DNA of 64,000 bases from Cenarchaeum sp. (GTDB lineage Archaea > Thermoproteota > Nitrososphaeria > Nitrososphaerales > Nitrosopumilaceae). Location of the stretch: assembly GCA_965206845.1 (NCBI GenBank), contig OZ242221.1, positions 512,001 through 576,000 on the forward strand. The letters are read 5' to 3'. Position 1 is the stretch's first letter. Each line of letters begins with the position of its first letter. Both the position numbers and the translations under genes were made by a program. The notes under the pieces were generated by a model. The model was not told where the DNA came from. It made no database searches and saw nothing but the letters and a program-made list of their open reading frames with translations. Below are positions 1-64,000 of the stretch, piece by piece.

Positions 1-1954
1 TCTTGATCAGTCGCGACTCGGGCGAGTACCCATCCAGATAGAACGGGCCGTTGCTGATTACCGCATGGTCGCTCTCCTGAATCCACCTTATGGCAGCGTC
101 GTACCTGGCTGCTGCGTATTCGGCGCCTATGCGGCCTGCCAGGGCCGCCGGAATGTGGCCCGAGTCCCTAGAGTCCTCCAGGTATCCCAGGATCATCTGC
201 GTGTCGTCGGGGATCAGCAGCGAGAGCCAGCTCACATTCTTGCTGGTGGCGCCGGATCGGGAGAACGACGTCTTGCCGTCCAGTACTGCCTGCTCCATGG
301 CCACATACACCTCCCAGGGCATCGTGCTCCACAGGGAGGCCCAGTCGGCAATCTCCGAGTCGTCAAAGTGCCAGTAGTCGACGTACACCTGCACCGTGTC
401 GTGATCCAGGATCCGGACGCCCTTTAGCGTATTCACGTACTGGGACGTCCGCGGCGTAAACTCGGCATCAAACGTGCGGTCGTCACCCTCTTGGGCCGAG
501 CCCCACTCCAGCGTGAAGTACAGCCCGTACAGGATGTCGTTGATATCCATCTCCTGCCCGTGGTGCCAGTTGCTGAAGTCCAGGTCAAAGACGACGCTGC
601 TTGTGGCCTGCGAGCCTGCAGGCACGGGTTCCCAACTCTGGCTGGCGACGTTCCAGAGTATGGCATCTGCGGGAACGTCAAGGCTGCCCCCGGATCCCGC
701 GGTGTCGATATCCCAGCTGCCCCGGACCGGGACGAGCTCGCCGTTGAAGGGGTGATTGAGTGCTATGGGATCATAAAGGCTGCGCCAGATGTAGGCGCTG
801 TAGACGTCGCTGAATCCCACCACCGGATTCCACGATCCCTGGTATATCTGCTTGACGCCCACCACCAGCGAACCCGAGTCGGTTCTGGCATTGATTGGTG
901 TAAGCCTGGTGGTCACGCCGGCGCCAAAGTCGTTGATCACGCCCTCGACCCCGTCGTTGGCCACATACTGCTCGGTCCTGCTGGCAAGAAATATCCTCAC
1001 GGACTCCCTGACCCCTTCCAGTGTTGCGTCCTGTATGAGTTCTGCCCGCTCTTGGGCCGAGGTAAAGTTTCCCGCGTATATGCTCTTTGTCAGGCCGTCC
1101 AGATACTCGTTCTCATAGTTCCAGTTGCTGGGATCGTTGGAACCCGGCATGTTCGAGAACCACGGCGAGTACATCTGCCCCAGGCCCGTCGAGTCGTACT
1201 TGACAAAGGCAGAGCTGCCCCAGCCCTCGGTGTATATGTGCCACTGTAGATCCGCCGGGTTGGAGCCGTACACGACCACAAACGCCTTGTTGAGATCACC
1301 AAAATCCCTGTGTACCACAAATCCCACTGCCTTAAGCTCCGCTGCCAGTATCTCCCCTATCGACTTTCTGACCGGATCGTCGCTGCGGATGAATATGTTA
1401 ATCTCGATTGGCTGATCCTCATAGTGCCATATGCCCTCGGACTCTGTCGCGCCGTACTCCAGCAGAGCCTGCGTGATCATCTGATCCGCCAGTGCCGGGT
1501 TGTACCTGAAGCTAAAGGACTCCAGCTCCTCGATTATGTTGAGGTAGTCGGGATCGTGGGGCCCGTAAAACGAGATTTTGGACATGCCAAACCCGCCCAT
1601 GAGCTCGTTTACTATCAGATTTCTGTCCACCAGATAGTTCAGCGCAAACCGCACCTCCTGCAGATGGAACGGGTTGAACCGATCGGATACGGCGGGATTG
1701 ATCAGTATGCTGTTGGTGCCTCCCGAGGATTCGAATACCTGGATGCCGGTGCGGGACTCGGAGCTCTCTATTCTGTTCGAGGGGACTGTATAGTAGTAGA
1801 TGTCCAGGTTGCCGTTGCGCACCTCCTCTAGCGCGGTGTTCTCATCCAGATACTGGATGAATGTCACCTCGTCGACAAAGGTGCCCTTCTCTGCATATGC
1901 CGCATACGTCATGCCCAGAGACAGGGCCGCAACCAGAAAGAGCAGGGTTTTCAT
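1..1954 (-). CDS. ABC transporter peptide/nickel-type substrate-binding protein (family 5), runs off the window start
   Basis: Manual translation from ATG at 1954: MKTLLFLVAALSLGMTYAAYA (signal peptide), then EKGTFVDEVTFIQYLDENTALEEVRNGNLDIYY...NPFHLQEVRFALNYLVDR, typical of family 5 binding proteins; absent from the ORF track because it is open at the window edge. Confidence 0.85.
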   Translation of the reverse strand, partial: MKTLLFLVAALSLGMTYAAYAEKGTFVDEVTFIQYLDENTALEEVRNGNLDIYYYTVPSNRIESSESRTGIQVFESSGGTNSILINPAVSDRFNPFHLQEVRFALNYLVDRNLIVNELMGGFGMSKISFYGPHDPDYLNIIEELESFSFRYNPALADQMITQALLEYGATESEGIWHYEDQPIEINIFIRSDDPVRKSIGEILAAELKAVGFVVHRDFGDLNKAFVVVYGSNPADLQWHIYTEGWGSSAFVKYDSTGLGQMYSPWFSNMPGSNDPSNWNYENEYLDGLTKSIYAGNFTSAQERAELIQDATLEGVRESVRIFLASRTEQYVANDGVEGVINDFGAGVTTRLTPINARTDSGSLVVGVKQIYQGSWNPVVGFSDVYSAYIWRSLYDPIALNHPFNGELVPVRGSWDIDTAGSGGSLDVPADAILWNVASQSWEPVPAGSQATSSVVFDLDFSNWHHGQEMDINDILYGLYFTLEWGSAQEGDDRTFDAEFTPRTSQYVNTLKGVRILDHDTVQVYVDYWHFDDSEIADWASLWSTMPWEVYVAMEQAVLDGKTSFSRSGATSKNVSWLSLLIPDDTQMILGYLEDSRDSGHIPAALAGRIGAEYAAARYDAAIRWIQESDHAVISNGPFYLDGYSPESRLIK

Positions 1955-2180
1955 GAAATGAAGAGAGCCTGCATAAAAATAAAGGTATGCCGCCCGAACT
2001 GTGCAGCCAGCCACGATATCTGCCAAGATGCAGGCATGGGGGCATTGAGCTATCACTCTGCTGTTTTTTTAACTGCGCTGCTCAGCTGGCAGTCCTGCAG
2101 ACCAGTAGCATAACTGGGGAAGCTGTTGCCCATACGCCAACACTACTAACGGCACCCGATTGAGGCGCCACATCGTGCAG

Positions 2181-2342
2181 TCATGGTTTCATCTTACTGT
2201 ATTTGTCCCGCGCCTTTAGGTACTCCTCAAGAATTTTATGACAAGTGTCACAGATCATTATCTTCTCCCCGATCTCCTTGTCGTGGTGCACTGTAAGTGA
2301 CTTAATGCTCTTGCAGCAAGGACATATTCCCAAACCGCCCAT
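2181..2342 (-). CDS. 53-aa Zn-binding micro-protein with an HNH-like Cys/His skeleton
   Basis: MGGLGICPCCKSIKSLTVHHDKEIGEKIMICDTCHKILEEYLKARDKYSKMKP*; TATA-like TTTAAATA (2371-2364) 22-29 nt upstream of the ATG. Confidence 0.7.
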   Translation of the reverse strand: MGGLGICPCCKSIKSLTVHHDKEIGEKIMICDTCHKILEEYLKARDKYSKMKP

Positions 2343-2371
2343 AGCAGGGATATGAAATGTACTTATTTAAA

Positions 2372-2530
2372 GGGAATTATATACATGAGTGTACAGTACC
2401 CATGCCTTTTGCTGGCGCTCTTGCAACCACCCCGGCGCTTGGCTCTCGCGCCTTGTCTGGGGAGCGCCCGGGAGCAATCCCGGACTGTGGCCTCGCGCCT
2501 TCAGACGACCATCCCGGCCGCCCTGCCGCT
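2372..2530 (-). ncRNA. Predicted omega/reRNA scaffold overlapping the tnpB 3' end and the element end
   Basis: Position inferred from known TnpB biology; GC-rich segment after RuvC-III, duplicated AAGGCGCGAG, terminal hairpin CATGGGT-ACTGTAC-ACTCATG (2404-2384). Boundaries uncertain. Confidence 0.4.
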
Positions 2531-4026
2531 TTCACGGCAATATTATGCGCCGCGTTTATGTCGGCGTTGATGTCATTGTAACACTTGTCATTGGTGCAGA
2601 GGAACCTCCATTGGGAGATCCTGGATTCCTTGTCGCTGTGGCCGCACTGGTGGCATGTGATGCTGGTGCCCTTGGGGTCCACCATAATTACGGTCACGCC
2701 AGCATTGGCGCAGGCGCCCATGATCTGCCGCTGGAAAGTCCCGGGCCTTGAGTAGGCCATCTCGCGGTTGAGTCCCGTCTTGGCCGCGCTCCCCCTGCCT
2801 TTTCCCTTGACCGTCATGTTGTTTAGGTTGAGGTCCTCCATGGCCACGACGCCGGCGCCGTCCGCTATCCCCTTGGAAACGTGTCTTTCCCAGTTCGTCT
2901 GGCGGTTGACGATCTTCTCGCGTTTCTTCCCGATATTCCTCTGGAGATCCTTGTAGCTTCTTGACTTTGGCTTCCTCGGCTTGTTTTTGTTGTTACTGTT
3001 ACCGTTCCCGTTCCTGCCTTCATAGGCATCATGCCTGATGCGCCTGTTCCCGCGTCCACCGCGCTTCTTTGAGAGTTCTGAATACATCCTGGATAGGTCG
3101 TCATTCTTGGCGCGTCTGCAGTCCTTTGGGAGGTCGTGGAACGCGTGGCTGCCCGTGTCCAGATCCACTGTAGTGGCCTCGTGGATGATTCCCATGTCAA
3201 CGCCCCTGACAATTGTGGACTCGGACGGCTCTGGAGCCTTGGTTTCAACCTGGATGTGGAGCCGGTACGTCCTGTTGTGGCTCTCGGTGCGCCTCGTTGT
3301 TTTCTTGGTCGTCTCCACCAGCTGAAAGGATCGCATGTCGAGCCCCTCCACGTCGCCGTGCACCCTCACGGTGCCTATGCCAGGAAGGTGCAGCATGCCG
3401 TTGCCCTTGTATGTGGGCTTCACAAACACCGATAGAGACCGCTGCTTCCCCTTCCTCTTGAACAGGGAATCACTGTGGCGCCACCTGTTCCTCTTGTTGC
3501 TCCACTTGTTCGATGGCAAATTTTCCGCCGCGTCAATATTCTCGACACCATCCTTTTCCCTGTAGCGCCTGGCCAGGTACTTCCACAGTGACTTGTCTGC
3601 GCGCTTTTTCCCGTTGGATTTCATGAACTTCTTTACAGCGTCCAATCCTTGCAGGAGCCCTGCCCTCTGGACAAGGACGCCGCCCTTCATCCACTCCTTT
3701 TCGTTTCTCCACTTCGTGAGCATCTTGTTGAGGTCAAACTTGGTTGTCCTCGGATCGTTGATCTTCTCCCTGACGGCCATGTTGAAAGCCCACCTCTGCT
3801 GGTCCATGTGGCGGGATATGAGATCCGACAGCTCCGCCGACTGGTCAAAGTCCACCTTTATGTTGCGTATCATGGCGCCCTCCATTTGGCGCTTTGACCA
3901 CTTTTTTGGCGCCGGCCCGGTTGCAGCTGCGGCTACATCCACATTCTCCATTGTTGCCACTGTTGCAGCCGGCGCGATTGCCGTTGCCATGGCGTGTCTT
4001 GCCATGCGTTTAATATTAAACATCAC
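2377..4026 (-). CDS. tnpB: TnpB-like RNA-guided endonuclease (RuvC + Zn ribbon), up to 549 aa; true start may be ATG 4005 or 3990
   Basis: RuvC-I RGVDMG, RuvC-II VAMEDL, TSITCHQCG...FLCTNDKC Zn finger, RuvC-III NADINAAHNI; N-terminal RWAFN helix motif and LHLPGIGTV wedge motif; stop codon lies inside the TIR. Confidence 0.9.
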   Translation of the reverse strand: MMFNIKRMARHAMATAIAPAATVATMENVDVAAAATGPAPKKWSKRQMEGAMIRNIKVDFDQSAELSDLISRHMDQQRWAFNMAVREKINDPRTTKFDLNKMLTKWRNEKEWMKGGVLVQRAGLLQGLDAVKKFMKSNGKKRADKSLWKYLARRYREKDGVENIDAAENLPSNKWSNKRNRWRHSDSLFKRKGKQRSLSVFVKPTYKGNGMLHLPGIGTVRVHGDVEGLDMRSFQLVETTKKTTRRTESHNRTYRLHIQVETKAPEPSESTIVRGVDMGIIHEATTVDLDTGSHAFHDLPKDCRRAKNDDLSRMYSELSKKRGGRGNRRIRHDAYEGRNGNGNSNNKNKPRKPKSRSYKDLQRNIGKKREKIVNRQTNWERHVSKGIADGAGVVAMEDLNLNNMTVKGKGRGSAAKTGLNREMAYSRPGTFQRQIMGACANAGVTVIMVDPKGTSITCHQCGHSDKESRISQWRFLCTNDKCYNDINADINAAHNIAVKAAGRPGWSSEGARPQSGIAPGRSPDKAREPSAGVVARAPAKGMGTVHSCI

Positions 4027-4236
4027 ATAAAAGCCGGCGGCCGTACCATGCGGGCAGTGCCGGCCGGCGTCGTAAAACCTGGAACAATCGCCGGCCAGTT
4101 AGGAACCTGGAAGACCGGTCTGCCGGACAGCATGATCTGCCTGAACGGGAAGCCCCGGCCATGCAACAGCGCCGGCAGTTCACTTAACTATATAATTCCC
4201 TATTTAAACAGGAAAGGTAGGTGAGTCTGGCCACTG

Positions 4237-5157
4237 CTAGGGGGATCCTCTCAGGGATGCCAGAAGCGCCTTTTGCGTGTGGAGCCGGTTCTCCGCCTCA
4301 TCCCACACCGCAGACTGTGGTCCGTCAATTACCGATGCAGTAACCTCTTGTCCGCGCTTTGCAGGAAGGCAGTGCATGAATATCGCATCCGGTTTTGCCT
4401 CCCCCATCAGTGCGGAGTTTACCTGGAACTTTGGAAGGAATCTTTTGATCTTTGATGGGTCCATGTTGTGAATGGATGAAAAGGTGTCAGTCATCACCAC
4501 ATCCGCATCCTTTGCTGCGGTGGCAGGACTTGTGACCAGCTGCACATCGGTTATCCGAGCCGAGTCTTCCACCACCTTCGGGTCGGGCCGAAACTCCTCC
4601 GGCGTGGCAACGGAGATGCCCATGCCGGTGCCGGCGCAACCCAGTATCAGTGAGTTACACACGTTGTTGCCGTCCCCGATCCAGGCAACCTTCAGGCCTG
4701 CAAGGTTCTTCTTCCTCTCCTTGATGGTCATCAGATCCGCCAGGGTCTGGCACGGGTGAAACGAGTTAGACAGTCCGTTGATTACCGGGACGCGCGCGGC
4801 AGCCGCCAGGTCCTCCACCATTTCGTGGTCAAAGACCCGAGCCATGATATAGTCCACATATCCAGAGAGCGTCCTTGCGGTGTCTCCGATCGTCTCCCCC
4901 CGCGATAGCTGCATATCGTTTGATGAGAGCACCACCGCGCTACCTCCCAGCTGGTACATTCCCACCTCAAAGCTCACACGTGTCCTGGTTGATGGTTTTT
5001 GAAATATCATTGCAAGTGTCTTGTTCTTCAAAAGCGGTTTTGATACGCCGCTCTTTAGATCCTTCTTGAGGCCTGTAGCGAGATCAATTAGGGAGCCAAT
5101 CTCGTCTGGGGAGATTTCGTCAAACCGAAGAAAGTCCTTTGTTTGTAGGCTCATCAT
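4237..5157 (-). CDS. argF: Ornithine carbamoyltransferase
   Basis: STRTR, HPCQ and FMHCLP motifs. Confidence 0.95.
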   Translation of the reverse strand: MMSLQTKDFLRFDEISPDEIGSLIDLATGLKKDLKSGVSKPLLKNKTLAMIFQKPSTRTRVSFEVGMYQLGGSAVVLSSNDMQLSRGETIGDTARTLSGYVDYIMARVFDHEMVEDLAAAARVPVINGLSNSFHPCQTLADLMTIKERKKNLAGLKVAWIGDGNNVCNSLILGCAGTGMGISVATPEEFRPDPKVVEDSARITDVQLVTSPATAAKDADVVMTDTFSSIHNMDPSKIKRFLPKFQVNSALMGEAKPDAIFMHCLPAKRGQEVTASVIDGPQSAVWDEAENRLHTQKALLASLRGSP

Positions 5158-6794
5158 CTAAACCTTCCAAAGAGTCCCTTTTTCTTTTTTGCCTTTTCTG
5201 GCTCCTTCAGATCGTCCTTTTGTGGCTCTTCCGTTGAGGATTCCTTCAGATCGACATTTTGTGGTTTTGGCGCCTCGTCTGGAGCGGGCCTGTTGTCTGA
5301 TATCCACCTTCTGACCTTGTCTGCAAGCAGGGCGGCCCGGCGGTCATCCTCTGGTGGGGCGACATCGTAAAGATCAGAGTACAGGACAATGTCTGCGGTG
5401 TTGATTCCCTCAAAGGGATCGCCCTCTGATTCTGCGGCTTTCTGTTTTTTGGGCTCTGTCTCTTCTCGCACCTGCGGGGATTCTGCAACAGTCTGCTCCC
5501 GGGTCTCCGCCTCGGCTGCCTTCGGTATGCCGCCGATCTCGCCCACAAGCCCGTCTTTGGTATCCGGCTTCTCTGCAGTCGGCTCCTCTGTGGGTTCCGC
5601 CATGGATTCTGGTTCTGCTTCGGTGTCCGGCTCTTCTGGAGTGTCAGGCGCCTCTGGAGCAGTCGGCTCCTCTGGGGGCTCTGCCATGGGCTCTGGCTCC
5701 ACTTTGGTAGCCGGCGTCTCTGCGGCGATCGGCTCTTCTGGAGATCCTGCCTCGGGTTCTGGCACATTCCCGGCATCCGGCTCTGCGGCAGGCTCCTGTC
5801 TGGCCTCCTCACCTGGGGCCGGTTCCATGGCATCTCCCGCACCGGCAGGCGCCCTCTCAGGCAGCGCGGCCTCCAGATCCACCCCGTCCAGTGAGCCAAA
5901 CACCGTCTTTAGAAAGACGTCCTTGTCAAAGGGCGCAAGGTCGCCGTACTCCTGGCCCACGCCCACAAAGATCACCGGCGTCGAGGTAACCTTGACGATG
6001 GAGAGCGCAGCTCCCCCGCGGGCGTCCGCGTCGCTCTTTGTCAGAATGGACGCGTTAAACTTTACATGGTTGTGAAACTCCCGGGCCTGGTTTACCGTGT
6101 CGTTGCCTGCCAGTGAGTCGCCGACGAATACCGTCAGGTCTGGCCTCACCACGTTGGTTATCTTTACAATCTGCTCCATCAGGTTCTTGCTGGTCTGCAT
6201 CCTTCCCGCGGTGTCGATCAGAATGCAGTCGATCTTGTGGGATCTCGCATACAGCACGGCGTCCCGGGCCACCGCCGCGGGATCCGCCCCGTAGTTCTGC
6301 GCGATAATCTTGAGGTGCAGCCGGTTCATGTGCTCCTTTATCTGCTCGATGGCGCCGGCCCTGAAGGTGTCCGAGGCCGCCACAGCAACAGAGAGCTTGG
6401 AGTTCTTCAGCAGGTGCGCAACCTTGGCCACCGTGGTGGTCTTTCCCGTCCCGTTGATTCCCACAAACAGTATGATGTAGGGATCCGGCGACTCCTTCTT
6501 TGCCCGGATCTCTTCCAGCACGTCCACCGTGCCCGCATCATCAAACATCCCGGATATGAGTCGGATCAGTCCGCTCCTGACAAATGCAGACACCTCGGAT
6601 TTGTCGACCCTGGAACTCACCAGCCTACCCTTGAGGTCGTCCTTGATGGAGTTGATGACCTCAGATGCCACGTCGGATTCCAGCAGGGAGACCTCCAGAT
6701 CAAACAGCACGCCGTCGATGTCATCTTCGTTTAGCTCCTTCTCGCCCAAGTTCTTTGCGACATTTGAAAACGCGGTTCGAAGCTTGTCAAACAT
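5154..6794 (-). CDS. ftsY: SRP receptor FtsY with long acidic Pro/Glu-rich C-terminal extension
   Basis: GINGTGKTT, DTFRAGA, DTAGR, TKSD, GVGQ motifs of the NG domain. Confidence 0.95.
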   Translation of the reverse strand: MFDKLRTAFSNVAKNLGEKELNEDDIDGVLFDLEVSLLESDVASEVINSIKDDLKGRLVSSRVDKSEVSAFVRSGLIRLISGMFDDAGTVDVLEEIRAKKESPDPYIILFVGINGTGKTTTVAKVAHLLKNSKLSVAVAASDTFRAGAIEQIKEHMNRLHLKIIAQNYGADPAAVARDAVLYARSHKIDCILIDTAGRMQTSKNLMEQIVKITNVVRPDLTVFVGDSLAGNDTVNQAREFHNHVKFNASILTKSDADARGGAALSIVKVTSTPVIFVGVGQEYGDLAPFDKDVFLKTVFGSLDGVDLEAALPERAPAGAGDAMEPAPGEEARQEPAAEPDAGNVPEPEAGSPEEPIAAETPATKVEPEPMAEPPEEPTAPEAPDTPEEPDTEAEPESMAEPTEEPTAEKPDTKDGLVGEIGGIPKAAEAETREQTVAESPQVREETEPKKQKAAESEGDPFEGINTADIVLYSDLYDVAPPEDDRRAALLADKVRRWISDNRPAPDEAPKPQNVDLKESSTEEPQKDDLKEPEKAKKKKGLFGRFR

Positions 6795-6802
6795 CGCGGA
6801 TC

Positions 6803-7222
6803 TTATTTTTGTGCGGGCTGGATCATCCGGGTCATCTGCTGCCTGGTACTCTCCAGCTGCTCTCCGATCTGCTGCCTTCTTGCGGACACATCCCTCAGGC
6901 CCGCATCGATCTCCTTTAGCCGCGCTTCAAGATAATTCAGAGTGTACGCAGAGTCCTTCTCCAGCACAACGCCGGCGCCCACATTCAGAACCAGCTTGTC
7001 GGCAGGCGAGATCTTTGCCTTCACAAAGGTCCCCTGCCCCACAGGCAGCAGGGTCTCCGTCTCCGCCTCGCCGCTTATCGCCCTTACCGCCTCGATGGCA
7101 GCTGCAGTGTCACGGATGATGCCGTACATGGACTCCTCTCGCTGCACCAGCTCTGCGTAGTAGCCTTCCAGCATCTGTGCCTGCTGCAGCATCTTTTGAA
7201 CATCTTCCTCACTCATTAACAC
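6803..7222 (-). CDS. pfdA: Prefoldin alpha subunit
   Basis: Coiled coils flanking ETLLPVGQGTFV...LVLNVGAGVVLEK; upstream of ftsY as is common in archaea. Confidence 0.9.
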   Translation of the reverse strand: MLMSEEDVQKMLQQAQMLEGYYAELVQREESMYGIIRDTAAAIEAVRAISGEAETETLLPVGQGTFVKAKISPADKLVLNVGAGVVLEKDSAYTLNYLEARLKEIDAGLRDVSARRQQIGEQLESTRQQMTRMIQPAQK

Positions 7223-7467
7223 AGGAGGCCATTCTGTGTGTTATAAATTCACTTGTGGATGCGGCAAGCATACCTCCGTGGGCCACGATTGAAGGGGCGC
7301 GTATCGTGGCAGAGTGCAGGGTCTGTGGAGGCGGCTCCCACGGTTGGCATGGGCGCATCCGCAGGATGGCGCTGCGCCAGGCGACGCAAGGACTCCGGTT
7401 GGCCATGACGGCCATGCGGCCCTGGCAGGCCGGAGTTTTGCCTCCTAGCGATCCGCAGGTATGGCGC

Positions 7468-7490
7468 AGAAAAATAAAAAAGAAAGAAGG
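7468..7490 (-). terminator. T-rich archaeal terminator after sod
   Basis: Minus strand reads CCTTCTTTCTTTTTTATTTTTCT immediately after the sod stop. Confidence 0.55.
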
Positions 7491-7494
7491 GGAG

Positions 7495-8115
7495 CTACTG
7501 TGCCCTTGACAGCCTGTCGTCAACCTCGTCCCAGTTGACGACGTTCCACCATGCGGCTATGTATGCAGGTCTCCTGTTCTGGTAGTTCAGGTAGTATGCG
7601 TGTTCCCACACGTCGCATCCAAGCAGGGGAACGAGCCCCTCGGTTCTTGGACTTGTCTGGTTGGGCATCGCCTTATACTCCACGCTGCTGGATGACGGGT
7701 TGTAGACCAGCCATCCCCAGCCGCTGCCTTGGATGACTGCGGTGGTCGAGGAGAACTTTTCCTTAAAGTCGGCAAAGCCCCCAAAGGACGAATCGATGGC
7801 ATCTGCCAGCGCGCCTCCGGGCTCACCGCCTCCTGCAGGACTCATGTTGTTCCAGAATAGTCGGTGGTTGTCAAAACCGCCGCCGTTGAAGTTGATTGCG
7901 CCTCTTTGACCCTCGGGCACCGTACCGAGATCGGCCAGGATCTCAAGAATGTCCATGCTTTGAACGCTCTCGGGGCACTGAGACAGTGCGGCGTTCAGCT
8001 TGTCGGTATACGTCTGGTGGTGCTTTGTGTGGTGAATCTCCATGGTTCTGGCGTCGATGTGAGGTGCCAGCGCGTCGTATGCGTAGGGCAGTTTTGGAAG
8101 TGTATAGTCACTCAT
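7495..8115 (-). CDS. sod: Fe/Mn superoxide dismutase
   Basis: HHTKHH, GSGWGWL, DVWEHAYY. Confidence 0.97.
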   Translation of the reverse strand: MSDYTLPKLPYAYDALAPHIDARTMEIHHTKHHQTYTDKLNAALSQCPESVQSMDILEILADLGTVPEGQRGAINFNGGGFDNHRLFWNNMSPAGGGEPGGALADAIDSSFGGFADFKEKFSSTTAVIQGSGWGWLVYNPSSSSVEYKAMPNQTSPRTEGLVPLLGCDVWEHAYYLNYQNRRPAYIAAWWNVVNWDEVDDRLSRAQ

Positions 8116-8194
8116 AGGTTATGCTCGATTCTCATTCAATTTATTGTTTGTTCAAACAAAGTTGATTTTTACTAGAGAACGACACCGGTAGGGT

Positions 8195-10255
8195 GTGATG
8201 CTTCGGTCTGCGGTACTGCTTGGTCTGGTGGCAGCCATCGGCATGGCGCTGCTGTACCAGGGCACAGGCGGGCAGGATGCCGTCACGTACCTGCAGGACA
8301 GCGTGCCGTACATAGGGGCAGACGTGCCGCAGGAGTTGGGGTACGGCGGAGACGGAATAAGGGTGGCAGTGGTCGACACCGGGGTGGATCCCACGCATCC
8401 GGATCTCTTCGGGTTTGGCCCCGACGGCAAGGTGCGCGGAAGGAGCTTTGTGGGACAGGCCGAGGTTCCCTTTGACTCCAACGGCCACGGCACCCAGGTG
8501 GCCGGAATCATAGCGGCCAACGGCGGCATGCAGGGAATCGCGCCCGGATCAGTCATCTACTCCTACAAGGTGTCCCATGACGGCGACGCGGTATCGTCGG
8601 ATCTGATAGTCAAGGCGGTCAGGCAGGCCATTGCCGATGATGTGGATGTGATCAACATCAGCCTTGGGGTAAACAGGACCAACCGACAGATCGACGAGGC
8701 GGTAAATGAGGCCACAAGGGAGGGCATCGTGGTCGTGGTGGCCGCGGGAAACGACGGACCCGGAGCCGGCACCATCGGCAGCCCGGGAATCAATCCAAAC
8801 GCAATCACGGTGGGCGCCACGTACAACAACATCACGTCCAGCCTGGTGGCCACCTTGGAGGTTGACGGGGAGCTCTTTGAGGTGATCCCCATGGTCGGCG
8901 CCGCGCCCCTGAAGAGCGCCATATCCGCGCAGGTAGTCGACGGCGGCTACGGCAGGGTAGCGGATCTTGAGTCCGGCGACCACGATGGCAAGATAGTTCT
9001 CGCAGAGCGGGGCAGTGACACGGAGGGCGACGTAGTGTACTTTTCTGACAAGGAGTTCAACACTGCCAATGCCGGCGCGCTGGCGCTCTTGGTGTACAAT
9101 AACGTCGAGGGGCTCTTTTTGGGGGAGCTGATACACGAGTTTGTGGACGCAGACTATGCACCCAGGATTCCCACCGTCTCCATGTCCAGGGAGGACGGCC
9201 TGAAGATCAAGGACTTGTTGGAGGACGGAGCCGCAGGCACGCTGCACATCTTCAGAAACCCGGACTTTGTGGCCCATTTCAGCTCCCGGGGTCCCGCATC
9301 GCCGTTCTACATCAAGCCCGACATTGTGGCCCCCGGCGTCTTTATCAACAGCACGTCCCTTGGCGGCGGCTACAACTACACCTCAGGCACAAGCTTTGCG
9401 ACGCCGCATGTAAGCGGGGCCGTAGCCCTGCTGCTTGAGAAGAACCCCACGCTGGGGCCGTCGGAGATAAAGTCGATCATAGTCACAACGACAGACCTGG
9501 CATCAGACGAGCACGGAGAGCAGTTTCCCGTCGAGGTGGCAGGCTCCGGAAGGCTCAACGTCACCAGGGCGTTTAATGCGGAGCTGATCATATTCCCCAC
9601 CTCCCTGGCCTTTGACATCGCACTGCCGGGGACTGCGGACACGGAGGCGCTCAGAGTCCGGACCACGGATCCTCCGGTAGGCGACATAGGGGTACGAATA
9701 TCGGCACCCGATGCCTTTGATGTATCCCACGAGACATCAGGCGACGGGGTGGCATTCACGGCACGGATGGTGCAGGGCGTATCCGGTGAGTTTGCGGGAA
9801 GGATATTCCTTACCCACAAGGCAACCGAGTACAGCATACCGTTTGTCATCAGGACGTCAGAGGGCGCCATTACGGCCTCAAGCGACTCGGGAACGCTGAG
9901 CCTTGGAGTTGACGCGCCGGGGTGGTCGTTTGCTAGGATATACGTCACGGACTCAAAGACCGGCTACACCGATGCGGTGTCTGCGGTGCCGGGCCGGGAC
10001 GGCCAGCTCAGGGTGTACGATCCTGGCACGTACTGGATAGAGGCCAGGGTTACGGCAGGGGACCGGACGTACAGCATCTACGACAAGATAGGCGTGACCC
10101 AAGCAGCAGAGAGGGGTGCAACAGATGTGCTGGACATAGGCCTGCCCTATAGGCAGATGATCATATTGGCAGGAGTCACAGCCGCAGTGGCGGCATCGGG
10201 GGTGGCGCTCTCAAGATACAGGTCCGATAGCCCTGCTGCGGATTTATCGTCCTAG
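8195..10255 (+). CDS. Membrane-anchored subtilisin-like S8 serine protease with PA domain
   Basis: VAVVDTG, HGTQVAG, AAGN, SGTSFATPHV; N-terminal signal and C-terminal hydrophobic anchor. Confidence 0.92.
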   Translation: MMLRSAVLLGLVAAIGMALLYQGTGGQDAVTYLQDSVPYIGADVPQELGYGGDGIRVAVVDTGVDPTHPDLFGFGPDGKVRGRSFVGQAEVPFDSNGHGTQVAGIIAANGGMQGIAPGSVIYSYKVSHDGDAVSSDLIVKAVRQAIADDVDVINISLGVNRTNRQIDEAVNEATREGIVVVVAAGNDGPGAGTIGSPGINPNAITVGATYNNITSSLVATLEVDGELFEVIPMVGAAPLKSAISAQVVDGGYGRVADLESGDHDGKIVLAERGSDTEGDVVYFSDKEFNTANAGALALLVYNNVEGLFLGELIHEFVDADYAPRIPTVSMSREDGLKIKDLLEDGAAGTLHIFRNPDFVAHFSSRGPASPFYIKPDIVAPGVFINSTSLGGGYNYTSGTSFATPHVSGAVALLLEKNPTLGPSEIKSIIVTTTDLASDEHGEQFPVEVAGSGRLNVTRAFNAELIIFPTSLAFDIALPGTADTEALRVRTTDPPVGDIGVRISAPDAFDVSHETSGDGVAFTARMVQGVSGEFAGRIFLTHKATEYSIPFVIRTSEGAITASSDSGTLSLGVDAPGWSFARIYVTDSKTGYTDAVSAVPGRDGQLRVYDPGTYWIEARVTAGDRTYSIYDKIGVTQAAERGATDVLDIGLPYRQMIILAGVTAAVAASGVALSRYRSDSPAADLSS

Positions 10256-10302
10256 ACAGGCATCTGCATCGGGAGCGGCGCCTTCAAGGTACAGGCAGCG
10301 CT

Positions 10303-11901
10303 CTACACGTCCTGGGACGGTCTCGGACCGCTGGCCAGCACCTGCGGCGACACGCCGCCGAACTTGGTAAAGTTGCGCACAAACATCTGCGCCAGCCTTT
10401 CTGCTGCCTGGTCGTACGAGTCCCTGTCGGGCCAGGTCATCCTAGGGTTCAGGACGTCTGCGGGCACGCCAAGACACTCGATGGGAACGTCGATGTTGAA
10501 GAGATCGTCATGCCTGTAGGGAACCGCATCCAGTGCGCCTGACAGCGCGGCGGTAACCATTGCACGGCTGTGCCTTATCTTGATTCTGGATCCCGCACCG
10601 TAGGGGCCGCCGGACCATCCCGTGTTTATGAAGTATGTCTTTGCGCCGTACCTTTTGATCCTCTCACCAAGCATTCCTGCGTATACGGCAGCATGTCTTG
10701 GCATGAACGGCGCCCCAAAGCACTCAGAGAAGGTCGCCTTGGGCTCCTTGATTCCGCGCTCGGTGCCTGCAAGCTTGCTGGTGTACCCGGACATAAAGTG
10801 GTACATGGCGCCCATCTCTGTCAGCCGAGATACCGGAGGCAACACGCCCATGGCGTCTGCCGTAAGGAATATGATCGTCTTGGGGTTTCTCCCGATGCTG
10901 GGAGTCACGGCTCCCGGGATGTGATCCAGGGGGTATGCCACGCGGGTGTTCTCCGTAAGCTTGCCGTCATCAAAGTCTGGCCGCAGTGTCCTGCTGTCGA
11001 TCACAACATTCTCCAGAACCGCGCCGGATCTGATGGCGTTCCAGATCTCCGGCTCTGCCTCCCGACTCAGGTGGATGCACTTTGCGTAGCAGCCGCCCTC
11101 AAAGTTGAAGATGCCACGATCAGACCAGCCGTGCTCGTCATCTCCGATCAGCATTCTGTCTGGATCCGTGGACAGTGTTGTCTTGCCGGTGCCTGACAGC
11201 CCAAAGAAGAGCGCCGTATCGCCGCCCCGACCCATATTGGCAGAGCAGTGCATCGGGAACACGCCCCTTGACGGCAGGACAAAGTTCATTGTGCTGAACA
11301 TGGACTTTTTCATCTCGCCTGCATAGCTGGTGCCCCCGATTAGAACTATCCCCCGGGAGAGATTGAGGATTATGAAGACGTCGGAGTTTGTTCCGTCTTC
11401 CTTTGGTATGGACTCAAAGTCGTTGATGCACATAATGGTAAAGTCAGGCTTGTGTGACCGGAGCTCCCCGGTAGAGGGCCCCACAAAGAGCTGCCTGGCA
11501 AAGAGGCTCTGCCATGCGCGATCATTGATCACCCTGATGGCCAGCCGGTTCCCGGGATCCGCCCCCACAAATCCGTCAAACGCAAAGAGGTTCTTGCCGG
11601 TGACGAATCCCTTCATCTTCGCAAGCAGCCTGTCAAACTTGTCCTCTGGGAAGGGATGGTTGATCTTCCCCCAGTCTACCGTGTCCTGCGTCAGATCATC
11701 ATACACGATATATCTGTCGTCTGGGGAGCGGCCGGTGTACTTGCCGGTTCGAACAGACAGCGCCCCTGTGGATGTCACCGCGCCCTCACTTTGGGACACC
11801 GCCATATCTACCAAGGCGCCTACCGGGAGGTTTCGGTGAATCGTTCTTGGCGCAATGCCAAACTTGGCTATCTGTTGTGCAAACATGGTGGCAGTCTGCA
11901 C
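10303..11901 (-). CDS. pckA: Phosphoenolpyruvate carboxykinase (ATP)
   Basis: YAGEMKK, GLSGTGKTTLS, IGDDEHGW, NFEGGCYAK. Confidence 0.97.
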   Translation of the reverse strand: MQTATMFAQQIAKFGIAPRTIHRNLPVGALVDMAVSQSEGAVTSTGALSVRTGKYTGRSPDDRYIVYDDLTQDTVDWGKINHPFPEDKFDRLLAKMKGFVTGKNLFAFDGFVGADPGNRLAIRVINDRAWQSLFARQLFVGPSTGELRSHKPDFTIMCINDFESIPKEDGTNSDVFIILNLSRGIVLIGGTSYAGEMKKSMFSTMNFVLPSRGVFPMHCSANMGRGGDTALFFGLSGTGKTTLSTDPDRMLIGDDEHGWSDRGIFNFEGGCYAKCIHLSREAEPEIWNAIRSGAVLENVVIDSRTLRPDFDDGKLTENTRVAYPLDHIPGAVTPSIGRNPKTIIFLTADAMGVLPPVSRLTEMGAMYHFMSGYTSKLAGTERGIKEPKATFSECFGAPFMPRHAAVYAGMLGERIKRYGAKTYFINTGWSGGPYGAGSRIKIRHSRAMVTAALSGALDAVPYRHDDLFNIDVPIECLGVPADVLNPRMTWPDRDSYDQAAERLAQMFVRNFTKFGGVSPQVLASGPRPSQDV

Positions 11902-11980
11902 ATTACTACCCGTATCAAAGCCCCCTGCATTTGTATTCGATCCGCTTAAAGCTTCCTTAATATCTCTTTTGGGAATTATT

Positions 11981-11993
11981 GGCTGTGTCCTAC
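11981..11993 (+). mobile_element. Orphan IS5-like terminal repeat, interrupted by the adjacent MITE
   Basis: GGCTGTGTCCTAC, resumed by AGATATA after the MITE, matches the end GGCTGTGTCCTACAGATATA of the IS at 39551-39570 (reverse complement). Confidence 0.6.
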
Positions 11994-12225
11994 TACAGTA
12001 ATCCCAGATGTGCCAGATCTAGCACCTGTGAGAGTTTAGGTCACCCCCATCATGCCCATGAAGAGCTCAATTTGGCATGGGTCAAACCCCCGTATTCTGC
12101 CGCACGCGTCATCATTTGTGCCTAAATCTACATGAAATGGCCAAAAATATCTGAGTGGGACCAACCCTCCACTCAGTCAAATGGTGGCGACTTAACCTCT
12201 TACTGGCACATCTGGGATTACTGTA
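11994..12225. mobile_element. MITE with perfect TIRs and TA flanks (IS630/Tc1-like)
   Basis: TACAGTAATCCCAGATGTGCCAG (11994-12016) is the exact reverse complement of 12203-12225; no coding capacity. Confidence 0.85.
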
Positions 12226-12246
12226 CTAAGATATACCTGTCCAATA

Positions 12247-13481
12247 GGCTGTGTCCTAGAGACATAACCCAACAATAACCGGCTGACGCGGCGCCGGTAC
12301 GGGCATTATCAGAATTCCCAAGATTTGCAGTCTTTTTCGGATGTTGCCGGTTCAGGATCTGGTTCGCAACCGTAAAATCCCGCCCTGCCTGACATGGCAC
12401 GCGCAGGCTCCCCCACGGAACGGCGCGGCGGTCACCGCGCCAGTCCGGCAGCCATTGCAGTGAGCGACCCGTGCGTGAGCCTGCCGTCTTTTACTTGCGA
12501 GCGCGCGACCACTTCGACGCTGTAGCAGACGGCCCGGATTGCAATCTCCCGGCCCTGTCGGCCGCGCCTGCGGCTCCGGAGGTGGTTCCCGTACATTTTC
12601 TTGATTGCCCCAAAGACGGCCCCGATTATGCTCCGCTGGTGGTATTCGTCCAGGAACCTGGCCATCTCGTCCCTGTGCGTCCGGATCATGTCTCCCCACG
12701 CCTGGCTGCCCCCGTTCTTGCAGACGGTGTTGGATTTGGGCCGGATGCGCGGTGTCATGCCCTTGTCGGATATGGCGTCGCATATCTTCCTTGCCAGGTA
12801 GGCCGCGTCCAGGCAGAAGAGGTCGGTACCATCTTCGAGCCTGCCCAGCATCGGCCACAGTCCTGCGATGTCAGAGGCGTACACGTCGGTGACCAGGTAG
12901 TCTAGGGCGGTCCTGGTGGACACGTCGACTATGCTGTGCAGCTTGACCCAGCCGCGCTTGAGCCTGACCTGGCCGTGGCGGATGCTGAACCACCTGGCGA
13001 GCCTGTTGCCGGAGTAGCCGGTGCTGTCCCCGGCCACCGAGCCGGCCACCATGGCGTCGCCGATGATCCTAGTGTGGACCTCCCGCATGTACGGCTCGGG
13101 GATCAGTCCGTAGGCGCGCCAGATGGCGCCCTTGGAGGGTATCCTGAGCAGCCCCACCATCCGGGCCAGATTCGGGTTGATCCTGAGATGGCCCACCGTC
13201 TTTCGGCAGGTACGCGCCTCTGCCTCCATGAGGGTGCAGACGACAGCCATGGCCTTTGGCGGGTAGGCGGTCATGCCGCCCAGTCCGGGTTTGGCCCGGT
13301 AGGGGTCACCCAGATACTCGACTATCCTCAGTACCGTGTTCAGTATGGGGCCCGGCAGGCGCTGCCGGACCAGTTCGTAGGGTCGCTGATCGCGTTTTCT
13401 TTTTTTCACTGGATCGGGCCGCGATCATCGGATCATTGTGCCTTGCGATTTTGAGGAAGCATATGTCCGTGGGACACAGCC
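12247..13481. mobile_element. IS5-family (IS903-like) insertion sequence, copy 1
   Basis: TIRs GGCTGTGTCCTAGAGACATA / GGCTGTGTCCCACGGACATA (17/20); no flanking TSD seen. Confidence 0.85.
12432..13409 (-). CDS. DDE transposase (IS5/IS903-like), probably inactive because the catalytic Glu is replaced by Gly
   Basis: GDSTG, WVKLH, CLDAAY, YHQRSIIGAVFGAIKK (copy 2 has ...SIIEAVF...). Confidence 0.85.
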   Translation of the reverse strand: MKKRKRDQRPYELVRQRLPGPILNTVLRIVEYLGDPYRAKPGLGGMTAYPPKAMAVVCTLMEAEARTCRKTVGHLRINPNLARMVGLLRIPSKGAIWRAYGLIPEPYMREVHTRIIGDAMVAGSVAGDSTGYSGNRLARWFSIRHGQVRLKRGWVKLHSIVDVSTRTALDYLVTDVYASDIAGLWPMLGRLEDGTDLFCLDAAYLARKICDAISDKGMTPRIRPKSNTVCKNGGSQAWGDMIRTHRDEMARFLDEYHQRSIIGAVFGAIKKMYGNHLRSRRRGRQGREIAIRAVCYSVEVVARSQVKDGRLTHGSLTAMAAGLAR

Positions 13482-13526
13482 GGCCGTTGGGGAACGTATT
13501 TATTTCAAATTTCACCAGTTCGCAAT

Positions 13527-13925
13527 ATGCCAATCAACCGCGACAGGCTTGAGCAGCGCAGCAAGCTGGCGGCCCACAGGCCGGAGTTTAAGCGTCCCGA
13601 GAGCTGGAGATACAAGCGTCTGGACACCACCTGGAGAAAACCCAAGGGAATAGACAACCACATCAGAAAGCAGCTGAGTCGCGGCCGCCCGGGTGTTGTC
13701 AAGGTGGGCTTTGGCGGACCCAAGGCCGCAAGGGGCCTGCACCCGTCAGGCTACACCGATAACCTAGTCTTCAACCCGGACGGCCTAAACGGCCTGAACC
13801 CAAAGGTCGACGGGATACGGATAGGTCACACCGTGGGGATCAAAAAGAGAAGGGAGATAGTCCAGGCGGCCATAGAAGGAAAGTTCAAGGTATTCAATGC
13901 CAGGGTGAGCAAGGTTGGTAGTTAA
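13527..13925 (+). CDS. rpl32e: 50S ribosomal protein L32e
   Basis: FKRPESWRYKRL..WRKPKGIDN, RGLHPSG. Confidence 0.96.
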   Translation: MPINRDRLEQRSKLAAHRPEFKRPESWRYKRLDTTWRKPKGIDNHIRKQLSRGRPGVVKVGFGGPKAARGLHPSGYTDNLVFNPDGLNGLNPKVDGIRIGHTVGIKKRREIVQAAIEGKFKVFNARVSKVGS

Positions 13926-14370
13926 TCTCAGTGCAAAGAAGAGGCTGGCGGCCCGGGTTACAGGGTATGGGATCCACCGGATCACGTTCAGCCCCGATCA
14001 CCTGGAGGATATCGCAGACGCCATCACGCGGCAGGACATACGGGGCCTGGTCACCGCAAACAAGATCACCATCAAGAAGGTGCAGGGCACCTCCCGCGGC
14101 AGGGCCCAGCTCAAGCACCTGCAAAAAAAGAAGCGCGGGACCAAGGCAGGCTCCAAGCACGGAAGAAAGGGCGCTCGCATGGGCAAGAAGGAGACCTACG
14201 TCAAGAAGGTAAGATCCCTCAGGTACCTGCTGGGTGTGGCAAAGGACAGGTCCGATATAGACAACAAGGAGTTCTGGTCGCTGTACAAGAAGGTGAGAGG
14301 AAACACGGTACGAAACAAGGCCCACCTGAGGCAGCTCATCGAGACCGCAAAGCAGTCCAGAGAAGCCTAG
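13915..14370 (+). CDS. rpl19e: 50S ribosomal protein L19e
   Basis: KKRLAA..., AITRQDIR, GRKGAR; follows rpl32e. Confidence 0.95.
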   Translation: MVVNLSAKKRLAARVTGYGIHRITFSPDHLEDIADAITRQDIRGLVTANKITIKKVQGTSRGRAQLKHLQKKKRGTKAGSKHGRKGARMGKKETYVKKVRSLRYLLGVAKDRSDIDNKEFWSLYKKVRGNTVRNKAHLRQLIETAKQSREA

Positions 14371-14648
14371 AAGTGGTGCACCCTCTTCTCAAAGTCCAGT
14401 ATCTTGCGGCCCCTGATCTCCACCCCCTCGTCTGTTAGCATGTTGATCTTGATATCCTGCCCGTAGGCATAGCCGCCCACGCCCCCGTCGGAGAGCACCA
14501 CCCTGTGGCACGGAACCACGCCGGGAAACCTGTTTCTGTTCATTATCCGCCCTATGACGCGCTGTCCGTTTTTGAGCCCCACTGCCCTGGCCAGCTCCCC
14601 GTATGTGGTAACCTTGCCCTCGGGAACCTGCATCAGCTTCTTGTACAC
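14367..14648 (-). CDS. ogt: Methylated-DNA-protein-cysteine methyltransferase (MGMT C-terminal domain); start may be CTG at 14666
   Basis: VPEGKVTTYGELA, VPCHRVV active-site motif. Confidence 0.9.
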   Translation of the reverse strand: MYKKLMQVPEGKVTTYGELARAVGLKNGQRVIGRIMNRNRFPGVVPCHRVVLSDGGVGGYAYGQDIKINMLTDEGVEIRGRKILDFEKRVHHF

Positions 14649-14662
14649 GTCATCATCCAGGG

Positions 14663-15439
14663 TCAGAGCCGGATCACCTCCAGATCGGTGTCTGCGACCA
14701 GATCCAGGACCTTCTGCTTGTGGGGCCCGAGCCCCTTCCAGTCAAGGAGCGCCGCCGTGGCCCCTGCGTTGCGCTCAAGAATGTGCGAGAAGAGGTCGCA
14801 GTCAAGATGGCCGAGGTCGCGCCGCGGCACCACGGTTCCCAAGGCAAACTCGCCGTGTAGCAGCTCCTGGGTAAAGGCGCGCGGATAGTGCGTTCCTCCA
14901 AAGCATATGCCCACGGGATACCGGCCGGGATCCTGCCGCATTGCCTCGTCTACCACCTCTGCCACCCTGCCACACAGGTCTCCATCATCCCACTGCACCT
15001 GCGTGGTTCCCACCTCTATGAAGAGTGATGGCTTTGAGAGCGCCGTGGGGCCGTGGTGCGTTGCCTCGATTGTGATCTGAAAGTCCGCAAAGTCCCCCTG
15101 TCGCGCCTTTAGCAGGCGGAGATACCTCTTCTGCAGATCAGGGTATGGCACTGCCACCTGCCGGTCGCCCCCTCCAAAGGCGGCATGCGCAAAGTTTCCC
15201 GTGGAGTGGCAGGTGAGCGCCAGAACCCCGGAGCTTGCGGCATGCTTTGAGAGAAAGACGTAGCCGTCGTACCGGTACTCCTGCTCCAGCCAGTCCGCAG
15301 AGATTGCGGGCGTCGGTATCTCCGTCAGGTCATAGTCAGAACCCGAGAGCACGCTACCGTTTCGCCTCATCTTCTGCGACAGGTGCTGTGCCATGCTGTG
15401 TCCTGCCGGATCATCGCTGTAGGCGACCAGGATATTCAC
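14663..15439 (-). CDS. dtdA: D-aminoacyl-tRNA deacylase (archaeal DTD2/GEK1 type)
   Basis: FLSKH, LTCHSTGN, EATHHGPT, FIEVG, FGGTHY. Confidence 0.92.
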   Translation of the reverse strand: MNILVAYSDDPAGHSMAQHLSQKMRRNGSVLSGSDYDLTEIPTPAISADWLEQEYRYDGYVFLSKHAASSGVLALTCHSTGNFAHAAFGGGDRQVAVPYPDLQKRYLRLLKARQGDFADFQITIEATHHGPTALSKPSLFIEVGTTQVQWDDGDLCGRVAEVVDEAMRQDPGRYPVGICFGGTHYPRAFTQELLHGEFALGTVVPRRDLGHLDCDLFSHILERNAGATAALLDWKGLGPHKQKVLDLVADTDLEVIRL

Positions 15440-15476
15440 GATAAGAGATATAAAGATATCATATTAAAGCTCGCTG

Positions 15477-15647
15477 ATGAATATTATGAAAACATTGAGG
15501 AACATGGAGAATACCATGAAGATGGCAAGAAAGCCGGACAAGGAAGAGTACAAGCAGCACCTGCGCCTGGTCCTACTGGGAATCGGCGCCGTGGGGGCCA
15601 TAGGGTTTACCATCCAGTTCGTGTTCTCGGTAGTTACATTTACTTAA
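15477..15647 (+). CDS. secE: Protein translocase SecE/Sec61-gamma (56 aa)
   Basis: Manual translation MNIMKTLRNMENTMKMARKPDKEEYKQHLRLVLLGIGAVGAIGFTIQFVFSVVTFT*; directly upstream of spt5. Confidence 0.92.
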   Translation: MNIMKTLRNMENTMKMARKPDKEEYKQHLRLVLLGIGAVGAIGFTIQFVFSVVTFT

Positions 15648-16112
15648 GTGGAAAAGATGTCCCAAGAAATAAAATCACACCTCTTTGCCATAAGAACCAC
15701 AGGCGGGCAGGAAAAGGTCGTCATGAGGATACTCGAGTCCAAGTCCAGGGCAGACGCAGTCGACATCCAGTCGGTTCTGCTCGTGGAGAACCTCAAGGGA
15801 TATGTGGTAATAGAGGCCATGGAGCCCAGCGCGGTCTTCAAGGCAATCCAAGAGGTGCGACACATACGCGGCCAGCTCCGCGGGGAGCTGCAGTTTGAGG
15901 ATATCGAGGGATACCTCATCAAAAAATCCACGGTATCCACCCTGCAGGTAGACAACGTAGTGGAGATCGCAGGAGGCCCATTCAAGGGAATGAAGGCCAC
16001 AATCACAAGAATAGACCACGACAAGGAGGAGGCCACGGTAATACTGCTGGACGCCCCGTACCAGCTTCCGGTTACGGTCGATGCCAACTACCTCAAGGCA
16101 TCACCAGGTTAG
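15648..16112 (+). CDS. spt5: Transcription elongation factor Spt5/NusG
   Basis: AIRTTGGQE, LKGYVVIE, KOW motif VEIAGGPFKG. Confidence 0.95.
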   Translation: MEKMSQEIKSHLFAIRTTGGQEKVVMRILESKSRADAVDIQSVLLVENLKGYVVIEAMEPSAVFKAIQEVRHIRGQLRGELQFEDIEGYLIKKSTVSTLQVDNVVEIAGGPFKGMKATITRIDHDKEEATVILLDAPYQLPVTVDANYLKASPG

Positions 16113-16149
16113 GAAGGATTAAATTTTCAGGAGATACGGTGAGGGTATA

Positions 16150-16629
16150 ATGGGAGAACCGCAATCAGTATCTGCTCTGGTAACCGGCGGAAAGGCGTCG
16201 GCAGGACCGCCGCTGGGTCCCGCACTGGGCCCGCTGGGAGTGAACATCATGGAAGTGATCGGGGCCATCAACGAAAAGACCATGGGCTTTGAGGGAATGA
16301 AGGTTCCCGTCACGGTAGTTGTGGATACGGACACAAAAAAGTATGAGATCGAGATCGGCATACCGTCGTCTGCTGCCCTCATAATGAAGGAGATCGGAAT
16401 CACAAAGGGCTCCGGAGCGTCCGGCACCGAGTGGGTAGGCGACGTATCCATGGACTCGATAGTCAAGGTTGCAGGCACGAAGCTGGAGGCATCATATGCC
16501 ACCTCGCTAAAATCGGTTGCAAAGACCATAGTAGGCACCTGCCTTGCCCTGGGCATCAAGGTGGAGGGCAAGACACCCAAAGAGATAACCGCCGAGATCA
16601 ACGAAGGCAAGTGGGACGAAAAGATATAG
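16150..16629 (+). CDS. rpl11: 50S ribosomal protein L11
   Basis: GGKASAGPPLGPALGPLG. Confidence 0.97.
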   Translation: MGEPQSVSALVTGGKASAGPPLGPALGPLGVNIMEVIGAINEKTMGFEGMKVPVTVVVDTDTKKYEIEIGIPSSAALIMKEIGITKGSGASGTEWVGDVSMDSIVKVAGTKLEASYATSLKSVAKTIVGTCLALGIKVEGKTPKEITAEINEGKWDEKI

Positions 16630-16632
16630 AGG

Positions 16633-17403
16633 CTATGCGTCATACAGCCACTGGGTGACGATATCAGACACCAGCTGCTCCACGCTGCACTCCTCTTCCT
16701 CGGCCTCGGCCGCAAGCCTTGCCAGCAGCGGGCCGGACAGATCCAGCTTCATGTTTTTGTTGTAGTATCTGTTTGACTTGTGAACCAGCTGCGCGTGTGT
16801 GTCGTCCGGGTTGTCGACCACGGCCTTGATGTACCTGCTCCTCTTTGCCATGTCGTACTTTGCTATACGGTTTGCAACCTCCACTGCGTGAGCCGTGTTG
16901 CCAGAGGCGCGCATCAGGTGTATTGCCTGGTCGCGCGAGAGCAGCTCCGGCACCATGTCCTTGAGCTGGGACGGCACGGCGTCAAACCCCAGGTACCGCT
17001 CCAGCGTTCTTGCAGATATCCCCAGGTACCGGTGCGTCTTTGCCTTGCCGTTGCGGTCCACCAGAAACCGCACCGCCTTTGAGATCTCCGCCCCGGTCAT
17101 GTTGCGCCGCTGGAGGTTCTCTATAAGGGACGTGGTCTTGGCTCCCGTCACATCCTGCCCGTCATCTAGCACCAGGGCCTGAATGGTGTACATCTTCAGG
17201 GATATGCATGCGGCCAAGCGCCGCTGGCCCGATATCAGGACATAGCCGTCCTCCTCCTCCTGCACCAGGGGCGGATTCTGGAGGCCGTCTGCCTTGATCG
17301 AGCGCGCAAGCTCGTCGATGCCCTCCCTGTCAAGGCTTCGCGCCTGTGCCTCGGCCCACACGCGAATGGAATCCAATGGAATCTCCCGTAGGTGGTATCT
17401 CAA
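16633..17403 (-). CDS. ParB/Spo0J-like protein (ParB N-terminal domain, HTH, RHH-like C-terminus)
   Basis: IDELARSIKADGLQNPPLV, ISGQRRLAA, SLIENLQRRNM. Confidence 0.85.
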   Translation of the reverse strand: MRYHLREIPLDSIRVWAEAQARSLDREGIDELARSIKADGLQNPPLVQEEEDGYVLISGQRRLAACISLKMYTIQALVLDDGQDVTGAKTTSLIENLQRRNMTGAEISKAVRFLVDRNGKAKTHRYLGISARTLERYLGFDAVPSQLKDMVPELLSRDQAIHLMRASGNTAHAVEVANRIAKYDMAKRSRYIKAVVDNPDDTHAQLVHKSNRYYNKNMKLDLSGPLLARLAAEAEEEECSVEQLVSDIVTQWLYDA

Positions 17404-17640
17404 TGCAATTATTTGTTTGAGGATAGTATTTTAAACTCTTGCGGTATTTGCCTGGCGCGAGGCGGGTAGATCCCCCTTGCTCAGGCACAAACCTGCACGA
17501 CTGGATAGAGTCTTACGTCTGCTCGGCTGGACAGGCGCCATGCACATGCCGGCACGGCTGCATCGAGTCGGGCGCAGAACCCACTCCTCAGACGCGCATA
17601 TCAGGATGAGGGCGCAGTGGCATGACTGGTGCGCGTACCG

Positions 17641-18111
17641 TCATGGCTTGCGCGGCCACAGGCGCACGTGATCCTTGCTTACCTTCTGCAGCTCCACAAA
17701 GGTCTCCGTGTTCTGGATTCCGTTTATCCTGCCGATCTTCTCGATCACCACGTTGTGAAGCCGTTCCAGATCGTCCGCAAACACCATGACCATCATGTCA
17801 AACCGGCCGGTAACCTCCGAGACGGACAGTACCTCTGCAGTGTCCAGCAGCTCCCTGTGAATCTCGATCTTGAGCTTTGGATCGCGGTTGACTCCCACCA
17901 TTGCCCTGACTCCGATTCCCAGAAGCGAGTCGTCGATCTCTATGGTAAACCTCTTGATCAGGCCCTTCTTGGTCATCCTCTTGATCCGGCTGTAGATGAC
18001 AGACGGGTTGACATGTATCTTTTTGGAGAGAACCGGTACGGAGATCGAGCTGTCTGCCGAGAGCTCGTAGAGCAGCTGCATGTCCAGATCGTCAAAGCGG
18101 TGCATTGTCAA
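17641..18111 (-). CDS. Lrp/AsnC family transcriptional regulator
   Basis: N-terminal HTH (DDLDMQLL...RIKRM..GLIKRFT) and RAM domain (EVTGRFD). Confidence 0.92.
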   Translation of the reverse strand: MTMHRFDDLDMQLLYELSADSSISVPVLSKKIHVNPSVIYSRIKRMTKKGLIKRFTIEIDDSLLGIGVRAMVGVNRDPKLKIEIHRELLDTAEVLSVSEVTGRFDMMVMVFADDLERLHNVVIEKIGRINGIQNTETFVELQKVSKDHVRLWPRKP

Positions 18112-18274
18112 TAATAGATCACCGAATGTAATAAGTGTAGATATATTAGTGTATAACTGCGATGTGTCGTAAAAACTTGTGTCAAAGCAGACAATTAATG
18201 AAAAAATCTTCTACTACTCACCCCGCTGCCATCCCTAAACGATTTTAAATAGTCAAAAACGATGACCTGTCGTA

Positions 18275-18931
18275 ATGGTAAGTGAGGAAGAGCTGGGCTC
18301 GATGATAAAGGAGGCCAAGGGCTCAGGCAAGGAGCGCAAGTTTACCCAGTCCGTAGAGATCATCATGAACTTTAAGGATATTGACGTAAAGAAGGGGTTT
18401 CAGATAAACGAGACGGTCCAGCTCCCAAAGACCACGTCGCCTGCCCGGGTCTGCGTAATAGCGTCCGGCGACATGGGCATCAAGGCAAAGAGCGCCAGCG
18501 CCGACCGGGTGATAGACACGGACGAGCTCAGCACGTTTGCAGAGAACAAGAGGGCCGCACGCAAGTTTGTCAACCAGTATGACTTTTTCCTGGCGGACAC
18601 AAAGATGATGCCCACCGTGGGAAAGGTCCTGGGCCAGATTCTGGGACCGCGGGGGAAGATGCCCACGCCGGTTCCGTTCAATGCTCCCATCGAGGCATTT
18701 CTGGACAGGTTCAGATCGTCAATGCGCGTAAGGGTACGCGGATCACTGTCGCTCTCGTGCAAGATTGGCAACGAGACCATGGACGAGGCGGCCCTGACTG
18801 CAAACGCAATGGCGGTAATTGGCGCAGTGGAGAAGAAGCTTCCAAACGGTGACAAGAATATGAAGCGGATCATGATCAAGACGACCATGGGCGGCGCAGT
18901 AAAGCAGAAGATACAGACGAGGCGGAAATAG
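18275..18931 (+). CDS. rpl1: 50S ribosomal protein L1
   Basis: RKFTQSVE, LGPRGKMP, IKTTMG. Confidence 0.96.
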   Translation: MVSEEELGSMIKEAKGSGKERKFTQSVEIIMNFKDIDVKKGFQINETVQLPKTTSPARVCVIASGDMGIKAKSASADRVIDTDELSTFAENKRAARKFVNQYDFFLADTKMMPTVGKVLGQILGPRGKMPTPVPFNAPIEAFLDRFRSSMRVRVRGSLSLSCKIGNETMDEAALTANAMAVIGAVEKKLPNGDKNMKRIMIKTTMGGAVKQKIQTRRK

Positions 18932-19797
18932 TGCACCAGAACAGAAGCACGTACCCAGAAAGGAAGACCAGGATGCACCAGCAGCTGCAGGCGACTCGAG
19001 GCAGATACAAGGTTCTGGCCCTGGTAAAGATGGACAAGGTAAGATCGTCGCAGATCCTGCCGCTGAGAAAGAGAATGAAGGGCGAGGCGGAGCTTGTAAG
19101 CATCAAGAACCGCATTGCAAGAAAGGCGCTGGAGGGCGCCGGCACCGGCGGAATCAGGCAGTTTGTGGACAATCTCACAGGCCAGTGCATGCTGGTACTC
19201 ACAGACATGTCGCCGTTCAAGCTCAACATGCTGCTGACAAAGAACAGAATAATGCTGGCCGCCAGGGCAGGCGATACGGCCAGCGTGGATGTGGTGGTAA
19301 AGAAACAGAACACGGGCATTGCGCCGGGACCCATGCTGACCGAGTTCAAGGATGCAAAGATCCCCACAAGGATAGATCAGGGAACCATCTGGATTACAAA
19401 GGACACCATTCCGGTAAAGAAGGGCGATGTGATCTCAGAGCAGCTTGCGCCTCTTTTGACCAAGCTCAACATCAAGCCCGTGGAGGCCGGAATTGCCCTA
19501 GAGTACGCACTGGAGGACGACATGCTGTACGACAGGAGCGATCTAACGATCGACGTGGATGCGGTCCGCAACGAGCTTGCGCTGTGTCAGCAAAGGGCGC
19601 TAAACCTGGCGGTCGAGGCAGCCTATGTCACGCCTGAGAGCGTTGCAGCCGTGCTGGCAAAAGCGTCGCATGTGGCCAGAAGCCTGTCTGTAGAGTCCGG
19701 CCACATGACCGACGAGACGAAGGGCGAGGTACTGCAGAGGGCCCACCTGCGGGGCAGGGCGCTTGCAGGCAGCGCAAAAGGATACGCGCCGGCATAG
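18931..19797 (+). CDS. rplP0: 50S ribosomal protein L10/P0
   Basis: IKNRI, NTGIAPGP, IPTRIDQGTIWI; follows rpl1. Confidence 0.94.
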   Translation: MHQNRSTYPERKTRMHQQLQATRGRYKVLALVKMDKVRSSQILPLRKRMKGEAELVSIKNRIARKALEGAGTGGIRQFVDNLTGQCMLVLTDMSPFKLNMLLTKNRIMLAARAGDTASVDVVVKKQNTGIAPGPMLTEFKDAKIPTRIDQGTIWITKDTIPVKKGDVISEQLAPLLTKLNIKPVEAGIALEYALEDDMLYDRSDLTIDVDAVRNELALCQQRALNLAVEAAYVTPESVAAVLAKASHVARSLSVESGHMTDETKGEVLQRAHLRGRALAGSAKGYAPA

Positions 19798-19996
19798 CAT
19801 GTGCAGGGCCGGCAGGCCATCTTCTGATATAGGGCGGATTTTACTGTGCAGCTGGCGCGTAGTTGCGTATGAAGCCAAAGCCCCACTCACTTGCGCGCAG
19901 GCCTTTGCATCCAGACATGCCTTCGCGCCGAGTACGACAGATGGGTGCGTGCGCAGAGTCAGGATCTAGAGACGAAAAATTTCAGACGCGATGCGC

Positions 19997-20302
19997 TTAT
20001 CCGAAGAGTGACGAGAGTCCTTCCATTGCGGACTCTTCTGCCTTGGAGTCTGCCTTTGGTTCCTTTTCCGGGGCCGCTTCCTTTGCGCCGGCATCATCCT
20101 GCGCAGGGGCTGCCGCAGGTGCCGCAACCGGTGCTGCCTTGAGTGCCTCGTCGATGTTAACATCGGCCAGTGCTGCAACTAGTGATTTTACCTGGGTCTC
20201 GTTTACGTCTGCTCCCGAGGCCTTTACCACGTTGGTAATGTTCTCCTCGCTGACATCCTTCTGAAGTTTGTGAAGCATCAGGGCCGCGTATACATATTCC
20301 AT
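19997..20302 (-). CDS. rpl12: 50S ribosomal stalk protein L12/P1
   Basis: MEYVYAALMLH, Ala/Pro hinge, C-terminal EGLSSLFG. Confidence 0.97.
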   Translation of the reverse strand: MEYVYAALMLHKLQKDVSEENITNVVKASGADVNETQVKSLVAALADVNIDEALKAAPVAAPAAAPAQDDAGAKEAAPEKEPKADSKAEESAMEGLSSLFG

Positions 20303-20379
20303 TGTAGCAAATCCGCCCCATGAGTAATATAAAACTAAGGATCAGCATTTCACGCCCGATCCGTGCCAAAACGCGCACG

Positions 20380-20889
20380 TCAGTTCAGGATCTTCAGGCT
20401 CCTGCATACGGAGTAGAGGTTCCGCTTCAGGTTCCTATCAAGCAGCGTGTCCATCTTCTGTCGCAGCGTTCTCTTTGCCGCATCACGCTCGACCCCCTGC
20501 GGCAGGGACAGCACATTGTTTATCAGCTCCGGAAGATCCTCCCTGATCCATCCGTCCAGGTTCGAGTGGACCTTGGGCGGAATTATCTCTACCTTATCCT
20601 GTGACATGTCAAGCACCCCCGTAAAGCTGTCGTGTTCCACCCGGAATATCAGCGCATGTATGCAGTTCTCCGCGGTGGGGTTCTTCAGCACCTCCGCTGA
20701 GCGGACTCCGGCCTTGTCTTGGGCCACCTTGTTTTTGAGCCCCACGGGATCCACTACGACGCCATTTATGCCCATTCTGTCCCCGTCTACCCCGGTCACC
20801 ACGCCAAAGACAAACCTTGCGTACTGGCCGTCCGGTCGGGGGGCAAAGACATGGGAGCCCTCCGTCATGGCTGGTTTTTTGCCAAACAC
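20380..20889 (-). CDS. Hypothetical protein (start reassigned to GTG 20889)
   Basis: Open frame with ordinary globular composition; TTAAATA box about 25 nt upstream of the GTG; the longer ORF-track N-terminus overlaps the divergent gene. Confidence 0.7.
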   Translation of the reverse strand: MFGKKPAMTEGSHVFAPRPDGQYARFVFGVVTGVDGDRMGINGVVVDPVGLKNKVAQDKAGVRSAEVLKNPTAENCIHALIFRVEHDSFTGVLDMSQDKVEIIPPKVHSNLDGWIREDLPELINNVLSLPQGVERDAAKRTLRQKMDTLLDRNLKRNLYSVCRSLKILN

Positions 20890-21014
20890 GAGCTTGTTTT
20901 CCTTGGCGTACGTATTTAACTTGCGCCGATATTCGGCGGCTCCTGGTGCTGCAGGTGGCCAGGCGCCAGGTGCGTCCTTTAATTTTTTTATTCTACCGCG
21001 GCGCAAGGCAGGAC

Positions 21015-21320
21015 ATGGCGCGCCTCGGAACCGTGGGACTGCTCTTTTTGGCGGCACTGATACTCGTGTCTGCCCCGGCATCGGCGTACGGGTGGAAGTC
21101 GCTCATCTTTCACCTGCAGGAGGACTGCATCGTGGACTGCAACCAGTGGTATGGGAGTCTGGGATCCTCTTCCCCCGCAAATGTAATCATAGTAGTGGCC
21201 GGCATGTTTCTGTTCTACAGCATGGGCAGACTGAAAAAGTTTGAGACCATCGCCATGCGCTGCAGCAGCTGCGGCAGGTCAACCCACGGGCTCAAGTGCC
21301 CCCTCTGCAGCGCAGGCTAG
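21015..21320 (+). CDS. Small membrane protein with C-terminal Zn ribbon
   Basis: Signal peptide MARLGTVGLLFLAALILVSAPASA, one TM segment, CSSC...CPLC. Confidence 0.65.
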   Translation: MARLGTVGLLFLAALILVSAPASAYGWKSLIFHLQEDCIVDCNQWYGSLGSSSPANVIIVVAGMFLFYSMGRLKKFETIAMRCSSCGRSTHGLKCPLCSAG

Positions 21321-21469
21321 GCTCCGGCGCGCAAAGGCGCCTGCGGGTCGGGCGCGCGGACTCTTCCTGAAATGGGCGCATATTCTCAAGCAAGGGCGGA
21401 GCTGATCCCGTGCGGCCGCGATCCTAAAATGACATAAGTATCAGATGATGCCAGTATAGACGAGGTGGT

Positions 21470-22423
21470 TTGGTGGAGATAGTGATGGGCAGGGGACCTG
21501 TGCATATTCTTCGCGAGTCCCCGTTTTATGTCCACATACTAAAAAAGTACCTAGCCTACAAGCTGTTTGACAAGAGGAGCCCGATATACGGCTCTGCGGA
21601 CATCATCAACGTCTGCAACCTGCACTGCGAGCACTGCTACTGGTGGCTGAACAGGAAGGAGAACGACGAGTTGAGCCTGCAGGACTGGAAGAGGGTTATC
21701 GACGAGAAGTTCAAGAGGAACCACATCTTCATGGTCACCGTCGTGGGCGGCGAGCCGCTGATGCGAGGGGACGTGGTAGAGCTGTTTGCGGACGAGTTTC
21801 CAAAGCGTACCTGCGTGGTGACCAACGGGACATACCCGATTCCGCACCTCAAGAACATCTACTTTTACTGGGTGTCGATCGACGGGGACCAGAAGACCCA
21901 CAACGAGATACGGGGCGACGGGGCGTGGCAGAAGACCAGGAAGAACGTGCTGGACTATGTAAACGGCAAGAAGAACGCCAAAAAGGACATATGGATTTCG
22001 ATGACGGTGAACTCAAAGAACTACAAAACCATCCCCCAGGTGATCGAGGACTGGAAGGATCACTCCAACAAGATCGGCTTTCAGTTCCACACCCCGTTCA
22101 TGGAGGGGGATCCGCTCTGGCTTCCGTTTGGCAGAGAGCGCAACGAAGCAATCAACTACATTCTTGAAAGGCAGAGTGGAGATCTGAAGGACTATATCGT
22201 GAACCCCAAGCACAATCTGGAGATTATGAGGGCCAGTTGGGGCGGAAAGGGCACCACGCCGATCGACTGCCCCACATGGGCCATAATCTCCGTGGATCAT
22301 CGCGGAAGGGAGAAGATGCCGTGTTGCATCGGCAGTGCGGAGAAGGACGGAATGAAGCCGAACTGCGAAAAGTGCGGTGTCGGGTGCTACTCTGTCATGA
22401 TGGGCTATGGCCTCAAGGGGTAG
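21470..22423 (+). CDS. Radical SAM protein with Cys-rich C-terminal (SPASM/twitch-like) region
   Basis: CNLHCEHC, GGEPL, VTNG, VSIDG; C-terminal C..CC..CEKC...C. Confidence 0.92.
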   Translation: MVEIVMGRGPVHILRESPFYVHILKKYLAYKLFDKRSPIYGSADIINVCNLHCEHCYWWLNRKENDELSLQDWKRVIDEKFKRNHIFMVTVVGGEPLMRGDVVELFADEFPKRTCVVTNGTYPIPHLKNIYFYWVSIDGDQKTHNEIRGDGAWQKTRKNVLDYVNGKKNAKKDIWISMTVNSKNYKTIPQVIEDWKDHSNKIGFQFHTPFMEGDPLWLPFGRERNEAINYILERQSGDLKDYIVNPKHNLEIMRASWGGKGTTPIDCPTWAIISVDHRGREKMPCCIGSAEKDGMKPNCEKCGVGCYSVMMGYGLKG

Positions 22424-22471
22424 CCGGTGTGAATTGACGCACCGCAGCGGTTGCGCCTGCCGCGCGTGGCC

Positions 22472-22870
22472 CTAGCGCGCGGGCACGTCAAAGGCCATCT
22501 CGTTGCCGTATCTCCGACGGATGTCGTCATAAAGAGCCTTGCGCTCCGGATCCAGGTTCCCGCTCCCGTCATACATCTTTGTGAAAAAGCACGCCAGCAC
22601 ACGCGCCCCCTGCTCGTCAAAGAACTGCACGCTGAAGCTGGTTCGTCCGGGTTTCTGCTCCTCTACGAACTTGGCCTTCCGGATCAGGTCGGCGTTCACA
22701 TGCATATGACATGGTCCGTCATTGTCACCTATTGTTATCCACTTCTCTTTCTGTCTGATTCCCAGCGAGTTGCTGCGGATCTCGCTTACCGCTCCGTTGG
22801 ATCTGACGATCAGCAGGACGTTCTGCACACGTATGACATCTGACAGGACACTTTGTAGCACAGATGACAT
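22472..22870 (-). CDS. ChuX/HutX-like heme-binding/utilisation protein
   Basis: LLIV..GAVSE, HMHVN..I..A.FVE, SFSVQFFDEQG pattern resembles the ChuX/HutX family. Confidence 0.7.
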   Translation of the reverse strand: MSSVLQSVLSDVIRVQNVLLIVRSNGAVSEIRSNSLGIRQKEKWITIGDNDGPCHMHVNADLIRKAKFVEEQKPGRTSFSVQFFDEQGARVLACFFTKMYDGSGNLDPERKALYDDIRRRYGNEMAFDVPAR

Positions 22871-23069
22871 GCCAGACAGCGGCTATTAAAGCAGGCTGTG
22901 AGTCTTGCGCATCCGAATAAAAGGCGGAAGGTCTTGCCGCAGTCGGTGCGCCAGGACTTCACTTGCCGTGGCGCGGCACCCACATGCCGGCAGACGCCAT
23001 CCTAATGATGCCAAGGTCTCAGCATGCCGATCGCCGGGCATACTGATCCTGTGCTTCGATATGCCCGGG

Positions 23070-23219
23070 CTAGCCCCCGGTTGCCGCATCAAACAGGGCG
23101 CACTCGCACCTGTCGCGCTCGCCGCAGTACTGGCACTTGCAGTGGCAGTGAAGCAGCTGTATCTCGCACCGGTCGCAGCTGTCATACCCCTCTGCCCATA
23201 CAAGTGATCTGGCAGTCAT
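23070..23219 (-). CDS. 49-aa Cys-rich micro-protein
   Basis: MTARSLVWAEGYDSCDRCEIQLLHCHCKCQYCGERDRCECALFDAATGG*; ATG overlaps the upstream TGA (ATGA coupling). Confidence 0.75.
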   Translation of the reverse strand: MTARSLVWAEGYDSCDRCEIQLLHCHCKCQYCGERDRCECALFDAATGG

Positions 23220-23488
23220 GCCGCCTCCGGGCACCACTCTGCCGGCAACAGCGTCAGGGTGGATCTGACATGCAGCATGCTGCGGATCTTCCAGACTATG
23301 GTGCGCTTGAGTGACTCGGGGGTATCTGACTGCACACTAGCAACTATGTCGTACGCGCCGCTGACGCTCCGGACATCTGTCACGCCCTTCACATTCCTCA
23401 GGCTGTCAGAGACCTCCTCGCACTTGTACAGGTCGCAGTTTATGAGCACATGCGCCATGGGCCTTACCAGTATCTTCTGTGTTGACAT
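23216..23488 (-). CDS. Stand-alone Lrp/AsnC ligand-binding (RAM) domain protein
   Basis: AHVLINC, VSGAYDIV, IVWKIR..HVRSTLTL. Confidence 0.88.
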   Translation of the reverse strand: MSTQKILVRPMAHVLINCDLYKCEEVSDSLRNVKGVTDVRSVSGAYDIVASVQSDTPESLKRTIVWKIRSMLHVRSTLTLLPAEWCPEAA

Positions 23489-23614
23489 ATTATACTATAC
23501 AGTATCAGGTATTTTAAGAGGATCAGCTAATAGATATAAACATATAAGATATTTACGAAAAGAACCATACAAGTATTAAGATAATCAGCTGTTTAGGCAC
23601 ATCGTACAAGATGC

Positions 23615-23790
23615 CATAACGGCACGCAAAAGTTCGTGCAGTGTGTAAGCAGACCGTAAGACTTTGATACGCTCAAAAATCCACTTATGGAATCAAATCC
23701 TTCATGGAATACACTGTTTTTTTGACCAGTTGTGATCGATTCCAATAGGTGCTGGTCAATGTTCTGCACGAATTTACGATCGGCGCTATA
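23615..23790. mobile_element. Degenerate IS630-like MITE, same end family as 31416-31615
   Basis: Right end (reverse complement) TATAGCGCCGATCGTAAATTCGTGCAG nearly matches TATAGCGCCGATCGAAAGTTCCTGCAG at 31416; left end CATAACGGCACGCAAAAGTTCGTGCAG is eroded. Confidence 0.6.
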
Positions 23791-23943
23791 CGACGTCTCA
23801 GGGAGAGCCTCGTGGTGGTGTCACGCATGAAACCGCCGCATCGCCATACCTGCCCCGGCCATGGCAGGATTGCTGACGGTATCCCGGAACCATAGGTGAG
23901 TTCGGGCCAAACCGGCAGATGCACGGTTTTTATCATACTGCCC

Positions 23944-24045
23944 CTAGGTGCGCAGCCAGTGGCAGTCGCAGTTGCAGCCCTGCTGGCATCTGACCCTCCT
24001 GCAGTCAGAACACAGCTTGCTCCTCCAGAACGACGCGATGTTCAT
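23944..24045 (-). CDS. 33-aa Cys-rich metallothionein-like micro-protein
   Basis: MNIASFWRSKLCSDCRRVRCQQGCNCDCHWLRT*; TTTTATAC box about 20-28 nt upstream. Confidence 0.55.
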   Translation of the reverse strand: MNIASFWRSKLCSDCRRVRCQQGCNCDCHWLRT

Positions 24046-24206
24046 GCCATACATCCATTATTTTGTATAAAAGCCTGCAATGAGCAGGGTGGCCCATGTA
24101 AGGATCCAGGGAATGCGGCCGTTCCGGCGGCGCACCAAGGTATTGCCTGCCGCCCCATATCTGCAATTAGGAATTTCTTAATATCCGAAGATCCGAGAGT
24201 CCTGCA

Positions 24207-26975
24207 ATGAGAAAATCCGATATTCTCAGGGAGTTCTCCGCGGATCCGGACAGGTACTACAGGGTGAATCTCTTTGAGGAGCAAGGGTTTGAACGGAAGA
24301 GGTGCAAAAGGTGCCGCAGGTACTTTTGGACGATGGATGCGTCACGCCGGTTCTGCCCTGACGACGCGCCGGACATCTACTCGTTCATAGGCCAGCCGCC
24401 CACCGCAAAGCGCTTTGACTACACAGAGGCTTGGAGGCAGGTCGAGTCGTTCTTTGTAAGAAACGGTCACACGTCCATAAGTAGGTATCCAGTGGTGTGC
24501 CGCTGGCGCGACGATCTCTTCTTCACCATAGCCAGCATAGTGGACTTTCAGAGGGTGATGGGCTCAAAGGTGGTCTTTGAGTTTCCCGCAAATCCGCTGG
24601 TGGTGCCGCAGACATGCCTGCGCTTTAAGGACCTGGAAAATGTGGGCGTTACCGGACGACACTTTTCCAGCTTTTGCATGATAGGTCAGTGCGCGGTTCC
24701 GGATCAGGACGGGTACTGGAAGGACCGGTGCGTGGAACTGGACTACCGGCTGGTAACAGAGCAATTCGGGATCCCCGGCGAGGAGGTCACGTTTGTCGAG
24801 GATGTCTGGGTAGGCGGCGGCTCGTTTGGATCCTCGCTGGAGTACTTTGTCCGCGGCCTGGAGCTGGGCAATGCCGTATTTACCGAGTTTCAGGGAGAGC
24901 TGGGAAAGCATACGACCTTGGACCAGAGGGTCATAGACATGGGCGCCGGCCTTGAGAGGCTGGCCTGGATCACCGCGGGCACGCCCACCGCGTATGACTG
25001 CTGCTTTGGACCTGTCATTGGCAGGCTGTTTGAGATGGCCGGCGTGGATCCCGAAGCGGGAGCTCCGGTAGCATACTTTACAGAGATCGCAAAGGCGCTG
25101 GACAGGCTCGACCCGCGGGATCTGCGGAGGCGTGCGGCATCTCGTGCTGGAATTGCGGAGGATCAGATAAGCCGGCTGGTCGTACCCAGAGAGGGCGCGT
25201 ACCTGATAGCGGATCACCTTCGAACCCTGATCTTTGCCATCGCCGACGGCGCCCTGCCAAGCAATGTTGGGGGCGGGTACAACCTGCGCATAATGCTGCG
25301 CCGCATAAGCGGAACCATAAACAAGCTGGGGATCAGGCCAGACATCCCGGAGCTGGTGGATCTGCACATCGACTACCTTATGAGGACGTACCCGGAGCTG
25401 GACGCCCGGAGGGACGACGTCAAGACGATCCTGGATATCGAGTCCAGGAGGTACGAAGAGTCAAAGTCCAGAATGGGCAGGATTGCGCACAGGATAAACA
25501 GGAAAGATCGGCCGCCTACCGTGGACGAGCTGATAACGCTCTACGAGTCGGACGGCATCACGCCGGACTACCTCATGGAGACGGGGGTCATCCAGGAGGT
25601 TCCTGCCACGTTCTATACCAGGCTGTCACAGCTGCACCAGGACAGAAGGGAGGGTGCTGCGGTGCATCTCCCACTGGAGGGGCTGGACGAGACTGCGGCA
25701 CTGTACTATGCAGACGATCCCGCCACATTCGATGCCATGGTGCTGCGGGTGATCGATGACATGGTGGTGCTGGATCGGACATCGTTCTATCCAAGGGGCG
25801 GGGGGCAGGAGCCGGACCACGGGAAGATAGACGGCTTTGCGGTAGCCGATGTACAAAAGCACGCAGGCATCATACTTCACAGGCTGGAGGGGGGCGTGCC
25901 CCGGGAGGGCAAAACGGTTTCGTGCAGCGTTGACCAGAAGAGGAGAGCGGGCATCACAAAACACCACACCGGCACCCACATCCTGAACGCATCGTCCCGG
26001 AAGGTCCTGGGTTCCTGGGTCTGGCAGCACTCGGCTTTCAAGGAGGAGGATCATGCAAGACTGGACATTACGCACCACTCCTCGCTGACCGGCGAGCAGG
26101 TGCAGAGGATAGAGGATGAGGCAAACGCACTGGTAGGGGAGGACCTCCCGGTGACCGTGGAGAATCTTGATCGAGGATCCGCAGAGCAGAGGTACGGCTT
26201 TAGGATATACCAGGGCGGTGTCGTTCCCGTCAAATCGGTGAGGATAGTCTCGATCCAGGACCGCGACGTGGAGGCCTGCGGGGGTACCCATGTAAAGAGG
26301 ACAGGCGAGATCGACCTCATAAGGATCACAAGGACCAAGAGAATCCAGGACGGCGTTGTGCGCCTCGAGTTCGTATCTGGAGAGGCCGCAACAAAATACG
26401 TAGCAAGGGTGCACAAACAGGCAGCGCAGGACGCCGCAGAGGCCAAGAGCAGGGAGCGCGTACTCGCGGAGAGGGAGGAGCAGAGGAGCGTGGCCCGGCA
26501 GGACATACCGGTGCTACTAGCTGGAATATCTGCCAGTGCCGAACCGCAGGAGCCCGGCCAGTGCCGCGTCATACGCACAAGTAGCTCCCGTTTTACCATA
26601 GAGGAGTGCGGGAACCGGCGGGCCCACCGCACCGGCATAGAGCGGTGGCGCACCGGCACCGGGTGGTTCTACCGCACATCAGACCAGAGATACGGCGAGC
26701 GCTTTCACATAAAGATGGGCAGGGACCTGGTGAATGCAGAGCCTGGTTCGACATACTGCGGCCTGCTTGAGGCGGGTCCCACGGTCAGGATAATGGTATA
26801 TGCGGGGGAGCAGGTAAGCGCGGACCGGTCGGCGGCTGCCATCGCCGAGGCGGCATCGCTGGCCCTCGGCGGTTCCGGTGGCGGCAACGCCTCATTTGCG
26901 CAGGGCGGCGGAAGGAACACATCTAAAATAGAGGAAGCTCTGGACATAGCAAAATCAATGGCTGTTGGGATGTAG
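24207..26975 (+). CDS. alaS: Alanine--tRNA ligase
   Basis: RWRDDLFFTIASI, LELGNAVF, IDMGAGLER, HTGTH and EACGGTH editing motifs, GGSGGG C-Ala domain. Confidence 0.97.
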   Translation: MRKSDILREFSADPDRYYRVNLFEEQGFERKRCKRCRRYFWTMDASRRFCPDDAPDIYSFIGQPPTAKRFDYTEAWRQVESFFVRNGHTSISRYPVVCRWRDDLFFTIASIVDFQRVMGSKVVFEFPANPLVVPQTCLRFKDLENVGVTGRHFSSFCMIGQCAVPDQDGYWKDRCVELDYRLVTEQFGIPGEEVTFVEDVWVGGGSFGSSLEYFVRGLELGNAVFTEFQGELGKHTTLDQRVIDMGAGLERLAWITAGTPTAYDCCFGPVIGRLFEMAGVDPEAGAPVAYFTEIAKALDRLDPRDLRRRAASRAGIAEDQISRLVVPREGAYLIADHLRTLIFAIADGALPSNVGGGYNLRIMLRRISGTINKLGIRPDIPELVDLHIDYLMRTYPELDARRDDVKTILDIESRRYEESKSRMGRIAHRINRKDRPPTVDELITLYESDGITPDYLMETGVIQEVPATFYTRLSQLHQDRREGAAVHLPLEGLDETAALYYADDPATFDAMVLRVIDDMVVLDRTSFYPRGGGQEPDHGKIDGFAVADVQKHAGIILHRLEGGVPREGKTVSCSVDQKRRAGITKHHTGTHILNASSRKVLGSWVWQHSAFKEEDHARLDITHHSSLTGEQVQRIEDEANALVGEDLPVTVENLDRGSAEQRYGFRIYQGGVVPVKSVRIVSIQDRDVEACGGTHVKRTGEIDLIRITRTKRIQDGVVRLEFVSGEAATKYVARVHKQAAQDAAEAKSRERVLAEREEQRSVARQDIPVLLAGISASAEPQEPGQCRVIRTSSSRFTIEECGNRRAHRTGIERWRTGTGWFYRTSDQRYGERFHIKMGRDLVNAEPGSTYCGLLEAGPTVRIMVYAGEQVSADRSAAAIAEAASLALGGSGGGNASFAQGGGRNTSKIEEALDIAKSMAVGM

Positions 26976-29840
26976 ATGCGCATAAACTGGAGCGACATAG
27001 AGGGAAAGTGGAGAAGGAGATGGCAGGAGGCCGGCCAGTTCGAGGCCGACACGGAAGACAGGCCAAAGAAGTTCATCACGGTGGCGTATCCCTACCCCAA
27101 CTCGCCGCAGCATGTGGGGCATGGCCGCACGTACACGATAGCCGACATCCACGCCAGATTCTACCGCATGAACGGATACAACGTGCTCCTTCCCATGGGG
27201 TTCCACTACACCGGCACGCCCATTCTGGGCATGGCAAAGATGGTAGAGGCAAAAGACAGGGAGCTGCTAAACGGCCTGAGGGACATATACCACGTACCCC
27301 AGAAGGAGATCGAGACCTTCGTCGAGCCGATAAGGATTGCCGACTACTTTCACGCAGAGATAAAGGCAGGCATGATAGAGATGGGCTACTCGATAGACTG
27401 GAGGCGGGAGTTTACCACCATAGACCCGGCGTACCAGAGGTTCATCGAGTGGCACATCAGCAAGCTCAAGGAGAAGGGCCTGATAATACAGGGCTCACAT
27501 CCGGTCGGCTGGTGTCCGCAGGATCAGAACCCAGTATCGCAGCACGACACACTGGGCGACGTGGAGCCCGGGTTCACAGAGTACATGATGATAAAGTTTC
27601 AGTGGGAGGGGTACGTGATTCCCACCGCCACGCTAAGGCCGGAGACGATATTTGGTGTGACAAACCTGTGGGTAAATCCGGATACCACCTACAGAAAGGT
27701 GACGGTCAACGGCCAGAAGTGGATCGTGTCAAAGGAATGCGCGTACAAGATGGGGTTTCTGGGCATGAAGGTAACAGACGAGGGCAGCATCCCCGGCTCC
27801 CAGCTTGCCGGAGGCACGGCCACATCCCCCCACAACGGCGCCAAGGTTCCGATACTGGAGGCCGGCTTTGTGGATCCGAACACCGGCACCGGTCTTGTAA
27901 TGTCTGTTCCCGCGCACGCCCCATTTGACTATCAGGCGCTAGCAGACTATGAGAAAGACCGCCCCTACGTGGGCCGCCGCATCGAACCCATTCAGGTTAT
28001 ATCCACCGACGGATACGGCAGCGTCCCTGCCAAGGAGGCAGTGGAGAAGTCTGGCATCACCAGCCAGAACGATCCCCGGCTGGACGAGGTATCGGCCGAG
28101 GTGTACAGCAAGGAGTTTTACGGCGGCACACTGCTGCCAAATACCGGGCAGTTTGCGGGCAGGGAGGTGTCTGATGCCAAGGACGACATAAAGAAATGGC
28201 TCGCCTCCTCCGGATACTGCGATATACTGCTGGAGCTTGCGAGAACGGTAAGGTGCCGCTGCGGCGCCCAGTGCGTTGTAAAGATATTCTCGGATCAGTG
28301 GTTTCTCAACTATGCCGACGAGGGCTGGAAGAATATGGGCAGGGAGTGCATTGACGGCATGAGCATACTGCCCCCCGAGATCAGGGGCGAGTTTCACAAC
28401 GTGATCGGATGGTTACGGGAACGCGCCTGCGCAAGACAGCGCGGCATGGGGACAAAGATCCCATGGGACAGGAACTGGATCGTGGAGAGCCTGGCAGACT
28501 CGGTGATATACATGGCGTACTACATAATTGCCAAGTACGTCAACGAAGGGAGAATAGACGGCGCGGTCCTGCCTCCCGAGTTCTTCGACTATGTGCTCTT
28601 AGGCGCCGGAACCGCCGATGAGATTCCCGGGGTGCCGGCGGATGTGGCGGTGGAGATCCGCAACGAGTTTGCGTACTTTTACCCTGTGGACTCGCGCCAC
28701 TCGGGCCGGGATCTGGTTCCGAACCACCTCACGTTCTTTGTTCTGAACCACGTGGCCACGTTCCCCCAGAAGCACTGGCCGCTACAGATTGTGGTAAACG
28801 GCTCCGTTCTGAGTGGCGGAAAGAAGATGTCAAAGAGCATGGGAAACGTGACACCGCTGAGGCAGGCGATCCGGGAGCACGGGGCGGATCCCATCAGGCT
28901 CACCATCATAATATCCGCCGAACTCCTGCAGGATGCAGAGTTCAACTTCGAGTCGGTGGCTGGAATCACCCGCAAGCTGGAGACGATGGTGGACGTGTGT
29001 TCGGGACTGAAGGGTCACGGCGCCGAACCTCCGGCCATGGTCCACGCAGAAGATCGATGGATCCTCAGCAGAATGCACAAGCTCGTCGCAGACATCACCG
29101 ACAGCACAAAAAACATGAGACTCCGGGAGGCGCTTCACCACATTCTGTTCTCGTTCGAGTCGGATCTCTCATGGTACGCCGCGCGGGCAAAGGCCAAGGG
29201 CAGGTACGAAGACGCCGACTGCATGGGCATACTGCACCGGGTGTACACCGCCCGGGTAAAGATGCTCGCCCCCTTTGCGCCCCATATAGCCGAGGAGATG
29301 TGGGAGGTGTTGGGAAATCCAGGGATGGTGTCCCGGTCCGACTGGCCTGTCGCTCCTCAGGATCTGGACGACGCAGCTGTCCTGACAGAGGACATGCTTC
29401 GAGCCGCCGTAGATGACATCACGAACATACTCAAGGTTACAAAGATCACGCCGCGCCGGATCACGGTGTACACTGCCAGTCCCTTCAAATCAAAGGTGTA
29501 TCGTGCAATACTGAAGATCATGGCATCGGGCCAGATCGCCATGGGCGCCATAATGAGGGAGCTGATAGAGGATCCCGAGATGGGTGGCATCAAGAGGCAC
29601 TCTGACTTTGTTCAAAAGGCCATCAAGGATGTGCTGTCGGAGTCAGAGGAGATCAGGCGGCTCAGAGCTGAGACTTCGCTGGATGAGAGGCAGATACTTG
29701 CAGGCGAGCTTGGTGCCCTGGTCCAGAGGGAGTTTGGTGCACAGGTATCCGTACATGCCGAGGATGATGAGGATGTTTATGACCCAAAGGGCAGGGCTCG
29801 ACATGCACGGCCGTTCAAGCCGGCTCTGCTCATAGAGTAG
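26976..29840 (+). CDS. leuS: Leucine--tRNA ligase
   Basis: AYPYPNSPQHVGH, TLRPET, GTGLVMSVPAHAP, KMSKS. Confidence 0.97.
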   Translation: MRINWSDIEGKWRRRWQEAGQFEADTEDRPKKFITVAYPYPNSPQHVGHGRTYTIADIHARFYRMNGYNVLLPMGFHYTGTPILGMAKMVEAKDRELLNGLRDIYHVPQKEIETFVEPIRIADYFHAEIKAGMIEMGYSIDWRREFTTIDPAYQRFIEWHISKLKEKGLIIQGSHPVGWCPQDQNPVSQHDTLGDVEPGFTEYMMIKFQWEGYVIPTATLRPETIFGVTNLWVNPDTTYRKVTVNGQKWIVSKECAYKMGFLGMKVTDEGSIPGSQLAGGTATSPHNGAKVPILEAGFVDPNTGTGLVMSVPAHAPFDYQALADYEKDRPYVGRRIEPIQVISTDGYGSVPAKEAVEKSGITSQNDPRLDEVSAEVYSKEFYGGTLLPNTGQFAGREVSDAKDDIKKWLASSGYCDILLELARTVRCRCGAQCVVKIFSDQWFLNYADEGWKNMGRECIDGMSILPPEIRGEFHNVIGWLRERACARQRGMGTKIPWDRNWIVESLADSVIYMAYYIIAKYVNEGRIDGAVLPPEFFDYVLLGAGTADEIPGVPADVAVEIRNEFAYFYPVDSRHSGRDLVPNHLTFFVLNHVATFPQKHWPLQIVVNGSVLSGGKKMSKSMGNVTPLRQAIREHGADPIRLTIIISAELLQDAEFNFESVAGITRKLETMVDVCSGLKGHGAEPPAMVHAEDRWILSRMHKLVADITDSTKNMRLREALHHILFSFESDLSWYAARAKAKGRYEDADCMGILHRVYTARVKMLAPFAPHIAEEMWEVLGNPGMVSRSDWPVAPQDLDDAAVLTEDMLRAAVDDITNILKVTKITPRRITVYTASPFKSKVYRAILKIMASGQIAMGAIMRELIEDPEMGGIKRHSDFVQKAIKDVLSESEEIRRLRAETSLDERQILAGELGALVQREFGAQVSVHAEDDEDVYDPKGRARHARPFKPALLIE

Positions 29841-29996
29841 CGGCGCTGGCACACCTGTATCTCTGGCATCTGCAGCCGAGGTGGCAGGTTTTGGGTAGCG
29901 GCCTGTGGCCTGGAGGAATGACACAATGCGGCTGCACATGCCCACACGGCAGAACCAGCCATGTCGGGAAAAGTGCCAAAGAGATACCGGGCCGGA

Positions 29997-31178
29997 TTAT
30001 GCATCAGGACGGCTTTCCTGCCGATCGGTACTCTTGGGTAACTCTGATTTCTGCTGCTTTTTTTTGTCCGCCTGAGCCGGTAGGTCACGGGACGAGTTGC
30101 GGTATGAGGGACGGGCTGGTCGGTCGCCGGACGATGGGCGCTCTGGCCGGTCACGGGACGAGTTGCGGTATGAGGGACGGGCTGGTCGGTCGCCGGACGA
30201 TGGGCGCTCTGGCCGGTCACGGGACGAGTTGCGGTATGAGGGACGGGCTGGTCGGTCGCCGGACGATGGGCGCTCTGGCCGGTCACGGGACGAGTTGCGG
30301 TATGAGGGACGGGCTGGTCGGTCGCCGGACGATGGGCGCTCTGGCCGGTCACGGGACGAGTTGCGGTATGAGGGACGGGCTGGTCGGTCGCCGGACGATG
30401 GGCGCTCTGGCCGGTCACGGGACGAGTTGCGGTATGAGGGACGGGCTGGTCGGTCGCCGGACGATGGGCGCTCTGGCCGGTCACGGGACGAGTTGCGGTA
30501 TGAGGGACGGGCTGGTCGGTCGCCGGACGATGGGCGCTCTGGCCGGTCACGGGACGAGTTGCGGTATGAGGGACGGGCTGGTCGGTCGCCGGACGATGGG
30601 CGCTCTGGCCGGTCACGGGACGAGTTGCGGTATGAGGGACGGGCTGGTCGGTCGCCGGACGATGGGCGCTCTGGCCGGTCACGGGACGAGTTGCGGTATG
30701 AGGGACGGGCTGGTCGGTCACGAGATGAGTCGCGGTTTGGTCGGTCGCTATACGGGGTGCGATTTGGTCGGTCGCTATACGGGGTGCGATTTGGTCGGTC
30801 GCTATACGGGGTGCGATTTGGTCGGTCACCGGATTCTGCACCGTCAGGATTTTTTGCATCTCGCCTCCTCTGCCCTATCCTAGCATACTCCTGCTGCTGC
30901 ATCTCCTCGCGCTTGCCTGCCTCGCACAGCTTTATCTCTCCATTGCGATCATGTACGCACTCCAACACACTACTTGACAGGAGAAACCCCGACGCCATCA
31001 GGGCCTCGTCTTCTGTCATGCCAAGCTTGAACGCAACTGTCTTCAGTTTGGTAAAAAACCCCATGCGGGAGTTTCGAATTACAAAACTCTTGATTCGATC
31101 ATCGGCACTCTCAGTCTTCCTTCTAGGACCCCTGCTGTCAAACTTTCTTCCAAACTGCTTTTTTGGTCTAAATGACAA
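29997..31178 (-). CDS. Hypothetical protein: small wHTH-like N-terminal domain plus long Arg/Asp/Pro/Ser repeat tail (start reassigned to TTG 31178)
   Basis: Globular N-terminus (DDRIKSFVIRNSRMGFFTK...LECVHDRNGEIKLCE), TTATAA box about 25 nt upstream; repeats stay in frame. Confidence 0.75.
   Translation of the reverse strand: MSFRPKKQFGRKFDSRGPRRKTESADDRIKSFVIRNSRMGFFTKLKTVAFKLGMTEDEALMASGFLLSSSVLECVHDRNGEIKLCEAGKREEMQQQEYARIGQRRRDAKNPDGAESGDRPNRTPYSDRPNRTPYSDRPNRTPYSDRPNRDSSRDRPARPSYRNSSRDRPERPSSGDRPARPSYRNSSRDRPERPSSGDRPARPSYRNSSRDRPERPSSGDRPARPSYRNSSRDRPERPSSGDRPARPSYRNSSRDRPERPSSGDRPARPSYRNSSRDRPERPSSGDRPARPSYRNSSRDRPERPSSGDRPARPSYRNSSRDRPERPSSGDRPARPSYRNSSRDRPERPSSGDRPARPSYRNSSRDLPAQADKKKQQKSELPKSTDRQESRPDA
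30083..30718. repeat. Perfect 66-bp tandem repeat, 9 full units plus a partial unit
   Basis: Units start at 30083, 30149 ... 30677; encode DRPARPSYRNSSRDRPERPSSG on the minus strand. Confidence 0.95.
30736..30827. repeat. 27-bp tandem repeat, 3 units
   Basis: TTTGGTCGGTCGCTATACGGGGTGCGA x3, encoding DRPNRTPYS. Confidence 0.92.
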
Positions 31179-31415
31179 TAGATAAGAGATTATTTGCACT
31201 GTTATAAGCCTTAGAAAACATCGCTTGTGTGTGGTCGCCTGCCACATCGAACCAGACATGTAGGCTCTGGAATGCGTGCCGCATAAGAAAGAAAAGCAGA
31301 CGCCATACCGTCACCGCGCGGGCAAACAGAGACGACACTGTGGATCAGGATACAGATAGAACCTCACTTGAGAGTAGTCACAACTGACAATCAGTATTAC
31401 TGATTTCCCGTCACG

Positions 31416-31615
31416 TATAGCGCCGATCGAAAGTTCCTGCAGAGTATATCGCTGGCTTCGATCACGTTTGTCTCAAACATGGACACCAGCCATTGACAAT
31501 TGCCGCCTAATCCGTTCCTAATCTTGGCAGACATAACGTTCTGGTATGTGACTTTGCAGGGAAGCCTAACTGAAATGATTCGTGGATTCTGCAAGAACTT
31601 TTAGTCGGCGCTATA
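31416..31615. mobile_element. IS630-like MITE with TA target duplication
   Basis: TATAGCGCCGATCGAAAGTTCCTGCAGA vs reverse complement of right end TATAGCGCCGACTAAAAGTTCTTGCAGA (24/28); removal restores ...GYYVTGNQ* in the neighbouring gene. Confidence 0.85.
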
Positions 31616-32083
31616 GTACCCACTGCCAAAGACGTACCCGTCGTGTAGAATCAGCATGGTGCGCTTGGATTCCACCTCGCCGGTGGCAGGGTTTCTAAAG
31701 TCATATACCATCCAGACCTTACCCTCTTCCTCCAGTGTGGTGCTGATTACATCCACAGATGGGTTCGGATCGAGATTAGTAATACGTAGAGAACCAACAA
31801 GAGAGGGATCCGCCCCGTGGGCCAACACAGTTCCCTCCAAACCGAACACAAGCGCATAGTACTCGTCTGTGCTGGACACGGTCAGTGCATCAAGGCAGCT
31901 CTCATCACATATTGCAATTGCATCGGCAATTAACTGTCTTACCAGTTGTTCCTTGTCTGCATCGCGTTTTTCCTTCATGGTGTCATCCATCTCACCATTC
32001 ATTGCATCTCTCAGGGTTGAAAGCAGAACCAAATCTATGCCGTGTTCTGTCAGGATTTCGACTATCTCGGTGTTAAGGCACAA
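31601..32083 (-). pseudogene. Single Cache-domain protein remnant; upstream part looks decayed, C-terminus replaced by MITE sequence
   Basis: YALVFGLEGTVLAHG, WMVYDFRNPATGEVESKRT, YVFGSGYY are Cache-domain features; an in-frame stop lies just upstream of the TTG. Confidence 0.65.
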
Positions 32084-32485
32084 AGGCGCAGCAGACTAAC
32101 CGATGTGCGCCTTCTTGGATACCATGCCTGAATGTGAGCCATCTGTCATTTTGTCTTTCATGGAGTCTTCCATCATGGAGTCGCCTGCTATCGTCCTCCA
32201 TCATGGAGTCAGAGGCCAGAAAGGCATCTCTGACGTACAGCGCTAGTGGATCGTTGCACTTGATTGCGCAGATAGAAACTCCGTCCCTCAGCTGCTACTG
32301 TGGTGGACTGTACATTCCCGATTCGGCAGGCACCGGGCTGCCGGACTCGCCGCAAAAGACAGATCAGCACCAAATCCCATCAGGGCACCCACTGCGTGTA
32401 CGGCAGAGTCGTCCATAGGGTAGAGCAATTCCGTTTGCTGTGTGTACCGAGAAGATTATATATTGCTCATATTAGACATTTTATA

Positions 32486-32599
32486 ATGGCAGCGAAACAG
32501 AAAGTGGTACCCATGGAATGCGATGATAGCATTGATTGGAGTGAAGTGGCGGGACTCTCCTGGATCTTTGAGGAGGATCAGTATCACACATCAGACTGA
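32486..32599 (+). CDS. 37-aa acidic micro-protein (copy 1)
   Basis: MAAKQKVVPMECDDSIDWSEVAGLSWIFEEDQYHTSD*; GAAGATTATATA box about 25 nt upstream; paralog at 33408. Confidence 0.55.
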   Translation: MAAKQKVVPMECDDSIDWSEVAGLSWIFEEDQYHTSD

Positions 32600-32865
32600 T
32601 GTGCCCCACATAGGCCCCCTGCCCACGAGTCATGCGCATCGCCACTTACACACCAAGTCAGGCGTGAAAACCTGTCCGCATGCACGAGCTCGCACCAAAT
32701 AAGACAGAACTGACATGGTACACATACAGGTGCGGATTTTTTATTTAACACCGTCCAGACAGCTGGACGTGCAGGATGTAGAAGAGATCATAGACGCAGG
32801 GCAGAGGTGCCTCAATCTGGGCAACCCAAAGGAGGCCCTGAAATACTTTGAGATGGCGCAGAAGA
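32515..32865 (+). repeat. About 350-bp diverged direct duplicate of 33407-33770, ending in a truncated TPR gene fragment
   Basis: Alignable by eye from CATGG(A/C)ATGCGA through ...GAGATGGCGCAGAAGA, where similarity stops abruptly. Confidence 0.88.
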
Positions 32866-33350
32866 GATCCTGGTTGTCACCGCACCGATTGTGAAATGGG
32901 TTCTGATGCCAAGAAGGCCCCGGTACAAGATTCCGCCGAACTAGGCCGCCCTCCCCTTGTGAGAGACGGCCGGTTTTCCTTGGTTCTCATGAAGGCATGA
33001 CAGCACCCCTCCATACGGCATGCCGGTTCCCAACTATACGTGATCCAAAGGAGGCCGCCCTTATGAGCGGGATGTAGATCACCGGCATGTGGCTCCGGCT
33101 TCCGGTTTGCCACCAATGGAAAAGAAGGCGAGAAGCGCAGGAATTGGCATCGGAGCAAGAAGATGCTCACCGGGGTGCCGCGATCTGCCGATCGGCAAGC
33201 TTTTCGGTTTTAGAGTGACGAACGATTGCAGTCCCACCACTCCTCCTGCCGGACAATGCTTGGCACGCCCGGGTCAAGATCTTTTACCGGAGTCTGGCAT
33301 CACTAACTAAACACCACTAGCGGATTCTTGGGGAATTTTTGGACAAGGCC
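32866..33350. other. Unassigned segment between the duplicates, possibly a decayed IS remnant
   Basis: Truncates the TPR copy; ends in ...GGACAAGGCC (GGC-type IS end on the minus strand); a broken minus-strand frame contains GRPPLDHV; partner end not found. Confidence 0.3.
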
Positions 33351-33407
33351 ACAGCATAAGAATAAATTATTCATGAAGATTATAAGTAAAAATCAGCACA
33401 ATAACAC

Positions 33408-33494
33408 ATGGCATGCGACGATGGCATTGATTGGAGTGAAGTGATGGGACTCTCCTGGATCTTTGAGGAAGATCAGTATCACGCATCAGACTGA
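33408..33494 (+). CDS. 28-aa acidic micro-protein (copy 2)
   Basis: MACDDGIDWSEVMGLSWIFEEDQYHASD*; GAAGATTATAAG box upstream. Confidence 0.5.
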   Translation: MACDDGIDWSEVMGLSWIFEEDQYHASD

Positions 33495-33618
33495 CGTGCT
33501 CCGTGTAGGCCTCCCGCCCACGAGTCATGCGCATCGCCACTTACACACCAAGTCAGGCGTGAAAACCTGTCCGCATGCACGAGCCCGCACCAAATGAGAC
33601 GGAGCTTGCACAACACGC

Positions 33619-34158
33619 ATGCAGGTGCGAATTTTTTATTTAACACCGTCCAGACAGCTGGACGTGCAGGATGTAGAAGAGATCATAGACGCAGGGCAGA
33701 AGTGCCTCAATCTGGGCAACCCAAAGGAGGCCCTGGAGTACTTTGAGATGGCGCAGAAGATGGATCCCGAGAACGTCGAGATGCAGGTAAGGAAGGGCAA
33801 TGTGCTTGGCAGGCTGGGAAGGTACGAGCAAGCCGTCTCGTGCTATGACCGTGCCCTGGAGCGCAGTCCGGACAACATTCTGGCATCGGTCAACAGAGGA
33901 CTGGCGCTGCACTTTTTGAAGAGATACGACGAGGCGGTATCACAGTATCAGGAGGCACTCGCCATAAAGCCGGACAGCGCCCTCATACTTTACAGCATGG
34001 CGTCAAGCTTGGTCATGCAGGGCAAAGCGGATCGCGGGCTGGAGATCCTGCAGAGGGCGGTCAGGCTCGACTACACATACGGCATCAAGGCAAAACACGA
34101 CATGGACTTTGAGAAGATGTGGCAGAAGCGCAGGTTTCAGAAGATCGTCCGCAGGTAG
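33619..34158 (+). CDS. TPR-repeat protein (likely start GTG 33664)
   Basis: Four TPR-like units, e.g. KGNVLGRLGRYEQAVSCYDRALERSP; TTTATTTAA box at about 33634-33642. Confidence 0.9.
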   Translation: MQVRIFYLTPSRQLDVQDVEEIIDAGQKCLNLGNPKEALEYFEMAQKMDPENVEMQVRKGNVLGRLGRYEQAVSCYDRALERSPDNILASVNRGLALHFLKRYDEAVSQYQEALAIKPDSALILYSMASSLVMQGKADRGLEILQRAVRLDYTYGIKAKHDMDFEKMWQKRRFQKIVRR

Positions 34159-34255
34159 AGCGCAAAAAAACTAAATCCCATCATGCCCTACGGGTGGCAT
34201 CGCCGCAAAGAATCCCCGGCAGGAATCGACAAGCGTCCTTCCGTGTGTACTGATA

Positions 34256-35008
34256 GTGAGCGCAGCACTGTTCAGCGTGGCGTACAGCTCGCAATTCATC
34301 AGGTTCGGCTCGATAGTCACAGTTGCAATAGCCGGCAGCATGCTGATACTTGCCGTAAGGGGCCGCAGCGCCATGGGCGCCACGATAACTGCCATCGGCG
34401 TTGCAACCATACTGATGAGCTCCATAATACAGGGCGATCTGGATCTGAAGACGGAGAACATCAAGGCGCACCTGTTCTGGTGGGATCAGCAGCCGCAGAA
34501 GATGCAGGCGCTGGAGGGATTTCCCACATGGGGCAAGATCTGGAGCCTCTCCACCGGAACCGTCTGCATCCTACTGGGCATGATATCTGCATACAGGCAC
34601 GGCATGATATCTGTAAGAAACAGGCTGCCCTTTGACTATCCGTATCCCGTATGGAAGAGCAGCCAGCAGGAGATCACGCAACATAGCGCAAGCTTGGTTC
34701 CACTGAAGAGTTTGCTGTCCCAGAGAGAGCGCCTCATGCTGGCCAGGTACAGAGATGTGATTCGTAATTAGCACGCAGGCACATTAGAGCACGATCTTTG
34801 GCATAATCATACGAAAGTTGCATGCTTTGGAGCGCACATCTGTAAGATTATGGGCATCGAAGACCCGATTCTTAATTGCGGATCATGTCTCAGGCTGATT
34901 CTGGTGATGATCGAGAACAGAAGATACCTGGTCAAAAAGGACGAGATGGTGCCAGAGGAATGCACCGTGATCAGAACCGCAGACGGCAAGTCGATCTGCG
35001 GCCTGTAG
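34256..35008 (+). pseudogene. Membrane protein gene interrupted by a 138-bp MITE
   Basis: Removing the MITE plus one CAG joins ...LARYR to LILVMIENRRYLVKKDEMVPEECTVIRTADGKSICGL* in frame. Confidence 0.8.
34753..34890. mobile_element. 138-bp MITE, copy A, 3-bp CAG TSD
   Basis: Ends AGATGTGATTCGTAATTA / AGACATGATCCGCAATTA; CAG at 34750-34752 and 34891-34893; near-identical inverted copy at 39238-39375. Confidence 0.92.
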
Positions 35009-35108
35009 GCACCAAGGGCCGCATGGCAAGGAAAGACATATGTTCTGAGAGGGCAGGATCGGCGGCACGGACAGTCTATTTATTGGGTTTGGTGTTACCA
35101 TATCTGCG

Positions 35109-36122
35109 TTGAGGATTGCGGTAATGGGAATGGGAGTAGCAGGCTCGTACCTGATGGCCCGGCTGGCAGACTCGGAACACGAGGCCGTAGGGTATGAGAG
35201 AAGCACGGAGCAGAACCACGACTCGATATGCGCCTGGGGCACTATCAGGCCAGAGCTTGAAGGCTTTTGTAAAAAGGTCGGAAGGAACTTTGGCGACTTT
35301 ATGATCCATGATGGCAAGACCATGCATGTCAGGATGAACAGTAGTGTCAAGTTCGACATCGGCCTGCACGGCCTCTGCACTTACAACAAGCTGGGTCTGA
35401 TCAAGGACCTGATCAAGGACAGCGATGTAAGGTACGGCAAGGCGCCCAAGCTGGCGGAGCTGGAGGCAGAGTATGACATGATAGTTGACTGCACGGGATT
35501 TCATCGGAGCTATCTGCCAAAGCTTGAGAAGGACTTTTTCCTACCTACATATGAATACAAGGTAGAGTACGAGAACGGTGTGCCCTACGACGACTTTTAC
35601 ATCGAGCCGTTCCCCGGAATGTCGGGATATTTTTGGTACTTTCCGCTGGGGGAGCGGTGGGCCCACATCGGGGCAGGCGACTACTACAAGAACCACGTCA
35701 AGGCAACAAACGACTTTTTGAAGAAGCACGGCGGAAAGATACACAAGACAAAGGGCCGCCCCATAAGGCTGGCCACGCCGGGCCTGTGCAAGCCGTTCTA
35801 CAACGGAAAGGTGGTAGGAGTCGGCGAGTCCATCGGGACGGTGTACGCGCTTCTGGGCGAGGGAATAATTCCCAGCATGCAGTGCGTCGACATATTCCTA
35901 GACAACATGCACGATTTTGAGGCGTATGAGATGGCAGTTGACGAGCACTACAACGTATACAACAAGGTGTTCCGGTTTGTGCACGCCAAGATACACAAGG
36001 ACTTTAACATCATAAGATCCCTGCCGGACTTTATATCCATATTCAGGTACATGAAGAAGAACGAGGGCAGGTTTGGAATGGATATCAAGATAGGTGACCT
36101 CATCAAGGTGGCCAGGGCATAG
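35109..36122 (+). CDS. FAD-dependent oxidoreductase, geranylgeranyl reductase-like
   Basis: GMGVAG Rossmann motif, GYFWYFP, VGESIG.V..LLGEGI. Confidence 0.85.
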   Translation: MRIAVMGMGVAGSYLMARLADSEHEAVGYERSTEQNHDSICAWGTIRPELEGFCKKVGRNFGDFMIHDGKTMHVRMNSSVKFDIGLHGLCTYNKLGLIKDLIKDSDVRYGKAPKLAELEAEYDMIVDCTGFHRSYLPKLEKDFFLPTYEYKVEYENGVPYDDFYIEPFPGMSGYFWYFPLGERWAHIGAGDYYKNHVKATNDFLKKHGGKIHKTKGRPIRLATPGLCKPFYNGKVVGVGESIGTVYALLGEGIIPSMQCVDIFLDNMHDFEAYEMAVDEHYNVYNKVFRFVHAKIHKDFNIIRSLPDFISIFRYMKKNEGRFGMDIKIGDLIKVARA

Positions 36123-36229
36123 CAGAGATCAGCTGTTCGTCAGGATATGACTGAGCGCGGGCCAGGCGCCCACACCGTCATCGTTTACGCCCAAACCCGC
36201 ACGGAGCGGACAGAAGCATCCAAGCAGGC

Positions 36230-36850
36230 CTAGCTCCTCAGCTCGCCGGGGTTGTAGCTGTACGAGGCGCTCGAGTACGCCCTGCCGCCGTAGTACACGT
36301 GAATGTCATACTCACCAAGCTCCCGGAATACGGGATCCGATGCCAGAAAGCCGTACGAGCCGTCAGAGTTTGGCGGGATCTTTGCAATTGCCAGAACCCT
36401 GCCTGCCGAGTTGGAGATCACGATTCCCACCTCGTGGTCTTCCACCAGGTTGCTTACAAGGCCAAATATCATGATGTTGTCGCCACGACCGTACTGCTCC
36501 TTGTTGGTGTGCACCGATATGGTCAGGGCATCAGTTGCGTTAGTCATGCTCTGAATTGTTGCCTCGTGCTCTGCGATCTGGTCTCTCAGGGCCTGGTTTT
36601 CTATCTCCAGCAGTGCTACCTGGGGAACCGTTATCATGTCAGTCTCGATCATGAACTGGATGTTTGCCACCAGTCTCTGGTCATCCGCATCCCCCTGCGC
36701 CCAGGACAGTATGTTCTGCCGGATATAGTCCGGAATGGAGCTCTGAATCTGGGCAGATGCGGCAACCGTAACTGCCAATGTGGCAAATATCAGCAGGCAT
36801 ATGAACAGCAGGCGCGTACCTCTCAAGTGCACATAGTGTCTCACCATCAT
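36230..36850 (-). CDS. Secreted hypothetical protein (signal peptide, coiled coil, Ig-like C-terminus)
   Basis: Hydrophobic N-terminus, IPDYIRQNILSW motif, TNKEQY..GD.I.IFG beta-sandwich pattern. Confidence 0.75.
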   Translation of the reverse strand: MMVRHYVHLRGTRLLFICLLIFATLAVTVAASAQIQSSIPDYIRQNILSWAQGDADDQRLVANIQFMIETDMITVPQVALLEIENQALRDQIAEHEATIQSMTNATDALTISVHTNKEQYGRGDNIMIFGLVSNLVEDHEVGIVISNSAGRVLAIAKIPPNSDGSYGFLASDPVFRELGEYDIHVYYGGRAYSSASYSYNPGELRS

Positions 36851-37095
36851 ATATGAAATACGTGGTTAAAAAAAGATAATATCTGTTTTGTATGTCTGAT
36901 AATTCTGTAGCAATGTAGCTGTCGGCCAGGCGGATCTGCCATCGATCTTGTGCATACTAACAGGGAATATCCAGACCACCCGTGACCCCCATCACGCATG
37001 CAGGGGCCATCCCTGCCGCGCGTGCGACGGGACTGCACAGCAAGTGGCGCGGCTGCACGATCGGCGCACGTAAGGCAGAAGGCTGTCGGATTGGC

Positions 37096-37797
37096 TCAAA
37101 GGCTGACAGCCCCAAAGCCCTCCCGCACGGTGCGCGCAGACTCGAGGTTGTACCGGTATATTATCCCCGAGTACTCCTGCAGAAGATCCATCATGCCGTC
37201 CACCGAATCCGCAAGGTAGAATCCCGGGCAGTCTCCGGTGAATTGAAATGTAGCGTGAACCCGGGCACGACCGCCCTCGCCTGCAAGCCACGTGGAGAAG
37301 GGATACAGATAACAGACGCCCGGTCGTCCGGGATGGATGCCGCACGCCCCGTCCCCGTCAAGAAACCTGCACGACACATGCGTGCCGTCGTCGGCCGCCG
37401 TCTCGCCCTCTTTTCTCTTCAGATTGATCATGGTCATCAACGTACTACGGCCGTCGGGTCCTGCTTCCTCCCAGGTAGCGGTCACAGTCTCCTCCCTGAC
37501 AAAGTCCGATGCCCGACGGTACTTTAGTCCAGTGCCTATGGTGATCAGATCATCGTATGTCAACGGCAGCCTTCCCTGCCTGTTGCAGCAGTTGTGGCAG
37601 TCTGGCCAATAGCACTTCCACAGCACATACTTTTTGTGATCCACAAGGTACGGGATGTGAAATGTCACGTCACCTGTTTGTACCACACGATCCGACACGT
37701 TTGATATCCTGCGCAGTACAAAGTCCTTGATAACGGGATCGATGTCCCAGTCACGCTCCAGCAGCATTAGGGACTCAGATATCTTGTCCTGAGACAA
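37096..37797 (-). CDS. YkgJ/CxxCxxCC-family cysteine cluster protein
   Basis: C..PDCHNCC, CRFLD, CGIHPGRPGVCYLYPF, CPG. Confidence 0.88.
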   Translation of the reverse strand: MSQDKISESLMLLERDWDIDPVIKDFVLRRISNVSDRVVQTGDVTFHIPYLVDHKKYVLWKCYWPDCHNCCNRQGRLPLTYDDLITIGTGLKYRRASDFVREETVTATWEEAGPDGRSTLMTMINLKRKEGETAADDGTHVSCRFLDGDGACGIHPGRPGVCYLYPFSTWLAGEGGRARVHATFQFTGDCPGFYLADSVDGMMDLLQEYSGIIYRYNLESARTVREGFGAVSL

Positions 37798-37829
37798 ATC
37801 AAGTTATAACCCGCACGGTATTGTTATTA

Positions 37830-38174
37830 ATGTTGGGCGTCAAAGGCAAATACGCGGCGGCAACAGAGAGCAGGCGGTTTGTCTGGAAGGAGATAGTCTG
37901 GCCGCTGATACTGGAGGTAAACGATGTAGCCTTTACCTTGGAGCAGTACCAGGTAAAGCGCGACTACGTCTCAAGAAGGGACGGCATCAGCATCTACAGG
38001 CTCTCCCGCGGACTGGCATCCCTGCTGCAAAAGGGCCTGCTGAACAAGGAGAACAAGCTGTACTCGATCCACTACCGCCTCATCCCATACATGAGGCTCA
38101 AGGCCGAATGCGATTATGCCACGGCGCTAAACGAGACAAAGATGTGGCCAGTGGTGAAGATCGCACAGGGGTAG
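37830..38174 (+). CDS. Hypothetical protein, possible winged-helix fold
   Basis: Intact ORF with TTATAA box about 25 nt upstream; SRGLASLLQKGLL..ENKLYSI helix-wing pattern. Confidence 0.7.
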   Translation: MLGVKGKYAAATESRRFVWKEIVWPLILEVNDVAFTLEQYQVKRDYVSRRDGISIYRLSRGLASLLQKGLLNKENKLYSIHYRLIPYMRLKAECDYATALNETKMWPVVKIAQG

Positions 38175-38395
38175 GACAGGTAGTCCGGACAGCCATTTGC
38201 GGCTGTGTCCTAGAGACATAACCCCACAATCATCCGCCGTCGTCGCGTCGGTACGGGTATTCTTCGAATTCTTGGGATTGCGGTATTTTTCCCACATCTC
38301 CGGCTTCAAACGCTGTCCGAAACTGTAAAATCCCATCCGATCCAAGGGATGGTGCGCAGGCTCCCCTACGGGCGGCGCGGGTGTCTCCGCGCCGG

Positions 38396-39499
38396 TTATG
38401 CAGCCATTGCAGTGAGCGACTCGTGCGTGAGCCTGCCGCTTTTTACGTGCGATCGCGCGACTACCCCTATGTTGTAACAAATGATCCGGATTGCAACCTC
38501 TCGGTTCTGCCGGACGAGCCTCCTGCCCCGGAGGTGGTTCCCGTACATCTTCTTGATTGCCCCAAAGACGGCTTCGATTATGCTGCGCTGGTGGTACTCT
38601 GCCATGAACCTGTCAAGGTCGTCCCTGTGGGTCCGGGTCATCTCGCCCCAGGCTTGGCTGCCGCCGTTCTTGCAGGTCGTGTTGGATTTGGGCAGGATGC
38701 GGGGCGTCATGCCCATGCCGGCTATCGCGTCGCATATCAGTCTGGCTAGGTAGGCCGAGTCCAGGCAAAAGTTGCCGTTCCCGTCCGCAAGCCGGTCCAA
38801 CATGGGCCACATGCCGGTGATGTCGGAGGTGTATCCGTCGGTGACGTGATAGTCCAGGATGGCTCTGGTCGCGATATCGATGATGCTGTGAAGCTTGATC
38901 CACCCGCGCTTGGTCTTGGCCTGGCTGTGGCGGATGCTGAACCAGCGGACGAACCGGTTGCCTGAGTAGCCGGTGCTGTCCCCGGCCAGCGAACCGGCCA
39001 CGATGTCGCCTGTGATCCTCAGGTGAACCTCGCGCAGGTACGACTCGGGGATCAGGCCGTAGGCGCGCCATATGGTGCTCTTGGAGGGTATCCCGGACAG
39101 TCCGATCCTGCTGACAAGATCCGGGTGCATTCTGAGGCAGCCCACCATCTTCCTGTAGGTCTTCATCTCTGCTTCCATCATGATGCAGACAACGGCCATG
39201 GCCTTTGGCGGATAGGCGGTCATGCCGCCCAGTCCAGAGACATGATCCGCAATTAAGAATCGGGCCTTCGATGCCCATAATCTTACAGATGTGTGCTCCA
39301 AAGCATGCAACTTTCGTATGATTATGCCAAAGATCGTGCTCTAATATGCCTGCGTGCTAATTACGAATCACATCTCAGGTCTGGCTTGGTAGGGGTCACC
39401 CATCTCCTTGATGGTGTTCAATATGGTGCTCAGTATCAGGCCCGGCAGGTACTGCTGGACAATATTGAATGGTCGCTGATCGCGTCTTCCATCTGTCAT
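38396..39499 (-). pseudogene. DDE transposase interrupted by the 138-bp MITE
   Basis: N-terminus MTDGRRDQRPFNIVQQYLPG... from ATG 39499 matches copy 1; the MITE introduces a stop; GDSTG, CLDSAY, YHQRSIIEAVFGAIKK retained. Confidence 0.88.
39238..39375. mobile_element. 138-bp MITE, copy B (inverted), 3-bp CAG TSD
   Basis: 3 differences from copy A by manual comparison; CAG at 39235-39237 and 39376-39378. Confidence 0.92.
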
Positions 39500-39618
39500 T
39501 GGCGGGGCCGCGATCCGCCGATCAATATACCCTGCTATTTAGAGATGATCTATATCTGTAGGACACAGCCGCCATTTGCAGAATAATTATATGGCAACCG
39601 GATTGCAACAGACACTGT

Positions 39619-39713
39619 AGCCCGATAGTCTAGTTAGGTCAAGGATCTCGCGCTCTGGATCTTACCTGAGGGGATACGCGGGGACGGCAGTTCGAATCTG
39701 CCTCGGGCTACCA
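39619..39713 (+). tRNA. tRNA-Gln(CTG) with 17-nt canonical 37/38 intron (39659-39675), CCA encoded
   Basis: Acceptor AGCCCGA/TCGGGCT-A-CCA, anticodon stem TCGCG/CGCGG, loop CT-CTG-G, T arm GGCAG-TTCGAAT-CTGCC. Confidence 0.9.
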
Positions 39714-39715
39714 CC

Positions 39716-40315
39716 CTATCTTGAGGCCTGTGCTATTCTCTCCAGCTCGTTCTTCTTCTTTACCGATGGCGCGTCGGAATCGTTGTTCTGCGCCCGGATG
39801 AGGTGCTCGGCCAGGTGCTCCTCGATTGGCTTTGGGTTGGAGAAGGTCGCCTCCTTGACGCCGTCTGCGATAAACCTCAGGGCCAGGTCCACGCGTCTGA
39901 TGGGTGCCACATCCACCGACACGTGGTATACGGTGCCGCCGTAGACTATTCTCGTGGTGTCCTCGTTGGGCGCAGAGTTCTCCACTGCCCGCACCAGAAC
40001 CTCCACGGGGTTCATGCCGGTCTTGATGTGTATGATCTCAAAGGCTACCTTTACCGTGTTGAAGATGTTCATCTTCTTGCCGGTCATTCTGCCCGTATTC
40101 TTTGCGTACCTCTTGCCAAAATGCATCATCTTGTTTGCCAGCCTCTCCACTAGGTTTACGTCTGCCTTGTTGAAGCGCTTGAGTGCAGAGCGACCAAAGG
40201 TCATGGGCATGATCATCTTCTTCATGGATATAGCGGTCTTGAGGCCAGGATCCCTGACCTCGATCTTTGACATGTCCCACTTTCTGAACAGAAGCAGATT
40301 CTTTGTCTGGGCCAT
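39716..40315 (-). CDS. rps7: 30S ribosomal protein S7
   Basis: NPVEVLVRAVENSAPNED, VDVAPIRRVD, ELERIAQASR. Confidence 0.97.
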   Translation of the reverse strand: MAQTKNLLLFRKWDMSKIEVRDPGLKTAISMKKMIMPMTFGRSALKRFNKADVNLVERLANKMMHFGKRYAKNTGRMTGKKMNIFNTVKVAFEIIHIKTGMNPVEVLVRAVENSAPNEDTTRIVYGGTVYHVSVDVAPIRRVDLALRFIADGVKEATFSNPKPIEEHLAEHLIRAQNNDSDAPSVKKKNELERIAQASR

Positions 40316-40319
40316 TGCA

Positions 40320-40757
40320 CTACCGCCTGGGTTTCTCCTTTTTTCCGATTACCAGCTCGTGCAGCGACGTGCCGTTTACCTTGAATACCTTGTACCGCAC
40401 GCCCGGAATGTCCCCCATGGCGCCGCCCTGCGTAGCCCCCATGCCTTCAATGTGCACCTCGTCGTGCTCGTCGATAAAGTTCATGGCGCCGTCGCGGGGC
40501 AGAAACGCCGTGACGGATCTGCCGTTTTTGATCAGCTGTACACGGACGCACTTTCTTACCGCAGAGTTGGGCTGCTTGGCCTCCACGCCCACCTTCTCCA
40601 GCACTATGCCGCGTGCCTGCGGCGAGCCGCCCATCGGATTTGACTTCCTGTCCAAGCCAAGCTTTCTTCGTTTGTATGTGGAGATGGACCAGCGCTGTCT
40701 CTTCTTCTTGGCCTTGAGCACGCGTCCTGCAAATAGTCCCAGCGGTGATTTTGCCAC
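40320..40757 (-). CDS. rps12: 30S ribosomal protein S12
   Basis: [21 protein letters not shown]. Confidence 0.97.
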
Positions 40758-40761
40758 AGCA

Positions 40762-41226
40762 TTACAACTCCATCTTTGCAGCTTCGGGACTGTTGATTAG
40801 AACGTTGGCGATACCAAAGTATCTACGGGCAAGCAGTCTTGCCTTCTCGGCGTTGCGTCCGTCCCGGCCCACCACGAGACCCTTGTTGCGAGGATCTACT
40901 ACAACTATGGCCTGCTGTGCCCCATCGGGGCGCTTTGTTATCTTTGCCTCGGTGACCAGCTTGTTGTTTAGTAGGTTCTTCAGGAATGTTGCCGGATCCT
41001 CGTTGTACTCCACCAACTCGATGTTTCTCCCGACCATCTTCTGCAGTGTCTTGATGTGCGCCCCGTTTTTTCCTATCGCCAGGCCCATCTTGCCCGAATT
41101 TACTACAAATATGATGCGGTTCTGTTTTTCGTCCTCCACGCAGTCCCGGGGGTTTACATTGGCAACATTCTGAAACAACGACATCAGACGCATCTGATCG
41201 ATTGTCAGGTTTATTGATTGTGTCAA
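40762..41226 (-). CDS. nusA: Archaeal NusA-like KH-domain transcription factor
   Basis: MGLAIGKNG and [13 protein letters not shown] motifs; conserved operon position. Confidence 0.93.
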
Positions 41227-41291
41227 GATGCCTCCATTTTAGATCAGAATCAGCCTGACTCCATTTAAACCTTCAATAGTACTGTGCACTG

Positions 41292-41603
41292 TCACTCTTC
41301 TTCAGACTCGTTGATTATGGATGTTATGCTGTTTTCAGCTAGTGAGTTAAATGATACGGTAGATACACGAAACTGCCGTCCGCACAGCCGTCCCAATGCC
41401 ATCGAGGTGCCCGCAAACTTGAGTGTCCGCACCTCATGCGCCTTTGCTGCCTCCTCAAGCCGGATCATGGACGAGGTAGGCACCGATCTGGAGAGCACCA
41501 CCAGCTTCGAGTCGACCATGGTTCCCAGCACCTGCTTTGCGCCCAGAACGCACCGGTTCTCCTTGATCTCGTCACGAAGCGTCTTTTGTAGCAGTTTGTT
41601 CAT
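41292..41603 (-). CDS. rpl30e: 50S ribosomal protein L30e
   Basis: VLGAKQV, GTSMALGRLCGRQFRVS; upstream of nusA. Confidence 0.88.
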   Translation of the reverse strand: MNKLLQKTLRDEIKENRCVLGAKQVLGTMVDSKLVVLSRSVPTSSMIRLEEAAKAHEVRTLKFAGTSMALGRLCGRQFRVSTVSFNSLAENSITSIINESEEE

Positions 41604-41765
41604 GTCTGTAGGCTTGATCTCACCGCAGGGGCTTTATAACATTATTGAAGACCAAAAGGATCCGGTCAAAGGCCACAACGGGTGCCATGTCCCACGAATT
41701 GCACAGGCATGATATGCTCAACGTTTTGGTTTGTGTTTACTAAATTAAACATGCGCAACTAAGAG

Positions 41766-42206
41766 ATGCACCATGGATCCGATCCCATGAGCCTGTCTGA
41801 GTTCATGAGCAGGATAGATGACAACCCCTACTACCCTGTGGATCTGGCAGACTATCCCGGCATGTTTGACTTTAGAATTACGCAAAACGGCATGGTTTAC
41901 CTTGAGCGACTCAGGGAGGAGCTGGAGTCGGGCTCAGAGTTTTCCGATGCAAAGTGTCTCTACATGGGCATCCTCTACCTTGGATGCGCGGTTGCCACGA
42001 GGAGCCCCAAGGAGTGCAAGGGGTGGCAGGTGTACATGTTTCTGGTGGGAAAGACAACAGACATGTACACGCCGGAGATCAAGGCTGATCTTATGCAGAT
42101 GGGCTGCATTGAAGACAACCCGGAGTACAACCCAAAGCTGTACAAGCGGCACCTTATCTGGAAGATGAAGGCGTTCACGTCCACCGGCTGCGGCGGGCCA
42201 TGGTAG
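41766..42206 (+). CDS. Hypothetical protein
   Basis: 146-aa ORF filling the gap between rpoA and rpl30e on the opposite strand; no motif recognised. Confidence 0.65.
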   Translation: MHHGSDPMSLSEFMSRIDDNPYYPVDLADYPGMFDFRITQNGMVYLERLREELESGSEFSDAKCLYMGILYLGCAVATRSPKECKGWQVYMFLVGKTTDMYTPEIKADLMQMGCIEDNPEYNPKLYKRHLIWKMKAFTSTGCGGPW

Positions 42207-42289
42207 AAGAAGAGCCGTAGCTTGCGCAGAGAAGCCTTTTGCTGCAGTCGATATACCGAACTAACTCTTCTTGCAACAGATGTCTTGTG

Positions 42290-45200
42290 CTAGATTCCGC
42301 TCTCTTCGTCTGGAGCCTGGACGGAGTCCGTCTGGGTCTCTGCGGAATCTGTCTGGACTTCTGTGGAACCAGGCGCATCCGTGGAGTCGGCCTGGGCATC
42401 TGCGGAATCGTCTCGGGCTCCCGCGGACTCCATGTACAGATCCACGGTTCCGCTTCCGATGGGTATGTTGCTTCCCACTATGACGTTCTCCGTCACGCCC
42501 TTAAGCTGCTCCACCTCGCCGCCTAGCGCCGCGCGGGCTATGGTGGGAACTGTAATCTCAAAGGCTGCCCGGGCAAGCACACTGTCCTTGGTTCCTGCCA
42601 CACCGTGACGGCCTATCTGCTGCATCTTTCCTTGGGAGCACATCAAGTCTGCCACCAGCATGATGTACCGAACATCCACCTCCAGACCCTGATCCTCCAA
42701 GGTGGACTTGATCTCGTTTATCAGGGCGCTGCGGGCGGCCTCGATTCCCAGCGTGCCTGCAATCTCAAACACATTATTGGTTCTGACGTTCTTGACGTCT
42801 ATGCCCTTGACCCCCAGCACCTTGGCTAGGTTGGAGCCCGTGGTCTGGATCACCCACTCGTTGTTCTTCTGGATCAGGGTGACCCGCTCTATGTCGGGGA
42901 CGCCCTTGACAATGGCGTTGAGAACCTTGTTCCTGGTAGCTATTATGGTCGGCGCGTCAAGCTCATCTACCAGGTTCAGCACCAGCTGGTCCCGGTTCTT
43001 CTCTATCTTGAACTTTTTGTTGGACGACAGCGCATTCTTGACGTCATCTATGGTGCAGCCGCGATCCCTCATCTTTTTGTAGTCCAGGTTCAGCGCTATG
43101 TGCGAGGCGTAGTCAGTGGGGCTGTCTATAACCAGCTGGCCCACCTTTGTCTTGAGCACGTTCCTTGCTATGTCGATTGCCCTTTCGCGGGATCCTTTTG
43201 AGTCCTGGTCCAGATAGATGTCCATGGTGGGCGTAACGGGCTTTTTGCGCGCATCCACCAGTTCGATGAGCCTCGGAAGTCCCAGGGTGACGTTTCTCTC
43301 CCTGATTCCCGCAAAGTGAAATGTCCTCAGGGTCATCTGTGTTCCGGGCTCGCCTATGGACTGGGCGGTAACGATGCCCACGGCCTGTCCTGGCTCCACC
43401 TGTGCCTTGTTGTACAGGTCCAGCCCCTTCCTGCATACCTTCTCGGCACCCTCCACACTGAGAGACGACTCGTGCAGCCCGGCAGTCACCATCTGCCGTA
43501 GCCTTGGGTTGAACGTTCTCGTGTACTTTTGTGCCAGCGCCTCCATCTCTTCTGTGGTGGCCTCGTCGTCCGTATCCACTATGGTCTCAGAGTCTATGAG
43601 CCTGTGTATGTTGAATGCCTCGCCGTGATCGCTCTTTGCCACGTCTATGCCGTCTTCGCCGTACAAGAACTGTATGATGTGGCCGTGGGGATCCCGCACG
43701 GTGCCGTCGTACTCGAGCCGGATGTGTTCCAGAGCGTTGATAAGCCGGCGCTGCATGTATCCGCTCTGCTGCGTTCTCACCGCGGTGTCCACAAGGCCCT
43801 CCCGGCCTGCCATTGCGTGAAAGAAGAACTCAAGTGTGGAGAGGCCGTCGCGGTAGTTGGACTTGACGAATCCGTGGGCATCCGGGTTGCGGTCGTTCTC
43901 CTCAAAGTGCGGTAGGGCGCGGTTGTTGTACCCCTTGAGGAGACGCTGTCCACGGCGGGACTGCTGTCCCAGCGAGCCTGCCATCTGGCCGATGTTCAGT
44001 GCGGAGCCGCGGGCGCCGGTGGTCGCCATTATCTTGGCGGGGTTGTTGTCGTCAAAGGAGTGATCGGCGATCGAGCCTGCATTGTCTCTGGCCTTTGAGA
44101 GCTCGTTTACTATGTAGGCCTCCAGCGCCTCGTCCTTGGAGAGGCCACGGGTGAGCTTTAGCGTGCCGTCTTCTGCCTCTTGCGCATAGTCGGCCACCAC
44201 ATCGTAGGAGTGCTGTATGTTGTTGAATATCTCCTGGCGCGTTGGGTCGGAGAGCTCCAGATCGCCGTATCCGTAGCTGAACCCGTAGTGCGTGATGAAC
44301 TGCTTTGCGATTATAAGTACGGAGTTGAGGAATGTCTTTGCCTGCGCGTTGCCGTAGTCCTTTGCTATGCGGTGCAGGACGCTCTCAGGCTCCTCTGCGC
44401 CTATGGAGGACTTGTCTATTACACCTCTGAGGAGTTTGCCGTTTTTTATCACCACATCCTTGTCCTTGCCCTTTGTACCCTTTGACCACTTGGAGGTCAT
44501 GATGTAGTTAAAGTCCCCTGGAAGGAACAGCGAGAAGAGCTGCTTGCCCGTATACTCACCGCGGCTTGCGGGCTCCGGAAGCTTTCCATTGTATCCTCCA
44601 AGCATTGCAAGGTTTGCAAACTCCTGCGAGGTCAGCGTGGTTCCGTCACGGGTAAGAAGGTACGCCCCGGTCACAAAGTCCCGAAGTCCGCCGATTATCG
44701 GGCCGCCGTATCTGGGAGATATCAGCTGATCCTGCACCCTCATCAGGAGGATGGCCTCGGCCCTGGCCTCCTCGCTCTGGGGAACGTGGAGGTTCATCTC
44801 GTCGCCGTCAAAGTCTGCGTTGTATGGCGGGCAGACGGCCGGATGCAGCCGGAACGTCTTGCCCGGCAGCACCCTGACATAGTGCGCCATTATGGACATC
44901 TGGTGCAGTGATGGCTGCCTGTTGAACAATACGATATCTCCGTCCAAGAGGTGCCTCTCAACCAGGTAGCCGGTCTCCAAGGTCTCGGCTATGGCTGACC
45001 TGTCCTCAACAAAGTCCAGCCGGATCTTTACGCCGTCACGGCGCACGATATAGTTCACGCCGGGGTACATGCTGGGCCCGTTGAGCACCAAGTTCCGCAT
45101 CCGCTGTATGTTCCACTCGGTCACAACCTCGGGTATTGTAAGCTTCTTTGCCACGGGCACCGGAACGCCCACCTCGGAGAGATCCAGGTTCGGATCCGGC

Positions 45201-46189
45201 GAGATTACGGTTCTGCTGGAAAAGTCCACCCTCTTCCCTGAGAGCGAGCCGCGGAACCGCCCCTCCTTGCCCTTGAGCCTCTGCGTCAGTGTCTTCAGCG
45301 GCCTGCCCGAGCGGTGGTGCGCCTGCGGTATGCCAGACACCTCGTTGTCAAAGTATGTGGTAGTGTGGTACTGCAGAAGGTCCACCAGATCCTGAACTAT
45401 GAGCGGCGGGGTGCCGGACTCCTTACTCTCCTTGAGCCTCTGGTTTACCCGAATTATATCGACTATCTTGTGCGTCAGATCGTCCTCGGAGCGGATGCCC
45501 GTCTCCAGTATTATGGAGGGGCGCACGGTTACCGGGGGCACCGGCAGAACCTGCAGTATGAACCACTCTGGCCTGGCGGTGGCAGGATCGTACCCCAGCA
45601 GCACCAGGTCCTCGTTGATTATCTGCGCAAACCGCCCGCGGAGCGTAATTGGAAGCAGCCTGTGTTCGCCCAGCTCGGTCTTCTCGGAGAAGGACGTGGG
45701 CTTGGTAAATATGAGATCGTACTGGATCTTGCCGCAGTGCGGGCATTCCTTTGCCTTTCGTGCCTTGTCAATTATCGCGTCGGGTATCTTCTTCTGGGAG
45801 ATTACCGTGTACGCCGCCTTTTTGTTGCGGATAACGTCAAACTGCTCCAGGTCAGCCTGTGGCACCTTGAGGCGGGAGCACGATCTGCAGGTGGATATCA
45901 GCAGCTTGTAGATGTTGTCAATGAACGCAATGTGCAGCACGGGCTCTGCCAGCTCAATGTGCCCAAAGTGTCCCGGGCACCTAGCCGCCGTATTCCCGCA
46001 GGTCAGGCACTTCTGGCCCGGCTCCAGCGTGCCCAGCCTGCCGTCCATGAGACCGCCCTGCACGGGCATGCCGTCCTCGTCGTAGGTTTCCGGTGCGGTA
46101 ATCTCTGCCACGGAGTATTTTCGGATCTCGTTTGGGGACCAGACGGAGAACCGGATGGAGCTTATCGATTTTATTACCTGGTACGACAT
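42290..46189 (-). CDS. rpoA: DNA-directed RNA polymerase subunit A, fused A'+A'' (Rpo1); start at ATG 46189
   Basis: CPGHFGHIEL, YNADFDGDEMN, and the A'' motif AQSIGEPGTQMTLRTFH in the same frame. Confidence 0.97.
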   Translation of the reverse strand: MSYQVIKSISSIRFSVWSPNEIRKYSVAEITAPETYDEDGMPVQGGLMDGRLGTLEPGQKCLTCGNTAARCPGHFGHIELAEPVLHIAFIDNIYKLLISTCRSCSRLKVPQADLEQFDVIRNKKAAYTVISQKKIPDAIIDKARKAKECPHCGKIQYDLIFTKPTSFSEKTELGEHRLLPITLRGRFAQIINEDLVLLGYDPATARPEWFILQVLPVPPVTVRPSIILETGIRSEDDLTHKIVDIIRVNQRLKESKESGTPPLIVQDLVDLLQYHTTTYFDNEVSGIPQAHHRSGRPLKTLTQRLKGKEGRFRGSLSGKRVDFSSRTVISPDPNLDLSEVGVPVPVAKKLTIPEVVTEWNIQRMRNLVLNGPSMYPGVNYIVRRDGVKIRLDFVEDRSAIAETLETGYLVERHLLDGDIVLFNRQPSLHQMSIMAHYVRVLPGKTFRLHPAVCPPYNADFDGDEMNLHVPQSEEARAEAILLMRVQDQLISPRYGGPIIGGLRDFVTGAYLLTRDGTTLTSQEFANLAMLGGYNGKLPEPASRGEYTGKQLFSLFLPGDFNYIMTSKWSKGTKGKDKDVVIKNGKLLRGVIDKSSIGAEEPESVLHRIAKDYGNAQAKTFLNSVLIIAKQFITHYGFSYGYGDLELSDPTRQEIFNNIQHSYDVVADYAQEAEDGTLKLTRGLSKDEALEAYIVNELSKARDNAGSIADHSFDDNNPAKIMATTGARGSALNIGQMAGSLGQQSRRGQRLLKGYNNRALPHFEENDRNPDAHGFVKSNYRDGLSTLEFFFHAMAGREGLVDTAVRTQQSGYMQRRLINALEHIRLEYDGTVRDPHGHIIQFLYGEDGIDVAKSDHGEAFNIHRLIDSETIVDTDDEATTEEMEALAQKYTRTFNPRLRQMVTAGLHESSLSVEGAEKVCRKGLDLYNKAQVEPGQAVGIVTAQSIGEPGTQMTLRTFHFAGIRERNVTLGLPRLIELVDARKKPVTPTMDIYLDQDSKGSRERAIDIARNVLKTKVGQLVIDSPTDYASHIALNLDYKKMRDRGCTIDDVKNALSSNKKFKIEKNRDQLVLNLVDELDAPTIIATRNKVLNAIVKGVPDIERVTLIQKNNEWVIQTTGSNLAKVLGVKGIDVKNVRTNNVFEIAGTLGIEAARSALINEIKSTLEDQGLEVDVRYIMLVADLMCSQGKMQQIGRHGVAGTKDSVLARAAFEITVPTIARAALGGEVEQLKGVTENVIVGSNIPIGSGTVDLYMESAGARDDSADAQADSTDAPGSTEVQTDSAETQTDSVQAPDEESGI

Positions 46190-49100
46190 TATACCTTCTC
46201 CTTTATCAGCAGGCGCGGGGCCACGTTGAGGCTCTGCATCTCCTGTAGAAGCAGCTTGAACGCATAGGCCACAGATACAGATGACACCTTGGCCTTGTCT
46301 CCGCATATGCGGCACAGGTATCTCCGCTGCTTGATGTCGTGGTATGCCACTAGGCCGCAGCGTTCACACACAAATATCTCGGACCTGTCAGACTCGTCAA
46401 GCAGCCTGTCCTTGAGGATCATGGATGCGCCGTAAGCGATGAGGCAGTCACGCTCCATCTCGCCGAAGCGAAGGCCTCCGCCCCGGGCGCGGCCCTCCGT
46501 GGGCTGCTTGGTAAGCATCTGGACCTGGCCGCGGGCCCTTGCGTGAATCTTGTCAGCTACCATGTGGTGGAGCTTCTGGTAGTAGACCACGCCGATAAAG
46601 ATATCCACCGGGAATGGCAGGCCAGTACGGCCGTCGTACATGGTCTCCTTGCCGGAGTACTTGAATCCGTAGGTGCTCATGGCCTCCTTTACCTCGTCCA
46701 TCTTCTCGCCCACAAACGCAGAGCCGTCAAACTTTCTGCCCCGCAGGGCAGCTGCCTTGCCGGTAACAGACTCCATGAACATTCCCACCGTCATTCTGGA
46801 GGGAAACGCATGCGGGTTAATGAGCACGTCCGGCGAGACGCCCTCGGCCGTGTACGGCAGGTCCTCGCTGTCTGCCAGGATTCCCAGAACGCCCTTCTGG
46901 CCGTGCCGCGATGCGAACTTGTCGCCGATCTCCGGCACTCTCATGTCCCTTACTCTGATCTTGTACATCTTGCCTCCCTCGCTTGACTGTGTCATCACGA
47001 CCGTGTCCACCACGCCGGTCTCAGACGGCCTGACTCCGATGGATGTGTCGCGCCTTGAGGGCCCGCTGCCGGTCTCAAACTCACGGTACTCCTCTACGAA
47101 CCTCGGGGGGCTGGTCTTGCCGATCAGAATCTCGCCTCCTGTAACCTTGGCCTCGGCAGCAATCACGCCGTCGTCCTCCAGCTGGCCGTATGCCTTCTCT
47201 CCCTTGTAGCCGCGTATGTTGTCCTCTGCGTTTGGTATCTCAAACGAGTCCCGCATTCCGCCGGGGTACTGCTTTGCCTCCGCGTCATAAATCCGGTAGA
47301 AGAACGTCCTGGCCAGACCGCGCTCCACTGATGCCCTGCTGAGGACTATGGCGTCCTCGATGTTGTAACCGTCAAATGGGAGCACTGCCACCACACAGTT
47401 CTGGCCTGCGGGCCTGTCCTCCAGACCCAGCAGGTTCATTGCCTTTGTGGTCACGATGGGAGTCTGCGGGTACAGCATAAAGTGCTGGCGCACGTACGTG
47501 CTGGTGTTCATCGTGGGTGTGGAGAATCCCAGGCTCTGCTTTGCCATGGCAGACTCGTAGGTGTTTCTAGGCGACTGGTTGTGCTCCGGGTACGGGATGA
47601 TGGAGGCTCCGGCACCCAGGATTGCAGGCGTGAATATTTCAAGGTGTGTGTGGTTTTGGATATCAGAATCGTCTATGGCGATGTAACAGTTCTCCTCCTC
47701 GTTGGCATCGATGAGCTCGATCATTCCCATCTTCAGCAGGTCAAGCCACGAGAGAGTCCGGGCGCTGATCTTTTTTAGCGCCGTCGATGTGACCAGCGGC
47801 TTGCCGTCACGCACTATGATAAGGGGCCGCAGCACGCGTCCCGCGTTGCAGTTTACGTACATTCGCTTTGTAGCGCCGTCCACCTCGGGCTTCTGGAAGG
47901 CAACCCCCACATGCGCATGTATCTTGGAGTTTCTCCTCAGGTTCCGCAGCTCGTCGGCCAGACCCTCGCCGTCCTTGTAGTACCCGATGAGCCTTCCGTC
48001 CACGAACACCCGGGTTCCCTCCCGCTTGAGATCGTCGGTGGTCTCGGCAAACGTAGCGGTGCCCATGTCATAGAGCCTCTCGATGATCTCCTCGGACGGC
48101 ACGTTGACAGATATTATGGCAGACAGCGCCAAGTTCTTTACCAGACCGCAGTTGGAGCCCTCCGGTGTCTCGCTGGGGCAGATCCTTCCAAAATGCGTCG
48201 CGTGCAGGTCACGTGCCTCAAAGTTGGGCTGCGTTCTGCTCAGCAGCGACTGGATTCTTCTCAGGTGGCTTATGGTCGAGAGATAGTTGGTCCTGTCAAG
48301 CAGCTGCGTCACGCCGACCCGGCCGCGTCCCCAGTTTCCCGTGGCAATGGCATTGTTCAGCTTGTCAGTCACTATGCCCGGCCGGATGGCAGCGGCAACG
48401 GCGTTGATTCCCCGCTTCTGGCCGGATCTCTCCAGCTGGTACTTCATATCACGTATCAGGTTCTTGAACGCTCCGCGGAACAGCTCCTCCAGCATCTGTC
48501 CTGCAAACTTGATTATCTTGTTGCCGTAGTGATCCTTGTCGTCAGAGGATATCCAGCCAAGTTTCAGCTCCAGCAGCTTGCAGGCGGCCTCGCCCAGAAA
48601 CTGCGCCTTCTCCTTTCTGTTCTCCGGATGCTTGCCCAGGTGCGGCAGTAGGCTCCAGTCCATCACTATCTCGGCGCGCTTGATCTGAAACTCCTCCTGC
48701 ATTCCCGGTGCAAACCTCTTGCTGATGTAGACTATCGCATCCTTGGATGTCTGCACGTCCGCGGTCTTCTCAAAGGAGGGCTCCAGCTCGTTTTGTATCT
48801 CCTCCACCAGCGATACCGCCCCTGCAATGTCCAGATCCGACTCCAGCCCCAGTGCGCGCATCAGGGTGATTACGGGGATGTCAACCGGAGCGCTGGGAAT
48901 CTTTGCCACTATGAGACCGTCATTCTTCATAACCAGCTCCAGCTTGGCCCTGTAGCCCACCACCGAGGAGTATATCTTTGCCTTGAAGACCGGGTTGCCG
49001 CTGACCGTCTCCCGGTCCACCATGATCTTACTGTACGAGAGATCCTCCAGTCCGACTATGACGCGCTCAGAGCCGTTTATGATAAAGTAGCCGCCGGGGT

Positions 49101-49539
49101 CATTGGGATCCTCGCCGTGCTCGACCAGCTTCTTTCGTGGAAAGCTGCGCAGTACGCAGGCGTTGGACTTGATCATTACGGGGATGTCGCCTACATGGAT
49201 GTATCTGGACTCAAGAAACTTGCCGTCCTCCACCACGCTTGCCTCCATCATCACGGGAGCCACATACGATACATTCCGCAGGCGGCTCTCGGCAGGCGTG
49301 GTGTGCGTTATGGAACCGTCAAGCTCCATCATGCGGGGCTCCTGCAGTTTGACCTTTCCCAGCTGTATCTTGTAGGGGTACTCTGTGTTCTCGATCTCGA
49401 TCTGACCCACCTCGTTGGCAGCGTTCTGAAGCCCCTTTACCCGGAACTCGTCAAACGAATTGAGGTGCTGCTTGGCGATTCCGTTCATACGGAGTATATC
49501 CTGTATAATGGGCCAGCGACTGTTCTGTGACGATGACAT
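46189..49539 (-). CDS. rpoB: DNA-directed RNA polymerase subunit B (Rpo2), unsplit
   Basis: GGYFIINGSER, ETPEGSNCGL, GDKFASRHGQKG, GLRFGEMERD. Confidence 0.98.
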   Translation of the reverse strand: MSSSQNSRWPIIQDILRMNGIAKQHLNSFDEFRVKGLQNAANEVGQIEIENTEYPYKIQLGKVKLQEPRMMELDGSITHTTPAESRLRNVSYVAPVMMEASVVEDGKFLESRYIHVGDIPVMIKSNACVLRSFPRKKLVEHGEDPNDPGGYFIINGSERVIVGLEDLSYSKIMVDRETVSGNPVFKAKIYSSVVGYRAKLELVMKNDGLIVAKIPSAPVDIPVITLMRALGLESDLDIAGAVSLVEEIQNELEPSFEKTADVQTSKDAIVYISKRFAPGMQEEFQIKRAEIVMDWSLLPHLGKHPENRKEKAQFLGEAACKLLELKLGWISSDDKDHYGNKIIKFAGQMLEELFRGAFKNLIRDMKYQLERSGQKRGINAVAAAIRPGIVTDKLNNAIATGNWGRGRVGVTQLLDRTNYLSTISHLRRIQSLLSRTQPNFEARDLHATHFGRICPSETPEGSNCGLVKNLALSAIISVNVPSEEIIERLYDMGTATFAETTDDLKREGTRVFVDGRLIGYYKDGEGLADELRNLRRNSKIHAHVGVAFQKPEVDGATKRMYVNCNAGRVLRPLIIVRDGKPLVTSTALKKISARTLSWLDLLKMGMIELIDANEEENCYIAIDDSDIQNHTHLEIFTPAILGAGASIIPYPEHNQSPRNTYESAMAKQSLGFSTPTMNTSTYVRQHFMLYPQTPIVTTKAMNLLGLEDRPAGQNCVVAVLPFDGYNIEDAIVLSRASVERGLARTFFYRIYDAEAKQYPGGMRDSFEIPNAEDNIRGYKGEKAYGQLEDDGVIAAEAKVTGGEILIGKTSPPRFVEEYREFETGSGPSRRDTSIGVRPSETGVVDTVVMTQSSEGGKMYKIRVRDMRVPEIGDKFASRHGQKGVLGILADSEDLPYTAEGVSPDVLINPHAFPSRMTVGMFMESVTGKAAALRGRKFDGSAFVGEKMDEVKEAMSTYGFKYSGKETMYDGRTGLPFPVDIFIGVVYYQKLHHMVADKIHARARGQVQMLTKQPTEGRARGGGLRFGEMERDCLIAYGASMILKDRLLDESDRSEIFVCERCGLVAYHDIKQRRYLCRICGDKAKVSSVSVAYAFKLLLQEMQSLNVAPRLLIKEKV

Positions 49540-49545
49540 GTCTCC

Positions 49546-49797
49546 CTAATCCTCTACTACATATCGGTAGTAGATGCTGGTGCCAGCGGTGCTGCTCTTT
49601 CTTGTGATCTTTATCAGGTCTCCCGGCTTGACGTCCAAGCCGATAATTGCGGGATCGCTTACCAGTATCAGCGGAAGCTCCGTCGGCTGGCAGTTAAACT
49701 TTGCCAGAATCCCCTGTGTCTGATCCTTGGGCAGGATCTCGTGCTTTGGCACATAGATGTGATCCGGTACCAGGATGGGGTTCTTCTTAACTACCAT
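49546..49797 (-). CDS. rpoH: DNA-directed RNA polymerase subunit H (Rpo5); start at ATG 49797
   Basis: HIYVPKHEIL, LPLILVSDP, IKITRKSSTAG..YYRYVV. Confidence 0.95.
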   Translation of the reverse strand: MVVKKNPILVPDHIYVPKHEILPKDQTQGILAKFNCQPTELPLILVSDPAIIGLDVKPGDLIKITRKSSTAGTSIYYRYVVED

Positions 49798-49901
49798 GAG
49801 ATGGATCCTCGCGCACCATACTAACTGCAGATGAGAATAACATGAACAAACTAGAGTCAAGTCGCAGACGGGTTAATATATATTTAATCGGCGAGATTCA
49901 G

Positions 49902-49991
49902 TACACACTCAGGTCCCGCTCGAACCTAGGCACGGTTTTGCGAGACGCGACGCGGTTTTGTGCCTAGAAGGATCGCCGACCTGAGTACATA
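49902..49991. mobile_element. 90-bp palindromic mini-element with 10-bp flanking direct repeat
   Basis: CGAGATTCAG at 49892-49901 and 49992-50001; ends TACACACTCAGGTC / TATGTACTCAGGTC (11/14); inner stem CTAGGCAC/GTGCCTAG. Confidence 0.7.
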
Positions 49992-50079
49992 CGAGATTCA
50001 GCCTGGATCTCCGCACCCGGCCACGCCTGCGCCAAGGTTCCGTGTAGCGATTCGGGCCTGGCGCAGGAAACCGCCGGGA

Positions 50080-51348
50080 TCACGCTCTGCCCGGCTTGAA
50101 GATGCTGTCCAGTGCCAGGGAGCCGTCCGCGCCGGTGTACACTCCGATCTTCTCCCACTGGCCGTCGCGCACCCCCCACACCTCATAGTCCGCACTGGCC
50201 AGATCGCCTGCCTCGTTCAGGCGTATGTCACCTGTCGTACCACCATACCTGCTTACAACGTCTGCGATGACTGCCTTCATATCCGCGGCGTTCACACTCT
50301 GCGCCTCCTGCATGGTAAGGGCCATGACCCACACCGCATCGTATGCGACGGTCAGGAACGAGGTCGGCTCCCTTCCAAGCTGCTCTGCCGTAGCGGATAC
50401 GACGCGATCGCGTGCGGCGCTCTCGTGTACGAAAGGCACGGTCGATGTCAGCCCTACCGAGCTTGAGAACCGTCCCACGACGGGATCGTCGACTATGCCC
50501 TGATCTTGTGTGAGCGCGGCGGAGCCGAACCAGTTGACGTCATCCAGTATCTCGTACGAGGATGCAAGCCGCATAAGTCCCAAGCCCTCGCCGTAGCTGG
50601 AGAGCAGTACCGCAACCCTGTCACTGCCATGCTCCTCCACCATGCCGCGCACCATATCTGCCAAGATTGGCGCGGATGCGGCAAACTCCGGGGACTTGGG
50701 GTTGTACCGTATTCCCTCCTCCACCGTACCGCCAAGCTCCGAGAAGACGTCCCTCACTGTGCCCACTACGCCCTCGCCCCACGTGTCTCCGCGGTACACC
50801 GGAATCAGGACATCTATCCCGTGGCTCTTCACGAGTCTTGCCAATACTTCAGATTCGTAAAGTTCGCTTGGGACCATGCGGTAGACGCTGTCGCCGGGCA
50901 CTGCAAGTCCCGGAGACGACGAGCAGCATGACAGGATCAGCATGTCATTTGAGCCCGCGTACTCCTTGACGCTTTCGACGTTTGCGCTGGACGCGGGCCC
51001 GACTACCGCCCGCACCCCGCCTGCATGGAGCAGTGCCGCCTTTTCAAGCGCCACGGCCGGATCGGTTGCGGTGTCCTCCGGAACCAGCCTCATGGTCCAC
51101 GGCTCTCCCTGCTCCCGGAGGTAGTCGTTGACGTCTGCCTCTGCGAGTTTTGAGAACGTCAGTATCTCCTCCCCTAGGGGGGCCAGATCACCCGTAAGCG
51201 GAAGGAGTAGACCCACCGGCACCTCGCCTGAGAGTCTGAGGCTGCCTGGCGCATCATCGTCTCCCCACCCGGTAAGCGCAAAGTATGCAACGGCTATAAC
51301 AGCAAGGGCCACCCCCACCACGATCTGCTGCTCCTTGGGCTTCATCAC
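50080..51348 (-). CDS. Branched-chain amino acid-type (LivK-like) ABC substrate-binding protein
   Basis: VGLLLPLTGDLA, EDTATDP, VVGPASS, AYDAVW, G.IRLNEAGD; N-terminal TM anchor. Confidence 0.9.
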   Translation of the reverse strand: MMKPKEQQIVVGVALAVIAVAYFALTGWGDDDAPGSLRLSGEVPVGLLLPLTGDLAPLGEEILTFSKLAEADVNDYLREQGEPWTMRLVPEDTATDPAVALEKAALLHAGGVRAVVGPASSANVESVKEYAGSNDMLILSCCSSSPGLAVPGDSVYRMVPSELYESEVLARLVKSHGIDVLIPVYRGDTWGEGVVGTVRDVFSELGGTVEEGIRYNPKSPEFAASAPILADMVRGMVEEHGSDRVAVLLSSYGEGLGLMRLASSYEILDDVNWFGSAALTQDQGIVDDPVVGRFSSSVGLTSTVPFVHESAARDRVVSATAEQLGREPTSFLTVAYDAVWVMALTMQEAQSVNAADMKAVIADVVSRYGGTTGDIRLNEAGDLASADYEVWGVRDGQWEKIGVYTGADGSLALDSIFKPGRA

Positions 51349-51440
51349 ACATACCAGTAGGAGGCACGGATAAAGATTACCGCCCTCCTACAGGGGTGTG
51401 GATCGGGCCCCGTGCCTGCCAGAGATCAAAGAGTTAATAT

Positions 51441-51466
51441 ATATCACTAGTGATATCACTAGTGAT
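51441..51466. promoter_or_regulatory. Palindromic operator candidate between the TATA box and the PadR start
   Basis: ATCACTAGTGAT twice in tandem (51443-51466, a perfect 24-bp palindrome) right after TTAATATA (51434-51441). Confidence 0.7.
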
Positions 51467-52052
51467 GAGCTCTGATAGATCTTCCAGGGGTAGAAGTGCC
51501 GTTCCAAGAGGCTTCTCCAGATACTACGTTCTGGAGCTTTTAAGGAAGGAACCTCACACCGGCAAGCAGATCATAGACTGCGCGTCCGAACAGAGCCAGG
51601 GAATCTGGAAGCCGTCACCGGGACTGGTCTACCCGTTGCTGGGCAGGCTGCTGGATGAGGGCCTGATCGAGGAGATCGAAGGCGGCAGATACCAGATGAC
51701 AGAGAAGGGCATATCCACCGCAGAGGACATAGACAAGATAAACGACACGATCAAAAAGCAGATTGATGTTCTGACCAGACTGGGCAGCGCAGGTCATTTT
51801 GTGGCAATGGATGTAATAGAGAGGATGATATCCATGGGAGTGGTTTTGAGCGCAAACGTGAAGAATATGAAACAGCGTGAGACCGCCCGGTACAAGAGTT
51901 TTCTCGAGTCGGAGCTGAAGGCCCTGAATGAGAAGAGTGCCGAGAATGGGGAGGATGCCCCGCCTGAGAAGGATAGTACCGTTGGGGATGGGGAGGATGC
52001 CCCGCCTGAGAAGGACAATACGGCCGGCGGACGGGAAGTCAGGGTGGAGTAA
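51465..52052 (+). CDS. PadR family transcriptional regulator
   Basis: RGFSRYYVLELL, WKPSPGLVYPLL..L.DEGLI, YQMTEKG. Confidence 0.92.
   Translation: MSSDRSSRGRSAVPRGFSRYYVLELLRKEPHTGKQIIDCASEQSQGIWKPSPGLVYPLLGRLLDEGLIEEIEGGRYQMTEKGISTAEDIDKINDTIKKQIDVLTRLGSAGHFVAMDVIERMISMGVVLSANVKNMKQRETARYKSFLESELKALNEKSAENGEDAPPEKDSTVGDGEDAPPEKDNTAGGREVRVE
51946..52021. repeat. 42-bp tandem duplication in the PadR tail
   Basis: ATGGGGAGGATGCCCCGCCTGAGAAGGA at 51946 and 51988 (GEDAPPEKD twice). Confidence 0.85.
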
Positions 52053-52072
52053 CACCATTTAGTGCTTGAGAC

Positions 52073-52333
52073 ATGATCGACCCCAAGGACGCGGCCCGGA
52101 TCATGGATACGCTGGCAAAGAACCTGGCCGGCGTGTCACGGGACGGCAAGAACTTTGAGAAGCTTCCGGATACTTTCTGGGGGTATTTTGCCCGGGGCCA
52201 CGACTCCAAGGGAAAGTTCGGGGTGATTGTGACCTACTCTGAGACCGGCTCTGACGTGGACGATCTCATCAGGATGTATGAAGAGTGGGTCTCAAAGAAC
52301 CTGCACGGGGAAGGGAGCCGTCCCGGCGCATGA
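52073..52333 (+). CDS. Hypothetical protein (86 aa)
   Basis: ATG-start ORF 20 nt after the PadR stop, same strand. Confidence 0.7.
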   Translation: MIDPKDAARIMDTLAKNLAGVSRDGKNFEKLPDTFWGYFARGHDSKGKFGVIVTYSETGSDVDDLIRMYEEWVSKNLHGEGSRPGA

Positions 52334-52474
52334 CATCGACATGCCGCATCCTAGGCAGCCGGTGCCCGTGCCTGCCGTGAGCGCCTCTTACTGAACCGGC
52401 AGCCGAACCGGGCTGTTGCGGAACCGGCGGGCCTTAATCCATAACTTTTTATGGTTTTTTAGTTATGTGACCTC

Positions 52475-52645
52475 ATGAGCAACAAACCCGGAACGGTCTA
52501 TGACCGCATAGCGGAGCTTGAGCAGGATGTGGCCACCCTCAAAAAGGAGATGAAGATAATCAAGTCCGTGTTCCGTGCCAAGATAGCTAGGTATGAAGTC
52601 AGCGCTATCAGGGAAGGCAAAGAGATCTCATCTATTATCGACTAG
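52475..52645 (+). CDS. 56-aa coiled-coil hypothetical protein
   Basis: MSNKPGTVYDRIAELEQDVATLKKEMKIIKSVFRAKIARYEVSAIREGKEISSIID*; TTTTTATG box about 25 nt upstream. Confidence 0.7.
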   Translation: MSNKPGTVYDRIAELEQDVATLKKEMKIIKSVFRAKIARYEVSAIREGKEISSIID

Positions 52646-53437
52646 ACCCCTTTGGTCATGTATCATCTTCAGAACATAGTCTGCGTCCGGGGCGCTCGGG
52701 CTCATCTCAAGGTATTCCGTGAGGCGCTCTAGCGCCGTGTCGTGCCTGCCCAGGTGTGCCTCCAGAATCCCCATGTCTCGGACATCCTCTGCCGAGTCTG
52801 GCTCCAGCGCCAGAACCAGGCTGGAGCACACCATTGCCTTGTCGTATGCAAAGGACTGCAGGTACGCGTTCTTCAGGTTTCTTGCCATTCTGGCCAGAAC
52901 CTGCCCGTGGCTGATCTCGTTGAGAAATTCAGGTACTAGTGTGAGCTGGTCGCCAAAGCTTGCATCAAGCAGATCCTGGAGGTCGTCTGCGTCCATAATT
53001 GAACCGCGATTGTAAGGGTCAATGACGTACTCGGTGCCGTGCCTCGCCAGCACATGACCCGGAAATCCCACAATCGCCAAGTCAAGGCCGATGTACCTGG
53101 CCAGATCCGCATATATGACTGACAGAGAGATGGGGATTCCCCTCTTTGTGTCAATCACCTGATCCAGCAGGCTGTTGGCCGGCGCGTGGTAGTCGATCTC
53201 GTTGCCGCCAAACCCCAGAACATCGAACATGTACTCGCCAAGCGCAGATATCAGGTATGCGTCTGACTTGTCCTTGGATACCCTATCTGACAGGGATCTG
53301 CCCATCTGATCCAGCGTCGCAAGGTACGGGCCCGCGTCTAGGTTTGTCTGTCCCACAAGTCTTGAGAGGGCAAGGCACTTTCCGGCAAGGGTCTGCCCCT
53401 CGTCTCTGACAAGTGACATCCATTCTGCGTATTCCAA
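52628..53437 (-). CDS. SirB1-like transglutaminase-core protein with TPR
   Basis: GFGGN..DY..P.NSLLDQV..KRGIPISL, GFPGH, IDPYN, RMARNLK. Confidence 0.88.
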   Translation of the reverse strand: MEYAEWMSLVRDEGQTLAGKCLALSRLVGQTNLDAGPYLATLDQMGRSLSDRVSKDKSDAYLISALGEYMFDVLGFGGNEIDYHAPANSLLDQVIDTKRGIPISLSVIYADLARYIGLDLAIVGFPGHVLARHGTEYVIDPYNRGSIMDADDLQDLLDASFGDQLTLVPEFLNEISHGQVLARMARNLKNAYLQSFAYDKAMVCSSLVLALEPDSAEDVRDMGILEAHLGRHDTALERLTEYLEMSPSAPDADYVLKMIHDQRGLVDNR

Positions 53438-53439
53438 GA

Positions 53440-54627
53440 CTATGCCAGAACCCTCTTGGTGTACGCCTCGGGATCCCTGAGCTCCCTGGTGGTGGGCGGC
53501 TGCGCGTCCAGGGTCTCAAAGGGCACGCTGTCTGATACTGCCGCCGTAAAGTCCCGCCCGATGTTCTTTCTGACGCGGTAGGACGATGGGTCGGTGCCCA
53601 TGAATGTGGACAGGTAGTTCTCAAAGTCAGCATCACCGTCCAGTATGCTCTGGACCGCAAACTCTGCCATTCCCTCCATTACTGTAAAGGCCGCGTGGTG
53701 CGCCTGCATGGGTCCCAGCCATCTCTGGTACACATCCAGGAGGTGCGGAGCCATGAGCGATATCTTTGGGTCGATTCTGACGCCGGTGTAGGTCATGATG
53801 TCAGGGCCCAGCTGCTGCGCCAGAAAAAAGTTTGGATCCAGAAAGAAGAACAGATTTGCCTTCTTTGCCAACGGAAAGTCATCGGGCACGGTCTGAAGCT
53901 GCATGTACTCGTACAGATCTGATGCAGATCCCGCTTCCAGATCCAGGATCATCCTGGCACAGTCCTCGTTTATCGAGTTGACATCCATGACCGCACGCAT
54001 GTTTGTAGCCTGCAGGTTCCTCTGGACGCTGTGGACGATCTCCTCCAGTATGGTCATTTTGAGCGCCCCCCTGTACCCGGATCTCACCGACTCTGCTCTC
54101 GCCTGGAAGGGCTGCCCGTGCCTGTAGAGTATGATCTTGGGATAGCTGTCAAGGACAAACCTGTTGAGGTGGATGACGTCGTCCAGTATGTCCCCATATG
54201 TGGTGGAGATCTGTGAGAGGTAGTTCTTGGCGTATGTGGAGTATACCAGGTACCTCGCCGTGTCTGCGGTAACGAGGCCTGCAATTTTGTCCTTATCCTG
54301 CATGGCCACTGCCAAGAACAGGTCGTCCACGTATCCCCTTGCCGCGTCGTCGGCGAAGACCTTACGGCCCTTGAGCCTCTTAAAGTCCAGAAGGTTGGTA
54401 AAATCCAGCCTCAGCGAGTCTGGCACCGGCATGCCAGTGAACTCCTCGACCAGTCCCCGGTACTCGGTGAACACCTTGTCCGCCATATCCTCCAGAGATT
54501 CAAACTCCACCGCAAAGGATCCGTCCTCGTTGATCCTTGAGACGAGTTCCGCAATCTCCTTCTCCTCGTTGATCTCCACAGATATCTGATCCAACAGGGC
54601 CTCGGCGAACTCGTCAGATTCTGGCAA
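53440..54627 (-). CDS. Hypothetical protein, possible degenerate zincin-like fold
   Basis: LEEIVHSVQ and downstream VMEGMAEF resemble HExxH...EG.A patterns. Confidence 0.65.
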   Translation of the reverse strand: MPESDEFAEALLDQISVEINEEKEIAELVSRINEDGSFAVEFESLEDMADKVFTEYRGLVEEFTGMPVPDSLRLDFTNLLDFKRLKGRKVFADDAARGYVDDLFLAVAMQDKDKIAGLVTADTARYLVYSTYAKNYLSQISTTYGDILDDVIHLNRFVLDSYPKIILYRHGQPFQARAESVRSGYRGALKMTILEEIVHSVQRNLQATNMRAVMDVNSINEDCARMILDLEAGSASDLYEYMQLQTVPDDFPLAKKANLFFFLDPNFFLAQQLGPDIMTYTGVRIDPKISLMAPHLLDVYQRWLGPMQAHHAAFTVMEGMAEFAVQSILDGDADFENYLSTFMGTDPSSYRVRKNIGRDFTAAVSDSVPFETLDAQPPTTRELRDPEAYTKRVLA

Positions 54628-54705
54628 TATGGTAGGACTGTGCCGGGACTAAATTTATGGCTATCTAGAAACTGGTATTAGGCGGGCAGGCGTAGGCGGT
54701 GTATC

Positions 54706-55581
54706 TTGCACGAGTTTTGTGTAGAGTACCTAAGGTGCGTCCGGTGCCGTGGTAGGCTGGAGCTGGAGGCACTGGTCGAGGGCCCCGACATCACGGAGGG
54801 GTTCTTGCACTGTTACCGGTGCCACCTTGACTTTCCCGTAGTGGACGGGATTCCGATCCTGTGGGACGACTTTGCCGGGTACGTCCGGTGCCGCGCGTCC
54901 CTTGGGGGCCAGATGTATCTGAAGTGCGGTCACCGCAGGGTGTGGGAGTACGTCAGGAGCTGCCTGTCGGTTGCAGAGCCCACAGCAGAGGACATATCAA
55001 GGCAGGAGTTGAGGTGGGCCCGCATATACCAGAACAGCTCCCGATCCAGATTCTACACCGAGATAAGGAGAAGGCTGGACATGCTTGAGTACGACACCTT
55101 TCTGGAGCATGGCTGCTCCATAGGTCTGGTCTCAGGGCATGCCGCTGAGCGTGCCATCACGGGCTTTGGCATCGACCGGTCGTTTCACGCGGTGCGGCAT
55201 GCCAGAAGGTCGTCTGGACATGGACATGACTACCTTATCGCCGACTCACTGGAGCACCCCTTCGGGGAGCAGAGGTTTGACCTGGTGATGGCGCTGAACC
55301 TGCTGGAGATTGTGGATCCTGCGGAACTGCTGCGGGTGATGACTCCACAGACGGGGCGCCTGATGATGGTATCTGACCCATACGACTACGAGAGGGCCGA
55401 CAGGAGCGTAAAGGGGGCGGTAAACGGGGCGCAGTTCCGGGACATGATACGCAGATCCGGATTCTCGCCGGTGTCCGGAACGTCACAGGCAGGATACATC
55501 CCTTGGAGTCTTGCCATAAACGACCGCGCCCGGCTGAACTACAGGGTAGACCTAGTAATAGCGGAGAGGCGGCACGGATGA
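54706..55581 (+). CDS. Trm112-like Zn domain fused to a class I SAM-dependent methyltransferase
   Basis: LRCVRC...LHCYRC...FPVVDGIPIL; LEHGCSIG motif I; GIDRS. Confidence 0.82.
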   Translation: MHEFCVEYLRCVRCRGRLELEALVEGPDITEGFLHCYRCHLDFPVVDGIPILWDDFAGYVRCRASLGGQMYLKCGHRRVWEYVRSCLSVAEPTAEDISRQELRWARIYQNSSRSRFYTEIRRRLDMLEYDTFLEHGCSIGLVSGHAAERAITGFGIDRSFHAVRHARRSSGHGHDYLIADSLEHPFGEQRFDLVMALNLLEIVDPAELLRVMTPQTGRLMMVSDPYDYERADRSVKGAVNGAQFRDMIRRSGFSPVSGTSQAGYIPWSLAINDRARLNYRVDLVIAERRHG

Positions 55582-55623
55582 GATTGGAACCGCCACGATC
55601 CATTCACATATGTTAGGATATGA

Positions 55624-55720
55624 TGCCGGAGGTGGGTTTCGAACCCACGACCTCCAGATTATGAGTGTTGCCTGTTTTTTGGAGAAGCTGGCACTCTAGG
55701 CCAGGCTGAGCTACTCCGGC
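55624..55720 (-). tRNA. tRNA-Met(CAT), probably elongator, with 21-nt non-canonical intron at 30/31 (55667-55687)
   Basis: Acceptor GCCGGAG/CTCCGGC-A; removing the intron yields stem CCAGA/TCTGG with loop CT-CAT-AA; T arm GTGGG-TTCGAAA-CCCAC; central BHB helix TGCC/GGCA. Confidence 0.9.
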
Positions 55721-55778
55721 ACTGTATCACATCCGGAATATCTCAAATTAAATGATTCTAAAGGCTTCACAGCATTTG

Positions 55779-57497
55779 CTAGTACTTTCTTGAGATGCTC
55801 TCCCAGCTGCCCCTCTCGTCGTTCACCCACAGGAACTTTTTTTGCAGCGCCGCCGTGTACGTCTTCTCCCGCAGGGACTTTTTCCGCAACGGCGTGCCAG
55901 TCTCCTCCCGCGGGGCATCCACCTTGTCGGCCCAGAACTTGAGTATTCTGGGATCGATGTAGTTTCGCAGGGATGTCCCCAGGTTGTAGTCCCTAGTCTC
56001 CTTGGCAAGTTCTATCTGAAGCTCGGCTTTCTTGATCTTTTCCTGTTGCGCCTCCTTCTTCCTTTGCACCGTTGCACGGAGTCTTTTGATGCGCTTGCGC
56101 CTTGCGGCTTTTTGCTTGTCCGTCTTGGGCTCAGATGCCTTAACATCCCTTAGGGTCTTCTGGTCCTTGGTCCAAGGCCTCTTACCCTTTAGTTCGGCCA
56201 GTTTGTAGCGCTTCTTCTGCAGTGACTGATCAAAGTTCTTTGGGATGGTTCTCTTGTGGTTGCACTTTTTTGCGGCCTCGAGGTTTGCCATCTTTACGTG
56301 ATGGAGTTTTTCATAGTCCGGGCTTGATCTTGCCTTGGTGTGCTTCTTGAGGTACTCGTTGACCACGGTGGATGCCAGGTATGTCCTGAACACCTTGGCA
56401 GTGAGGCCCTTGACGATGCCTGAAAAGTACTTGTTCACATGCCTTGAGGTGATGTCGTGGAAGATCTCATCCTTGGGCTTCTTGTCTGCCACCAGCAGTG
56501 CCAGGTTGTCCCGGAACTGCACGTCGTGGTCCACGGCAGGCACGGTCTTCTGCCACCGGACGCTGTCCTTCCCAAGAAAGTCAAACTTGATCGCATTCTG
56601 GGATATCCGGATGTGCTCCTTTCTCAGCGTGGTGGCGCCAACGGTGTCCGCCTCGTCAGATTCCTTCTCGTCACCCACCCTCATGGCGGTCCGGTATATC
56701 AGGTAGCATGCAGTCGCAATCCGGGCCTTCTTCTCATCGCCTCCCTTCATGTCGTGCACCATGCGCTCCTTGATCCTGTCTATCTCCTTTGAGAGATCGA
56801 TTGCCTTGTCGTACTTGCCCTTGTCCCTGTCCTGCTTGACCTTTGCGGTGTCTGCCAGCCAGACGTACTTTGCCTTCTTCGTCAGATCGTCCATCCAGCT
56901 GGCAAGCCATGTCGCGTCGCGGCGGTGGACTATCTCCTTCCAGTCCCCGGCGGGAACCGGAGCCTTTCTTCCCAGGTTAAGCGTCACGTCTGCTGGCGTC
57001 ACCCTGCGCTTCCATCTGCCCCTCAGCGGGTGCGCGCCGCGGCCGATGAATATTCCCGGGGGCTCTGCCATGTAGTTTCCCACCTCGACTGCCTGGCCGT
57101 CCATTACGGCCGTGCCGTACTCTGCCTTCATCCCCTCCCGGATCTCCTTTCTCTGCGCCGCCTGCTCCTTTCTCTTCTCCTTGGTCATCATGTCCCTTTT
57201 GTCCTTCTCCTGGTCCACCAGCCTGTAGGCGTCGGTAAAGTCGATCTCATCGTACCTGACGCCGTCAAGCTTTGGGTTCAGCGTCCGTGCAAAGTCTGCG
57301 GTAAAGTTGCTCTGAAACGTGAGATCCCGGGCATACGGCGTGTCCTTCTTCTTTGCCCACTGGTAGACCATCTCCTCCTGCAGTATGTCCAGATCAACCG
57401 GTTTGCCCCTTATCGCTATCTTTATCCCCTTTGACTCATAGGGCGGCGAGAAGAGTATCCCGTTGTGCTCAAGTGTCTTCCATTTCGTGCCCGGCAT
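55779..57497 (-). CDS. DNA topoisomerase IB (eukaryote-like); start at ATG 57497
   Basis: KWKTLEHNG, RGAHPLRG, MRVGDEK...ADTVG, FDFLGKDS, TAKVFRTY, CNH, GTSLRNYIDPR. Confidence 0.96.
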   Translation of the reverse strand: MPGTKWKTLEHNGILFSPPYESKGIKIAIRGKPVDLDILQEEMVYQWAKKKDTPYARDLTFQSNFTADFARTLNPKLDGVRYDEIDFTDAYRLVDQEKDKRDMMTKEKRKEQAAQRKEIREGMKAEYGTAVMDGQAVEVGNYMAEPPGIFIGRGAHPLRGRWKRRVTPADVTLNLGRKAPVPAGDWKEIVHRRDATWLASWMDDLTKKAKYVWLADTAKVKQDRDKGKYDKAIDLSKEIDRIKERMVHDMKGGDEKKARIATACYLIYRTAMRVGDEKESDEADTVGATTLRKEHIRISQNAIKFDFLGKDSVRWQKTVPAVDHDVQFRDNLALLVADKKPKDEIFHDITSRHVNKYFSGIVKGLTAKVFRTYLASTVVNEYLKKHTKARSSPDYEKLHHVKMANLEAAKKCNHKRTIPKNFDQSLQKKRYKLAELKGKRPWTKDQKTLRDVKASEPKTDKQKAARRKRIKRLRATVQRKKEAQQEKIKKAELQIELAKETRDYNLGTSLRNYIDPRILKFWADKVDAPREETGTPLRKKSLREKTYTAALQKKFLWVNDERGSWESISRKY

Positions 57498-57583
57498 CGA
57501 ACTCTTCAGCTGTGCCCTGAACACGATATATCAATATTTAACGGACACTCTTACGGATTCGGGCGGCCGTGCTGTGTGAGTGC

Positions 57584-58414
57584 CTACGAAGGGTTGAGCT
57601 CCTTCTTCAGGTAGTTCTCAAACTCCACGTCCGTCTTTGCCCTCCTGGCCTCCAGAAACATGGCCGCGTCGTTTCCCACCGTGTACCTCGGGGGCGGATT
57701 CTTGTCCCTGATGGCCCGCACGATGGTGCCTGCCACATCAGACGGCGGCGTTCCCAGCTCCGACATCATCTTTATGCCCGAGATCACGTTCTCGGTGATG
57801 CCCCTGTACGGCGAGTCTGGCCCGGGAGTTGCCACCCTCATGGCGTTAAAGAAGTTGGTCTTGATCACCCCGGGCTCGATTATTATCACCTTTATGCCAA
57901 AGCTGTCCAGCTCGTACCGCAGGCTCTCGCTGAGCCCCTCCAGAGCGAACTTTGAGCTGATATACGCAGGAGTGCCTGGAAAGCCTATGCGGCCGGCAAC
58001 TGAGCTCACGTTCACTATGTGGCCACCGCCGTTTCTCCTCATTACGGGAGCCGCCTTCTGGATCATCCTGATGACGCCAAAGAAGTTGGTCTCAAACTGC
58101 TCCCTGAACTCCTTCACGGTGAGATCCTCCACGGTGCCGAAGATCACGTAGCCTGCATTGTTTACCAGCACGTCCACCCTGTCCTTCTCCGAGACGATCC
58201 TGTCCATGGCAGAGTCAATGGAGCTTGCGCTGTCCACATCCAGCTCCACTACCGATATGTTCAGGTTCTCCTCCTTGGCCGCATCAAGTATCTTGTCACC
58301 CCGGGATGCGTTCCTCATGGTGGCGTAGGTAAAGTACCCCTCCCTTGCCAGCGCCAGTGCCGTCTCGTAACCGATGCCGCTAGAGCAGCCTGTGACCACT
58401 GCCACCTTGTCCAT
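57584..58414 (-). CDS. Short-chain dehydrogenase/reductase
   Basis: TGCSSGIG, NNAG, YISSK. Confidence 0.95.
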   Translation of the reverse strand: MDKVAVVTGCSSGIGYETALALAREGYFTYATMRNASRGDKILDAAKEENLNISVVELDVDSASSIDSAMDRIVSEKDRVDVLVNNAGYVIFGTVEDLTVKEFREQFETNFFGVIRMIQKAAPVMRRNGGGHIVNVSSVAGRIGFPGTPAYISSKFALEGLSESLRYELDSFGIKVIIIEPGVIKTNFFNAMRVATPGPDSPYRGITENVISGIKMMSELGTPPSDVAGTIVRAIRDKNPPPRYTVGNDAAMFLEARRAKTDVEFENYLKKELNPS

Positions 58415-58579
58415 GATCTACGGCACCCCCAGCGCTATTTATGTTGGTGGCAGTGGACCCGAGAAACTGTCAGAAGTGTTCTGGGCGACCCAACCTTGTA
58501 CTGGACCCGCCCGGCCGGCACCCGCGCAGCAGATGTCCGGATGCCTGATGTCTTGAACTTCTGGCATCAGCAACCGGGG

Positions 58580-61087
58580 CTAGACCAGCGCCCGGTCATC
58601 TTGCGCGGGGGCCGTGAGCTTGGTCGGTTCGCCTGCGTTTATGCGCCGCAGTATCTCCAGCGCAGAGCACCTATGGAGAAAGTCGTTGTTGTTTCCGCAC
58701 CGGTATGAGAAGGTGCACCTGGGACAGCCCTTGCGGTGGCTGCAGGAGCAGTCTGCCGCTATGCGCATGCTTCGGGCCAGCGCCTCCTCCAGCCTGTCGT
58801 ATAGCGCCCAGCTGGCCCCGTTTCCGCCCACCGCCCCGTCGTACACGAATATGAGTCCCGAGGTGCCCAGGGAGATGCCGCCCAGATCCCTCGAGGCGCC
58901 GCCGGTGATCATGTTGCTCCCCTCTATTATGATGTGCTCGGCGGCATGGTATCCGCCGGCCTCCACGTACCCGGCATCCTCGGACTCTGCGATCGAGTCC
59001 AGCGGCCTTGGCGCGTGAAAGACGATCCCCTTTGTCACCAGATCGTACTCGAGGGGCTCATCCAGTGAGACCGCCTCTCCCTGATCCGCGTCCTGTCCCA
59101 GAGCGATCTTCAGGTACCCGCCAACGGTCTTTCTTATGCGCAGTCCGCAGAATGCAACCTCCATGCCAAAGACGCTTCGCGTCTCGTAGATGTCATCGAT
59201 CGTGGGCCTCTCCGAGGTCAGCGCCTTGGTGTAGTATGAATGGTCCTCTGGGATCCTCTGCAGGCGGGCGCTCATCCCGTCGGGATAGTCAAGTCCTGCG
59301 ACAAGGTATCTCCTTCCGGCAAGAAAGTAGATGGCTCCACTGTGTAGCTCCTCAAGCGCGGTGGGAAGGGCCCTGTGCCCCAGTCTTTTGCCGTCAAGCG
59401 TGATGTAGACCGAGCTGCCTATTCCGCGTATGTTGTACTCCCCCAGCAGTTTTTGCGCCTTGCGGCTCGGCACGTACAGGCTGCCTGCTCTCCGCAAGTT
59501 TCCCGCCCGTACCTGTTCTTGCAGCGTCGCATCGTGTCCCGGCATCTCACCTGCGCGGATGGGCCTGTCGCAGGCCATGGCCAGTATCTGAAGCCGTTCC
59601 ACGAAGGGGTTCTTGGGATCTATGTAGGCCTTCTCCACATCGGTAAAATAGTCTCCCGGGTGGTTGCCATAGTACTGCGAGATGGGGTCGTCCCCCAGTG
59701 CCAGGAACGCGTATCCCCGCTGGCCCTTCCGGGCTGCCCTGCCCATCCTCTGCATCAGCCGGTTGATTGGAACCGGGGAGGATATCACGCCGTCCACGCT
59801 GCCTATGTCGATTCCCAGCTCCAGTGTGGATGTAGAGGAGATGGCCTGCAGTCTCCCGCTGCGAAACTCGCTCTCCACCAGGTTTCTGTACCCGGGGTTC
59901 AATCCGGCCCTGTGCACCATGATGTTTATGCCGGCATTCTTTGCCTGCATGGCAAACAGCTCCACGCTCCGGTGCGTGTTGTTGAAGATTATGGTTCTGT
60001 GCCTGCCTTGTGTAAGCCTTTTTGCCACATCCACCATCAGGCTGCTCCGCTTTCGCAGGGTTGGAAGTATCATCGCAAACTCGATGCTGCCCCTCCTCCC
60101 GGAGCCGCAGACATGCCTCATCTCCGTGCCGAAGAGCCGCCGGCAGAACTCTGCCGCGTTGTCCAGCGTGGCCGACGCGGCGACAAACTGCATTCCTGCG
60201 GCGATTCTGCCCAGCCGCTTTATCACATAGTGCACGTTTGAGCCAAAGATTCCCGAGTATGTGTGCACCTCGTCTGCAACCAGAAACCTGGCCGTTCCCA
60301 GAAGCGACGCAAGTCCTGTTCGGTGGCACATATGGTAGTGGAGGACATCAAAGTTTGTGATCAGCATCTGTGGAGGGCGGTTCATGATCTTCCGCCGCTC
60401 GGCATCAGGCGTATCCCCGTCAAACACCTCTGCCCTGATCCCCAGCCTCTCTGCATACCTCCTGATCTTTGGAAGCTGGTCCCTGGCAAGGGCCTTTGTG
60501 GGGTACACCAGCAGCGCCAGAATCCCCTCCTGCAGGCCGCGTCCGGCGATACTCTGCAGGATTGGCACCACAAAGGCCTCGGTCTTGCCGGATGCCGTGG
60601 GCGACTCGATTACCACGTTGTCGCCGGCAATTATGCCGCGCACCGCCTCCTCCTGAAACCGGTAGAGGCGCTCTATTCCCGAGTCGGCCAGGCCCTGCAC
60701 TATGCCCGGGTTCAGTCCTAGGTCGTCCACGCGGGAGCCCATCTCCGGCGGGGGGCTGTCCATCCTGCGGTAGTCGGAGATGTAGTCCTTTTGGGACTGC
60801 AACACGGCCAGCGTGAGCTTGTCAGGCTTCAGGCTGCCGATCATCTCCCTTATCTCGGCCTCTGACCTGACCTTCCCTGCAGATACAGGGTCGGGATCAC
60901 CGGCATCCCTCTCTCCGATCTCCCCGCGATCAAACCTGTACAGAAAGTCTAGGTACACCTCGTCGTGGTTCCTGTTGTATTCCAGCACGGCCCCAAGGCC
61001 GCAGCCCGGGCACGACACCGTTGCCTTCCCGTCGGCCGGCCCGATATCCAACCTGGCTCTGCAGTCAGGACACAGAAATCTCTGCAA
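58580..61087 (-). CDS. SF2 DEAD/DEAH helicase with N-terminal Zn ribbon and C-terminal DUF1998 (Hrq1/MrfA-like)
   Basis: PTASGKT, DEVH, SAT, TLELGIDIG, QRMGRAAR, YDGAVGGNG, CSC...GCPRC. Confidence 0.92.
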   Translation of the reverse strand: MQRFLCPDCRARLDIGPADGKATVSCPGCGLGAVLEYNRNHDEVYLDFLYRFDRGEIGERDAGDPDPVSAGKVRSEAEIREMIGSLKPDKLTLAVLQSQKDYISDYRRMDSPPPEMGSRVDDLGLNPGIVQGLADSGIERLYRFQEEAVRGIIAGDNVVIESPTASGKTEAFVVPILQSIAGRGLQEGILALLVYPTKALARDQLPKIRRYAERLGIRAEVFDGDTPDAERRKIMNRPPQMLITNFDVLHYHMCHRTGLASLLGTARFLVADEVHTYSGIFGSNVHYVIKRLGRIAAGMQFVAASATLDNAAEFCRRLFGTEMRHVCGSGRRGSIEFAMILPTLRKRSSLMVDVAKRLTQGRHRTIIFNNTHRSVELFAMQAKNAGINIMVHRAGLNPGYRNLVESEFRSGRLQAISSTSTLELGIDIGSVDGVISSPVPINRLMQRMGRAARKGQRGYAFLALGDDPISQYYGNHPGDYFTDVEKAYIDPKNPFVERLQILAMACDRPIRAGEMPGHDATLQEQVRAGNLRRAGSLYVPSRKAQKLLGEYNIRGIGSSVYITLDGKRLGHRALPTALEELHSGAIYFLAGRRYLVAGLDYPDGMSARLQRIPEDHSYYTKALTSERPTIDDIYETRSVFGMEVAFCGLRIRKTVGGYLKIALGQDADQGEAVSLDEPLEYDLVTKGIVFHAPRPLDSIAESEDAGYVEAGGYHAAEHIIIEGSNMITGGASRDLGGISLGTSGLIFVYDGAVGGNGASWALYDRLEEALARSMRIAADCSCSHRKGCPRCTFSYRCGNNNDFLHRCSALEILRRINAGEPTKLTAPAQDDRALV

Positions 61088-61328
61088 TGCATGGCATGCA
61101 TCATGCTCTGAATTTATTGTTTGGAGCCACGGTACGGAAAGGGAGGATCATATGCCTGACCCTGCAGGGAACAGGCCTTGTTCTGGCGACCCCGCCCACC
61201 CTGATCCTTGCGCGATGCAGCCATGTCCGCGCCAGCCGACGCGGCCGGTGTGCATGGCAGCGCCGCGATCGGCTGCCACCGTAGTCACGCATGCCTCTTT
61301 AATACCACACCGACAAAGGAGGATTGGA

Positions 61329-63476
61329 ATGCACGGCGCGCGGGATATTGTCGACAACGGGCTGCTGTTGGCAGATGAGGGGAAGCCGGAGGCACTGGAT
61401 CTCTACAACAGGGCAATCCAGCTGGATCCCGGCTTCTTCCCCGCTTATTTTCACAAGGGGGAGCTGCTGCATGATCTTGAAATGTATGGCAAGGCGGTAG
61501 AGTGCTTTGACAAAGCAATAGAGTTGAAGCCCAGCAATGTCACGGCGCATTTCAGAAAAGGACTGGCGCTGCATGAGATGGGGGACTATCCTGCGGCAGT
61601 AGAGAGCTTTGACACGGCAATAGAGCAGCATCCAAACAGCGCCATCATGCATGTCCAAAAGGGGCTATCCCTCTATGAGAATGAGGATTACCGTGCTGCC
61701 GTAAAGTGCTTTGACAGGTCGATATCCTTGGATCCAAACGACCCGTTTGCGTACGACATCAAGGGAAGGTCGCTGTATGAGCTGGAGGATCACAGGGGGG
61801 CAGTGGAGTGCTTTGACAGGTCACTCCATCTGGAACCGGACGACTCCCTCACGCACATAGATAGGGGAATGGCGCTGTGCGAGCTGGAAGACTACAGGTC
61901 CGCAATAGGAAGTTTTGACAGGGCAATATCCCTTGATCCAGATGATGCGAGCGCATACACCCACAAGGGAGAGGCGCTACTCGAGCTTGGGGAGTATGCG
62001 GCCGCTGTGAAGTGCTTTGACAGGTCGATATCTCTTGATCCAGGTGACGCAGGCGCATACATACACAAGGGAGAGGCGCTACACGAGCTTGGGGAGTATG
62101 CGGCCGCTGTGAAGTGCTTTGACAGGTCGATATCTCTTGATCCAGGTGACGCAGGCGCATACATCCACAAGGGGAGTTCCCTGCAAGAGCTGGAAAGCCA
62201 TGATGCCGCATTGAAGTGCTTTGAGAGAGCAATAGGACTGGAACCGGACAACAAGTATGCCCACCTAGAGAAGGGCATGTCCCTGAGCGATCAGGAAGAT
62301 TACCGCGCCGCCTTGGAGAGCATCGATGTGGCAATCGGCCTTGATCCAAGTGACTCGCTGGCGCACGGCTTCAAGGGAACGATCCTCCATGAGATGGAGG
62401 ACTACAAGGGTGCGGTGGAGAGCTTTGATGCGGCAATCAGGATTGAGGCAAATAATTCCTCCCATCACATGAACAGGGGAGCATCACTGCACGAGATGAG
62501 AGATTACAGTGGGGCGGTGGAGAGCTTTGATGCGGCAATCAGGCTGGATCCAAATGACGCCCACCTGCACTACAAAAAGGGGGAATCCCTGTACGGCTTT
62601 GGGGAATACGGCGCCGCCGTGAAGTGTTTTGATGCGGCAATCAGGATTGATCCAACAAATGCCCATGTGCACTGGATCAGGGGGGCTTCCCTGTATAAGA
62701 TGGAAGACCGCCCGGAGGCAATCAAGTGCTATGACGAGGCGCTCAGGATTGATCCAAAATACAGTCTTGCGCGCATCCTCAAGTCGGTCTGTCTTTTGGA
62801 TGTCGGCAGTCCGGAGGAGGCCCTGGAAGCACTGGAGGGCGTGGAGAACAAGGTGGGGGATCCCAGCATGTCGTGGGCCATACTCCACAAGGCAAAAGTC
62901 CTTTACGCCTTGGGCAGGCCGGACGGCGCCATTGCCAACCTGGGCATGATTGAGGATGGAGATCCGCTCTATGCCGACGCTCTACTTGAAAAGGGCATAA
63001 TCAATGACGAGTACTACGAGGTCAGCAGGGAGCAGGCCAAGCTTGATGAGGCCACACGCTGCTACAGTGCAGCCATGGCAGCAAGACCGGGCTTTGACGA
63101 ACTGCTGTACAAGAACGGACTGCTGTTCTACAAGTATGGCAGGACTGAGGATGCAGTGGAGAGCTTTAATGGCGCAATCAAGCTGAGGCCGATCTTTCCA
63201 GATGCCATAAATGCCATGGGAAGGGCGCTCAACGATCTGGGACGGCATGAGGACGCCATACAGTATCTCGAGGCGGCAATCAGGCTAAAGCCCGGCTTTG
63301 CAGAGGCCGTCTACAACAAGGCAGACATCATGCGCAGCATTGGCATGGTTGAAGAGTCCGCGGGGTTTCTTGACGAGGCGGTTCGGTTGGATCCCAGCCT
63401 TCGGAACCACGAGGGCATAAGGCGCATGTTGGACGAGAGGCCGGGGTTTAAGCGTAGAACTCGCGGCAAGAAATAG
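61329..63476 (+). CDS. Large TPR-repeat protein (start reassigned to ATG 61329)
   Basis: Many consecutive 34-aa units of the form KG..L..L..Y..AV.CFD.AI.LDP. Confidence 0.93.
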   Translation: MHGARDIVDNGLLLADEGKPEALDLYNRAIQLDPGFFPAYFHKGELLHDLEMYGKAVECFDKAIELKPSNVTAHFRKGLALHEMGDYPAAVESFDTAIEQHPNSAIMHVQKGLSLYENEDYRAAVKCFDRSISLDPNDPFAYDIKGRSLYELEDHRGAVECFDRSLHLEPDDSLTHIDRGMALCELEDYRSAIGSFDRAISLDPDDASAYTHKGEALLELGEYAAAVKCFDRSISLDPGDAGAYIHKGEALHELGEYAAAVKCFDRSISLDPGDAGAYIHKGSSLQELESHDAALKCFERAIGLEPDNKYAHLEKGMSLSDQEDYRAALESIDVAIGLDPSDSLAHGFKGTILHEMEDYKGAVESFDAAIRIEANNSSHHMNRGASLHEMRDYSGAVESFDAAIRLDPNDAHLHYKKGESLYGFGEYGAAVKCFDAAIRIDPTNAHVHWIRGASLYKMEDRPEAIKCYDEALRIDPKYSLARILKSVCLLDVGSPEEALEALEGVENKVGDPSMSWAILHKAKVLYALGRPDGAIANLGMIEDGDPLYADALLEKGIINDEYYEVSREQAKLDEATRCYSAAMAARPGFDELLYKNGLLFYKYGRTEDAVESFNGAIKLRPIFPDAINAMGRALNDLGRHEDAIQYLEAAIRLKPGFAEAVYNKADIMRSIGMVEESAGFLDEAVRLDPSLRNHEGIRRMLDERPGFKRRTRGKK
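61952..62173. repeat. Recent 102-bp tandem duplication of one TPR unit
   Basis: Near-identical DNA encoding AY.HKGEAL.ELGEYAAAVKCFDRSISLDPGDAG twice. Confidence 0.88.
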
Positions 63477-63565
63477 ACGGCCGCCGGCTCCCTGCGTGTA
63501 GGCATCTGGGGGAACTCTCGTGCCATGTCTTACGACTTTTTTAGGGGGGCCTACCAGTGTCCAGC

Positions 63566-64000
63566 ATGGAAGTGGATTGCATATACCACGAAGACTGCAT
63601 AGAAGGCATGCAAAAGATTCCCCCGGGGTCGGCGGATCTGGTGATCACAGATCCGCCATTTGCGATAGGGTTTGGGGCCGCCAAGGCCAACTACAACCGC
63701 ACCGCGTCACGCGTTATGCAGGGGTACAATGAGATTGGAGCCCCAGAATACTACGACTTCACCATGGACTGGATGCGCCAGGCATACAGGATCCTAAAGG
63801 ACTCGGGCAGCATGTACGTCTTCTCTGGCTGGAACAACCTCAAAGACGTGCTGCGGGCGCTTGACGACGTGGGGTTCGTAACCGTAAACCACATCATCTG
63901 GAAGTACCAGTTTGGGGTCGTCACAAAAAGGAAGTTTGTGACATCGCACTATCACTGCCTTTACGTCTGCAAAAACGAGAAGATGAGGTGCTTTTACCCG
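63566..64000 (+). CDS. DNA N6-adenine/N4-cytosine methyltransferase (beta-class order), runs off the window end
   Basis: Manual translation MEVDCIYHEDCIEGMQKIPPGSADLVITDPPF...AYRILKDSGSMYVF...NHIIWKY. Confidence 0.9.
   Translation, partial: MEVDCIYHEDCIEGMQKIPPGSADLVITDPPFAIGFGAAKANYNRTASRVMQGYNEIGAPEYYDFTMDWMRQAYRILKDSGSMYVFSGWNNLKDVLRALDDVGFVTVNHIIWKYQFGVVTKRKFVTSHYHCLYVCKNEKMRCFYP

Follow-up and report, generated by a model that had tools for sequence, protein, structure and literature searches.

Positions 2364–4208 of the DNA analysed here are likely occupied by a non-autonomous member of the IS1595 transposon lineage, with GGGAATTATATA ends, an 8-bp duplication from a staggered cut, and tnpB plus a guide-RNA scaffold inside. 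The DNA comes from Cenarchaeum sp. (GCA_965206845.1), and the window, by which we mean the whole analysed stretch of 64,000 nt, covers positions 512,001–576,000 of contig OZ242221.1 on the forward strand. The genome carries archaeal SSU and LSU rRNA, for which archaeal models score best. Cas12 descends from TnpB, a nuclease usually associated with transposases whose excision leaves no scar. In the element described here, the transposase gene of an IS1595-family transposon would have been replaced by tnpB together with its own omega-RNA scaffold. It is highly likely that an IS1595 DDE transposase supplied in trans would bind the terminal repeats and move this cassette, probably in a conservative manner.

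A sequence-only reading that preceded this analysis had described a unit of 1,829 bp with 25-bp inverted repeats matching at 20 of 25 positions, an exact 8-bp duplication and a TnpB-like protein as its sole gene, and all of these features were confirmed by reading the sequence (Table 1). The element itself spans 2372–4200, between the two target duplications. When the right repeat is reverse-complemented, its first 12 nt are identical to those of the left repeat, and the same end pair was the top inverted repeat in a repeat search of the window (24 nt, 83%). With at most one mismatch, the 12-mer end occurs twice in the window compared with 0.12 expected occurrences, and none of 100 shuffles reached two. 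The 3' end of tnpB lies 5 nt from the end of the transposon, and its stop codon TAA (2377–2379, minus strand) falls inside the 3'-side terminal repeat.

Table 1. Features of the element and its flanks, in window coordinates.
Feature	Position	Strand	Basis or detail
Downstream duplication copy (2364–2371, TTTAAATA on the minus strand) and the next 12 nt, putative omega-RNA guide segment	2352..2371	-	Duplication observed; guide role putative
Terminal inverted repeat, tnpB 3' side	2372..2396		GGGAATTATATACATGAGTGTACAG as read; outer 12 nt = GGGAATTATATA
Omega-RNA-like scaffold, eight helices (50 pairs) over 2383–2566, then 11 unpaired nt (2372–2382) to the element end	2372..2566	-	Covariation
tnpB, 549 aa from GTG at 4026 (true start uncertain)	2377..4026	-	Sole long ORF of the element; Pfam, NCBIfam
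Terminal inverted repeat, tnpB 5' side	4176..4200		Reverse complement = GGGAATTATATAGTTAAGTGAACTG
Upstream target duplication copy, TATTTAAA, 8 bp, exact	4201..4208		Sequence reading; empty-site contig
Candidate TAM, CCTG on the tnpB strand, G at 4209 directly 5' of the duplication	4209..4212	-	Flank counts; putative TAM function

TnpB elements with both ends were found 44 times in eight genomes belonging to three genera of one family, and the Cenarchaeum genome contained 15 two-ended copies with 71–82% identity. The further copies with different 8-bp duplications that had been expected were thus present. The duplications of the 44 elements match at 8/8 positions in 30, at 7/8 in 5 and at 6/8 or fewer in 9, and their sequences all differ. 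These counts bear on whether the window contains an ordinary solo-tnpB element of the IS200/IS605 (IS1341-type) or IS607 kind, whose inverted ends and duplication would be coincidental, as sub-threshold matches of the window protein to the IS200_TnpB and IS607_TnpB models might suggest. Terminal inverted repeats and target duplications are absent from IS200/IS605 and IS607 elements (PMC13565253, PMC6188088), whose movement depends on Y1 or serine enzymes; the Cenarchaeum genome yielded neither enzyme. In this 99.99%-complete single-contig genome, the profile of the Y1 transposase (PF01797) had no match and that of the serine recombinase (PF00239) had none, compared with matches in 6 and 12 of 14 control genomes, respectively. 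The 12-mer end occurs 45 times genome-wide versus 2 for a reversed control, and the same ends enclose IS1595 transposases, as described below. Homologous tnpB copies with IS605-type ends, which the sequence-only reading had named as evidence against its own claim, were not found. The duplication, 12-mer and profile-search counts refute the coincidental reading, to which we assign a negligible probability.

The connection to IS1595 was established through elements that share the same ends and have other contents. All members of the lineage, 44 TnpB elements and 12 elements without tnpB, have the same outer 12 nt, and 8/8 duplications were present in all 12 of the latter. Eight elements (L056, L062, L079, L119, L120, L148, L149 and L150) enclose IS1595-family transposase genes between the 12-nt ends and perfect 8-bp duplications, and the transposases of the four that were scanned (L056, L079, L119 and L120) scored 156–177 bits on NF033547, for which the cut-off is 75. 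Methylase-HNH passenger genes occur in L119, L148 and L149, and the same shell contains a methylase-HNH gene alone in L145. Miniature elements of 351–386 bp (L127, L147 and L152) also have the same ends and perfect duplications. An 8-bp target duplication is the rule of the IS1595 family (PMC8101967), which includes members with passenger genes (Siguier, Gagnevin and Chandler 2009, as summarised in PMC8101967), and the methylase-HNH genes show that the lineage resembles the family in this respect as well. Unlike IS1595 insertion sequences, the window element has no transposase, and its cargo is a predicted RNA-guided nuclease with an RNA that overlaps one terminal repeat. The ends, the 8-bp duplication and the end-linked transposases are all those of a non-autonomous IS1595 derivative, and this membership is shown at the level of the IS1595 family. 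The end consensus of the ISNwi1 group, which we take to be ggnnatTAT, would be fitted by GGGAATTAT.

Within the Cenarchaeum genome, a broken IS1595 gene with two stops adjoins an exact orphan end (G000:1467226). One intact IS1595 gene encodes a protein of 309 aa, in which the zinc-ribbon cysteines and the conserved acidic residues are invariant compared with four relatives. The end of this intact copy has diverged, matching at 21 of 27 positions and differing at 3 of the first 12 nt, and neither a motif search nor local alignment revealed its second end. An IS1595 transposase with the same ends, which had been expected, was accordingly found in relatives and, in this genome, as the broken copy beside the exact end; the genome yielded no autonomous partner that was both intact and flanked by exact ends. 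The lack of an intact, fully cognate partner in the genome could indicate that transposition is carried out by TnpB itself or by some unrecognised enzyme, and the RuvC fold is generally known to belong to the same RNase H-like superfamily as the DDE transposases. However, elements with identical ends and duplications move without tnpB, whether they contain an IS1595 transposase or a methylase-HNH gene or are empty, and this explanation is very improbable. The shared ends, the duplications and the absence of Y1 and serine genes support the view, put forward from the sequence alone, that TnpB was captured by a DDE transposon and is moved in trans as a non-autonomous cassette.

Other arrangements of transposase genes near tnpB were also considered. 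An IS5-like gene within one copy (G000:870565-872715) was rejected as the mobiliser, as it belongs to a 1.2-kb insertion sequence of its own, which is present in 7 copies (95–100% identity) and is here nested in a truncated tnpB. Two cases in genome G064 in which a transposase and tnpB are adjacent (L064 and L077) resemble separate elements that are nested or lie side by side. No composite element bearing both a transposase and tnpB was found among the elements examined.

Insertion at the window locus was supported by an empty allele with a single TATTTAAA, as had been anticipated. One contig of one public metagenome run (X13) joins position 2363 to 4201, skipping 1,837 bp, with 8 letters common to both sides and a shorter side of 38 letters; its depth of 566.6 compares with flank depths of 340–717. 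In the congener G006, one contig holds argF and another its upstream gene, and argF does not adjoin the 53-aa gene, leaving no usable synteny for the empty site. A related-locus search using a two-protein alignment returned one locus. The median dS between the copies of the element is 0.75, yet the duplications are perfect in 10 of the 15 copies of the Cenarchaeum genome, so the insertions appear to be younger than the split between the copies. None of the copies form a near-identical pair, which means that no recent burst has occurred.

The protein encoded by the element matches Pfam Cas12f1-like_TNB (2e-14) and scores 122.7 bits on NCBIfam guided_TnpB (NF040570, cut-off 100). Six relatives scored 100.2–130.7 bits on the same model, placing all seven tested proteins, including that of the window, above the cut-off. 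The C-terminal part is alignable to solved Cas12f and TnpB chains. The RuvC residues D277, E397 and D489 and the zinc-finger residues C458, C461, C477 and C482 are invariant in seven divergent relatives with 27–63% identity, and the motifs holding D-E-D and the CCCC zinc finger are retained in 12 of 12 intact copies of the Cenarchaeum genome, which agrees with the earlier statement that the protein has intact D-E-D residues and a zinc finger. The median dN/dS over the 66 pairs formed by these 12 copies is 0.23. The window element contains an intact TnpB under purifying selection, and its predicted function is RNA-guided, TAM-dependent DNA cleavage.

A predicted structured RNA overlaps the 3' end of tnpB and runs into the 3' terminal repeat, and its covariation indicates that it is omega-RNA-like. 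RNAalifold analysis of the 15 copies gave 50 pairs, 11 of which show compensatory changes. Pairing was possible in 97.3% of the cells versus 35–49% when the partners were slid, and 44 cells had double changes versus 1–4. The scaffold extends over the final ~63 codons of tnpB, and the synonymous divergence in the overlapping stretch drops from 0.47 to 0.18. The last hairpin (2383–2405) lies within the inner part of the terminal repeat, and the stem GGGCGGC..GTCGTCC is common to another genus. The single-sequence fold of the window copy has a z-score of -1.7, with 11 of 200 shuffles folding as well, so the support for the fold comes from covariation and not from energy. No Rfam family matches the element, the only match having an E value of 0.71.

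These results were also weighed against the possibility that tnpB is inert cargo or has been recruited to a non-nuclease role, the conserved 3' sequence being a transposase-binding site or another DNA-level feature. Many inactivated or exapted TnpBs are known (Altae-Tran et al. 2023, PMC10691335), and the RNA-labelled contigs of run X17 cover only 2672–3867 of the window, with nothing on 2348–2608 and no cover of the fold region or the junctions; as these contigs could be DNA carry-over, they show nothing either way. The invariant D-E-D and zinc-finger residues at such low identity and the dN/dS value speak against this possibility. The G-U pairs of the fold, which would be C-A mismatches on the other strand, are conserved on the tnpB-sense strand only, and together with the 11 compensatory pairs they point to RNA. 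Most of the fold also lies further inside than the inner edge of the repeat, in sequence that the 5' end does not share in most copies. We consider inert or exapted cargo improbable.

A transcript of tnpB that ends beyond the 3' repeat would carry flanking DNA, namely the duplication and the next bases, as a 3' tail that TnpB would use as its guide. The position of the covarying fold, combined with the known biology of TnpB, points to positions 2352–2371 as the guide segment, and a guide role of this flank-derived tail seems somewhat more probable than its absence. The arrangement resembles IS200/IS605 (IS1341-type) and IS607 elements, which carry the same nuclease family and have a guide-RNA scaffold over the 3' end of the gene that reads out into the flank.

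The flanks of the insertions were found to be asymmetric. Among the 35 insertions with an intact duplication, 29 have G at position -9 (binomial 1e-10 at p=0.3), 26 have T at -8, and only 6 have C at the mirror position. In the Cenarchaeum genome the G was found in 12 of 12 insertions. When sorted by clade on a tree from a quick IQ-TREE run, G occurs in 12/12, 11/11, 3/4, 2/2 and 1/1 insertions, versus 0/3 and 0/2 in two deep clades with the same ends, which have TA, AT or CA at -10/-9; the contrast of these two clades was drawn after the pattern was seen. The G is a candidate TAM on the basis of these counts. As a motif it has only one or two informative positions, which is short for TnpB, and it is absent in 6 of the 35 insertions.

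The same asymmetry could instead reflect target choice by the IS1595 transposase, in which case the element would be as described but the one-sided G and the following T would be preferred by the transposase, and TnpB may have another TAM. Weak target preferences are frequent among DDE transposases, the duplications are AT-rich throughout, and many copies have ends that diverge from each other in their inner parts, making an asymmetric complex conceivable. Nevertheless, the TnpB clades do not differ in their 12-nt ends, but G at -9 is found in 29 of 30 insertions in five clades and in 0 of 5 in the other two. In same-ended elements that lack tnpB, the G is seen on 6 of 24 sides, a background level, and copies whose ends are alike over ~23 nt (e.g., G000:411159 and 992385) still have the G upstream of tnpB. 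In some copies the terminal repeats are long, up to 128 nt, so that the 5' end also contains some of the RNA module, which blurs the argument from asymmetry. Target choice by the transposase is, on this evidence, unlikely to be the explanation.

If the G is a TAM of TnpB, the target would be the unoccupied allele, in which the 8-mer and its flank are preceded by the upstream flank ending in G. We propose that the element is not self-cut because the occupied site is preceded by the terminal CCC of the repeat. If empty alleles were cut and then repaired from an occupied chromosome copy, the insertion would be maintained or spread, and such cutting next to the TAM would account for the restriction of the G to the tnpB-upstream side among surviving insertions. 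We give this targeting of empty alleles, with G as the TAM and CCC sparing the occupied site, an even chance of being correct. The combined reading, which is more tentative and falls slightly short of even, is that TnpB and its guide RNA became adapted to a DDE transposon with loose target choice. A stretch of ~30 nt would be overprinted, serving at once as the final hairpin of the scaffold, as the code for the protein's C-terminus and as the repeat that the transposase binds, with a guide formed by the duplication and flank and a TAM just outside (G in most clades, another motif in two); only TAM-side insertions would be kept through cutting of empty alleles, with CCC shielding the occupied sites.

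Association of TnpB with DDE transposons has been reported previously. Altae-Tran et al. (2023, PNAS, PMC10691335) described six DDE-transposase-associated TnpB branches (DDE-1 to DDE-6), all with inverted terminal repeats, and solo TnpBs that share ends with transposase-bearing copies and were inferred to be moved in trans. The lineage studied here resembles them in its inverted ends, in the location of the tnpB 3' end within 250 bp of the element end, and in solo copies that share ends. The suggestion of the sequence-only reading that this is possibly an undescribed RNA-guided system consequently does not stand, since DDE-linked TnpBs with inverted ends and solo copies are already present in that report. 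The main text of that paper names only IS630, for DDE-6, with IS1595 appearing only in the list of transposase profiles in its SI, and the DDE families listed for TnpB in a 2026 review (PMC13565253) are ISL2, IS630 and IS1031. In a literature search judged by titles and the beginnings of abstracts, no paper was found on TnpB within IS1595 elements, and the search found none on TnpB insertion sequences of Nitrosopumilus. Eukaryotic Fanzors are likewise nucleases of the TnpB family in DDE-type elements with duplications (Bao and Jurka 2013, PMC3627910; Sci Adv 2023, PMC10530073), and in Fanzor elements with terminal inverted repeats the 5' duplication is part of the TAM (PMC13565253). Unlike Fanzors, the present element has an archaeal host, and its protein scores as a prokaryotic TnpB.

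Because the TnpB-in-DDE architecture is rare but already reported, the lineage is a good worked example rather than a new kind of system, although it offers clear hints at how the nuclease and the transposon work together. What is new is the putative guide RNA, a covarying omega-RNA-like fold over the tnpB 3' end and the terminal repeat, together with the one-sided, clade-dependent G as a candidate TAM. Why TnpB sometimes rides DDE transposons, and whether this is helpful, is still debated, and the review cited above argues that a homing nuclease gives little benefit when DDE excision already leaves a break (PMC13565253). The lineage provides dozens of dated insertions, an empty allele, and same-ended sister elements with other or no cargo, and it adds an RNA fold with covariation and a one-sided motif in the flank that varies with the clade, which make the question concretely testable. 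If true, the overprinted arrangement would be a natural many-copy case of RNA-guided homing for a cut-and-paste element that makes duplications. The TnpBs of the lineage are archaeal and compact (445–549 aa), and with a possibly minimal TAM they may be of interest for genome editing.

The inverted repeats, flanking duplication and single TnpB gene described in the sequence-only reading were confirmed by direct reading (see the table). The terminal repeats are identical at 20/25 positions, including all of the first 12, and were the top-ranked inverted repeat in a repeat search of the window; the terminal repeat also contains the tnpB stop codon. The window has two occurrences of the 12-mer end where 0.12 would be expected, and the whole genome has 45 compared with 2 for the reversed control, so these ends are not chance matches. 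The tnpB product matched Pfam Cas12f1-like_TNB (2e-14) and scored 122.7 bits against NCBIfam guided_TnpB over residues 57–497 (cut-off 100).

Contigs of four public sequencing runs were compared with window positions 2000–4600, and the empty allele with a single TATTTAAA, which the same reading had proposed to look for, was found as one contig in one run (X13). This contig joins 2363 straight to 4201, and the 1,837 bases that it skips correspond to the element and a single duplication copy. Eight letters can be assigned to either side, the shorter side comprises 38 letters, and the depth of 566.6 is comparable to that of the flanks in that run. Occupied junctions were present in runs X1 and X7.

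The host genome is complete, in a single contig of 1.65 Mb, and archaeal SSU and LSU rRNA models won the clan competition. A DNA search of this genome with the window element gave 31 matching places at 67–100% identity, and the nine long full-copy matches showed 71–80% identity. When the ends were paired, 15 elements of 1.83–2.64 kb had both, and their 8-bp flanks were identical in 10, matched at 7/8 in two, and at 6/8, 5/8 and 1/8 in one each; the duplication sequences all differ from one another. In 12 copies tnpB remains open over more than 500 codons; of the other three, one has an in-frame stop, one is split and one is interrupted by a separate IS5-like element. Profile searches of the host genome for a Y1 transposase (PF01797) and for a serine recombinase (PF00239) gave no match to either.

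Sequence conservation shows the TnpB nuclease to be maintained. Seven TnpB proteins of 27–63% identity share invariant D277, E397 and D489 as well as all four zinc-finger cysteines, the motifs with these catalytic and zinc-finger residues were kept in all 12 intact genome copies, and the C-terminal third of the window TnpB could be aligned with Cas12f and TnpB chains of solved structure. Over the TnpB core, the 66 pairs of the 12 copies gave a median dS of 0.75, dN of 0.15 and dN/dS of 0.23. Since most duplications are perfect despite this synonymous divergence, the lineages would have split long before the present insertions, and the divergence appears to fit conservative moves or repeated acquisition, not a recent copy burst.

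One intact IS1595-family transposase gene is present in the host genome (309 aa; 117 bits with PF12762 and 160 bits with NF033547). GGGGCTTATATCGCTGAGTACACATTA sits 60 bases upstream of its start and matches a TnpB-element end at 21/27 positions by manual count; a second end of this copy was searched for and not found. A broken IS1595 gene, with two stops and only residues 5–139 aligned, directly adjoins an orphan exact GGGAATTATATA end at G000:1467226 (G000, host genome). Homologues of the 309-aa transposase occurred in 8/100 other genomes sampled from the same taxonomic family, one of them (G091) as a weak match that underlies none of the conclusions. In relatives, the IS1595 transposase lies inside complete elements whose ends are exact GGGAATTATATA and whose 8-bp duplications are perfect; the IS1595 model scored 156–177 bits in all four transposases scanned, and the zinc-ribbon cysteines and acidic residues were invariant among five aligned. 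One element of 1,823 bp (L145) holds a methylase-HNH gene alone, without the transposase. Same-ended miniature elements measured 318–706 bp across the host genome and relatives, and three of 351–386 bp (L147, L127 and L152) have perfect duplications.

Locations of the features discussed (G, genomes; L, loci cut from them; G000 holds the window)
Feature	Location	Size	Strand	Remark
Left terminal repeat GGGAATTATATACATGAGTGTACAG	window 2372-2396			read in sequence
Right terminal repeat, imperfect inverted partner of GGGAATTATATACATGAGTGTACAG	window 4176-4200			read in sequence
Target duplication TATTTAAA	window 2364-2371 and 4201-4208	8 bp		both sides of window element
tnpB	window 2377-4026	549 aa	minus	sole long ORF of window element
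Last hairpin of predicted fold	window 2383-2405			inside inner part of 3' terminal repeat
Ornithine/aspartate carbamoyltransferase gene	window 4237-5157			neighbour of window element
Zinc-ribbon-like ORF	window 2181-2342	53 aa		neighbour of window element
Miniature element, family ends	G000:1178387-1178755	369 bp
Miniature element, family ends	G000:938659-939364
IS5-like copy	L032 1651-2850 = G000:870715-871914			nested in truncated TnpB element; six other places in genome
Transposase-bearing element	L079	2,046 bp		duplication TTTGGTTT
Transposase-bearing elements	L056 and L062	2,131 bp		exact GGGAATTATATA ends
Transposase-bearing element	L119 59-2895	2,837 bp		exact GGGAATTATATA ends
Transposase-bearing element	L120	2,690 bp		exact GGGAATTATATA ends
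Transposase-bearing elements	L148, L149, L150	3.2-7.1 kb		exact GGGAATTATATA ends
Methylase-HNH carriers	L119 59-2895; L149 59-3220; L148 61-3929; L145 61-1883
Miniature elements, same ends	L127 60-431; L147 59-409; L152 59-444; L124 64-381
Dehalococcoidia-labelled relative	L134 1201-3082 (contig CBDCSY010000001.1)			exact 3' end
Copies with internal GGGAATTACAAACGCGCC	L114, L115, L117, L118, L122, L123			genome G099

The tnpB 3' end and the terminal repeat are predicted to carry an overprinted guide-RNA-like module. Synonymous divergence in the last 59 aligned codons was 0.18 vs 0.47, with dN/dS of ~1.1 there, which indicates constraint on the nucleic acid rather than on the protein. RNAalifold analysis of the last 215 nt of the 15 copies gave 50 pairs in 8 helices, with compensatory changes in 11 pairs. 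In this predicted fold 97.3% of cells were paired, compared with 35–49% when partners were slid by 1–3 columns, and 44 cells had double changes, compared with 1–4 in the slid controls; none of 500 shuffles reached its covariation score. Several of the pairs are G-U throughout the copy set or in most of it, which assigns the fold to the tnpB-sense strand as RNA. After the last hairpin, eleven unpaired bases run to the element end. In a second genus an analogous fold was predicted (44 pairs, 9 compensatory), and the stem GGGCGGC-loop-GTCGTCC, with a GGGA-containing loop, is common to both genera despite ~29% protein identity. No Rfam family matched, and the single-sequence fold energy of the window copy was unremarkable (z −1.7).

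Close relatives of the window TnpB were found, within the sample, only in the host genome. Distant TnpBs are numerous in the second genus (35–45% identity over the C-terminal part, ~450 aa; 20 and 28 matching pieces in two complete genomes), where they are bounded by identical 12-nt ends and 8-bp duplications, and further clades were found in two genomes of a third genus. Among the 44 two-ended TnpB elements examined from eight genomes, the duplication was 8/8 in 30, 7/8 in 5 and 6/8 or less in 9. Across 301 genomes sampled from the class, the exact 12-mer occurred at least eight times in only eight genomes of these three genera; elsewhere it was near control level, in a tally to which G272 contributed one match. 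When one genome per species was scanned, one further relative came up, with 69% identity to the window tnpB, in a MAG labelled Dehalococcoidia bacterium, which could reflect mis-binning or transfer between domains.

For the flank count, elements were oriented by tnpB and restricted to those whose duplication matched at 7/8 or better (35 elements). G was found at −9, the base directly 5' of the upstream duplication, in 29/35 (binomial ~1e-10 at p = 0.3), and T was the first base of the duplication in 26/35; the mirror positions on the other side had C in 6/35 and A in 14/35. With clades assigned from a quick maximum-likelihood tree, G at −9 was found in 12/12 elements of the host-genome clade, 11/11 and 3/4 of two clades of the second genus, 2/2 of clade V (G152, third genus), 1/1 on the long single branch of L146 (G082, second genus), and 0/3 and 0/2 of two deep clades (each 100% SH-aLRT support), a contrast drawn after the data were seen; −10/−9 in these deep clades was TA, AT or CA. 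Twelve same-ended elements without tnpB had G on 6/24 sides, and the L127 miniature, oriented by our own reading of its diverged inner end, had G on the expected side. Because the ends are common to all clades and the motif follows TnpB clade and tnpB orientation, we infer that the one-sided G is a candidate TAM rather than a transposase preference. In the empty allele, G would directly precede the 8-mer and the flank matching the RNA 3' tail; at the occupied site the last C of the repeat would take that position, and the element itself would be spared from cutting.

We propose that an IS1595 DDE transposase made elsewhere would bind the repeats and move the cassette, with an 8-bp staggered cut at AT-rich sites. 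The 309-aa gene is the candidate source in the host genome, and the now-broken copy with exact ends may have been the historical one. TnpB and its RNA would then cut TAM-bearing empty alleles, favouring retention or conversion of the insertion; any role of chromosome copy number in retention is speculation.

The DDE-associated and solo TnpBs described by Altae-Tran et al. 2023 (PMC10691335) have this architecture, and the lineage may already sit within the DDE branches of that paper. The transposase family here is IS1595, unlike those named in its main text (IS630) and in passages of a 2026 review (ISL2, IS630 and IS1031; PMC13565253). What this case usefully adds is an empty allele, a covarying RNA fold that reaches into the repeat, cargo other than tnpB, and a one-sided motif that differs between clades.

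Several further features were observed. A cluster of 26–28-nt inverted repeats (GGCTCTGGTAAATTCTAGTGATC and partners; L051 1065–1315) closely follows the intact IS1595 gene on its downstream side, at the place expected for the missing end of that copy. Several same-ended IS1595 elements carry, as extra cargo, a fusion of DNA methylase and HNH nuclease. Two TnpB copies (G000:1188043–1189924 and 1049606–1051551) have long terminal repeats, in which part of the 3' RNA module recurs in inverted form at the 5' end (up to ~128 nt in the former); past the downstream duplication, both have C at the mirror position, which reads as G on the opposite strand. The 369-bp miniature consists of two inverted copies of parts of the 3' RNA module and could therefore be a source of guide RNAs that has no nuclease gene. 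This module also gave two weak nhmmer matches with different terminal letters (G000:1577664–1577772 and 1583622–1583765), which may represent a more distant element family. Copies in G099 hold the internal terminal-repeat-like GGGAATTACAAACGCGCC, facing the 3' end ~398 bp from the tnpB 3' end, which could be the source of ~372-bp miniature elements. In the Dehalococcoidia-labelled MAG, the 5' end of the element is cut off beside another transposase-like gene.

The 1.2-kb IS5-like insertion sequence looks recently active because its 7 genome copies share 95–100% identity; its product is a 342-aa DDE_Tnp_1 protein below the cut-off of IS5-family models. At gathering score, Rfam matched a single feature of the window, a tRNA spanning 97 nt (55624–55720); it is longer than usual and may contain an intron. 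On the strand of the 53-aa gene (window 2343–2371, minus strand), the duplicated 8-mer reads TTTAAATA, lies ~22–29 nt upstream of the ATG and resembles an archaeal TATA box; this promoter element would have been doubled on insertion, one copy staying in place. Many other duplications of the element family are likewise TATA-like AT-rich 8-mers.
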